Part shown: positions 1 through 64,000 of the stretch, piece after piece
Position numbering within the stretch: the first letter of the stretch is position 1
Layout of the letters: every line of letters starts with the position of its first letter
Position numbers and translations under genes: made by a program
The notes under the pieces: generated by a model
What the model saw: only the letters and a program-made list of their open reading frames with translations
What the model was told of the DNA's origin: nothing
Databases searched by the model: none
Source of the DNA: Dicyema japonicum
Taxonomy: Eukaryota > Animalia > Dicyemida
Direction of reading: 5' to 3'
Length of the DNA stretch: 64,000 bases
Assembly (NCBI GenBank): GCA_011109175.1
Contig: RDEW01000091.1
Coordinates: 2,169 to 66,168, forward strand

Positions 1-659
1 ACCTGGGGTTAGTGGTGGACCACAACGGCCTGTAGCTGAGGACAGTGATCACTTTTGTTTGTTACAATGACAAGTGTCAGTGGACGAGTGAAGTTGTTGG
101 CTGTTCCAAAACAAGATTCGAGAAGATTCCTTCGTGGTGGATGGCAATTGATTGCCGACACCTTTAATGAGAGGTTTTCGACCTGAAAGAGCATTTCAAA
201 TGTCAAATAATTGCTAAAGGGATGGATCCCTAAAAAGAATAATGTTGAAGTTGGGAAATTTTCAACAAATGAAATTGTTCCTAATGCTCCCACAAAAAAT
301 TCTGTATATGGAAAGTGTGTGGAGTTGAAGATTCAATTGTTCGGATAATTGCACGGGATGCGAGGGCTCCGGCCCGGAAAATCCTTTATAGCCTAGTCAA
401 AACCGATGTGCTTACTGTATGGAATGCAGCCATTGCAAATTTTATGGCTGCCCAAAGACCCAGGGTTCTTAAAAAAGTAACAGACATTATATTCGCAGAA
501 CATATGTTGTTGTACGTGAAAGTTACAAACATCATTACATGGAAGGAGAATACTGAAGGAAAAGTTTTGTCTCCTTAGTGACTATGAAGACTAAAAGAGT
601 ATGGAGGATAAAGAAATAATGATGAATATACTTGCATCTTATGGATATAAGAAATCACG

Positions 660-830
660 AAGGGTAATTTGCCATAGTAGTTGCAGCCATTACAGACAAA
701 ATTAGAGTACTGGAAAAAAAACTCACAATTCATGAGTCGAGGATAGCATTCAGAAATTATGTGTTCGAATTGAACAGAAGGAGATTCTATCGAAGTCTTA
801 CCGATGATGCACAGCATACTGTGTGTGAAG
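660..830 (+). mobile_element. Possible degenerate non-LTR retrotransposon fragment (R4/Dong-like pre-RT region)
   Basis: Translates to ..KIRVLEKKLTIHESRIAFRNYVFELNRRRFYRSL.., resembling the N-x-x-F-x-x-N-x-x-x-FY-x-x-L segment ahead of RT in RLE-type LINEs. No RT motifs follow. Confidence 0.3.
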
Positions 831-1289
831 TGGGAAAAGATAAGTGTTTATTTTTTGGGAAACCGTGTGTAAGTCAGAGATCTTTCAACGCTGTCAAAAA
901 TGTATAACTGAAGTGGAAGAGTCTCCAGTGGATATAACACGTGACTTTATTAAGAACATAATTGAATGTTCACTGAATTGAAAGTCATCTGGTTACCATG
1001 GTATCTATTGTTTTTTAGTCAAGAAATTTGAGGCCCTTCACGATATTTTTTGTGATGAGCTATTGAAAATTTAGTGGGGAATATTCACCGGAGTATCAAT
1101 TGCGTGTTTTCATTAATAGTATAGATATGTAAATACAGTAAAGTCCATCTAATTGGCCAATTTATAGCTAAAAGTTCACGTCACGGGTTTAAAAAAGCAA
1201 ATTTTCCTAAGAAATTGGCCAATTCTCAAATTAGCTAACATTATTAAAAAACATAAAATTTATTTTTACTAATCTTTTTCTATAAGAAA

Positions 1290-1640
1290 CAATTTACCTG
1301 TGGATGAGTGAAGGGTTTGATTGCATAAAAAACAGCCCTTGGAATGAATCTCAACCACTCCTTTTTATTATCCAAACTCATCATTTCCGACAAAGTTCTT
1401 GTGGTCGTCTGGTTAAATCTCTTCACAATCCCTTGACTTTGGGGATTGTCGGGTTTCCATGTATTTGCGTCACATTAAATTCTTTGCATAACTTTGTCAC
1501 ATGACAATTCTTGAACTCTGTTCCATTGTCGATTGTAAATATACACATGGGCCGTAATACATAAAAATTTCTTGTAGTTTATGGGCCATTTCATTCCACT
1601 TTTATTCTTAAGTAAAAGCATATTTGAAATCAACAACAGA
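1290..1640 (-). mobile_element. Retroviral-type integrase (rve) remnant, GIN/Ginger/KRBA2-like
   Basis: Frameshifted minus-strand translation YGPCVYLQS-DNGTEFKN..VTKLCKEFNVTQIHG..PQSQGIVKRFNQTTTRTLSEM..W.RFIP matches the integrase core motifs (SDNG.EF, PQSQG.VER.N). Confidence 0.75.
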
Positions 1641-2739
1641 AAGCAACCAAGAAAAATGATTATTTTGATATTTAAATCTATAAAATAACATAAACTTCGT
1701 TTTTCCTCCAAAAATAGGACCGATGTCAAGCTCTCCCATGTTTTTAGACAAACTTAAAAATTTTTAGACAAACTTAGAATCCTCCAAAAATCCTCCGGTA
1801 ACCATTTGTTTTGATAAGTTTGACTTATCAGCCCGGACGTGATACTATAAGACAACAACTAACTTCTTTACTAGTAACCTCGATGCACAACAATTTCTTC
1901 AGATGTAACGAGGGGTGATGAGTGATCCAGAAACAGGGGACATAACGAGGGGTATAGTAAATTCAGGAAGCGAATCGCATTGTTTGGGTCTCAGACAGTC
2001 AGGTATAACCCAAGAAGACAAAGGTTTCAAAGACTTCCTCGACAGCCTTACACATCCCAAAAAATTTCAAAATCATATGTTTAATCTAAAATTGATAAAT
2101 CAAGGTTACTTTGCGGTTAGATTAATCATTTTCGTCAGTTTATTTATTAAAACCTTTTACATTGAGAATGAAGTTAATGGTCAATAACTAATTAAATCCA
2201 GTTACCATGGTCATAGAAGCAAAGAGACCTCTTGATATCGCAAAAAGACCATCCAGAGGAAAGGAAGTGTTCAGATTTTACAGTTTTTGGAACCCTTCCA
2301 GTAGTGTGGGACAGAGTAAATTTAATTATTTTCACTACCACTGGGCGCCACCTGAGAAAAGTGGATCACATGATGTCACTTTATTATACAGAAACAAATT
2401 AAATAATTCCTAGAAAGCTGGAAATTCTGTGGAACTACATTTCGAAGGAGTCGTGATATCAACCTGGTGTTTGCCTGCTTTTGGTTGAACGTGGTAGATC
2501 TTCGTCTAGTTCGTTGCGGAAAGGTTTGCCTAGAGGGTATCCCATTCATTTAGGAATTTGGAGTCTTTTAGATTTCACAGAAAAGCCTTAATGAAGTTGC
2601 AAAATAGTTTTCCCGTATAACCTGACGTCAATTATTGTTTACCCAGTCATCTGTTTGACGTGAAAAGGCTCAAAACTGACTTCTCCAGACTTGCTCTCAA
2701 ATAATTGGCACAACACAACAATCTCAGTTAGTTCAGGCC

Positions 2740-3050
2740 GTCCTATATTCTTAGAGTCGAGAATACTAACATTTCTTGATGCAATTACTATATCATCAAC
2801 GTCGGGGAATAATACGTCGTTGTTACATTGTGGAATTGATAGGTCATTCATTAAAAATTGAATCGGTGGGGAGATGATGAGGAACCCTAAGGAACGCCAT
2901 TTGGTACATCGATTACTATGGCGTACTCGCTCCCGCTGACACTAAAAAAATTCCCCAGCCATAACTTCAAATTTGCGTCAATGTTCGAAGAATATATTTG
3001 TGAGTGATGATCTTCGGTACAGTCAAATACCTTCTGGTTGTCGATTTGAT
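2740..3050 (-). mobile_element. Degenerate LINE RT fragment
   Basis: IDNQKVFD..IDANLKLWLGNFFS..PNGVP*GS..DVDDIVIASR correspond to decayed RT motifs. Confidence 0.7.
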
Positions 3051-3059
3051 TAATTGATT

Positions 3060-3395
3060 TAATATACATGTTTCTCATATGCATGCGCCTCGTGGAAACC
3101 ATCCATATCTTGGACAAATATGAAGAAAATTGAGGAAATGCAAAAGAAGGCTTACAGAGTAACGGAGCGTTGGATTTGTGAAGATCACCGAACCGGACCT
3201 ACGCCTCTGGAAGCCCTTATAAGACTATACTCCAGATCACGGGAAAGTGGTCCTGAAAATTCAGGCGGCCGTCCTGTACGTTCATGCGCGGGCACGAAGA
3301 AAGAACACCGGGTAAAAATGAGGTATCTGTTAGAATGCATCGGGATCACGTGATAATTAATTTGGTTTTACCGTGGTCTTGGGTTAAATAAATTA
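3060..3395 (+). mobile_element. 5'-truncated LINE 3' end (same family as 26300-27880)
   Basis: Clearly homologous to 27545-27880 (MKKIEEMQKKAYRV.ERWICEDHR.GPTPLEAL). Ends IGIT* followed by the terminal stem-loop and an A-rich tail. Confidence 0.9.
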
Positions 3396-3519
3396 AAAAA
3401 TTAAAATATATATTTTTTAAATTATTTTATAATATGGCAAACCTTTTAATAAATTGGCACATTATTTGGCGTGCGTTGCCACGTTGTTGTGGTTGGCTTT
3501 TTGTTTCTATTGTATTTGT

Positions 3520-3950
3520 TCCTTCATATAATATATTCTACTGATTCTTCAAAATAATGCTGACGGCTGTTATCAAAATGTTCAATGTATGTTTTGGCAA
3601 CCTATAAATATGCACTATTCTTTATTATTTGATTTGTCTTATATTATTGAATGGCAAAATATTTTTACTTATAATGATGGAATTTTATGTACTCCTCCTT
3701 CTACAGTGGTGAAACATTTATATGGGACAAAAAGGGGTATTTTTAAAAAATTATTGATTCATTCACATTTTCAGATTCATTTTCCAAAGGTTCATTGAAT
3801 TCAGTATCTTCTAACACCATATTGTCAGGATTTACTTTTTCATAGAACAAACCAGCTTTTTTCGAACAATTAATAACAGTTTCTTTAGAAATTAACTTTA
3901 CGGCTTCTTTAATCCAAAATATACTATCAATCAATTTTATATACCTTTCA
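3520..3950 (-). mobile_element. pogo/Tigger transposase C-terminal remnant
   Basis: IDSIFWIKEAVKLISKETVINCSKKAG matches the I..AW..V..ETI.NCF.KAG motif. A CAGTAGAA-type TIR-like sequence lies near 3521-3543. Confidence 0.65.
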
Positions 3951-4152
3951 AGTTCAAATTGTGAATAAACAAAATCAAATTGGGAAAATCAAATCTGGAA
4001 TTGGCAAAATCAAATTGGCAAAGTGGAAATGGAATTGGGAGAAAACAAATTTGAATGGGAATAAGCAAATTCAAAATGGGATTACACCATATATTCAAAT
4101 CATTGACAAAAATTTATTTAAATTTTTTAATAAAAAAATTTTTATTTGACCG

Positions 4153-4480
4153 TTAGAAATTAACATCGTTAAGATTAATTAGACTGGGTAAAACCCCTTG
4201 TATCCGTGCAATCAACTTACTGCATCGTACCGCACTTATGCTTTTCATTAATTCTTCTATAATTTTTTCCAGTACACGCAAATGATATTCAGTATTTGTA
4301 AGCGTAGACGTAGTCTCATGAGATAAAATTTCCGACATTTTTGTAGATAATTCTCGTTTAACTTCGGATTTTAAAATTGCCCATACACCTTCTATCGGAT
4401 TTAACATTGGACTATATGGTGCTAATCGCAAAATTAGATTTCTGTTTATTTCTGGATCTTGTAAAATATAATTTTTTAGG
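4153..4480 (-). mobile_element. Tc1/mariner (IS630-like) DDE transposase fragment
   Basis: LILRLAPYSPMLNPIEGVWAILKSEVK is the canonical P.YSP.LNPIE..W..LK motif. Truncated at about 4480 where the CRE-like element begins. Confidence 0.85.
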
Positions 4481-6690
4481 CCATTGTGGCAGGTCACTCT
4501 CAGGCGGACCACGCAATCCAACCGCTGATACTTACAAGATTCTATTGGAGAAGCATCCACCCTCTCCGAATGAATTACGCCACTGTTCATCCCCATCAAA
4601 AGTGACCCCTTTGTCCACGTCGCCTGAGGATGTCATCACGGCGTTATGGAACTTTGCACCAAGCAGCAGTGGAGGTCTCGATGGCTTAAGGCCTGGCCAT
4701 CTTAAGGACCTTATTTCACCGACTATTAGAGACCAAGCATGTCGTCTCCTTCTCACTCACTTCTCTTATGAACAGGATATTATCCGGACATTTGCCTGAT
4801 TTGATACGTCACATCTTGTTTTCGGCTAGTCTGATTGCGTCGACAAGAAGGGAGGTGGTATCCGACTGATCGCGGTCAGATTCACCTTCAGAGACTAGGT
4901 TCCAAGATTGCTTCCAGATTTTCTACGTCAATTTTATCAAAATCCTTACTTCCCAGTCAAGTTGGAGTCGGAGTTCGTCTTGGATGTGAGGCAGCCGTTC
5001 ACTTTTTCAGACATTCAGGAACCGCAACATTCAAGACTTTAAAAGGAACATTATGGTAAAGCTGGACATCAAGAACGCTTTTAACAGTTTAAGAAGAGAC
5101 TGCATTCTGGAGGCCTGCAAAGAAAGATGTCCAAACATATTTGAACTGGTCAATTATTCATATGGAAAACCTCATCTCTATTGAACGGGGATTTCATGAT
5201 TCCATCGTCCTCGGGTGTTCAACAGGGCGACCCCCTCGGACCACTGCTGTTCTCCCTCGGCATTGAGAGGATCACGAAGCTCTCTAGATGCCCACTCAAC
5301 ATCTGGTACCTCGATGACGCTGTCCTAGGAGGTCCCCGGAAACGGTCTTCCAGGACTTAGAAGTACTCATCCCGCGTTGTCCGAGGTGGGTCTTCAGTTG
5401 AATATAACGAAATGTGAAATAACAAACTGTGGTCTTGCTGACGATGACTTCTCTTCAATTGTTCAAAAATTTTACTCCTTGTTTCCGGTGGGATTTCGAC
5501 CCCTGAAAATGAATTGATTTTTCTTGGATCCCCGATCACTAGAATGCGATGAAGCATGTCCTCCTTGACAAAAAACGACTCCTATGCGAATCGCTGGAAG
5601 ATTACAGCTGCTGACTCACACTCAGCACTATTCCTATGAAAAGAAGTCTTAACATTCAGAGAATCGCCTATTTACTCAGGACAGCCCGTACTATTCCAAT
5701 TGGAGCAGCTTGAGCTTCGATTTGTCTTTCCTCAGCTCGATGAAGCAAATATTTAATGTCAAATTCGACGATGCTACATGGAAGCGAGCTACACTCCCAG
5801 TTAGATTTGGGGGTCTTGGAATCCGTCGTACTTTGGACGTCTCACTTCCTGTACATCTGTCTTCACTCACGGCCTGCGAACGTTTGGTCAAGAGGATTCT
5901 ACACTCCCTACCCAAATTCTCAATTGACCAAGATATAATCCACGCACGAGAAGCATGGAATGCCACCAACCTCCCCCTGCGTCCTTCACAAGACTGCCAG
6001 CGAAACCTAGACAATTTATTGTGCTGGAAATCATTTGGACTCTACTGGAATCTGCCAATCAGCACTGAGGCGCTTGTTTTGCTTTTCAGGGGCTGGGACT
6101 GAAAGTATGTGTACCTCACCCGTGCCGATGTGGTGTCGTGATAGACTGCTATGGCCTGCACCCTCGTTTGCAAAGAGGATCGCTGGCAGAACTCCAAGAC
6201 ACAGGGCTCTGAATGAAATTGCCAAACAGGCTATGGATGCTGCTGGATACTCGGTCATTCTCGAACAGGTCGGGTTATGCAAAAGTGACAGAAACGACCG
6301 GACGGGATGACCATATTTCTTTTTGTGGCCGGGAAACCACTTGTTTGGAACGTGACATATACAGATACGTTCGCCTCAAAAAATCTTCAAGAGTGCGTAT
6401 CAAGAGCCTGTTCTGCAGCCTTCAAGACGGAGAAGGCCAAACTCGAAAAATACGGCGACCTTCCGATAATGTCCGATTTGTTCCCGTTTGCTATGAGACT
6501 TCCGGATCCTACTCCCCCTCTACATTATAGTTTTTCAGACGTCTTGGAAACCGGATCACCTCATGCACTGGAGATCTCCGCGAACGCCGCTGGCTGTTTG
6601 AGCGAATTTCGCTCGCAATTCTGAGAGGGAACAACCATGCAGTGAGAGCGGCAGCTAACTAATGTTTTGTCCTTATCATTTTATTAATAA
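4480..6690 (+). mobile_element. CRE-like non-LTR retrotransposon (RT + CCHC + restriction-like endonuclease), frameshifted
   Basis: Motifs in order: SSGGLDGLRPGHLKD; QVGVGVRLGCEAAVH; KLDIKNAFNSL; GVQQGDPLGPLLF; WYLDD; LPVRFGGLGIR; GRTPRHRALNEIAKQAM; DGMT..GKPLVWNVT..DTFA; FERISLAILRGN. Confidence 0.9.
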
Positions 6691-6779
6691 GAAGATTTTG
6701 TCCAATCAAGGTATAACTAGAGTTCCAACGGTCGGAGTCAAACGTATCCTTTCCAAGTATCATGTCCAACTATTTAGGT

Positions 6780-6831
6780 CAAGTGGGAACCTCTCCAGTG
6801 GAGGGGAAGAATGAGATCTTTTTTGGATATC
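6780..6831 (-). mobile_element. 3' part of a tRNA-derived SINE split by the hAT insertion
   Basis: The reverse complement gatatccaaaaaagatctcattcttcccctccactggagaggttccca aligns with the SINE body at about 63760-63815 (ctagtcagcataacaaaagggatcttgcttttccctgctgcgctggatgggttccca). Confidence 0.55.
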
Positions 6832-6839
6832 GTCTAGAC

Positions 6840-9558
6840 CAGAGTTCCCAACTTGGGTTCCGCGAAGTTCCAAAAATTTTTTTAATTTTTTTTCAAAAAA
6901 ATAATTATTCAAACTAATTAATTTAATTTGCGCGTGTCTAAATGGAGTCTTGTGATAGTGCATTTCTTAAAGTTAGATCGTATCGAGAAAGTTACATGCC
7001 TTTGGTTTCACATGAACAGGGAACATGGATTGCCCTTTACCACTTTGTGTTGTTTGCCGGTGAAAAATTTGCGAATAGTGCTATGCTCAAACGAAACTTA
7101 GACGTCATTTCTCAGGAAACTTCCAAAGAAAAAAATAATATTTTATGCGGAAATGTACCAGAATAAAGTTCAAGCATCCCTTTTTTACAAAAAAAATTCA
7201 AAATAAACGAAAAATGCACTGCATGCTAGTTATGCTGTTGCTGAGATTTCCGTTAAAAATATGAAATCGCATACTCTCGCCGAAACTGTTATTTTGCCTG
7301 CATGCAAAGTAGTGAAGATAATGTTCGGAGAATTGCTGCCGCTGAGCTCGACTTAATTCCTATGAAATTAAAAACCACTTTGGTTTTGCGTTTCAAGTGG
7401 ATGTAAGCTCAGATATTACAGGAAGAATGCAACTCCTTGTTTTCGTGCGATATATGAACGATGAATCAATTGTTGAAGATTTTCTTTGCTGCAAAGAGTT
7501 GCTCGGAACAACAAACGGATATGACATTTTCAATCTTATAAATTCATATTTTGAGGATATAAAGTTGGATTAGAATGTATGTGTGGGTATCTGCACTGAT
7601 GGTTCCTCAGGAATGACTGGGCAAGTTAAAGGCTTTGTTTCTATTGCGAATAATAAGAATCCGAACATTATTCACACACTGTTTTCTTCATCGCGAGGCA
7701 TTGGTCGCAAAAAAACTATTGGACATGGCTGTAAAAATAATTAATTACATCAAAATGAGGCCGTTGACATTGCGACATTTCTCGAAACTTTGTGAAAATA
7801 CAGAACATTCAGTTTTGATTTTGCACACTGAAGTAAGATGGCTCTCAAAGGGAAACATGTTAATTCATTTGTATCAACTAAGACACGAATTGTTGGCTTT
7901 TTGTATACAAGAGAAGTTGGGTGACTTTATTGAATGCCTCAATGGTGAATGTTGGTGTTGCAAATTAGCATACCTCGCCGAGATTTTTAGCGAACTCAAT
8001 GTTCTCAATAGCAGCATGCAAGGGAGAAATGAAAATCTATTTAGTTGCGCGGACAAAATAGCTGCTTTTCTGAAAAAACTAAAAATATATGGAAACAACA
8101 CATCACGAATGGAAACTTGGAAATGTTCCCTCATGTACAAGAAAGAAATTGTTCCACAAATCGTAGACCATTTGGAGTCACTATTTACATGTACGAATAA
8201 TTATTTTCTATCCATATCAGTTGAAATCTATGATTGGGTGAGGAATCCTTTTGCAGAGTACAAAATAACTGGAAACGAGCTATCATTAAAAGAGAAAGAA
8301 GAACTTGCGTTTGTTTCAAGTTACAGAACGTTAAAAATGGAATATTTACGTATAAAAGAATATCCTATTCTGGCAAACAAAGCTTTAAGAGTTTTGGTCC
8401 ACTTTTCAACGACTTATTTTTGTGGAAGTGGATTTTCTGCATTAACTAATATAAAGAATAAAAAACGCGCGAAACTACTGTATGTTTTTTAATTCTTTTT
8501 CAAGGCCAAATATTACAGAGCTCGAAAACCCCGATTTTTAAAGAATATTAATCTGAATGAATTACCTGTTATTTACTTCTCCAACGTTACAGCCTGGATG
8601 ACATCGAAATTGTTTTCAAAATGGTTGCAACATGTGAACATGCAGATGATGCGCCAAAAACGAAAAATTATTATGTTTTTGGATAATGCAGCATCACATT
8701 CACCAAACTTAAATATTCCAACGTGGAACTCAAATTTCTTCCAGCTAACACAACGAGTGTCATACAGCCTCTGGATCAAGGAATTATTTGGTCATTTAAA
8801 GAAAGATACAGAAGACTACTAATGACTCAACTTCTTGCCAAAATGGACACAGAAACCAATGGGACACCACTTGCAAAAAATTTCTCTCTTGTATGCTATC
8901 CGGTGGATTAGCTCAGCTTTATAAGGGTGGCATTCCAGTCAAAATATATGATATTAACAACAATCCCGAAAACAATTTACTGTTCATACCCCTCATGAAT
9001 AGACTAGTCGATAATCCAATGACAGAAAAAGAATTTGTCAACATAGACTTGGAACTACCCACTGAAAATCCCAAAGATTGGGAATCATCCATAGTTGAAC
9101 AATACCAAACAGTCTCAGCTTCTGATGATAATGACAGTGACTCAGATTCTGATAAGCAAACAGAGCCAAAACATATAGAGAAATTAACACGCACAAATGT
9201 TCAACAAATGCTAGACCAAATCTGCCACTTTGCTTGCACTCAAGACCCTGCATTACTCGATCCCGTCAACAGACTGATCTATCTGAACAATAAAGCGATT
9301 GCTGAATCGAAGCTAAATACGAGGCAATCCTTATTGACAGATTTCTATTAATTTTACTGTTTCACTTTTTCGTTATAAGTAAATTTAATGACTTGTTCAA
9401 TACACCGGCCTTCCCTCTATACCGGACAATTCTGTCGGTCCCGAGAGGAATCGGTTTAGAGGGGTTTGACTGTAGTTGTTAAAAATTATATAAGGGTTTC
9501 GTTTAAAATGAAAAATGTAGATAGGGTTCCGTGCTCTCAAAAAAATTGGGAACCACTG
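6840..9558 (+). mobile_element. hAT (Buster/ZBED5-like) DNA transposon with decayed transposase
   Basis: 8-bp TSD GTCTAGAC at 6832-6839 and 9559-9566. TIRs CAGAGTTCCCAA / TTGGGAACCACTG. Transposase motifs ICTDG, HCFLHREAL, HTEVRWLSKG, LAYLAEIF..LN.LN..MQG, FSTTY.C.SGFSAL. Confidence 0.92.
8480..9472 (+). mobile_element. pogo/Tigger transposon (DDE_1) nested in the hAT element, 5'-truncated
   Basis: AWMTSKLF..W, MFLDNAASH, FLPANTTSVIQPLDQGII..FK..YR. 3' terminus ...AGAGGGGTTTGACTG followed by TA. Confidence 0.88.
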
Positions 9559-9566
9559 GTCTAGAC

Positions 9567-9680
9567 AATGGGCGTCTCCTGAGAAGGGTTGATCGCATGA
9601 TACTTCTTTGAATTTGAAGAAAACATAGAGCAAAGCGGAGTCATTCTATTAACTAGGTGTGGGAATCGAACCCTAAAGTT
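9567..9680 (-). mobile_element. tRNA-derived SINE fragment (B box + body)
   Basis: Minus strand GGTTCGATTCCC (B box), then gtatcatgcgatcaacccttctcaggagacgcc, similar to the body of the SINE at 63645-63975. Confidence 0.6.
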
Positions 9681-9681
9681 A

Positions 9682-10668
9682 CAGTACAACCTCGTTTTGG
9701 AGAAACTCAAACTGAAGAAAATCCTATATGTCTGCTCTACGTCAAATTGTGTGAATGGGTACAAATTAAATACGAATATGGTAAAGAAAACATTTTCAAT
9801 TGCGATGAAACGGCAACTTTTTATAATGTCGAAAAAAGTTTTGCTGAAAAAAGTGAATCATCCAACGGACATGAAATAAGAAAAGAACATTTCTCGCTTT
9901 TTTTACGTTTGCAGCGGTCAAAGTCGCGTATTGAGAGGAGTAAGTCTAAAAGCCACTTGAATTGAATATGATGCTTTATACAAAGCTTGGATGACAAAGT
10001 ATTTTTCATAATTGGTTTTAACAAAGAAATGAAGGAAAGGAGAAGAAAAGTAGCATTACTGATGGCTAATGCAACTCGTCATGCTACGTCTATAAAAAAT
10101 TCAAACATCGACATAATATTTTTTCCATACTCCGAGGGAACTCGTTTGCGATCCACGTAGCCGGCTTCCTCAACTAACATTTTCTTTGTTGAATAATTTA
10201 TAAAAGGTACAATTAGATGCAATATCATATTCAAAATTAGCACGGGACGAAATAAATAAATCAACAATACGAAATTGCTTTGAAAAGGTCTTGGAAGTTC
10301 AATTTTCCATTTTAGAGACCTTTTATGATGATTACAGTAGTTATGAAAATAACAAGACACTTATGGAACATATAGAGTATGAAGAAGTTACAAAAAATAC
10401 GGAACGTGCTTTCACAATGCTTTTTAATGTAGTCAAACAAGAAACTCATGAAAATGTTCCTAAACTATACATTTAAAGCAGATATTATGCATTCACTAAG
10501 AAAAGAACAAAACATGAAAATAACATATTTATTTATCAAAAAATAAACATCTATTTTTTTATGCATTTTATAGTATTTTATTATAAAAATTATTTTTTCT
10601 ACATTTTTTATTTAGCTTTTTAAGACCCTCATTTTTGAGGAATTTTTTCCCTATTTCGTGGTGGACTG
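9682..10668 (+). mobile_element. Second pogo/Tigger element, highly degenerate
   Basis: TA-flanked imperfect TIRs (CAGTACAACCTCG / CGTGGTGGACTG). Motifs ENIFNCDET..FY, AWMT, RKVALLM.NA..H. Confidence 0.78.
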
Positions 10669-10959
10669 TACTTATTTACCCCCTGTCCCTTCTATGGAAA
10701 AAAAGCTGCAACCAAAAGTAACACTAACATTGATAAACCATATTGATTATGTGAAGAGGAAGAGAAATAAGTGAGAGAAAAGTTTGCTTATTGAGCGAAT
10801 TTCCTTGCAAATGCTGGGGGAAATACGTTTTCAATTCTGAGTGCGACCTATTTGATGGAAAGAAGCCTTTAGTAGTTATTAACTCCTTCGTATTTTGAAT
10901 TGAAATTTTATTTTGTTAACAAAAAATACTAACCGGAAGCAGAGGTTTCTATAGCACTC

Positions 10960-11347
10960 AATTGGATTCGGTGAGCCTGGGGAAGAGAATATATTGACTC
11001 GTTTTATGGTCAAGAGACAGAAAGAACAACGTGGCAAGTATATAGACCAGCTTTCCTACTGGAATTATGTAAGGTGAGTTGATGTCCACAGGAGAGACAT
11101 GCCAGATGGAGTCGAACTTCCCGAGGAAAGTTGGTTTTGTTTCTTTCAATATTCAGACGCTTAAGAAGTTCTTTACAACCCAGGATTTCGATTATATTTT
11201 CTCAATCCAGTCACGTATTTCCATAACCAGTGAAGAATCGGTTTCAGTATAAGGTAGAGAGCGGAGCACTGTTATAGGAACAAATGTAGATGATACTATT
11301 GAGTCCCCACAAATGGCACACACGACACTACTTTTCCACTACGCCAT
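10960..11347 (-). CDS. Possible small zinc-binding (Yippee/Mis18-like) protein, exon structure unresolved
   Basis: Two CxxC motifs (VCAICGDS, LACLSCG) followed by LFFLSLDHKTSQYIL, reminiscent of Mis18. Frames can only be joined through uncertain micro-introns. Confidence 0.3.
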
Positions 11348-11583
11348 CTTTCAAATGACCAATATTACACCAAAGAATGACTACTACAAAAATTTAAAAT
11401 TCTGACAAAATCTCATGACTATTGTTTCACAAAACCTAAGAAGCACTAGCATACCACGTTAATCTCCAACTCATTGTAATCAACAAATCTTATGACCTCG
11501 AGATTGCATAAGAATTAAAAAACACAAAAATAAAAAATTAACTAAAAATATATCGATTTAAAAACTAACAAAAATCAATTCAA

Positions 11584-13414
11584 CTATTCATTAACAGAAT
11601 CAGCTTTGCCTTTGTTATCAATGAGTCTCCTTCTTTTTCGCAAGGTTTCAGTCTACCAATTAATAAAAACGGTACCTTTTCTCTCCGTTTGTCCTCAGCC
11701 TCCTTAGTCCGGTTGTATATATACCTCTGCCGTCTCGGAATAAGCATCTCCGATAATTTTCTCTTTTCCTCGTCGATAATTGACGGTCGTTTCCGCTTAA
11801 TAGACTTCTCCAAATCATCGCATCTTTCGACCACGTTTTTCGGTTTCTAAATATAACACAGATTTTGAAACCTTCTCCCGAGTCTCCTCCTCAGAATCAG
11901 AAATGAAATCTTAGTAATCACAAAAATAAAACCCTTAGGTAACGGATGATTTGAAGGTAAATTTAAGTCAAGGCGTATACGTTCAGGTGGAACATATTCA
12001 CCTTCCTTTGGTACAGCAAATGGAGACAAATGGGGAGGAAGCTTAACCCCCACAAAGTACTCCTCAACCGGGAGTAATCTGCACTCATTGAATGAATCCA
12101 AAACCCATTGAGGTTGAACGTATGCCCTATGCCTAACACACAAGTAACAAACCTGTTGATGTAGCTTTTAACCACAGTAGGTCGATCCGCTATTTCATGA
12201 GTTATCGACTCATCTGACTGGCCAAATGTGGCACCTTCAGCAGATAATCTATCCCACGAAACGATCCCTGACCCTGATCTGAGGACTCAGTCAAATTAAG
12301 CTACCTGATAACCAACTCCATAAAATCTTTGGGGACTTCCCTCCCAAGGAAAAACTTCAAACCATTAAAAAGGTTTCTCTGCCTCTCAGTCTTCAAATAC
12401 TGCTCCCTGAAATTCCTCACACTCTCGTCAGCCTCAGAATCCTCGAACAAATCAATCCTAGGCTCGTCTGCATCAACCACTGTCAAAACTTCATCCGATT
12501 TGAGCGGGTAACAAACTCCCAAAGACTGAAACAACCGAAAATTGACAAATTCGAGTAAGGCACAGTAAAAATCCGCGAATGTACCCATTATCTTAAAATC
12601 GACATCCTCAGGTTCCTAAGATCTAAAGAAGTCATATCCAACCTTATAAGCAAACACGTGGGGTGTGATCCAATGTATCTTTACCCCCTCAATCTCGGCT
12701 TCATAGTAGATCCCTTTGATGCTCACGAAAATCTAAAATTAGAAAATCCCAGACTTTTCTGAGAGCTCTCTTAGCGCCTACAAACTTTCTGAAATCGTCT
12801 GAAATATCAAAAGTATCAAACCACTAAGCTGCTTGCATTTTGTGACCAAATTGGCAGGAATATTCTCGTTTTGGGGGAACACAGCATACATGAACACGAT
12901 ATTTAAACAGTCGTCAAGATCGTTGAGGGCATCAACAAAAGTTGGGTACCTGAAGTGACACATGGTAACAACCTCTCTAAAATCGTAGCGTCGAGAGAAT
13001 ATGTAGGTGGATTTTCTAGCAATTCCTCTACGTGGTTATTATCTCCCTTAGCTTCGGATTTTAATAGTCTCCTTTTGTGAATCTGAATAGCTCAGTCAAG
13101 TTACCTTGTCCTCGCGAACATATTCGATGATTGGGTCCCTTAAAATCCTTTGGATGTCCCTTCTTAGATAATAAGTGGTCGGGGCAGTGCTGCCCTTCCC
13201 TGCTTGTTTTTTCCTCGTTGGCTCACGTGGGTAGATTCCCTTTAGAATACAGATTCGTCTTCCATGGAAAAATCATGTACCTGAATTCTGATAAAGACAA
13301 TTGTAGTTTCTTGATGGCTGAAGTACGGTTGATATACTTTACGGCAGTCCCACTTTTATACTAGATATAACATGAACTTTTAACCTTAGAATCATTCCCA
13401 TATTTCTTAACCAT
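11584..13414 (-). CDS. PES1: Pescadillo homolog (PeBoW complex, BRCT domain), multi-exon
   Basis: After removing 21-27 nt GT-AG introns: [126 protein letters not shown]. Confidence 0.96.
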
Positions 13415-13559
13415 GAGAACACAAAAACACGTTTATTTGAATAAATTAAAAAAATTAATAAATTAAAGATAAATTTATATTGAACAATAATAAAATATTA
13501 ATATTTTTTGATGAACAATAGATTCATTAGTTCATTCCTTCTTAGATAATGTGTGTCAC

Positions 13560-13790
13560 GAATCCACACTTTTCTTGTCAAACAGATCCTACCCGTGAGG
13601 CGACGAGTCCTTCTGGCACGACGACACAGTTGTTAAAAGGGATCTTCCTACCTTTCTTCCTGACCAAACCCTCTGATGAAGATTGCATTATGAAAACTAT
13701 TCCGCTAAACAATGAAGTGATGTCCGCGACGGTAGGACGTGGGACAAAAATGGAAGAGGCCGTACCTACTTCTCCACCTCATTTCGGAAG
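13560..13790 (-). mobile_element. LINE C-terminal fragment (second copy at about 22520-22680)
   Basis: Shares cgagtcctt.tggcacga..cagttgtt.aaagg and gaagtgat.tccgcgacggtaggac with 22530-22670. Minus translation RRGH.F...FNN.VV resembles the RGH/FSNRVV C-terminus of CR1/L2-type ORF2. Confidence 0.55.
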
Positions 13791-14879
13791 CCTGTAATGA
13801 AGTATTGGAAGATGGATTTTGTCGGCACAAGCAGATGTTCTCCCTTTGGTTCCTTCCTTGGATTAGTTAGTTATGACTGTTGTGCTGGGCTTACAATGGT
13901 AAGTCTGGGGTTAATAATGATAAATAATAATAAAGTGTGTGGCATGCCTACGCGGAGGTTTAAATAATGAAAACATCACTACTTCTTACTAGAAGAGTTG
14001 ATAAAAAAATTAGTAGCTTTGTTTTCTCTAATCATTGATAACAGTGGAGTTGGTGTTTGAACCTCTGAAAATATCAACTCATACATCCCCTTTTCTATGT
14101 TCATGAACATTTAAAGTAAGATGTAGGGTATAAACAAAAACTGATTTGAGGCTTGGCTGTACCCAATTGAGGCATTCGTGTAAGGATTAGCTTCATTCAC
14201 ATAAGATGTTATTATAAGAACATTCGAGAACTACTTGTGATTCCCTTGTTCCTCCTCAAGACAAACTGTTCTTATATGAGTTGCTCCAAATTTGGCCCAC
14301 TTGATTCAAACTAAGATATTGACGGACTCGATGCTTCATTATTCAAAACGACGGTTTTCAGATGTATCCTGTCTCTTAGATAGGGACAAGAGTTTATATC
14401 CACTTTATGGGGGTCAAGACATTAAGTTTTCTAGAACTACGTCATAGTGCCTCAGAACTACGTCACCAAGTAAACTTTCCGACCAAATGAATAATTTGCG
14501 ACGAATTTGAAATGACTTCTTACTGACAATGTCGCTACCTTACACTTAGTTGGCACGATTTTTTTGAATTAAATTTTATAAATTAATTTAATTAAGTTAT
14601 TTAATGGTGTCATGTGGCTAGTTGGTCAATAATTATTTTCCTTCCCTCCGATGACGTCATTGGATCTACCATACTGAAGAGACGCCCAATGCCTGGCCGG
14701 CATCAAGAGGACCCAATTATTTTTTCCCCGGGGACAATGTCGATACCTGGAGACAAGTTCTGGAACTCTGGAACGAGTCAGGATCAAGGAGTTAGTTAGT
14801 TTGGTTATCCTTGGTCTTTGAAATAATTTTAATTTAACATGACCATATCAAGTGAACAAACCTCTAAGTTATAAACTGT

Positions 14880-15070
14880 TGAATGGCAAAGAAGGAAGTC
14901 TTATACACTCAATGAAAACCTTTCCGCATTAACAAAAATTGTCAGAATGCAGTGGAAACATTCAAAAGCATCTAAACAACTTGGTGTAGACCGTAAGTGT
15001 CTAAGAAGATTGGAAAAATATTACAAATTTGTCAAATTCATTAAAACAAACCGTTTCACGTAAATTAAGA
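14880..15070 (+). mobile_element. pogo-type N-terminal HTH fragment
   Basis: RRKSYTLNE..ASKQLGVDRKCLRR resembles the Brinker-like HTH of pogo transposases. Confidence 0.5.
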
Positions 15071-15468
15071 ACTTTTGGAAGAAAACGTTTTTTCTTAGTT
15101 ATCTTTTGGGGGAGGGCTTCTAAAATAAATGATGCTATGCTTTTTTGACAGATGATCCTCCAATTTTTTTCAATTTTGAGCTTGATTAGAGTTGAACCAG
15201 AACTTGACACTTCCTTCGTCACCTCGTCCATGTTCACTTGAAGAAATTAGGTAAAGGCTTTCATGCATCATAAAATACGTAGACTGTTAGTGCAATGGAG
15301 GCATCATATAGCAGCCCTTGACCTATTGCCTAGTTTTTTAGTTTTGTGGTAATTTTTAAGTTCACTGATTGGTCTATTTTTGTAATTAAGTAATTTTACA
15401 ATTTCGAAGGTTTGTCAAAAGTGCAATTATAATAGCATAAATTAAAGTATTTTGCGTCAAAAACTTGA

Positions 15469-15770
15469 ATGAATAGGTCCATCAGTAATCAAAGCTTTTT
15501 AAATGCGAAACCAACGTTAACAAGGAAAAAATCTGAATCAAATTCGATGCAAAACTTGTTCGTAGAATATGGAGACAACATGGGAAGAAAAAACAGTGTG
15601 AGTGACAACAAACTCACAACGGATATTGAAAACATAAACAAGGCTATTCATTGATTTTATTAAAGGAACAAGAACGTCTATTCAAAAATATGAGGAAAGA
15701 AGCGAAAGTGCTAAAAAACAATTTAAAGAATTTGAAATTAAAAGTACCTCAAAAGAAGTCTACTAAGTGA
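15469..15770 (+). CDS. Small basic/coiled-coil orphan protein, 2 exons with a GC-AG intron at 15643-15665
   Basis: A 58-codon exon followed by a 23-nt gc...ag intron gives an open frame ..DIENINK|EQERLFKNMRKEAKVLKNNLKNLKLKVPQKKSTK*. Preceded by an AT-rich promoter-like tract. Confidence 0.45.
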
Positions 15771-17179
15771 CTATAATTTTTAATTTTCACTGATAACTTC
15801 CAACCTTCGTTAAACACTATATTTTAAAGCTAATAAGCTAAGATTCGGAAATTGACAAAAACTTCGTCCACATTACGATTCCTCCAGACTTTTGGAAGGC
15901 TATTTCAGTCAAGCAACAATTTTTAGAGTGATACATTCGTACAGGTTGAGATATTATGAGACGATGAGGCTCTGGGTGCACCAAACTCTATCGCTTAACG
16001 AGCAACTACTTAACGACTTGCTAGTAGTGACTACACAAAAACGCAAAGCTTCCGTTCCTGGATCTTTAGACGATGAATATCAACCCTATACATTCCACTT
16101 AAAATACATGACAGAATATCTGTATTACGGGCTTTTTTCTTCCTGAGTGAAATTAAGGAACCGTAAACTTTTTACGATGAAGGCACTTATGAATCAGCCT
16201 ACAGTCATTTTTAGTGAGTTTGACATGAAGGAAGTGTTGTCCGGGGGAGCTTTTTTGGATGGTATGCATAACATTTGGAAGTCCCGCCATCTCTCCAATT
16301 GGTGGCATTTATTAGATTTTTGAATTTTTTCTAAATCATGAAAATTTCTTTATCAATGATCTTCTTCCAATGATTCCTGATGTATAGAAGGAGACTGGTT
16401 TAAAAAAGAACTGTCCACCGCGAGTTGATTATACTATATTTTAGCTGATTTTTCAACCAAGAGACTTAATATGTGACCAAGCTTTAAGTCCCCGTATAAT
16501 TTTTTAACATTTGGAAGTCCCGCCATCCCACCAAATGGGATAAATTTTAGTGGAACGTTATAGTACAACTTAGTTTTCCGGGAAGTAGGGGATATTTGCA
16601 AATACGAGACTATGTAGAAACAGTAAAAACACCTGGCTACAAGAAAGCCTCCTAATTGTCTTAGAAATTGTTGAAAATCACAACTTATGTGGCTCACTTG
16701 TATCATTCGTCTATAGAACACCTCAAGCATACAGGTGGGTCACTTTCAATACTAATTCACAGGTGGTACAGTAAAAATATCTGATTTTCTCATCCCATCT
16801 ACCTACCCTTGGACCAGTATGGTCACTAAGGCTTTGCCGAATCTAATTTTCCTTTGCATAAGTTGAACAGTAAAAGCATACGAGAGTAGTTTGAGGGTAT
16901 TGGGCATCATCTTCCTTTCCCCTACTATGCGAGTACACAGATACATTATATTTCTGCACAAATATTTAAAGTTTTATATACGACTTCACAAACTTGAGTT
17001 CTTAGGATGCCCGTCCTCGCCTCCAAGTTTTAAACCGGACGAGATTTGGATCCGAAATGTTCGTGGATGCAACTTATTCGTTAAAGATATGTTTACTTTA
17101 TTCTTAGTCCGTCATTTCATCTGAGCACAAAAGAAGATGACGAGAGATACGAGGAAATAATGACTAGAAAGGGATCTTT

Positions 17180-17385
17180 GCAGGGTGGCGCAGTGTAACG
17201 ACTACTGGGCAAAAGGCCTGATGGTAACTTGTTCGATGTATACTCCGACTGAAGGTTCCACTACTACGATTCTTTTGCTTAACGAGTGACGCCGTCATCG
17301 GTGAACATCTCACTGGGAACCTGATCGTCTACAAAAAACTCACATCCGCCATAAAGAAAAAAGAAGTGAGGAGTATTCATTAGTT
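17180..17385 (+). mobile_element. tRNA-derived SINE-like element, second family
   Basis: A-box GGTGGCGCAGTG and B-box-like GTTCGA. Body gctt.acgagtgacgccgtcatc.gtg...aagaaaaaagaa is repeated on the minus strand at about 58150-58270. Confidence 0.55.
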
Positions 17386-18340
17386 CTCCCTCATCGATTA
17401 GTTATCATAACTGTACCTCACTTAAATAAACTGTGTACTGCCTGAGAGGAGCTATAGGTAACATGGCTTTTTGTAAAGAATAAGCTTGGCATTTTTCAAT
17501 TTCCATAGAAACGATTGAGTAGTTCATCTGTTAGCTAAGTGGTTAATCGATCAAATATTGCGTAAAATACTCACTTAGCTTCATTAAGAATGAAAGCCCT
17601 TGTTTTCCTGCTTCCCATGAGCATGAACGGACTCGGAAAAATCGAAAATCCGAAGTTTTGTACCAAAGCAGAAGGATTATAGAAAACAAAAAACTTTGTG
17701 AAGCTGCACTAAATCTGATCCTCTATGGGAAGGTTTAGTGACTCTGTTTATAACCATTATAGAGTAATACAAGCACACCATCTGTAATCGTATCCGCATG
17801 TCTTCAAAGTGATGACTTCAAATGTAACTATAATCCTCGAGATAATCTCCGAGGATGACAGACAATTCTATGATATTTTTCTCACTTTCCTTATTCAGCC
17901 CGCACAATTTGAACAACTACACTAAGGTCAAAATTGATTTTTTGACCTGTTGCCTTGAATATTCAAAAATAATCTGATGTATTTTAAATTTAGTTTAATT
18001 TATTGACTTTGAAGAAGTTACTGTTAACAACAAAATGTATCAAGTAATCCAAATAAGAAGAAACAAAAAATGAAAAAATCCCAAGATACGGTGTCACCAA
18101 ACTAACTACTCACGATTACTCACGATCCCGACATTCTTATTAGAGGCCTCACCTTGGCCTGATGTTTTTCTCCCGTGTTACACAAGCAAGGCGTATAACC
18201 GGATGGTGGTAGTTAACGGATACGCTTTTTGGGAAGATTTCATTTTCCTGTGGTTATATAAAAATATATAAATAAATTTAATTAAAATTAACAAATTAAA
18301 TATATATATAAATATAATAAATATCTATTGATTTCAAACT

Positions 18341-19145
18341 ATGATGTTTCTCTTTGTTTTTATACCTAATTGTATTCCATTTTCTAATACCAAGTCCATT
18401 CAAAATGTGAGTCGAACTTTTATGGAACAGAATGGGACAACGAACTCGATGGGTACTGCTATGAGCTGTTCGACATGCACTATGACTGGTATGAGGCCAG
18501 AAAATACTGCAAATTGAAAAAGGGAGATTTGGTAGAATTGTAAGCTGTAATAATAAGGCTTCAATAAAGTCTGATGCGGTCTCCAAGTTCATTACTAATT
18601 TGCTGAATGTGGTAAAAGGTAAAAATTTATTCAAACTGTACACTGCTGGGCACCAATATGACGGAAAGTGGTATTGGCACAGTAAAGGTCTCTTGTTTTG
18701 TGGTTACATTAGAGAGTCCGGTAATTTTCTCAAATTGGGGATCAAATAATTTATTTTCGATGGGGGATTGTATTTGTCTCGATATCGACACAGGCTGGAG
18801 ATGGGAATCTTGTAACTGCAGATATTTTCATACTGGTGATGGATTTATCTGCGAAATTCGTACCCCTTTAGTTTACTTTAAGCTGTCAAGCCCTCTGCTC
18901 AAAAGAGGAGTTGATTTACCTTTCACTTTAGGTACCCCGAATTTGCCGCTGATATTTGGGATGATCCTTCTCACTATTGGAGGACTGATTCTTGTGATCT
19001 ATTTTAAATAGTGCAATTTGAGCTTATTTTCAGCCGCAGATATGCTGCAAGAACAGGAAACCTAATGTTTACTCATAGTAAGAAATTAAGTTGTCGACCA
19101 ATGGACCAAAATGCACCCCCATCTTACTCTGAGGTAGTTAATTAA
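18341..19145 (+). CDS. Type I transmembrane C-type lectin domain protein, multi-exon
   Basis: GYCYELFDMHYDWYEARKYCKLKKGDL-ASI, KWYW, FSNWG, DCICLD..WRWESCNC..FICE form a CTLD. TM segment LPLIFGMILLTIGGLILVIYF and tail ..APPSYSEVVN*. Start exon uncertain. Confidence 0.85.
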
Positions 19146-19559
19146 CTCGATTTATTTATTTTTATTTGGTTTTATTTTCGATTGGTTAGCTAAGCTGGAT
19201 ATGATATTTAAGATTCACTCAACATTAGCCAACCTTCCACAGATCATCGGGGTAGTTCAGGCAGATGTTTTTTACTGGACGTTTATATATGTGTGCCGGT
19301 TTGTGGATTTAGATTGTCTGGGGTTAATAAATAAAACCGAAAATTGATTGGGTGGGGATTTAATTGTGGTAATTGTCTAAAGCACTCATGTAACTTCACT
19401 CCCGTGCTTCTTTAATGTGTAGTGACTGACTCAGGAAGCACTATAATACAATGTACGCTGACGCGAAAGGTTTGCGTGCATATCTGTCCGTAGTAATGAT
19501 TTTTGATAGCAAAACGAGATAAAAATGATTTTTTGATAGCGAGGCATGTTAGGGACAAC

Positions 19560-19800
19560 AAGGTAATGGATCCCAAGCTGGAATAGATCGAAAATCAACA
19601 ATTTAAAGTGAAGCGCAAATTATATTTTTGCCATCAAATTGAGGTTCTGGACAACCTGGGACGGATCCCTGACTAAGAAAAATTTGAAAATTCACTTCCA
19701 CAAAGTTAGAAATACATAGCAACAAATCATCCATATGTGATGACAATTTTGTGACTAAGCAAAAAAATCGAAAAATGAAATGCACGTGGTCAAGAGATAC
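19560..19800 (+). mobile_element. Tigger-like HTH_psq fragment
   Basis: KVKRKLYFCHQIEVLDNL resembles the KRK.L.L..K.EVL N-terminus of Tigger transposases. Heavily degraded. Confidence 0.35.
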
Positions 19801-20826
19801 TTAAATCTACTCTATTAAAAAAACTATAGGAGAGAACGCATTAATAATAGCGAGTATTAACTAAATCAGTAGTGGTGAGGTATCCCAACTGGATCTACCA
19901 CGTTTATTTAAAAAACTAAGAATTAATTATTTTATTTATTAACCCCTGGCTTACAATCTTTGGTAACCCCATTCTTAGTGATACACCTTCATGTTTCCCT
20001 CGCGGATGCGATTTTGCAGAGAGCATCCAGGTCCTCTGCTTCATCTAGCTTAATTTTTGAATTCCTGAGGTCTTGATGGAGTGAAACGGGTAGTATGTAT
20101 CTCTGTCGTCCTCGATGTCCTCCAGTCCACTAGAATGATTCATAAATGAGCTCGACTTTACGTTTTAAAGAAATTAATCAGATTTAAGGGCCGCGGCCTT
20201 GACTGGGTGGCTATTCTCTCTGGACTGCAAGGGAAATCTACTCGAACTACTAGTAGCATTTACAAAACTTCTCTGTGATAAAGTTTCAAACGATTGTGAT
20301 CCCGAGGTGTTCATAAAACCAAGGATCTTCGAGCCTTGACGAGATTAGGGTTCCAATCTCTTGAAGGACACGTTTGGTGACAATCCCAGGACCCTGTTCA
20401 GAAATTGGCTTTCAAAAAATAAAACTGCCTATCGTCTTTTTTCGACAATGAGCTTATCACGTTTAGATAAATATTTTGATTATTTCAGATTAAACCTGAT
20501 GGCAGGATTAAACCTGATGGAATGTCCTTAACTATTTACGCCAAAACAGACCAATTAGTTGGAATTTGAAAGTAAATTGTATTTTTACCTTTCAGAAAAA
20601 GGCATAAAATTTACGTCATTTACTGTTATTCCGGTAAATTTTTTACTAACAATATATCACTATAAACCTCTGATATATAGTAAATAGTAAGTTGTCATGA
20701 CTGGTCTCCATTATGGCCTGCAGGCATTGAGCACGCAATGGGAGCTACCTCTATTCTTCGGCGAAATTAACTGATTGCGATAACGATAATTCAATTTAAA
20801 TGCGATTATCGATTTATTACTTGTAT

Positions 20827-22263
20827 ATGTGCCGACTTCTCTTTTGCATTGGAGGTAAGTTGAAGGGACAAAATTTAAATCAAAATGGTAAGTCGAGAAA
20901 ACCGAAAAATTTTGAGAATGTAAAATATCTTTAATATTTCTCACAGAATCGTCACTCACAGCTTCAAAATGATCAAAATTCAGAGACCCAAATTTCATAT
21001 CCTGACTATAACGGACTGCTGAATCATTCTGAAATATATCATCCACAAAGTACGGGTACATTTCAAGAAAAACCACATGTTCTAGAAAATCAACAATTTA
21101 ATCCTGTCCCAAACAACAGTTACAACCAACAGCGCCTCCTACGGCCTACAATAAATGCTGCAGCCCATTTTTCGCCAAAGTCAGACGCAGAATGTATCAA
21201 TAAATCGATCACCGACGATCGTAAACTCTGTACTTACACTAAAGCATTCCACATTGACACTAACACGATCATCCACATAACAGCTAATCGAACAAACCAA
21301 CAGCGACTACAAATCTGCGCAGCATACACAGAATTATACGGGAAGGTTACAGCTTATTTTATTGAAGAATTTAACACGTGTCCTGTTGAAAAAACTACCC
21401 GGTTTTTTCACGCCTCTATTAGTGCCATGCTACAAGTCACTGCCTGAATACGTTGTTGATGCCATTAATTTGGCACTTAAAGTTCTAGACACGTGTATTT
21501 TAGGGATTCTTTATAAACGCTAGACTGCTCAATCTCACGATTCTTTGCAGGAGTGATGCGGAGTTGGATGTAATCAAGAGTTTATATTCCGATAGTTTAT
21601 TGTCCCTTAAGTTTAGAGTTTAACAGGCATTTGGTGAAAGATATTCAAAGTCTAATTTCGGGGAGTTATTCAAGACTGCTGGTAGAAACTCTGACTGTAA
21701 TTTTACATTTTGAGGTAAGAAAAGTCGCGACAAAGATGAAACCGCGGATATAGCAATGGCAGTTTCCGACGCGAAGCAGCTATTCGAGGAAGTTAGTAGT
21801 TTAAAGAAAAATGAAAATATTTTTAAATTAATATTCACCTCCAGGAGTTTCCCTCAGTTGAGGGAGACCCTAAAAATATACTCAAATGTTTTTATCGAAA
21901 ATATTTTAGACGTATGGAAAATTAAGCGATGATATTAAACAAAAAATGTCCGGAAATACAAAATCAGCTTACATTTCTCTCAGTATTTTTATTTTTTATT
22001 AGTAAATTATATTCTTTGTCCGGTTGACGCTTTTGCATATCAGCTGAACAAAGCCCTAGAAAAAATGTGGGCGGATGAAGATTCGCTGTACTACATATTT
22101 ATTACGAGATCAGAGGTTTCTAGTGATCATAATTTAGATTGATTTGGGGGATATTTGTGAGGCGTATATAAGACTTTACAACTCTTCACTAAGTGATATA
22201 ATAAGTAGACTAGCAGTCCGGGAAGAGAAAAAGTTGCTTCTTCAAATAATTAAGGAAAATTAA
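20827..22263 (+). CDS. Divergent annexin with four repeats and an N/Q-rich N-terminal extension; start uncertain
   Basis: RPTI..AAHFSPKSDAECI, IIHITANRTNQQRLQICAAYTELYGK-NL, ILCRSDAELDVIKSLY, AVSDAKQLFE, IFTSRSFPQLRETL, DEDSL..ITRSE-IDLGDICEAY. Joined by 22-27 nt introns. Confidence 0.9.
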
Positions 22264-22339
22264 CATTTAATTAATTTTATTAATTAACGAAAAAACTACA
22301 AAATTAATTTTAATTTAGAGAGTTTGAATGGCCGGGCTA

Positions 22340-22520
22340 TTTCCTTTGACAATTGCAATAGCTTCTTTTGACGTCCATAAAGCTTTTGACTCGGTGTCAA
22401 GGAGGATTCTTAAACTCTGGTTAGATAACTTCTTCAGCGGTTGGGGGATGTGTCTGCATTGGACAGTCAAGATCTATTTCCCGGCTTCTTCCGAATGGTG
22501 TTCCCCCAAAGATCCCTTTG
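22340..22520 (+). mobile_element. LINE RT fragment
   Basis: IASFDVHKAFDSVSRRILKLWLDNFFSG..SRLLPNGVP. Confidence 0.75.
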
Positions 22521-22898
22521 TCTCCATCGACGAGTCCTTATGGCACGATACAGTTGTTGAAAGGAGATTACCAATATGAAAACTCTTACGCCTATGAATG
22601 AAGTGATTTCCGCGACGGTAGGACCTGCGGTGAAAATGAAAGAGGGCTGATCTACTTCTCCACCTCTCTTTGTGTGATGTTTCGCGTTCCAACAGGGCCT
22701 TCATCTATGCACAGTGATCCAGAGAACATTGTCATGGAAGCTGACGTTGAAGCCAGAACTCGTTGCCAGGGAGTGAAATAGTCTCTTGATGAAATGAAGA
22801 CTTCTTCTGAGTTAGGTGGATTTGATGACGTGACTAGAAGGAAGAAAGAGAAATCTTTAATCAAGTGGTACCACATGGCCAAATTGCTTTGATTTTAT

Positions 22899-24268
22899 TT
22901 TTATTTATTTATTTTTATTTTAATAACCCCGGGAACACCGAGAAAGAAAGACAAAAGAGTCATACAGTTAGGTGATCCCAGTCCTCGCAATCACTTGTGC
23001 CATTCGACGTCTGTGATCTCCATCGTCCCCACTACTTTCCGGAAGAGCCTTCTCTCGGTCTTGCAAGGAATCCGATCGGGGAGGGGAATTTCTTATCCAA
23101 TCGGTTTTCTCTTGCCATGGGAAGGATCAGGCGAAGCGGATTTCCATCTTCTTCACAGACGCGAAGAAATCCGGAGCCACGACTACGGATCTTAGCTTCC
23201 ATGAGTAGTGGGTCGACTGTTGATCCATTACGTGGGCAAAGCATACTGATTGTTTTCCGGTGTATCGAGTTGATTCTTTGGACCATAGACTCCGATAGCC
23301 CGAATCTCCATGCAATGGAGGCATACTCAATGGCAGGCGCGATTGTTTGTTGGTAGAGGTAGAAACGGAAAAGTCCATGTTCCTCGTGGTCCTCCGAACA
23401 AGGGCGCGTATAACGTTAACTTTCTGGAGGCCCCTGGTGATCATGTCTGTTGCGTGGGAGTTGAAATTGAGAAGGCTGTCGTACTTGACTCCAAGGACAG
23501 TGGGGGACTTGTCACTGGAATCCGAGTGGGACCAATGAAAAGACTCAGTTCATCCTTGGAACGACGGTCCGACGTGAATGTGGAACAGATAGACTTGGTT
23601 GCAGAAATCGTTAGTCGATTGCCAACAATCCAATCGTGGAGAATGTTCAATTTTGTCTGAGTTTTAAGGGATGCGACTTGCGTCGAGCGGTTCCGTATTG
23701 CAATGACTCTATCGTCTGCGTAGGATAATAGCAGGGAATCTTCGTCTCCATCATTAGGTAGGTCGTGTAGGAATAGGTTGAATAGAATTGGTGAAATTGG
23801 AGACCCCTGGGGTACCCCGTTCGGTAGTAATCGTGATCTAGATCTGAGATCATCACTGACTACTCTTCCACGTCTTCCAGACAAAAAGTTGGCCAGCCAT
23901 AATTTACATTCGGACGAAGATTAGTAGAAAATATTTTTCCAACCAGGATTTTCCTCGAAACAGTGTCAAAGGCTTTGTTGATGTCAATAGAAACCAAGAT
24001 TGTGCGTTTGTGAGGCGGGGATGGGTGTTAAAACCGTCGGCAATGAACTGCGATAGTTGCCAAGTATGTAGCGGTGGACCTACCGCGGAGGAAACCATGT
24101 TGAAATATAGGACGTGGAAGATACGGAATAATGACTGATAATACAAGTTTCTCCATAATTTTTGACAGTGTGCTGGTAACGGAAATAGGCCTGTAGGAGG
24201 CAGGTTCTGTCTCTGGTTTCCCAGCCTTCAATATCGGTCTGATGATAGAATTCTTCCAAATCTTGGAA
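22899..24268 (-). mobile_element. 5'-truncated APE-RT-type LINE with TSD
   Basis: SYRPISVTSTLSKIMEKLVL, FQHGF, LPNGVPQGSPISPILFNLFL, SYADD. Ends RTGIT* plus stem-loop and (AAAT)n. TSD TTTGATTTTAT at 22888-22898 and 24269-24279. Confidence 0.93.
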
Positions 24269-24731
24269 TTTGATTTTATAAATAAAAAAACATAACTTGT
24301 CAGGGAAGCCAGAAAATATTATAAATTATTTGATTATATTAAACTATAATAAATTTTATTTAAATTAAATTAGTGAAAGTTGAATGATTTTGGTGAGTTT
24401 TTTTTAAATTAAAAGAAATTTACCTTTATAGACTTTAATAAGATCTTTTTGCACAAAAATCACATCTCAAAGCATAACCGAGAAATTGGCCAGAAATTTT
24501 ACCAAAGGAACGGAGATTGCCGTTGAAGATATTTCCGGAGGCTGTGGCTCAATGTTTTTTGTTCACGTTATATCAGAAGATTTTAACAACTTGAGGGAAG
24601 TTAAAAGGCACGTGCTGATTAACAAAGTTTAAATTTTATTTAAAAGCATAGTTTTTAAGTGATGAATTAAAAATTATTCACGGAATAAGGATAAAAACTG
24701 AATCAAAATGTGACTAATAATTTATTAAACA

Positions 24732-25230
24732 TTAAATAAATATCCAACCTGTTATTTTTAATTTCCCTCCCAACTTTGGAACTTCTATGCAAACAATTTG
24801 TTCTACCGTGTATCGAGTAGGCATGTGCTGCAGGATTGTGTCACTATAACTATCGACACAGAGCAAGCTGGACGTGTCACAAAACCAATGCCTTGGAATA
24901 CCGGAGAACACTAAACGTAGCCCCAATCACGGAATACCTTACTGAACGCCACCGAGACTTCCTAAAGATTGTAAAGTCTCGTGAAAATCATACTATTTCT
25001 GGACGCTTGCCCTAGATACGAGAAGAAACCTTTCCTTTGTGGAGATTAAACCATGACTTCAAAACTAACCGCATAAAAAAAGTGCATATGTCGTTGGTGT
25101 GAAAGCCCACGTGATTACTGCCAACTGGTTGGAAGGTTGAGGTCGTCACGTACTTATATTGCACGGATACTTAGTTTCGTATGTAAGCCCTTGTCTTCCT
25201 TCTCTTAAGCGTGGACGAGGTGACGGACGT
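24732..25230 (-). CDS. Possible orphan multi-exon gene
   Basis: Four successive 29-35 nt GT-AG segments join an open frame GLTYETKYPCNI-IGSNHVGFHTNDICTFFMR-KGFFSYLGKRPEI-EVSVAFM-FSGIPRHWFCD...KITGWIFI*. The 5' end is not resolved. Confidence 0.35.
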
Positions 25231-25495
25231 CATCTCCAATTCTCATCCAAGGTTATATACAGTTTGGTTATTTTCATTAATAGAGAATCGCATAAAATAA
25301 GAAAAAATTGCTATCAGATTAAATATTTTTTTCAAGTTTTGATCAAAGGTCTTCTGAGGTCGGACGATCTGAAAACTCAAGAATTGAACCGTTCCTGATG
25401 CCTAACCTACCAGATGTTGCCCTTCTTGCTTCAAAGGTGACTACGTAAAAATAGTCATAGAAAGCTAATTTTATTATTTCAAACTAAACTATAAA

Positions 25496-26139
25496 TTATT
25501 TGAAGTAAAAAATGTCAGTCTTCATCATAATGGAACAAAACTCGTTAAAGTCGATGAATCCACTAGCATTTAAATCTGCGTCATGAAACATTTCGGCAAT
25601 CATTTTCTTTTTGATTTTCAAATTATTATCAAAACAGCATTTCTCCAGATCCTTCAAAGAAAACTTTCCTTTACCGTCTTTGAGTGAACAGCATTAATAC
25701 CGTGGTCGATAAAATCAAAACAGACCTTAAGCATTTCAAATGGATTTATGTCCGATCCCTGAATTCTCTCGATGAGGGTGATAAACACTTCGAGGTTGAC
25801 TTGAGTGATTGCAAAACCAAACTCTCAAATGTGTTCAATTCAGGAATTTCGATGATTGATTGTATCTTGGATTCATCGATGCGGAGAATTCTTAGAGCGT
25901 CACTTAGCTGCTTCATATTAAGAATTCTAAAACACGTGCTATTTAACGAACCCCTTGTTTCCAGTATCAATTTCGTTAAATAAGTATCTTAGATCTGATA
26001 ATTCCTGCAGTGAAAATCTATCCGGATCATTCAAAAAGACATCAGTTCCCGCAGATGCTAGTCGTCTCGATGCTTTTAGGATTTCATTCAAAATCTACTA
26101 ATCAGCCAATGACTTAACAGAAATAATTGACTTTTCCAT
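25496..26139 (-). CDS. Centrin/caltractin-like EF-hand protein, multi-exon
   Basis: FSLQELSDLRYLFNEIDTGNKG-IL, MLKVCFDFIDH-DGKGKFSLKDLEKCC, IAEMFHDADLNASGFIDFNEFCSIMMKTDIF (centrin-like C-terminus). Confidence 0.85.
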
Positions 26140-26200
26140 TAACTTGTCTCCAAGAGTTTTAATTAAAAGTGAAATTTATTAAAATAAAAATTTAAATAAT

Positions 26201-26299
26201 TTATTGTTTCTAACAGAGAATCTATTTTGCTTCCTATCTCTTTAATTTTAAATATTTTATTGTTTCTAACAGAGAATCCATTTTGCCTCCTATCTCTCT
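26201..26299 (+). repeat. Direct duplication of about 43 bp next to a LINE 5' end
   Basis: ttattgtttctaacagagaatc.attttgc.tcctatctct occurs twice, about 56 bp apart. Confidence 0.85.
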
Positions 26300-27880
26300 A
26301 TTCGAAATGTGGCAAAAGGCGATGAAGTTTCAACAGAGGAGGATTATGTTCAAAGTGATGTGAACAACTTAATAAAATTCTATACTAAAATTTTACACAA
26401 GGAGCACATGAAGTCTGATACACTATCATCACGCAGGAAACTAGAGAGAATATCAGAACCACTTTTCTTTTTTGAGAGAGGTACAAGCGACATTCCGTAA
26501 AAACGACATACTCCCACAAACCAGACAACATTCCTATTATCTTATTAAAAAATCTTGGAGACGGAATAGTCACTTTTCTAACATCGATTTTCAACTTTTC
26601 GATTAATCAGAATGTGATACCGTTGTTATGGAAACAGGCTCTAATATGGCCAGTACTGAAACCAGGAAGACCGAGAGATGACCCAGCGTCTTTTAAACCG
26701 GTGTCACTGCTATGTTCAATGTCAAAAATTCTGGAGAGGCTTGTGCTCGGGAGAATAAAAGAATTATTACCAGAGAGGCCTTTTCAACATGGATTCAAAA
26801 ATGAGAGATCTTCATACTTGCAAACATTGACCGACTTCATTCGAGTCGGATTCACAACCAAGCCGAGACACTTTAAAACAGTGATCTGCTCGATCGACAT
26901 ACATAAGGCTTTTGACTCAGTCTCGAAAAAGATTTTATCGAAAAAAATATTTCAATCGGAGATCCCAGGGAAACTAAAACTTTGGATTATTAACTTTCTA
27001 AGTGGACGAAGGGGACGTGTTTGCTTCGGAGGTCTGAAATCAATCTCACGGCTCCTCCCAAACGGAGTCCCTCAAGGATCGCCTTTATCCCCTGCTCTGT
27101 TTAACCGCTTTCTGGATGATATCTCGAGTCTTGAATCTGATAATGATGTTCTACTTTCCTATGCGGATAGTATTGTGTTGGCTTCGCGAGATCAGGACAT
27201 CCAGAAGGCCACAGAAAGAATACAAATTAACTGGACAGGCTTAATGCCTGGATAATGGAAAAGCAGCTCGTGGTGAATGCAGAGAAGTCGTCTACATCAC
27301 TATTTACCTCTGACAAAAGATTGGGAAGAAAGACAGTCACCTTGAAGTTAAACAAGGTCGGCATCCCTTTCCACAGTTGTTAAAGGATCTTGGGTGTGAC
27401 AATTGATGTGCATCTCTGTTTAACACCTCACGTAGAAAACATTCTATTAAAATGCGAGAAGAAACTGAACGTATTGAAAAGTTTATTGGGAATATGGAAG
27501 AGTGATACTCACCCAGTTTGATGAACGTATACAAACAATACATCGAGCCATGTTTCTCATATGCATGCGCCTCGTAGGGACCGTTCATATCTTGGACAAA
27601 TATGAGGAAAATTGAGGAAATGCAAAAGAGGGCTTACAGAGTAATGGAGCGTTGGATTTGTGAAGATCATCGACCCGGACCTACGCCTCTGGAGGCCCTT
27701 ATGAAACTAGACTCCAGATCACGGGAAGTTGGCCCTGAAAATTCAGGCAGCCTGTTCGTTCATGCGCAGGCACGAAGGAAGAACACAGGGCAAAGATGAG
27801 GTCTCTGTTAGAATGCATCGGGATCACGTGATAATTACTTTTGTTTTACCGTGGTCATAGGTTAAATAAAAAAATAAATA
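26300..27880 (+). mobile_element. 5'-truncated APE-RT-type LINE
   Basis: PDNIP..LLKNL, WKQALIWPVLKPG, FKPVSLLCSMSKILERLV, FQHGF, DIHKAFDSV, GVPQGSPLSP, SYADS. 3' end IGIT* plus stem-loop and A-rich tail. Confidence 0.93.
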
Positions 27881-27884
27881 TCCA

Positions 27885-28790
27885 TAGTATTTCCCCCATA
27901 TCAGCTGGAGAGAATACCGTGGTCTTTTGAATATTTCATTTCACAAAGGTTGCTTTGAATCTAAAGCTTAAATCATCTAGGAAACGATGTCCAGTGGAAT
28001 AACTAGGAAAATGTAAGAGAACACAAGAGGAATATAGCTAATACTCGACAGATACCATAAGAAATATGTCCCTATGAATAATACTGAAACAAGGGCAACT
28101 TGTTGCAGGAAAGCTTGGAAATGTTAAAAGAACCCTACTAACAGTATGTTTGGACTTGAATACCTAATTAGAAGTATAAATCATTCTTTGTGCTCTTTGG
28201 ATTAACTACAAAATTAGCTCAGTCTTAAATGTTCCCTGCCCCTATCTCAAACTGATATCAGTCACCACTTGGTTCAACTTTCACTAGTCGCATCTACTCG
28301 CCAAGACTAACACATAGCAAGTGGAATCCTATCAAAGACACAACGATTCAATCACCCATGGATTAGAAAACAGCTCTGACAAGTCTGATTTATATATATC
28401 TTTTGTTCGCAAATAGGACACAGTACGCGATTATTGCAAAGAAAAACACATTCCAATCAAAGATAATTATGGGTCAATTAGTTAATCGACCGACAAATCG
28501 CAGCAGCCCATGTTCCACAATATTTTTGGCACTAAGCAGCGCGTCATCCATATCTGCGGTTGTGAGAACCCCTCCACTGAAGAATTAGAGATGAATTTTT
28601 TGATACCGGCCGGGCACTGGACGTCTCCTGAGTCATATGAACTCATGAAGTCTTTTATGTAAATCCACGCTATCACACCGACCAAAGTTATATAACAATC
28701 TAGACATGATTTATTGCTAGAAAACCACATAAATTATAATTAATAAAACGTATATGATTTGGGATTATAATGTGGTTACACTAGTCATTA
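27885..28790 (-). CDS. Possible multi-pass membrane protein (weak innexin/pannexin-like layout) abutting a LINE tail
   Basis: Hydrophobic segments YITLVGVIAWIYI, IIFDWNVFFFAIIAYCVLF and QVALVSVLFIGTYFLWYL. Loop DVQCPA-VEGFSQPQIWMTRCL. Micro-intron-like gaps. Confidence 0.3.
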
Positions 28791-28794
28791 AAAA

Positions 28795-29210
28795 ATTCAA
28801 TCTAAGAAAAATCACTTCAGCTTGACATGATCCTTCCTTGAGCCCACACAAGTACCCATAGGCCGTTTAACTGGTTCCTTGTAGTCGCAACAGTACGTTC
28901 CTCGGTTCTTACGTACTAAAGATTCGAGAGTCATTGGAGACAGGTACTTTCCAGAAGTCCATCTTTTCGTAATTTTGGAAGCCCTTTTAGCTTAGAGTTT
29001 CATGCAATTTGTCCGAGAGGTAAACGTGGCCCATAATGCACATACATATAAGATCCATGGTTCGACGTACTGCTTGTATATAGAGTTCAAGATTGGATGG
29101 CTTCCTGCTTTCCATACTCCAGAGATTCCTATCAGAAAATTTGTCTTTTTTGGCATTTGATGATCAATTTTTCGACATGCGCATGTGCATGTAGACTGTG
29201 ACTCCAATAG
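28795..29210 (-). mobile_element. LINE 3' fragment related to the 26300-27880 family
   Basis: ILNSIYKQYVEPWILYVCALWA. Terminal stem GAAGGATCAT/GTGATTTTTC. Confidence 0.75.
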
Positions 29211-29320
29211 GCAAGAATAAAGATAACAAAAAAGGTAGCAAAATTAATTTTAAAAATTAAGTAATTTTATTATTTATATCAAAAATATTATACAAATCAA
29301 ATTTAATAGGACAAATTAAT

Positions 29321-30503
29321 ATGGTAATTACTGCAAACAATCTTTTTGGAAAGGTAATTATGAGCTATTAAACTAATATTAGTTCAGAAAAGTGAGTAGT
29401 ATCAAATCTTACGAATGGGGGTTTTTAGGACTTACCTTTGTCTCCAACACCATTGCCCTTATTGTGGCTTTGTTTAGAATTGTCCAGATTATTAATAATT
29501 CCCCCATGGATGCCAAGAATAAAAATGACATCAGACTGGCTTTCCTGCTAATTATCAATATATGTATGGACTGGCTGACTTTTAGTTTATTCGTTTTTTT
29601 ACTCCGTCAACGGGATCTTTAGGGAAAGGAAATTTGAGTTGTACGCCTTGGCTTTCTCTGTGGGGGTTGTGTTGTGCTATGTAATTATACATTTCTTCAT
29701 TCCAAACAGCAGTGAAGGTTATAGCTTAGTACTATCCCCCAGCTACCTTTAACCTGATCAGGATGATCTGCTCGATCATACTGGCCCCCTTCATATTTGT
29801 AATGGCCCTTTGGATCCCCAGAAAGTTCGGAAAGTTCGCCTTCATTGTAATTGGGGCGCTGGAAGCCAGATCACGTTGCCAGTTTACATTACTTTAGGAG
29901 CTTATAACATTATCGGTTCATTCAATTCCTTGCTTAAATCTCGACTCACAGTTAACCGTTTGTTATTTCTATGATGTCATAGTTGAACTCATTGCTTTTG
30001 ATGTACAACGTCTCATCCGATTACAAGCTCTTCTCTATTTTGTCAATTACTTTAGGATTGATTGTCAATTTCTTTGTATTTTCGTTTGGATTTTTAGCGG
30101 TGGACTTGATTTTTATTTTAGATAAGATTTGAAAACAAAAAGTACATATATGCCATGTGGTCTCTCTCATATTTGGAGTTCTTCTACTTGATTTATGCAG
30201 CTGTATATGCTCTAAATATTTTAGACAAATTTTTCTTTCAATTCTACATTCAATTTAGTCAGCATCTCTTATATTTCCATTATTGGGATCGCTCTTCTCC
30301 TTCGTATTGTCCTAACTGTGCAAGCCGTCTTTGTTATTCGCTCTTTTGGTCTTCAAGTCAAAGATATTTGTATGAAATTAATTTTATTTAGTATTCGGCG
30401 ATGAAGAGCGCGTATTTTCTGAGTCGTTTATGGGTAACTGATTTTCTAAAGCTTAGACGAAAGTATGGACTCTCGTCTGTCTGATTCTATCTCAAATCAA
30501 TAA
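29321..30503 (+). CDS. Multi-pass membrane protein, UPF0658/DUF7789-like (one apparent 1-nt frameshift near 29940)
   Basis: Spliced frame contains YSVNGIFRERKFELYAL, FGKFAFIVIGA, LLK.D.Q, a second AIRFENKKY motif and FGLQVKD. About 8 hydrophobic helices; 22-29 nt introns. Confidence 0.65.
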
Positions 30504-30619
30504 TTGATTATTTTTATTCCCAACTTAAATGATATAATTTTCATTATAAAAATTAATGTGTTGGTTTTTATTTAAGTTTTTGTGGCTTCATTTTTTAATG
30601 CACTTTCACTATGCTAATG

Positions 30620-30900
30620 TTCATTGGAAAGTATGTCCAATACGAAAAAAACGTTGACGTCATCCTTCTCCACTTGTTCCTGTCACAAGCAAGTTCACGT
30701 ACTACAACTAAGTCTTATCCATCTCTGTAGGGTGGTCCTTGATTGTTCACATAGTCAGGGAGTGTCAGAGAAGTCCTCTATGGCCACGTTAGCCGGGACT
30801 TGCAGGTCCGTTCTCAATACACGTCCAAAGAGTCTCCGTCGAGCTTCCTTGAGCATCTCATCCTCTAGTACAATGGTTTCCAAGCTGGACGATATCGCCC
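30620..30900 (-). mobile_element. RTE-like LINE C-terminal fragment
   Basis: ARRRLFGRVLRTDLQVPANVAIED..SRTTL, similar to 45850-46000. Confidence 0.6.
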
Positions 30901-31559
30901 AGAATGGGCGGTGGGATTTTTAATTATTGATTTTTAAAAATTTTTTAGATGAGTCACTATTGACTTATCTAAGTTGTGGCTATCAAACAATTCTTATGTG
31001 TCAGGTAGAAGTTCGTTAAACAGCTGATGTTAAATAAAACTGGAAAGGCGATGTTTCCTTAACAAAAAATTATTTTGTCGACATTCCATTAGAAAATCTA
31101 CTATCGACAGCGACATTCCATTAGAAAATCGCTATATAGCGATGTTTGGAAAAGGTTTTACAGAATTTTTTAAAATAATTATGCCTTGAAATAATTTGGT
31201 TTTCTCCATTTGGAATCGGGATGTCAGGTAAGTTAAAAAGTAGCGGGGAAAGTGGTGAACCTTGAGGTACTCCATTAGGAAATAGTCTAGAGACTGGTTG
31301 AATGTTTCCGAGACATACTCTCCTCTACATCCGCCAAGAAAGTTAGCAAGTTATAATTTGAAATTCCCGGAATATCTGTCTGGAATATTTTCAAATTAAG
31401 AGTTTGAAATTCTCGGAATGTCTGTCTGGAATATACTTCCTGAGAATGGAGTCGAAGGCTTTACATATATACACTTTCATAGAACGGTCTTCTGATGTAT
31501 TGGTTTGTTGAAGAAGCCAGGGTGAATAAAGTTGCTCAAGGTTGATCGGTCTTTTTTAA

Positions 31560-33858
31560 CTCAAACATCAATTATGGTATGAAGGCCAGAAACCAGACAG
31601 TAGAGGAAACCTACTGGCAAGAAACTTGGGACAATTTTGTATATTGAATAACACCATAAACAATACAAGAACACCTACTCGAAAAGGAGACAAACCTACA
31701 TCCTCTGACCTCTCCTTATGTTCCCCATCAATGTTTCCCCTCGTCAAATGGACTGTAAAATATGAACTAAGAAGTGATCACAACCCTATTATGATGAAAA
31801 TCAACACTGCAAATAAATTTATCAGACAGAATTCCACTTTTTTAAATTTTGAAAGCGCAGATTTGTCCAACTTCTCTAATTACATCGACACCAATATGGA
31901 AGTATTTTACACATTGGTATTCTCATCAATTGACCACATGATCAAAACTTTCACGGACATTATACTCAAAGCAAGAAAACTATTTATTCCAATGGGATGC
32001 CATCAAACAAGGAATACCTATTATAATATGCACACAAAAACACTTATCAGAGAAAGAAATAAATTAAAGAAGCAAAAGGAATTATCAAATGACGATTTCC
32101 AAAAAATGAAATCTTTGAAAATACAAATTAAACAAGTTACCCAGTCTAGAATCAAGAAGCGATGGACATCACTTATTGATTCTCTATCGCCAAATACATC
32201 CGAGACGCTGATATGGAGAAAATTAAATATTTGAGACGTTGCAATGAAGGCTCTGAGAAAGTCCTTTACGGACAGGGATGTAGCAACATCGACCCAAATA
32301 TTTTAATGAAGCACTATGTCGCGATCAGCCATAAAAATTTCTCGAGGGAACACAGAATCTACAAGAAGAAGTTGTATCCATCATATGATTTGATTGTCTT
32401 TACTCCACAAGAAGTTCGAAACGAAATCATGGATGCCAAAAACTCCCGTTCCCGAGGCTGACAATGTCTCGATGATGGAACTGAAACACCTTGGTGAAAA
32501 AGCAACCAAATTCTTATCACGTTTATACTATATCTGTGAACAATAATATGATACCTTCTATATGGAAGAAATCTATAATTCTGCCAATTCGGAAGCCAAA
32601 CAAACCTGCAAATGATCCCTCTTCTTATCGTCCAATTGCAATATGTCCCAAATTTTAGAAAAATTAATCTTAACACGAATCAAAAATATTGTACCAAATC
32701 GAGTATTCCAGCATGGATTCCGTGAAAATCATTCTACTACGACTCACTTAACAAAATTAACTCAATATATTTCTGATGGATTCTCTTATCCAAAACCACA
32801 TAAAAGGACCATAATGGCTTTAATAGACTTGAAGAAAGCATTCGACTCCGTCTCCCGGACGCTGCTTATAGAGAAAATTTCTAACACTCTTATAAATCCA
32901 AACATTAAAAGATGGTTGTCGAACTTTTTAAGTGGAAGAAGAGGACAAGTGATGTTAGACAACAGAAAATCTATATCCCGTTTATTGCCGAATGGTGTCC
33001 CTCAAGGTTCACCTCTCTCTCCCCTGCTCTTCAACTGTACACCAATGACCTTCCCACCAACGACGATCCCGATACATTAATACTCTCATACGCAGATGAC
33101 ATTGTTCTTTCAACGAGAGACTCTAACTATGAGAAGGCAGATAAAACTTCAAAGTTATATTAATATGCTGGAAAATTGGCTCACATCAAATCGACTGGAA
33201 GTTTCTACAGGAAAGTCGTTTATAACAATTTTCTCTACATATAGAAGATCATTATACTCTCCCAAAATCAAATTGTTTGATATGAAATTCCTATGAATAA
33301 GTCTCCAACAATACTAGGATTAAAGTTGGATACTCTCCTGACATTCGGCCAACATGTCAATGACGTTATTACCAAAGTCAGGAGGAGGACCAACATATTG
33401 AAAATTTTTCCCGATCACCAATCGAGCACAACACCTTCTTACTACAGAAAATTTACAGACAATACATACTGCCAGTAATCGAATACGCATGTCTCTCCTG
33501 GAGCTCGATGATTTCTGAATCGTCGTCTCAAAAATTAGAAGCCGCACAACTTGCTACTTTAAAATAATAAATAAGAAAACTGTGGATAACGTATTGAATG
33601 TTAAAGAACACCTAAAGTGGAGAGTGAAGTCATTTCTACAGTGGGCAATGAAAACCGGCTGTCCGCTTTCACTCTCTATATCTGACTATCTAGAAAATAC
33701 GGGAAATCTATGGAGAATGAGACCGTCCACGTTTCTACCAATTCTGTTGGATCTTCGAGGACCCCGAACGAGAGCCAGAACCCGGAAAACCGGGATCACT
33801 TAGTTAGTAGTTAACTTTTAACTTTTTCTAATCCGGTGATCTTGGGGTAAAAAAAAAA
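31560..33858 (+). mobile_element. LINE ORF2: APE endonuclease C-terminal half + RT + short C-terminus, frameshifted
   Basis: DSRGNLL, PTR..SDLSLCS..W.V..LRSDHNPI (APE); YRPI, FQHGF, DLKKAFDSV, GVPQGSPLSP, SYADD, ILGLKLDTLLTF. Ends KTGIT* plus stem-loop and poly(A). Confidence 0.93.
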
Positions 33859-34469
33859 CTACATGATAGAACTGTCTGTCAGGAAAAAAGTCCTTGATTT
33901 TCACAAGAATGAGCTTCTCCAAAATTTTGGACATTTAGCTTTTATTTAATCGCTCAACGATTTTATACGGAGTCTTGCTTCATGAGAAAGTCTCCCTGCC
34001 TTTTTGAATCGATTTATAACTTTGACAAGTTTTTCACGACTTTATTTTTGGCGTGTAAAAGGGACTAATGCATAAAGTTCTCTTAATAACATGATTATCC
34101 CAGTCGACACCACTGCAAACATCCTGGGAGTCATGTCTGACCAGGGACTCTGGCTAAAAAAATGGGGAACCGGATGATAAATAAGATGAAGAAAATGACG
34201 ATTGTTTCAAAAACTTTCGAAGTAACGTCAGGTGCCTCACCACCATCTACAGCCAGTTTATTCAGCCGATACTGACTTATACTGACGACGTAGACTTCAT
34301 CTCCCACAAATTGACTCTCAAAAAAGTACTTAACATAGCACCTTGCGCCTTTGACTCGAAAAATTGACTGTAATAATCGGTGGTACTGGGAAGCAACAGA
34401 ATCTGAACTATGATTTCGTTAAGACAGCTAAGATCCTAATCGGTATCAGCTGCTCAAAATAGTTAGAAA

Positions 34470-35016
34470 CGCTACCTTATATGTCATACCTAACTATTCG
34501 GAGCAATCATATACCGCCAGACAATCCCGGGTGTGGAATATGCCTCTGCTGTGTGAAGATTCGCGTTATCAGATGCCACTATCCAAGAACTAAACTAACT
34601 GCAAAAAAAACAATACGTATGCTGGGACCACAATGTGGAACAAAAATACCTCCTTTGCTGACGGAATCTACAACTCGTAGATTTGGTTACGGATTTCTCG
34701 CATTTTCGAGGAACATGGACACCCACTAAGCCTCTCACTGTTCCACGAAAAAGAAAATCGGTTGGCTAAGAAATATCCGTGCAAGGATCAAAGAAGGTGT
34801 ACCTTAAGGAAAAACCGAAAATCTGTTGGCTAAAAAATTTCCCCAGTCGGCTTCCTATGCAAGGATCAAAGAAGGCATTTCCGTTCGACAGTGGGAACAA
34901 TGGAGACGCACAAGCTTCGTTCGGATGGCACGTTTGGTTGCGGGAACTGAGATCACCTAACTAGTTGACTTTACTTTTGTATTTCTTTCCCGGTGATCCC
35001 GGGGTTAATAAATAAA
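34470..35016 (+). mobile_element. LINE 3' fragment (22899-24268 family)
   Basis: AIIYRQTIP..EYASA and KENRL.K..PSRL resemble 23000-23350 (-). Ends ACT GAG ATC ACC TAA...CGGTGATCCCGGGGTT(AAAT)n. Confidence 0.85.
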
Positions 35017-36848
35017 TTCGGACATATCCTAAAACTGGACCAAACAACCCTTGTAAAGTGCGCAATGGATTTCTATTATTTTATAGACGACAAATCAACA
35101 TTCCAAAAACTATCACGCACAACCCTGTCAAAATTTTTGTCAAAAATCATCAACGTGTGAAAAAAACAAATAAAACTGGAAGCAGCATCGATGTACCTAG
35201 AAATATGGCCTGAGGATATTTAAAAAACTTAGCAGAAAAATAGTTTCGTGTGTGGCACATGTGGAACTTAATTATTATCCTTAACATTTTGCTTCTATGG
35301 TCATCGGCTCCAACTACGATTTCATTACAAGAATTATGTGAAAATTCGTGAGGATGGCCAGTCCGCCAAACACCCCCTCTACAACATTCTTAGCGAATAC
35401 TTCAAAACCATTCGAGATGCAAGACACTTCCAAACTCCATGTTGATAGCTTTTCAAAATTCCCCTCCCTACCTGATTCGAAACTCTCAATATTTATTAAA
35501 CAATAGAAGCAATTCCATCTTCACAAATACAGTACAGTAAAATCCCTCAGATCCGCAGTTTAGAAAAAAAGTTGTTAATTCGATAATTTTCTCAAGATTT
35601 TTGCGTTGTGTCATATTGGCAGATTTGAAAGAATTACCGTATAATCACTGCAGACAAACATGATTGAGAAATATTAATCATTAATATTACTGCCACCTCG
35701 TCGCAGATAGGACAAACTAGACTTTTCCCACCCTTTTACAATAGCTTTTCAGGCCTTCCGGAGTCAGCAATATCACCTTTACCTTCGATAGGTTGTCGTT
35801 CAAGATAAGGTCTCGAAATATCAACGTGCTTCCATAAGCTACCAGGTGCCAGTGTCTGGCTTAGAAGTAGGAATTCATTAGGAAAACAAAGACATTAGTG
35901 ACAAATCATGCTATAGTTGCCAAGAGACAGTAGGCATTGCCATTAACGATGGCCATTCCTATGCGCTGTGAAAACCATCTCCGTTCTGGAAGGTCCTTGA
36001 TTCGTGTCGCAGTGGCATTTCCGATTTTATGACGACTCATTTACACATTCTTCAGCCACTCCAGAGACTTCGAAGGCGGTTAGGGTAATTAATTATTTTT
36101 ATTTAATAACCCTGGTTATACCAGGAAGAAGTTAAGACGTCTAATAATGGTATATCCAATCCCTGAGTAAAAGGCTTCATATCCGCCATTGTGAGAACTC
36201 TTTCAACAGAGTAGGAAGAAGTAGATTTTTACCAAATCTTAAATGGTGAAATGAAACTACGAAATAATTATCTCCAGTTCGATTATAATTTACAAATGCC
36301 TTAAACGTTGATCAATCATAATATCCATATTCTTTTCATGTCATTTTAGTAGTAATTAATGTAATTGATAGAAAACACGAATAGTTCGATTTTGCGAATA
36401 TTTATAAGTGTCTTTCTCTACTTGAGATCTCCTTGAGCGCTGCTGGATATTCGAACAGATCTCATGTCAATCCTGAGAGGGAATGATACGCAGTAAGGAT
36501 GGCTACCGTATGACCCTTGGATTGATTGCTTAGCGAATATTATAAAGTATTTCATAAACTAATAATTGTGAAAGGATATTTGTCGAAATATAATCCACCT
36601 TCAAAATTGACGGGGGTAAGTCTTTGGCAAGGTTACGGGAACTCTAAGTTAATAGATCTTCCATAAACTTGATGTTTCACTGCCGAACCAGATCGTCTAC
36701 TGGGACTACAAATAAGAAAAAGTTAAAAACACTGGCTACGTCCTATGATTAATTAGCATAACTGTTCTTTCCCTTTTAAAATGAAGTGTTTGGTCGGCAA
36801 AAGTAGAGGTTTATTAATGGAAACATTACTACGCATCTACGAAATGGC

Positions 36849-38530
36849 TATTATTATTTAAGCCAAAGAAACACCGTCTTAACCACTAACTAATATTCAG
36901 GTGATCCCGGCATCTCTCAATAATCGGGCCTTTCTCGATGCTCCGACCGTGACCCCACACATTTTCTATACGGACGGGGGTCTTTTTCCTTTCTCTGAAA
37001 TTGCCTCCAGCTGCCTCTATGATAGACTCGAGTGTTCTGGGGGCAATTTCTTTATCTGTATATTTTTCAGTAATTTTTTGCTCTTAACATGATCTCTTGA
37101 ATTTTTATTAGGTTCGTTGCCGCCAGGTTAGATCCCCATGCAGCACATGCATCGCCTATTGTTGGCTCGATATACTGCTTGTAGAGGGTCCCGATACCTG
37201 GCGGGTAAATTCCTCCCAGTTCCAAAAGAAGGCTTTTACAAAATTGATCTTCTTTGCACAGGTTGATATGATGGATTCCACATGGGCTGAGAAGCAGAGG
37301 AAAGTATCAAAAGTTACTCCCAGTATCTTCTGCGATTTCTTTTGTGGTATAGGTACTCCATTTAACGTGACATCAATTGTTTGCGTTCCCATCTTTCTAT
37401 TCTTAGTAAATAGAGTGACTGCTGACTTTTCGAAACATGCATTTAATCGGTTTTTGCACAACCATCCATATATGTTATTTAGTATCCCTTGTAGTCGACA
37501 TTTACGTCTCTAGATGCAACAACTATGTCATCGGAATAAGTAGCATGTCATTATTATTCATAGGGGAGATCATTCAGAAACAAATTAAAGAGGATTGGTG
37601 ACAAAGGAGATTCCTGGGGTACACTATTGGGTAACAATCTCGATCTGGAACTCATGTTTCCGACGCACACTAACCCTCGGCGTCCACTTAAGAAATTCGC
37701 TATCCATAACTTTAGTGATGCATCAATTTTTGTCAAAAATATTTTTGTATGAGGATCTTCCTTGGGACAGAGTCGAATGCTTTTTGAATATCAATTTTAC
37801 ATATGACCGATTTTTCCTGTTTTGGCTTGTTCTTGTGTCCTTCAGTTATGAACTTCATTAGTGTCGTTAGGAAGGAGGTTGTTGATAATCCTTCCGAATG
37901 TAGTTGGAATGTAGGTTGTGGGAGAGAAGGGCAAATAAGTTTTAGGACCAGTTTCTCCAGGATCATCGACAAAACAGATATAAGGGAGACTGGTCTGTAA
38001 GAGCCGGGATCGTTCTTCGGTCTTCCCGGTTCAATATTGGACGAATTTTTGATAGTTTCCATAAAGTCGGTATGGTATTTATGTTCAGCGATGTGTTGTA
38101 GATGATTACCAATGCATTTATTAATGCTGGGTCCAAGTGTTTCAGCAGAATAAGAGGAATTCCGTCTGGGCCACATGAGTTTGTTTTTTTCTGATTTGAT
38201 ATTGCTTTGGATACATCTTTAGGAGAAAATAAATCAGCGGGGCATTTGGATGGCTTTCTCTTTGTTAATCTTTTTATAAAGATTCGATACAATGTTTCAT
38301 AAATTTATTCAATTGAGCTGGCATTGTTTTTCGTTATCTTCGTATTCTGGGTTCTTCAGACGCCTCAACATCTTCCATATGTTGGAAATTGATGTCTGAT
38401 TATTCATGGCAACAGAGATTCGCAATAGTTTCTTCCTTCAGGTGTTGTTCGTGCATTTTTGATAAGAATGTTTAGTGACCTGATTCGAATAATGACCTCT
38501 CGTGATCAATGTGTCAAGGATGTTTCTTTC
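36849..38530 (-). mobile_element. 5'-truncated APE-RT-type LINE
   Basis: SCGPDGIPLILLKHL, YRPVSLISVLSMILEKLV, DIQKAFDSV, LPNSVPQESPLSP, ILGVTFD. Ends AGIT* plus stem and (AAT)n. Confidence 0.92.
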
Positions 38531-38696
38531 CATAATTATTTTCTTTGTTTTTGAGTCATATTTTAAGTTTTCGTTTTTATATATTAAGTCATATTTAAAA
38601 ATTGACTAAATTAAATCACAGAAATATATTAAAATTAAATTATTTTCAGAGTAAATTACTTTGAATTTTAAATAGACTATCAAAGATATTGGCTTG

Positions 38697-39786
38697 ATGC
38701 GTTATTTTCTACAGAGATGTTTTGATTATCGACTGGTTTGAAGATTTGAATTTATCATAGACTTCCAGAATAAGGAATTTCTCAGACAAAAGTAAGTTCA
38801 CTGGAATAAGTAATGAAAATATTCCCAATAAAGGTATTAACTTGTCTAATATACAGTTAAAACCGAATTTGAAGGGACATTACCGATAATTTACCTTCCA
38901 CTTCCCTCAAAGAATGAACTTTGCAGGTTCACTTTGTTGCCATATGGATACTCTGTGGGAGATTTTATAAATGCAATCAAAAACGAGGATGGGGGTATCG
39001 ACAGAGTTGGAATTTACAATGATGGCATGTCACGTAGTTTTAGTTCTTAGCTGGGGTTCGTTTGGCCAAGTCAACCCCATTGGAAACGCTACTCAAGTCG
39101 TCTTTCAACATTTTAATTGACGACAAGAAGCATTCTGTGGACTCTCTGCTTGAATGTGAGCTTACCTTTATTTCGCAGCCACGGAAACGTCAATTGCAGG
39201 GATTTCTGCTGAAGATCGGTTCAAGACGTCCCTTCTGGAGTTGTTTGCGACGTTCAACACGGCAGAACATAAAGAGGTTTTGGAAAAAAAGTATATCGAT
39301 CAAATTGAAAGACTAACAGTGCAATTAGAGCCGTATGAGAAGGTAGTGTGGTGGATAAGGGATTACAGAGCAAAGAGGAATTGATAATTGCTGCTGACAG
39401 ACGGGCTCAGCTTTTCGGATGGCTTGGCCTGGCTTTTATGGGAATTCAGACTGGGATTTTGGGACGATTAACTTGGTTTGAGTACTCATGGGATATAATG
39501 GAGCCCATAACCTATTTCGTGACATATTTGACGGGGATGTTCTTTTACGCATATTTTATGGTGACAAGACAGGTTGAGTGTGTATGAATTGCAGGAATAT
39601 ACTTACCAAGATGCCCATAATCGACATTTCCTTAAAGCTCTGCATAAAATGTTTGCAAAGAGGAACCTCAGTGTGGAAGTTTACAATGATTTGACTGAAA
39701 AATTGGCTGAAGCTAACAAAAATTTAAATTCTGTTAGAAACAACTTTTTGCAGCTTCAAGTTTTCAAGACTGACCATAAATTATAA
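38697..39786 (+). CDS. MCU: Mitochondrial calcium uniporter, multi-exon
   Basis: LPLPSKNELCRFTL..SVGDF...EDGGIDRVGIY, WLGLAFMGIQTGILGRLTWFEYSWDIMEPITYFVTY (DIME selectivity filter), TRQ-EYTY. Confidence 0.96.
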
Positions 39787-39849
39787 TTAATGTTGTACGG
39801 CTAATATAATTTCAATTATTGAAAATCAATTTTTTGTTGCCTATTATTT

Positions 39850-40145
39850 CCTTGGTTATACAAGGTAGTGGTACAAGATTTTCTTCGACGACCCCACAGG
39901 AGAGGAGCTATATGGGACACCATCACCTCTCCATGCCTGCGGGATTGGGAGCTACAACACATTAAGTGAACAATACTATCACGTGGGTGAATTATGCGCC
40001 ATTTTTCAAAAAAGTTAGTTGTGATATTATTCAGGTTTCCAAGACCAACCGCAGAAGAGAGCCTGTTATGGACACGGGGATCGTTTAATTTCGACAATAA
40101 CTCTTATCCTCTTTTGTGGTTCCGGTGTTGATAAATTAAAATTAA
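39850..40145 (+). mobile_element. Degenerate LINE 3' end
   Basis: Ends ..RRREPVMDTGIV* with stem CACGGGGATCG / TGGTTCCGGTG and an AT-rich tail. Confidence 0.55.
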
Positions 40146-41139
40146 ATAAAAAGTTGCTTAGTGATTAGTGGAGCTACTCGACTCGCAATTAGCTATGGGT
40201 TCGCTTCTCAGGTCGAAGGATTCTGTTCTAATATGTACCCTTGTCGATTCCCAAGAAACATCAGTTGATCCACTGCCTCATGAAACGCCCATTGTCTTGC
40301 AGGCCGTGGAGGACTTCGCCTCTGATGCTCTACAATTCCATGGACAACCAAAGACCACCCTTTCTATGATCCTCGGCAGGGACCTTTAAAAGATTGGGAG
40401 ACGCTTAAGAGAGGGAGATGATCAGAATGGGCTACGTGAGTTTTCGTATGACAGGGGCAAGTGAAAGAAGATGACTTTGTTACTAGTGTCCCCAACACCA
40501 CAAGCTTTGTCATTATTTTGCAGGGAAAGAGTTCTTAATAATAATAGTCAATCATCCGATATAATAAGAATGCTTCAAGAGTCATGACTAGAAATTAGAT
40601 CCAAAAATACAAATACCCATTTCCTGGATTTCAGTCAAATTTATTCATCAGGATTGGCCATTGACCACGATGGACATATTACTTTAAATATGCAACAATT
40701 AAGACTCATAGGAAGCAAATCACTGACCCTGTTAATTTACTTGTGAGAGTCAATCTTAAAATACATAAACCTTACATTTGATCTGTTAATGACTGAGGAA
40801 TAACGTTTTTGTGTAGTTTCGCTAGTACCGTTGCTTTGATAGTCAATTAAGCGTGCGATTAAGTCTAAAACCACTAAATGGGAGATACAGTATAATCAAA
40901 AATCTAGATTCCGAGGTTTTCGAAGTAAATAAATAATTATGGTTCACCTTCACGTAGAGAAAATTGGATACCAGTTTCAATCTGACAACTAAAAGAACAA
41001 TTATTCCCCCGTCAACCTGTTCAACGACCTCTGGGAAGTTGGACAATGACAGTTATTGAGCGAGTTCAAAACTATAAAAAAAGTTAATAGTAATATAAAT
41101 CTGTCGTTTGTTGTGATTATGCCTGTTGTGAATAGCACC

Positions 41140-41920
41140 TAAAAAGAATGTTCCCACTTCGAGGAAAAAGGTACCAGCCAAGTCATCTGAGATGTTTTCG
41201 TCCTGTCGGCTTGTCAGAACTCGGAAGCGTGGGATCTCCTGCTCTGCTTGTGGAGATTTCTTCCACCTCGGGTGTATCAAGCTATCCCAAGCTGAGCGAG
41301 CGTGCTTGGAGTATGGAACTGCCAGTCATGCCTCGGCCTATGCACTGAGGTTCCCCGTGCCTGCGCCATTGTTAACTCTCTCATTAATTAGAGAGGCCTA
41401 CACCCTCTCACCTGCAGGAAGAGTGCAGGCAGATTTCCCAGACACATAACCTTGAACGAAGTCGTTAGGCAAGCTTTGGACGACGCCGGATACCCCTACA
41501 TGCTCGAGCCAGTCGGTCTTTGCAGGCTGGACAGGTGGGATGACAATCTTCCTTTTTGAAGCCGGGAAACCACTTGTCTGGGACGTCACATGCACCGACA
41601 CGTTTACCTCTTGCAACCTACTCCATTATGCCTCTGGAGCCTGTTTTGCCGCTGAGAAGGCCGAGAATTTAAAACGGGAAAAGTACGGGGTCATACCCAA
41701 AAATTTTTTGTTTGTTCCACTCGCCGTTGAGACGTCTTGTTCCCTTGCGGCTGCGACGCTAGAATTCTTGAGTCGTCAAGGGAATCGGACCGCTACACAA
41801 TCAAGAAACCCTCGTGAGCGCTGCTGGTTATTTGAGCATATCTCGATCAGGGAATAGCCACGCAGTCAGGGCATTTGCTATAAAACCATTTACTTTCTTT
41901 TCTTTCCATTAATAAAATGA
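41140..41920 (+). mobile_element. Internally deleted CRE-like element: PHD finger joined to the CCHC/RLE domain
   Basis: SCRLVRTRKRGISCSACGDFFHLGC...WNCQSC (PHD), then [56 protein letters not shown]. No RT in between. Confidence 0.8.
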
Positions 41921-42082
41921 TAACATTGATTTTTTAAACATTAATTAAAAAAGAGTAATATAAATTGTTTGGAAAATTAAACTTATCGGTTTATGAATAT
42001 TAATTTTACATTATATAAAAATAATTTTTACTAAAATTAAAATTCGAAATTTTAATATATACTACTTTTGTTGTTGTTGCAT

Positions 42083-45622
<3,540 letters not shown>

Positions 45623-45689
45623 TCTATAATTTTGACTTTTTAATTAATTATGAAGTTTTAATGTGAAATTCTCTCTTTTTATATCAAAA

Positions 45690-46335
45690 TTATATTTATT
45701 TTGCGCTAACTGTTGGAATTATTATTAGCACTTTCAAGAGAGCATGTGCAGCAAAAAGGACAAGAGAAAGAGTTAGGTTATTATAGGCTTTTCTGTTGTT
45801 AGCCAGATCCCTCAATGTGTCCAGGTCATTAGCAAATTCTAGTGTCTTCTTTGTGCCTTTCAGATCGCCTTCTAAAACAACCGGAGGGTTGTTCTTGGTC
45901 TTCCACGAAAGCGTTTTACATGGAAAGTAGTAATCTTCCATGGCAATATTCGAGGAGATGTAGGGTCCAACATCAGGACGTGTCCAAAAAGTCTCCAACG
46001 AAAGCTTATGATCTCGAGATTTAGAGGTATACAGTCACAAATATTGTACAATCCTTTCCGCGAGATCTTGGATGGCCAGGACATTCAAGTTATGTTTCTT
46101 AGAAGATTTCTGTGAAATGAGTCTAGTCTCTCCAATTCCTCTTTTGAGGTGGCCCAGGGCCCAGAGTTGTATAGGAGGATTGGTTTGATAAAGGTGTCGT
46201 ACAACATTATCCTTTGTTTTATGTTAATCCCTTTTCGTTTTAGCCATAGGTTTTTCAGCCTGTGTAATGCCGCGTTTGCCATGGTTTTTCTCCGTATGAT
46301 ATCTCCATCATCTCCAAATAGGGAGCCAAGTTTTG
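45690..46335 (-). mobile_element. RTE-like LINE 3' part
   Basis: LGSLFGDDGDIIRRKTMANAA, LYDTFIKPILLYN..W, LDSFHR..LR, RWRLFGHVL, RGRPRTTL. Confidence 0.85.
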
Positions 46336-49300
46336 AGTAGGGCTGCGTACGATGTCTCCGTAGACGACTAACTCTCAAGTAGCTAGACTTCTCAGTAGAG
46401 AGTCTCATCCCTCTTTTGGAGCACCAATCTTGGTCAATAAATAACTTGATTCTTCTTTCCGATAGAGTTGACTTCCCGACGTATCCGTAATCAGAATGTC
46501 ATTACGGATATTATTAGTTTGGTGTTCGCATCCGGCAGAGTGGGGAAGTCAGACAGAAACACATTGAACAGAAGCGGGCTCAAGACAGAGCCTGTGGAAC
46601 GCACCTTTTTAATAGGATATCTTTTGACATATTTGTCCCAACACGTACTCGGGAAGTACGTCCTGTTAAGAAGTCTTTTATCATGTGAAGAGTTTCTTTT
46701 ATATGTTAGCAGCCGCTAGCCTTGATAAGAGGGCTTCATGGCACACGCTATCGAAGGCCTTAGACAGGTCCAAACATACCAGGTTGTCTTGCCTCTTGAA
46801 TTCCAGGCCTCTCAGTACCTTTCGAATGCATGTGATGGATACAATCCGAGCAGGATTTCTGGGTCTGAAGACACATTGTTCCGCGAGGAGGAAACAGCTC
46901 TCTTCTATGTGTTCGTTTAGTCTCTTGAAGATAATTCTCTCAGTAATCTTGGAGATAGAGCAGATTAGGCTGATTGGCCAATAGTTAAGGGGGTCTCTCC
47001 CCGACTTTCCTGGTTTAAGAATCATCCTGACAATATAGATTTTCCAGCGTCTTGGGATATATTCATAATCAATGCTTGCGTCGAACAAGTTCTTCAGCAC
47101 GAGCAGCAGATCCTCTGAATTTTCCTGGAACATTCTCATGCTAATGTGGTCATGTCCAGTGGCGTTAGCTTTGCATGCTCTAATGGAAATCACGACGTCC
47201 TCTGTCGTTATCTTCATATCAGAATCTTTGAGATCGTCCGGGGAATAAGTAATAAGTTCTTTTGATGCTCTCAACTCTTCCCTCGGTATGAGCTCTGTTG
47301 GGTTGACTCCCTGGATACTGTCTAGTTGCTTCTTAAAGATATCTGGGACTTTTTCGATAGAATATGATCTACCTTCCGGTTTGTTCAGAGAGATTTCATT
47401 TCATTCTCTTCTAGCCTGTTATTATTTTGTAGATCTTTCAGAACGAAGGGTCTTTGGTGTTTAGTTTGCTTGCTTCGACCTTCCAACATTGTTCTATTGC
47501 CAGTCTTGTTCCTTCTTAAATGGCTTTTTTTGATTATCTTTAGTTGACCAGTCAATGTAATCCGGTCCATCCAGTCGATACATCTTCTGAGTTTGTTCCT
47601 CAGTCGGTTTCTTTCTTTAATCATAGATAGCGTAGAAGGGGAGAAATTAATGCTTTTCTTATATAATTGGTTCCGAGACTCTCCCTTCTGGCGTAAAGTG
47701 ATAAGTATCTCTTTAATCACAATTGAAATTTCTTTGTCTATGTTGTCAATATCAATTCGGGAATAGGTCCTCCTTAAGTTTTTAAGGTTTCTAGATATGT
47801 ATCTTCTATAGTGTTACCAAATTAGTCTTGATAGGTCGTAGCCTATGTGAGCACTGACTCCGTAGTGTCCGGACCAGGTTCAGTGATATCTCTTGATGGA
47901 TGTGGTCGCTCCGATGTTTCACATGATCATCGGTCTCTCCACATAAGTGTAGAGCAGTGGTGACACCAGGAACCCCAAGCATGTCTCCACCGTAGTACGA
48001 GAAGTGATTCGGCTTTTCCGACGTCAATAATCTCGAAGCCAGTCTTATCAATTAATTTTCTTTGCCTGGTTCGCTCGGTGGTTCGGCAGCGATCGATATA
48101 CCATTTAATGTTCTTGGCGTTTAGATTTCCCTAGGACAGACATATCGTTTCCTGCGAAGAATTTTCAATTTGTGGAGCACTTTCTAAGGTCCTTTGAATA
48201 CAATCTCCAATGTGTATCCAACGGCCACATCATCGCACCTTGACGGAAACAAATTCACAATGTGTATTCACAATAACTTCTGGCTCATATCTGTAGAACA
48301 TCACTATAGAATAATGTGGTTCCAGTACCAGCTTCTGCACCTTCGACCCATGGTATTTCTATAGAATTATATCCCTGTAGTATTGTAGTGTTGGTCTTTT
48401 TCACCTTGGTCTCGTTGATCACCAGGATGTCAATCTTGGTTGACGACAGGTAGTGCCAGATCATAACGCTTCTTCCTCAGGGATCGGGCGTTCACCAGCA
48501 CTATCTTCAGGTTTTTTTCAATTTTCTTTTTGGTGGCCGGACTCCCATGGCCAGGTCCACCATTCTTCGTAAATCCACCCCGAGTGTGCCGCTTAGTTCC
48601 TTTAGTCTTGATATTATTTCCTCCAGGTCTTTTGCAATTCTCCCTGGTATCTTTTCCCTGGTGGCCAGGCCGATTCTCGTGGATGAGGAGGTGGTTCATT
48701 CTTGTTAGTCCTTAGGCCAATTATTCTCTTTTGAGCTGGTGGTTCCACTTTGTTAGTTATAAAATTCATCTGTTTCGGTTCCGTATTGTTGATTCGGGGA
48801 CTTAGCTTTCGCCTGGCCTCCACAAGCACAGAACATCCTCCATATCTTGCACCATGTTTTGTTGATCCGCAGTGAACGCACTTAGGTTCAAGACCCGGAT
48901 CCGCATTGCACCTGGAGGTGTCATGCTCTCCCGCGCAAAGAAAGCATTTCTTCTTTCCAGTGCACTGGTATACAAAGTGACCGACCTGCTGACAGTTGTA
49001 GCATATTGGCGGTCTTCTTCTCATCCACTCACAGGAGATCTTGTTCGTTCCAACGTAGAAGTCACAGCGTATTAGTGATGTGGCCTCCGATTAACAATTA
49101 ATCGAGGCCTTCGCCATTGGCATGGGCTGCGATCCTCTGGATATCTGGGTAACTTTTGTAGCTGAGGAAGCCATTTCCTGGAGGTAGTCCAAGAAGTCGT
49201 CCTCCTTCACCCAGAAAAGTAGGTTGCTGAGGACAATCTCAGACGATTTTGTTGAAAGTGTTTTGAATCGGTGGTTGTCCACGGCCTCTATATAGGTGGC

Positions 49301-49640
49301 CATGTGGGAGTTGTCTTGGAAATCCAGTCCGAAAGAGCCCGGTTCTTTGTGGCTCATCTTCATATATCCTTACTGGTATATGTAAAACGTTTGCAATCTT
49401 TATCGCACTCATAGTAGATTCGACTGTGATCAATAGAGTCCGGTTGTCTATAAGATCAGCTTTCATTGGTTCGTCTGTAGGTTTGGCCACTTCCGTGGAG
49501 TCGTGTTTTGTAAGATCATTTGCAGGTTTAGCAGGTTCTGCCTTATTCGAGAATCTCATTGAAAAAACCATGGTGTTGACATCCAACGAGGAAGATGTCG
49601 GATCCCCCATTCCACACCACATTTTACAGGCAACACGATA
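46335..49640 (-). mobile_element. Two-ORF LINE (gag-like ORF1 with zinc knuckles + APE-RT ORF2), Jockey/I-group-like
   Basis: ORF1: CYNCQQVGHFVYQC, CFLCAGEHDTSRC, CVHCGSTKHGA..GC. ORF2: VNARSL, SDH (APE), YWPISLICSISKITERII, LDLSKAFDSVCH, GSVLSPLLFNVF. Confidence 0.9.
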
Positions 49641-50290
49641 CTTTATTCGTGATACAACAGTAGACTTTCGGTACCTCCTTCAAATACGGTATTTGCTTTA
49701 TCAACTCTTACCGACAATACATGGACAAATCCAGTGTCCTTTAAAAATATCGGGTCTTGAATTCCCTCTTCATAACAAAGATTTTTTAAGGATTCTAGAA
49801 AAAGTAGTCATTGATACAATTTCTGGTTCTGATGACCCCTACAGGAATATCGGTAGCTCTCCCTTATCTTGGTTTTTAAGGAACTGAAAATCTGACCTCA
49901 TTGTGAATTTTGAGATTTTCTTTTATCTAAAAATATATTTACCCTTATCCTACTGATAATGAGTAGAAAGTGACGCTAATGGTCGGGAAACCCTATAACT
50001 CTATTTCCGTAAAAAACATTAGCGATCAACTATACTCTCATGACTTGCACGTAATGAATTCTCAACAAAATGACTTCGAAATAGAATTTCTCATTTTTTC
50101 AACCGTCATTCAAACAAGAGAATTTTTTGTAAATTTAGTCTTTTCTTCTCGAGGATCGAAATAATTAACTTGATCCGTCGGAAAAAAAAGCGGCACATCA
50201 ATCGAAGGCAAGACCCGACTATTATTCTAAGCGAGGAGAGAACGTAGAGTGAAGCGGCAAAACGGTAACTCCTCTTCTTATGGGGGAATG

Positions 50291-50905
50291 ATTTATTTAT
50301 TTATTTAAGAACTCCAGAATCACCGGAAAGAAAAACATAATTAACATCAAACAGTTAGGTGATCCCAGTTCTCGGCATTACTATAAGGTAAGTAGTCTTT
50401 CAAGTCCCCACTACCGTATGAAAGATCATTGTCTCATTCCAGTAGAGGAATCCGAAGGGAACTTTTGTACCAATTGGCATTTACTTTGCCTCGGAAATGG
50501 ACAGGCGAATCGGGTTTCCATCTTTCTCACAGAAGCGAAGGAATCCAAATCCACGACTACGGGTTGTAGCTTCCATGAGTATGGGAGTGACTAATGTTCC
50601 TGTATGAGGGCCTATCATACGAATGTATGTTCGGTAAATTGAGTTGAGTATCTAGAACAGTCTCTGATAACCCGAATCTCCACGCAACAGAGGCATGTTC
50701 TACAGATGGTTTGCTGGTAGATTGTTGCAATAGAGTCATCCAAATTCACAGGGGACCTTTGAACAAGTGCACACACAAGTTCATCTTCTGGAAGGTGAAA
50801 ACTAGTTTTCATGGAAATTGAAATTCAACAGTAGTACGTTAATCTAAGAATTGAAGGGGACCTTGTTACTGATATCTGAACAACCTAATGAAAATTTCCG
50901 GTTCT
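50291..50905 (-). mobile_element. LINE 3' fragment (22899-24268 family)
   Basis: IATIYQQTI..EHASVAWRFGLS. Ends RTGIT* plus stem-loop and (AAAT)n. Confidence 0.88.
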
Positions 50906-51669
50906 TTTATTTACAGTAAACCCTCATTAATCCGAACTTCAATTATCCGAATTTTTTTGATGAGTTAGCAAAATTTTACAAAGTTTCCTTACAAACAGGC
51001 TTCAATAAACCGAAACTTCATAATCCGCGTGAAAGTTGGAAAACTGTGATACTACGATTAACAAGTCAAGTTTTCACCTGATTCTTTATGTAGCTATAAT
51101 GACGTTTATTTTTGTTCAAGAATATTCTATTTTTTACATTTATATTTAAAATTTGCCTTTCTATCTAAATTTAGCTAACCGGGACATGAGTGATAAAGAC
51201 AATAGTATATTTTCTTCTCCATGTAAGAAAACATAGTAACAACTCAAAAAACATTAAACAAAAATGCCTTGCTTATTCCAATCGAGATTTACTGGAGGAA
51301 CCATTGTTTCGCGGACGTCATGGCTTTTTAGTGTGGTCAAAAACCCCACTCTTTTCAGAAAATACGATTTTTGTTTATCTCTCCGGTTTTCTCTCGACAG
51401 CAATCGCACGTTAACCGGCCGAGGAGCCCTTAGTGTTTCTTCCATTTCGGTTCCTCTGTCTTTTCTGAGATGAATAGTATAATTATTAATAATTTAACAT
51501 TATTGATTTAATGGTTTACGTAATCTGCTACTGTTTAAGGAATTAAATGATTTAAGCATAATTCAACAAGTTAGCCCTTAAGGGAATTAGGTACTTCAAC
51601 TAAGCCAGTATATTTAGTCATTTTTATTAACACTATGATTGTAACAAAATGTCAAATGTACTAATTGAG

Positions 51670-51985
51670 TCCACACATGAGACTACTATCTGGTCGTTAC
51701 ACAATAACATTTTTATACTAAATTTCAATAACACTTGTGAATACCGAATCCCTGCCCACAGTGGTGAGATTCTGATGGTCAAAGGGTGATTCGGTAATCA
51801 TTATGTAACTCATCTAGTCAATACGTGACTTTCGTTGAAAGCGTCCAATAGTGGTACTGTAAGTATTCAGGTCCCCTTCCATAAGATTATTCGTTTGGAA
51901 ATATCGTTCAAGCCTAATGATAGAGAGGTAAAATCCTGATAGCCTCATATGAGATTAAGACTTGTGCAATAGATTCGCGTCACTC
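51670..51985 (-). repeat. Dispersed repeat, second copy at 60645-60915 (+)
   Basis: Shared blocks gactagatgagttacataatgat.accgaatca, cagaatctcaccact.tggg and ttgcac..gtcttaatc.catatgagg.tatcag. Confidence 0.8.
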
Positions 51986-52395
51986 GACCAAAACTCATCA
52001 TTAGGCTAATAAAATTATTTAAAACAAGAGCATTTAGTAAAATTTAACTGATCTCTAGTGACATGTTAGTTCTCACGGATGCTATAAGTTCTGATTGTAG
52101 AAAACCTTCACACCTCCCATTCTCTCAAAAAAGACAAGCTATAGCGTTCAACCTATTTATTTCCTTTAGATTTCGCCTCTTCTTCGGGGATAAGGCATTA
52201 ATAGTAACTTCGTGTTTGGCAATGCCCACAGTAAAGACAACGAGGATCCCTCATATTCCATGCTTCCTTAGCCTATGATTAAATATGGCCTATGGAATAT
52301 TTAAATAGACAATTGATCCCTTCTTATTGATTTAATATGACAAATAAAACCAGAATAATGAAGAAAACCACTAAATTAGTAAAAATGGTAATTAA

Positions 52396-52474
52396 ATGGC
52401 ACATTAATGAGAGACTGTTCATGAAAGCCGTATGGTTTAACAGCAATCAGTCAATAAGTCCTCATTAGGCACCA
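52396..52474 (-). promoter_or_regulatory. SECIS element in the 3' UTR of the selenoprotein gene
   Basis: Minus strand: helix I ctaatgag-gact/agtc-t-ctcatta; core TGAC/TGAA; helix II TGATTGCTGT/ACGGCTTTCA; apical AAA 12 nt after the core TGA. Confidence 0.85.
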
Positions 52475-52747
52475 TTAATTCTTGGATTTGATTAGGTCGA
52501 CAATCTAAGCATTAAACGAATATTCATACTTCAGCTTTGTTCGGAAATTTGCCGACTTTCAACTTGGAAAACAAGAGTTCTTTATTGTAGTAAACCTCAA
52601 AGGATCCCCGAGCTCCAGGAGAAATATTAGTCTGAAGCTGAGGCCATACATCTTTGAGGTCTTTGACTAGAGCTTTTGCCCTAGACAAATACCCTCAGGA
52701 AGTACTAAATATTAAGAAAAACATCACCAATATAATATCTGTAGCAT
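52475..52747 (-). CDS. SELENOW: Selenoprotein W-like (Rdx family), 74 aa, Sec encoded by TGA at 52695-52697
   Basis: Removing introns 52705-52727 (23 nt) and 52505-52529 (25 nt) gives MLQILYCTSUGYLSRAKALVKDLKDVWPQLQTNISPGARGSFEVYYNKELLFSKLKVGKFPNKAEIVDLIKSKN*, with YCxxUGY, GxFEV and SK...G.FP motifs. Confidence 0.93.
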
Positions 52748-52859
52748 GGCTCACCATCATGCGATTAAATATTTTATTAATAAATAAGGTTCACCAATGA
52801 TAATAATAATTAAAATTTAAAATTTTACTATTTAATTTAAATTTTATTTAAGGCTATGG

Positions 52860-53240
52860 AAGATAAGAAAACAATCCTATTCTATCCTCCATTCCTTCCG
52901 ATTATAATAAAATAGTTCATCGGCCCCCTCCTCCAATCGACCAAACAAAATTCTCTATTCAAGGAGATATTCAGGTAAACCTGGCTCGTCTACGATGTGG
53001 GCACCGCCACTCTCAAACGACGTAGGTACTTAAACTGGATGATGCAAAAGATGTCCTCTCTTTCTTTTGTATCCTTTCAGAGTTGACAGCAAATCACCTT
53101 TTTGAATGTCATAAACAGTACACTGTTCGTCTACCATGCCAAAGTTGACCAATCTATGGAAGCGACAGGCGTTCGCTGCGTTTTATTTAATAGCCGCTGG
53201 TCTCGTACATGTTAGCGGAACGGAGTTACTTAACTAACTA
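52860..53240 (+). mobile_element. I-group LINE C-terminal zinc-knuckle fragment
   Basis: QVNLARLRCGH..., C..SELTANHLFEC. Confidence 0.7.
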
Positions 53241-53350
53241 ATCCTCATATACGTTTTCAACAAGAAAACGGGAGATTTTAGCTCGATTTACTCAAAAATA
53301 GGAATTTTTGAGACGCTTAGAGTAACAGATTCCATTCAGAATCGTATATA

Positions 53351-53430
53351 ATCATCTGAGTGAGGGGATGTCTCTCACTCACCTAGGATGTCAATCATCT
53401 GAGGAGGGGATGTCTATCACTCACCTAGGC
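53351..53430 (+). repeat. Tandem duplication of about 43 bp; first unit contains a hairpin
   Basis: aatcatctgag(t)gaggggatgtct.tcactcacctagg occurs twice. GAGTGAG...CTCACTC is an inverted repeat in unit 1. Confidence 0.85.
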
Positions 53431-54199
53431 GTCGGTGTCCCTGAGACTGTGAATCTAACATCCATTTGACATGCTTGTATGGACATTTCAGAAAGCGAGT
53501 TCAATTCCTTCAGGTGTGACTGGTTTTATGCATTTCTAGGACGACTGAAATTGCCAAATTCGTTCATTTTGTTTATGAATTTAAGAGTTCGCTTGTCTTC
53601 GGAGATAACATTGTTGACTTGTCTATTGGTGTGCAAAAGAGTGACTTTTACGACCTCTTATCTTTTCCCTGACTATTGACCACGTTCTTCAGAAATCGGG
53701 GAGGTACCTTGATTATCGACGCTCTAGATACACTATTCTGTCTTGCCAATCTCAGCCTGCAAATAAACATTCCGAATACCAAGAGTATAAATCTTAGTTT
53801 TCCATCAGATGAGTTAACCATCTTCCAGAGTCGCTGAAGTCTTTTTTTCTGATAGGATAGTGTTACTCCTGACATGGTTTTCCTTTAATTTCCACTCTTC
53901 TCGTCCACGTTGGAAAAAATTGTGAGAGAAAAAGTTGGCTCGTTCCAATACCTAGGGGAAAACTTAGTCTCTTGCAGAACATACCGCCTCTTTCTAATGA
54001 AAAATATCATTTTTGTCCCCAAGATAGTTTTCTCGCTACGAAGTTTCCCTTGTTTCCGCGAATCTGATTTTCTCAAATTTCTGAAGGACCTCATTAGACA
54101 ATAAACTTAAGAAATTTTGAATATTCGATTTGATAGCATTCATGAAATCCAATGCGTAAACCTGCTAAAAAAACTAAAAAAGTATACAGATATTTATCC

Positions 54200-54640
54200 C
54201 TCCCCCACATGTCTAAATGGACGTTAGCGGAGAATTCAAAGTACTGGCCCAATGCTTTCCCGGTACGCGCAGTTAGTATTCATTTGGATGTCGACAATAT
54301 TTGTGTTAGAGTTGTTCTTTGGCTAGGCCTTGATGTCTGCTTGGATGCTGCGGGACGGTTGCCTAGAAAGGGCTATATCTTCTGTCTTGAGACAAAGCGT
54401 CGGGAGATTCCCTCGCCATACTAAGCTAAATTCGATGACTATCAAAGACACTGGGTTCACTTGTCTTCTGGAACCCGTTAGAATTAACAGAGATGATGGC
54501 AAGAGGCCAGATGATGTAATGACCATGTCATGGAGTCAAAGGAGGTCTCTTATTGGGACTCAACGTGCACAATACTTTATCAAACGTGAATCTGCTCAAG
54601 TCATCGCCATGTGTGGGTTTCACAGCGAGTAGTGCTGAAG
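54200..54640 (+). mobile_element. CRE-like RLE fragment
   Basis: WPNAFP, GRFPRHTKLN, LLEPVRINRDDGKRPDD.TMSWSQRRSL. Confidence 0.8.
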
Positions 54641-54898
54641 ATTGGGTGCTTTGCAGTGTGCGGAAAGGAGAGCCTAGAATGACACGATAGCTTGGACTCT
54701 CGATCATGAAGGTTAACCCTCATTCAGTGCCTACAAACCGTAATGGAGACCTTTGACTTTCATTGACATTAGCGACTGAACCAATTAATGATTAAAAAAC
54801 AGAGGTACGTCAAAGTAAACATTCGTCGATAAGAATCAGTCAACTGGGACAGAATGGTAAAATTCAATTATTTTAGTTTCTATGGTGAAATAATCAAA

Positions 54899-56141
54899 AT
54901 GATATCCAAGCGTGGAAAAATTGTTTATCCTCTTGCCTTCTCCAAAGATAGAAAATTTTTATGCGAGTTATGCCAGAGAGAAGCTCATCTTCAATGCAAG
55001 AAATGCAGAGTGGCATTTTATTGGTTTGTCTCCCATCGTTCTCAACTAGATCAGCTGTAGTGAGCACTTGGAAGCCGATTTTAACGGCGTTCATGAAAAA
55101 CTCTGCGACAAACTTTCCGAGGTGAGGTCTTCAACCCCGTTTTTTATAACGGAAAGGGAGAGAGTTGAGCATAAAAACAAAATGATCTTTTTGAAAGTCT
55201 TCAATAAACTAAAAGTAGGAAAATATGCTGCAGTTGTGCAAGAAAGAGGCTCAGAAATACGTTTTCGAGAAAAAATTCAACGAAGCCACAGCGTCAGCGA
55301 TTCAGGGGCTGAAATTTGACGTTGAATTAAACGGAATGGAAAGTTTGGGACTGATCTCGTTGTATTTGATTCTCAGCGAGTCCAGCATTGGTGATGACTT
55401 GGATTTGAATTCAAAGGACTAAAAAAGATCCCAGAGGCCGAGAATTACTTGTGTCAAGCCAAATGGATTGTGCTGAAGAACGTCGATACCCCAAACCTTC
55501 TCAAGTCAAAAATGTTCCGTAATTTCGGTCTCCTCTATTTGGAGAAGAAAAAGTACGACGATGCTTTGACCGCCTTTTCGAAGGACGTGGGGATTTTTCT
55601 AATTCTAAGGTTTACTATGCCTCTTTGGATTCTTGCCAAGACAGTGTACTGACCATTGGGGGATATTATAATTTGGCCAGAGTCTTCGAAGAGAAGAAAG
55701 AGGTTAAAGTCTCTAGTTCACTCTACCATAAAGTTATTTTGGTGTAATTCAGGTGGTCCACATATGGTTGACCAGATTTAAGGAATTGTACGACACCTGG
55801 TACCGGGAGGAGGTCAGAATTCAAAAAATAAACGTGGCGGCAAAGTTGGATGTGAATAAAATCGTCAAAATAGGCAGATTGTGAATCATATTGTAGATAA
55901 GATTGAAGCGATCGAATCGGACGTGATTTTGACAAATATCCTCAAGTTTTTCGTGGACCTCAGTGGTTCATCGTCAGATCTTTCCACCATATATGTTGTA
56001 CTTGTCTATTTGAATTTTTTAAACAACAACTTTTCAAAAGCACGTGAGTATTACTTATGTCTGCATGAGTTAAAAGACCAGCTCGATTCCTCGAATTCTT
56101 TGCTTATTCCAAAAGAATTATTGACGGAGATTTTAGCCTGA
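54899..56141 (+). CDS. ZMYND12: Zinc finger MYND domain-containing protein 12 (TPR-like repeats), multi-exon
   Basis: IVYPLAFSKDRKFLCELCQREAHLQCKKCRVAFYC-CSEHLEADFNGVHEKLC..PFF..ERER; YLILSESSIGL..AENYLCQAKWIVLK; KSKMFRNFGLLY; GGYYNLARVF. Confidence 0.9.
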
Positions 56142-56959
56142 TTAACGTCTAACTTGTCTAACTTTAGCCATATTTCGTTGTCTGGTTTTAGGTCACTGAG
56201 ATCTTTAAGTCCCTTAAATAACCTGACTGATTAACTGAATCTGGAATGGTAGCCTCGTCCCGTGCCCACTACCAAGCAAACTATTTGGTAGTTGTTGGTA
56301 AGGGAAAAAAGTGGAGTCTGTTAGGTGGAAGTGTAGTCAGATTTCTCGAGCGGTGACTTGTATGATAACCAGAAGTCGTTTTTTGCTTTCCAAAAACAAA
56401 ACGAGAATCATGCTCACCGTGGGTGACAAAGTTCTCATTCTTCGAACCATTCCAGAGGCTGAGCCCACTCAATCGTGCCTTGAACGATCCACGGCTGGGT
56501 TTCTATAATGCCATCAAAAACCTTGGTATCAACAAGCTTCTGTGACATCTTCCATATAACATTGACTGAATGGAAGCTTCCTTATCGCGGGAGGTTCATG
56601 TCCAATTGGCACGCTTCTACTGAGGTCACCGTATGAATTTCTAGCCTATTTCTCCGTTTTGCTCTTTATTCCCCTTCTAGACCTCTTATTTTTCAGGTTC
56701 CACCTTGAGTTCTAGGTCGCACCAGATACACCTTATGGATTTTTAGGAGCGTCTACTCTGAGTAGTTATTTTCTGTTAGCCATCGGTTTTCATCGCTATT
56801 TCTGTTAGCCAGCCAAAACCTCAGGGGTTATAAAGCCAAAATCGCTTCACTTCCTACGTGTTATGGAATCGTTGATGAAAAGTTAATTGAGTGGATTTCC
56901 ATACAAACCGTAAAAGAGAACCCGTCTCAACCACACTTCACTATACATCTTTAGCCTCT

Positions 56960-57950
56960 TAATAAAATATAAAATTAGCATTACATTGTATTTGTTTGCA
57001 TGATATAGATTTTTTAGAAATAATCAATTTTTCTACACTTGAACTCACAATGGGATGAATAATAATTAGGGCGGAAATAATAGGACATTTTTTAGGACAT
57101 TTTAAAAACAAAATAGTACAATTAGGACATCTTAACAAGAAAATAGGACAAATCATTTTAGAACAATTTATTTTCACAAACTCCTCCATCTTGTGATAAT
57201 TATCTGGAGGTAATTTAATCTCATACAACATAGTTCTGCGCTTTATTGATTTCGAAAGAGAAATTTTCATTTTTCCAATTAGGTCATTAACTGCGAGATA
57301 TTTTGACATTATTTTTATTGTACAATTTTGTAGCAAATGAAAAAAACATTTATTATTTTCATTTTTCAGTATCTTGAAAGTTTTCATCATCACTAATAAA
57401 TAATATCAAATTCTAAATTTTTAATAAGAATTTATCAAAAACATCTCTAATTGTTGAAATTATAACATTCGAATTTGAATATGAATTAATAGCTGATTTC
57501 ATAATGCATAAGTCTCTGGATTACAAATAGCCCGACAATTATATTTAATATTTTTTCCAGTTAATTTTAATTATATAATTGTTTGTCCAAAAATGTTTTC
57601 TGTAGTTCAATAATGTAGATCATACAGTTTATAAATATTTTTTCGGAATGCTGTTATAGACAGTACATGATAATTTAATTTGAGAAATGGCTTTTTATAT
57701 AACTATTCCCTAATTTGTGAAGTGGAATATCAGCATGTAAAATGCTTTAATTAAACAGATATCCAGTTTTTCTTTTTTTTCTTTAGAAAGAAAACGTTGA
57801 GTGGTCTCTATACTTTTTTGGCATTGTGTCTGATGTCTATTTCCATTAAAATGTTGATCGATGTAGTATTGTTTATATGATTTTACTATCTTTGAGCATT
57901 TTTGGTAAAATAAATCTCCTTAGGTGCTCTTTTAAATATTTATGAGTTTT
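56960..57950 (-). mobile_element. Mutator/MULE transposase remnant
   Basis: KCFFHLLQNC matches the C.FH..Q motif. Upstream YKLYDLH resembles QLY.IH. Heavily degraded. Confidence 0.5.
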
Positions 57951-58149
57951 TGGAAATTGCTTTTGAAATTCGTTCCTTATTTTTTCCTCTGTGTTTTAGT
58001 AATTGATAAAATACAAACCTTTCATTAAATGAAGAATGCTAATAATAATAACAGCCTTTTTCACGGAGCCGTGGTATTTATAGCCCCGCATAGGGAGGAC
58101 ACACACTTTATTTAAGTAAAAAACAGTTAATTTTAACTAATCGTAGAAC

Positions 58150-58270
58150 CAAGGGATGATGTCAGTTCTTTTTTCTTGTGTGTGGGTACTTTCTAGACTA
58201 TCCAGTTCCGCAGTGAATATCCACTGATGACGGCGTCACTCGTCAAGCCCTTTTAACATCGTAGATGCAA
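58150..58270 (-). mobile_element. Copy of the 17180-17385 SINE-like body
   Basis: ctacgat...gcttgacgagtgacgccgtcatcagtgga.at..cactg.ggaac.gat.gtcta...aagaaaaaagaa is shared with 17260-17370. Confidence 0.7.
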
Positions 58271-58640
58271 TGGGATAAGAATATCACAAAATACCAGAGG
58301 AAAAAAGGGGATGAGGGAGCGGTCTTCGAGTTAGAAGAGGACAAAAATCAATAATTTATAATGAAGCTTAAATGTTATTTTTGCGTCAAATTTAGGTTTG
58401 ACAGTTCAAGAGTTAGAATACGTTTTTTTCATTAAAGGTATTTAAAAAAAATTCTTGTTCATTGTTATTCAAAATTATTGATTTTAATTGTTCAAATTGG
58501 CCACAAAATTCTAATGAACCAATAAATGACAATTTGCGAGAGTCGAGTGTATTTAATTTTGCGAAATTGATTAGGAAAGAATAATATACAAATTCAAAAA
58601 ATTATAAAAAACTTTTTTAAGAAATGATAACGCAAACAGC

Positions 58641-60526
<1,886 letters not shown>

Positions 60527-60644
60527 GAAAATTTTAAAATTGCGCAAAATATTTTAATTTGATAATTATAATAAATAGTTTTATTCAATTAATTTATTTT
60601 TTAATTCATCTATTTTATTTCTCAGTTTTTTGTTGAGGTAATGA

Positions 60645-60915
60645 CTTGACTCAATTGCACCTAGTCTTAATCACATGAGGGTATCAGAGGATTTTACGAG
60701 GAGGAGAACGATATTTTCAAACGAATAATCTTATACCAGGAAGTGAATACTGACAGTACTACTACTGGATGCTTTCAACGAAATTAGGTGGGACTAGATG
60801 AGTTACATAATGATGACCGAATCATCCTCCCACCTTCAGAATCTCACCACTATGGGAATCATTATTGGAATTCAGTGTTGTGCAACAACTGATTTATAGT
60901 CTCACGTGTGAGAAC
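60645..60915 (+). repeat. Dispersed repeat, copy of 51670-51985
   Basis: Shared blocks as listed for 51670-51985. Confidence 0.8.
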
Positions 60916-61074
60916 TTAGTATACTTGACATTTTGTTCCTATGATAGTGGTAATAATATGTGTTTATTGCTTTGCTATTTTGCCATTTGGGCCCTAGTAG
61001 CAAATCTGATACCAAAGGACGACAGATGAACGGATGGATGAACTGACGAACAAAAACATAGTATCTTATATAAC

Positions 61075-61180
61075 AATGGTCCTAGGTTCGATCCCCACAG
61101 TGGTTACTTGTTCAGAGGGTTCCCCTACTTTCCCTTGTTTTACTAGAGTGGCGTCATGTAATCTACCTGTGTTAGGTGCC
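61075..61180 (+). mobile_element. tRNA-derived SINE fragment
   Basis: B box GGTTCGATCCC, then gcgtcatgtaatctacctgtgttagg, similar to the body of the 63645-63975 SINE. Confidence 0.55.
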
Positions 61181-61505
61181 ATTGATTTCCATGATTCATG
61201 AAATTTATACTTTTATGCAACGTGGTACTTAGTCCGCACAAAACAAAAACTTTGAAAACTGAACGCTTTTCATACACCCTATCCCCATGGAACCATTTCA
61301 TATTCTTTACAAGAGAACGAAGAGCACAATAATTTATTACGAGATCCTGGAGTATGAGGATGATAAAAAATTCGGATAGTTTTTCGATAAAGGGAGTTGA
61401 TTATGTGGATCATAGTTTAAAATAGAGCGAATCGCCTCACAACAAAGGAATACTCTACAAATGGATTGCTCGTAGTGTTGCAGTAGTGACCTATGACAAG
61501 TTATT

Positions 61506-61965
61506 ATTATTATTACCCCGAGGATCACTGGGTCAAAGAGAAAGAAATAAAAGTTCTCATCTAACTAAGTGATCCCAGACCGACAAAGGTGAGGACGAGT
61601 CCGGCGGGGTCGAGAATCCTGAACAGCTCTTCTCATTGGACATGGCATCGGCTCAAAATTTCTGTATGATTGTAGATAATTCGATAGTATTTGGAATAAA
61701 GGGCAGCTCGGTAGAATAGCCTCCTTTAATAGTTTCCGTTGTAGTTCAATTAAAAAGTTTTCAATAGGTTGGATATTGTGATCTGGTCCAATTAACCTTA
61801 TTGCAGTCTCCTCGATTGCAGATAATTTCAATGTGGAAGATCGTGACATTTGCATTGCCCATGAAGGACTTGCATACGTCATCGTTGGTCGGATAAATTG
61901 TTTGTAAATCGTGGCAAGGACACCAGTTTGATCTCTAAGTGTTTTTGAGAGCACTTTTAAAATTC
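61506..61965 (-). mobile_element. 5'-truncated LINE with TSD, inserted into an older LINE
   Basis: TIYKQFIRPTMTYASPSW...RSGIT* plus stem-loop and (AAT)n. TSD TGACAAGTTATT at 61494-61505 and 61966-61977. Confidence 0.92.
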
Positions 61966-61977
61966 TGACAAGTTATT

Positions 61978-62470
61978 GAATGGATCATCCAAACAAGTGT
62001 ACACACAATGCTCATTCTCTAGAGGTTTTTGGTAAGGACTTGTCCTACAAGAAGATGAAATTCAATAACTTGTCATACGTCACTTCAAGAACTTAAGGAG
62101 AATTTGTTACAGGTATCTGAATAGATCCGATGAAAATTCCTGGTTTTATCGCAATGATGGTTTGAAGTGAAAAGAGTTTATGTCGATTTTTTGGCCGAAG
62201 TTTTGACATGCTACTATCATTAGCTAGGATAGTGACGAGAAATCTCTTTGCATGTTGGTTTGTCGTGAAGAAATAGTTTGAAAAGCGTTGGAGAACCTTG
62301 GGTCAATCCGTTTGTTAGTAATCGTGATTTTGATCTTAGGTGGCCACAGTTAACTTTTCTCCCTGAGAGAAAGTTGGTCAACACAGTTTCAAACACAGTT
62401 TCAGAAACCTTATTGATAAGAAGTTTCCTTGGGAGTGTTAAATGCTCCATTAATGTCAATGGAAACATGT
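61978..62470 (-). mobile_element. Older degenerate LINE RT fragment
   Basis: TNFLSGR..RSKSRLLTNGLTQGSP.LF.LFLHD. Confidence 0.75.
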
Positions 62471-63644
62471 GAGGTGGAGTAGCATTAAAGCATAAGCAAT
62501 AAATTGTGAGAAGTACACGTAAGCCGTGACACCTACCTGTTCATCTTCAAGAGAGTTATTCTCCCTACCCTACTTTATGAGTGCGAGGGTGGTTCTTCTC
62601 TGAGAAGAGGGAGAAGATCTTATCCTTCCTAGAGAAGACAAGGAGAGCAGCAATTAAGCTTTCCTTAAACAAGAAACTGAGAGACTGTCTAAGCGAAAAT
62701 GAAGACAAGCTGTTAGAACCGATTAGCAGGATTATGGAGGATCGGATCAATTATTTCACGAGGAGATCAAAGATCAAGGTCACATATATAAAACTTGGAG
62801 AAATTTTCTAAAAAAATTTAAAAAGAAGAAGGGTCCAGGTGTGGAGTCCAAGCCTTATGGAATGACTCAGAAGTAATACCCTCCAGAATACTCCTTAACT
62901 CTTTTGTTAATAAATTGTTATTGTTGTTGTATTGTGAGAACGTTGATAAGTGTGTTGTTGATCTTCAAGAATGAAAAACGTGTTAGAATCTAGATTGAGG
63001 AAGAGACGGAGTAATAAACGTGAGTACGAGTTTTTCAAGTAATTTGGACAGTGTTCAGGTTAGCGGAATTTCCCTTCGGTTTTCCTATTTTTTTCAAATC
63101 TTAAGGATAATGTTGCTCTTTACAGACAGCTTGAAAATTCAAGTGAGGTAGCTGATTGCATCGTGAAGCGGGTGTTTTAGATGAATTGAAGACACTTTGT
63201 CAGGAACAACAGGCCCGTGAACTCTTTAATCCGACGATAACTTTTAAAACCTGTTTTTCTGAAAATAGTTAGTGTTAGAGTTTATGGAAGCCTAATATCT
63301 AGTGTTTCGAGAATTTTTAGAAAAAGATCACAGCGCAGTGTTTCACAAGTAAGTTAAGATGTATATGACACACGTATCCTGGGGAAAGCTTTCAGTTCTA
63401 TTTTCCAACTCAAGTCTGCCTTTAGGTGATACAAGGGAATGTTCTTATTAATGATATTTGACAAACTTAGCACACAATAAGTGAACACTGACATAGATCA
63501 AATGTTAAGTTTTGTGGTATAAAATGCATAGAATGGACTAGTAAGTTGGCCAAAATAAGACACAAAACCATAAAAATGAATAATTAATAAAATACACGAG
63601 TAATGTTGAGATCTATACTAGATTGTGTTTGGAACACATTGATA

Positions 63645-63975
63645 ATATTTATTGTCTCATGATCGTCTGGTAAAAAACGGAAGATCCTTATCTAACTAAG
63701 TGATCTAAGTTTTCATGTTCAGATTTTCTAAACATCTGGTCAGTCTACATCCACCATTCTGGGAACCCATCCAGCGCAGCAGGGAAAAGCAAGATCCCTT
63801 TTGTTATGCTGACTAGGTGTTTACTGTTGCACCCAAGGTCGCCCCCTGAACAGGTAGATCACTATGACATTCCTCGTAAAAATCAAATAAGGTAAAGAAC
63901 AGAAAGGTAAGTATTGGTTTGGGAATCAAACCTACAACCAATTACGACATCAATAACCACTAAGCGACTCGGTCT
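63645..63975 (-). mobile_element. tRNA-derived SINE with LINE-type 3' tail
   Basis: Head TCGCTTAGTGG (A-box-like) ... GGTTTGATTCCC (B-box-like). Body shared with 9567-9680, 6780-6831 and 61075-61180. 3' end AGATCACTTAGTTAGA...GACGATCATG-AATAAA matches the LINE terminal motif. Confidence 0.7.
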
Positions 63976-64000
63976 TGAAATTTTTTAGAATACATTCAGA

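What the first reader, a model, noticed from the sequence alone, without database searches (positions are those of the whole stretch)
33789..33858. Covarying 3'-terminal RNA stem-loop built from the last ORF2 codons (G-I-T-stop), shared by many divergent LINE families
Seen in sequence: copies end as follows. 3340(+) GGG ATC ACG TGA..CGTGGTCTTGGGTT; 27818(+) same family; 33789(+) GGG ATC ACT TAG..GGTGATCTTGGGGT; 34946(+) GAG ATC ACC TAA..GGTGATCCCGGGGTT; 22982(-) GGG ATC ACC TAA..GGTGTTCCCGGGGTT; 50369(-) GGG ATC ACC TAA..GGTGATTCTGG; 61579(-) GGG ATC ACT TAG..AGTGATCCTCGGGGT; 36912(-) GGG ATC ACC TGA..GGTGTTTCTTTGG. Weaker versions occur at about 14775, 28835(-), 40072 and 63712(-). The Thr wobble base covaries with its partner (C:G, T:A, G:C, T:G). 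The stop codon is the first part of a variable, often U-rich loop of about 20-40 nt, and the stem is followed by an (AAT/AAAT)n or poly(A) tail. The upstream C-terminal protein sequences differ greatly between families. Established: 'stringent' LINEs (e.g. eel UnaL2) recognise their RNA through a 3' stem-loop. Inference: the GIT peptide is a by-product of an RNA constraint. Placing the stem across the stop codon could couple translation termination to cis-capture of the RNA by the nascent RT. I do not know of this architecture being described.
Basis: partly seen in the sequence, partly recalled or inferred. Interest (0 to 1): 0.8.

Follow-up and report, generated by a model that had tools for sequence, protein, structure and literature searches.

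The report
LINE tail hairpin overlapping last codons
One lineage of jumping genes (LINEs) in a tiny octopus parasite ends in an RNA hairpin whose first arm is also the last codons of the protein (Gly-Ile-Thr, then stop); it is a well-supported but compact variant of the known 3' signal by which a LINE enzyme finds the RNA it copies.

Summary
Observation confirmed. The 33.8-kb copy and seven others in the window end in a 9-11 bp stem (5' arm = codons G-I-T, then a stop, a 19-38 nt loop, 3' arm, A-rich tail); 1,458 genome matches against 1 control. The genome matches Dicyema japonicum (67.5 Mb, 377 scaffolds). In 36 subfamily representatives 96.6% of cells pair. Double changes fall only on synonymous sites (Thr wobble: C:G, G:C, U:A, A:U; Gly wobble: G:C to A:U) and arose several times independently on the tree. 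Intact 991-1025 aa ORFs end in this frame. Corrections: carriers are one clade of Vingi-like, RNase H-less, CCHC-less LINEs, not unrelated families; the C-terminal helix is conserved as protein; G-I-T looks doubly constrained rather than a pure by-product; 28835 is not a copy. Best reading: a stringent-type 3' recognition hairpin pushed into the ORF by a very short 3' UTR, which the closest relatives also have. Coupling to translation termination is plausible but untested. This scan already reported the same motif in at least five other windows of this genome.

The parts
33790..33800 (+). 5' arm of the terminal stem; 33792-33800 are the last three codons (Gly, Ile, Thr) of the LINE ORF
   Evidence: in frame with the RT thumb in intact relatives L063, L075, L081
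33801..33803 (+). TAG stop codon at the top of the stem, start of the loop
   Evidence: TAA, TAG and TGA alternate between subfamilies
33804..33834 (+). Variable U-rich loop; in this copy it folds into a weak, unconserved upper stem
33835..33845 (+). 3' arm of the stem (11 bp with the 5' arm; U:G at the Thr wobble position)
33849..33858 (+). A10 tail (other subfamilies: AAT or AAAT repeats)
31542..33803 (+). Decayed Vingi-like LINE body (AP endonuclease about 31542-32219, RT about 32460-33400, thumb about 33454) that carries the hairpin; on one of the deepest branches of the clade
3342..3380 (+). Same hairpin, subfamily with G:C wobble pair and TGA
27820..27858 (+). Same subfamily as 3342, ending a longer RT copy (26476-27831)
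34949..35000 (+). Hairpin copy, C:G pair, TAA; GAG here is a copy-level mutation (sister copies have GGG)
22931..22979 (-). Hairpin copy, C:G pair, TAA, U-U mismatch at position 5; same subfamily as the long-ORF copy L082
36867..36908 (-). Hairpin copy, C:G pair, TGA; same subfamily as intact L081
50316..50366 (-). Hairpin copy, C:G pair, TAA
61521..61576 (-). Hairpin copy, U:A pair, TAG; a 135-aa open frame runs from the thumb to G-I-T-stop
40077..40123 (+). Decayed hairpin copy of a subfamily with a U-U mismatch at the wobble position

Best explanation
The hairpin plus A-rich tail is the 3' cis-signal of one dicyemid lineage of compact, single-ORF Vingi-like LINEs (AP endonuclease + RT, no RNase H, no CCHC knuckle). 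After translation, the element's protein binds the stem (shared by all subfamilies) and probably the loop (subfamily-specific), and starts target-primed reverse transcription at the adjacent tail, as shown for eel UnaL2 and zebrafish ZfL2. The 3' UTR is only about 35-55 nt, so the 5' arm lies in the last codons. Those bases carry two constraints: pairing in the RNA and a helix-capping G-I-T end in the protein. Shown here: structure, covariation, frame, single clade, terminal position. Inferred: binding by the ORF protein, need for retrotransposition, loop-based specificity.
For: 9-bp consensus stem predicted without input: 96.6% paired, 13 double-changed cells, 0/500 shuffles, slid controls 36-55%. 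Independent compensations on the tree: C:G to U:A between sister subfamilies, C:G to G:C, and G:Y to A:U twice. A subfamily of roughly 30 copies has A:U, while sporadic ACA mutants of other subfamilies keep the old, now broken partner. The terminal Gly uses only GGG/GGA (15/2), whereas a Gly 17 codons upstream uses all four codons. [quoted passage not shown] Copies are 5'-truncated to 60-900 nt but keep hairpin and tail. An internally deleted copy joins the 5' end of the LINE 2-3 nt before the 5' arm and is flanked by a 9-bp duplication. Stem-general, loop-specific recognition is published for L2 (PMC4176376). The closest outside relatives have 18-50 nt 3' UTRs.
Against: No binding or retrotransposition data, and no RNA run holds the sequence. 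Only two of nine pairs show double changes, and the sequences are related, so the shuffle counts are not probabilities. Some subfamilies tolerate U-U mismatches at position 5 (6/36) or at the wobble pair (1/36). Motif-selected loci were also selected for ending in the motif; the RT-selected loci L031-L082 remove this bias only partly.
Confidence: 0.8

Rival explanations
1. Termination-coupled capture (an addition to the best reading). A ribosome stopped on this codon covers the 5' arm, so the stem can refold only on release. The just-made protein then captures it, which gives cis-preference and a switch from translation to reverse transcription. Selection therefore fixes the stop at the top of the stem.
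For: The stop stays in exact register after the ninth stem base in all subfamilies while switching among TAA, TAG and TGA at least six times. No subfamily has moved it; sense changes at its first base are sporadic (66 copies). Upstream C-terminal length varies by internal indels (253-284 aa after the PQG motif), but the end does not.
Against: A fixed stop is equally explained by a fixed protein C-terminus (conserved terminal helix) plus descent from one ancestor. Published L2 hairpins work from the 3' UTR and in trans. No functional data.
Confidence: 0.2
2. G-I-T is purely a by-product of the RNA constraint and the protein does not need it.
For: An E-I-T subfamily keeps pairing through A:U. 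A very small G-V-T group exists. Synonymous freedom is lost at the Gly and Ile wobble sites. No significant profile match of the terminal peptide to relatives (hhalign probability under 1%).
Against: All double changes are synonymous. U5 (Ile second base) is invariant although its partner varies among A, G and U. Thr first and second bases never change at subfamily level. The terminal helix is conserved at codon positions 1-2 more than 3 and is predicted with pLDDT about 80. About ten CCHC-bearing relatives end in a similar F/Y-x4-G-hydrophobic helix cap (by eye only).
Confidence: 0.15
3. The stem has another RNA role (3'-end formation, stability, or stop-codon readthrough) rather than recognition by the RT.
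For: It sits at the transcript end next to an AATAAA-like tail, and hairpins near stop codons can promote readthrough (general knowledge).
Against: Several subfamilies have a second in-frame stop right after the first (TGA TAA, TGA TAG), and the loop has no conserved frame or length, which argues against readthrough. The position matches the known stringent-type signal.
Confidence: 0.1
4. No selected structure: shared ancestry alone produces the apparent pairing.
For: All carriers are one clade.
Against: Repeated independent double changes, loops that share no sequence between arms that still pair, and the contrast between compensated subfamily changes and uncompensated copy mutations.
Confidence: 0.03

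Closest known systems
Stringent-type LINE 3' tail stem-loops (eel UnaL2, zebrafish ZfL2-1 and ZfL2-2; PMC4176376, PMC3747384, PMC5135761)
   Same: Terminal stem-loop directly followed by a short-repeat tail; conserved stem with compensatory changes; loop differing between families, as in the published model of general stem recognition plus specific loop recognition.
   Different: In those elements the hairpin lies inside the 3' UTR. Here the 5' arm is coding and the stop codon opens the loop. Different clade (I-group, Vingi-like rather than L2). No functional test here.
Vingi clade non-LTR retrotransposons (Kojima et al. 2011, cited in PMC13708176 and PMC3708506)
   Same: Compact single ORF of about 1,000 aa with AP endonuclease and RT, no RNase H; internally deleted two-part derivatives; the nearest database relatives have the same domain set and very short 3' UTRs.
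   Different: The dicyemid ORFs are 110-150 aa shorter after the RT and lack the C-terminal CCHC knuckle found in the nearest relatives. They carry an N-terminal 2A-like motif, which PMC3708506 did not find in Vingi. No named Vingi sequence was available for the tree.
Amniote CR1 3' end (hairpin plus octamer repeat; PMC4316615)
   Same: Short conserved 3' end with hairpin and microsatellite proposed as the RT recognition site.
   Different: Described as 3' UTR. From memory the CR1 hairpin lies very close to the ORF2 end, but I did not test whether it overlaps the stop. Unrelated sequence.

Membership tests
Stringent-type LINE 3' tail | Stem-loop at the extreme 3' end followed by a simple-repeat tail | tested here: met
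Stringent-type LINE 3' tail | Structure kept through compensatory changes between families | tested here: met
Stringent-type LINE 3' tail | Located within the 3' UTR (as described for UnaL2, ZfL2, SART1) | tested here: not met
   The 5' arm is the last three codons; intact ORFs end in it. This is the variant feature.
Stringent-type LINE 3' tail | Tail shared with non-autonomous partners (SINE or two-part element) | tested here: inconclusive
   One clear two-part copy (L004) and two probable ones; no tRNA-headed SINE found in the loci checked. Earlier scan notes claim SINE partners; I did not verify them.
Stringent-type LINE 3' tail | Required for retrotransposition and bound by the ORF2 endonuclease-RT linker | not testable with these tools
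   needs a reporter assay and a binding assay
Vingi clade | Single ORF of about 1,000 aa with AP endonuclease and RT | tested here: met
   991 and 1025 aa; Pfam Exo_endo_phos and RVT_1
Vingi clade | No RNase H domain | tested here: met
   only 253-284 aa follow the PQG motif
Vingi clade | RT phylogeny grouping with named Vingi elements | tested here: inconclusive
   Groups at SH-aLRT 99 with unnamed RNase H-less, CCHC-ended proteins. Calling these Vingi-like rests on my knowledge of the clade; no named reference was in the tree and only the quick tree finished.
Vingi clade | C-terminal CCHC zinc knuckle (present in the nearest relatives; typical of the clade from memory) | tested here: not met
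   absent from all dicyemid ORFs, present in P0002, P0004-P0012 and P0014; hence filed only as Vingi-like
Ingi clade | RNase H domain after the RT | tested here: not met
Ingi clade | 2A-like motif upstream of the endonuclease | tested here: met
   DVEQNPGP in L081, degenerate in L082; activity not tested
Any Rfam RNA family | Match at gathering threshold | tested here: not met
   0 matches in the window

The most novel reading that the evidence does not exclude
The stop codon is held at the top of the recognition stem because the terminating ribosome keeps the stem open and its release lets it refold next to the finished protein. This would be a built-in switch from translation to reverse transcription that enforces cis-preference, possibly with the arginine-rich terminal helix replacing the lost CCHC knuckle as an RNA contact, and possibly general to Vingi-like LINEs with very short 3' UTRs.
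Probability: 0.2. Interest if true: 0.7.

Novelty: new variant of a known kind. Interest (0 to 1): 0.36.

Why it matters
It is an unusually clean natural data set for LINE template recognition: dozens of subfamilies with one stem, many loops and a record of compensatory changes. That makes the published stem-general, loop-specific model testable outside the L2 clade. It shows the signal can be written over coding sequence in one of the most compact LINE designs seen here (2.85-3.2 kb, no RNase H, no zinc knuckle). Vingi elements are being developed as RNA gene-insertion tools (PMC13708176). If their recognition element begins inside the ORF, donor RNAs built from the annotated 3' UTR alone would lack one arm of the stem. 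If termination coupling were shown, it would give a mechanism for cis-preference in stringent LINEs.

Tried and rejected
Convergence among unrelated families: rejected by the tree; the RTE-type element at about 45.7-47.4 kb (-) has no such end. A conserved upper stem or a paired stop codon: individual folds differ and the consensus has only the 9-bp stem. Homology of G-I-T to the R-I-G motif before the zinc knuckle of I-group LINEs: register ambiguous and not significant. Homology to the final helix of relatives: suggestive by eye, not significant. Rfam: nothing. Fold search: only L1, R2 and other RTs. Literature searches for a LINE stem overlapping the stop codon, or for dicyemid LINEs, found no description; the original Vingi paper was not held. 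No RNA runs were found. The large protein search was not used. The careful tree did not finish; quick trees are reported. L038p3158 is chimeric in the first tree and was dropped from the second. No target-site duplication was found for the 33.8-kb copy.

Full report
Source. The window's genome has 67,542,437 bases in 377 contigs. This matches the published Dicyema japonicum assembly (67.5 Mb, 377 scaffolds, 49% repeats; PMC6736024), a dicyemid parasite of octopus. That paper mentions LINE ORF2 copies but does not describe them.

Observation. At the finding the sequence reads: 5' arm 33790-33800, stop TAG 33801-33803, a 31-nt loop, 3' arm 33835-33845, then ten A's. It folds as an 11-bp stem, z = -2.1. 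A strict pattern gives 7 window hits against 0.01 in shuffles and 1,458 genome hits against 1 for the reversed pattern. Of the weak copies, 40077 is a decayed true copy, 14780 and 63708 are very decayed, and 28835 is a copy broken off before the motif.

Frame. Loci chosen by RT similarity, not by the motif, show that ORFs open from the RT to the end stop exactly at G-I-T (L063, L075, L081, L037; L082 has G-I-I by a copy mutation). L081 and L082 are single ORFs of 991 and 1025 aa with AP endonuclease and RT, a 2A-like motif before the endonuclease, and no RNase H.

One clade. The best outside relatives (33-41% identity) are RNase H-less proteins ending in a CCHC knuckle, which I read as Vingi-like from knowledge of the clade and from PMC13708176. 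In a tree of RT plus thumb, with the terminal residues trimmed from most rows, all 26 carriers form one branch (SH-aLRT 99) inside that group (quick tree, the careful search did not finish). They have lost 110-150 aa including the knuckle. Three copies on an Octopus sinensis contig carry the same end, and the two that could be placed nest within the clade; the contig is probably dicyemid DNA. The RTE-like element in the window lacks the motif.

RNA constraint. For 36 subfamily representatives RNAalifold predicts only the 9-bp stem. 96.6% of cells pair, 13 are double changes, no shuffle of 500 reaches this, and slid controls pair 36-55%. Because the rows are related I counted events on a tree. 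The Thr wobble pair changes eight times, including C:G to U:A between sister subfamilies and C:G to G:C. The Gly wobble pair becomes A:U in at least two separate branches. A subfamily of roughly 30 copies has A:U at the Thr wobble, whereas scattered ACA mutants of other subfamilies keep their old, now mismatched partner: changes that define active lineages are compensated, and post-insertion mutations are not. The terminal Gly uses only GGG or GGA, while a conserved Gly 17 codons upstream uses all four codons. [quoted passage not shown] The loop (19-38 nt including the stop) has no shared sequence or upper stem.

Protein constraint. Every double change is synonymous. Subfamily-level changes in the 5' arm are GGG to GGA, ATC to ATT and ACN, plus one E-I-T subfamily that keeps pairing and at most a tiny G-V-T group. 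Changes at the second base of Ile and the first two of Thr appear only as scattered mutants, although U5 faces A, G or U in different subfamilies. The preceding 20 residues form a conserved basic helix with variation mainly at third positions. AlphaFold predicts a helix at 429-443 of 446, followed by G-I, at pLDDT about 80. About ten relatives end in a similar F/Y-x4-G-hydrophobic cap, but profile alignment was not significant. G-I-T is therefore best read as doubly constrained; base-specific RNA recognition of the invariant core cannot be separated from protein need without experiments. The stop switches among TAA, TAG and TGA at least six times and never becomes sense in a subfamily, so it is selected as a stop.

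Mechanism. Copies are 5'-truncated to as little as 60 nt but keep hairpin and tail, and a two-part copy joins the LINE 5' end 2-3 nt before the 5' arm. This is the anatomy of stringent-type LINEs, where the ORF2 linker binds the stem generally and the loop specifically (PMC4176376; PMC5135761). I infer the same role here (0.8). The overlap with the ORF needs no special cause: the 3' UTR is only 35-55 nt, and the nearest outside relatives also have 18-50 nt UTRs, some folding across their stop. A terminating ribosome must hold the 5' arm open, so the stem can form only after release. Readthrough is unlikely because second stops follow directly in several subfamilies.

Novelty. No Rfam family matches, and my literature searches found no LINE recognition stem described as overlapping the stop codon, nor any account of dicyemid LINEs; the library lacks many subscription papers, including the original Vingi report. 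The function class is well known; the coding overlap is the variant. This scan has reported the same motif from at least five other windows of this genome; those notes agree with what I tested and are not independent support. Verdict: real, selected, a new variant of a known kind; interest 0.36.

Noticed in passing
L081:674-3649 (-), L082:1287-4364 (+): A 2A-like (stop-go) motif lies just upstream of the endonuclease in these RNase H-less elements, intact in L081 and degenerate in L082. PMC3708506 found none in Vingi. One outside relative (P0004) has it too.
   Followed up: partly
L081, L082, L075 C-termini: The dicyemid lineage has lost 110-150 aa after the RT thumb, including the CCHC knuckle, and ends in an arginine-rich helix. 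One full-length subfamily is only about 2.85 kb.
   Followed up: partly
L083 (GCA_006345805.1, VCDQ01001777.1): A 483-kb contig of the Octopus sinensis assembly carries three copies of the motif, and the two that could be placed nest inside the dicyemid clade (82% protein identity to L081). It is probably dicyemid contamination. Its 'importin alpha-3-like' gene model (P0001) is fused to a LINE RT fragment.
   Followed up: partly
L084-L089 3' ends: Outside Vingi-like relatives have 18-50 nt 3' UTRs before AAC, AGA or A tails, and several fold over their stop codon in single-sequence predictions; not tested by covariation.
   Followed up: partly
L004:1478-1665 (-): Two-part short element: 125 nt of LINE 5' end joined directly to the hairpin, with a 9-bp flanking duplication; two similar loci on contig C179.
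   Followed up: partly
L009/L010 and L093: Tandem duplications of 3' ends, including a partial duplication of the hairpin itself, suggest slippage or re-initiation during reverse transcription.
   Followed up: no
window 45700-49100 (-): RTE-like LINE fragment without the hairpin, and upstream a zinc-knuckle (zf-CCHC) ORF at 48617-49090.
   Followed up: partly
window 4156-6099, 41456-41854, 49242-49884: Fragments that look like restriction-endonuclease-type (CRE/NeSL-like) retrotransposons; judged from motifs only.
   Followed up: no
window 7617-8489 (+): 291-aa open frame resembling a hAT-type transposase C-terminus (from memory).
   Followed up: no
window 44238-45100 (+) and 59443-59874 (-): Exons resembling a PRP16-like DEAH helicase and a Polo-like kinase (from memory).
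   Followed up: no
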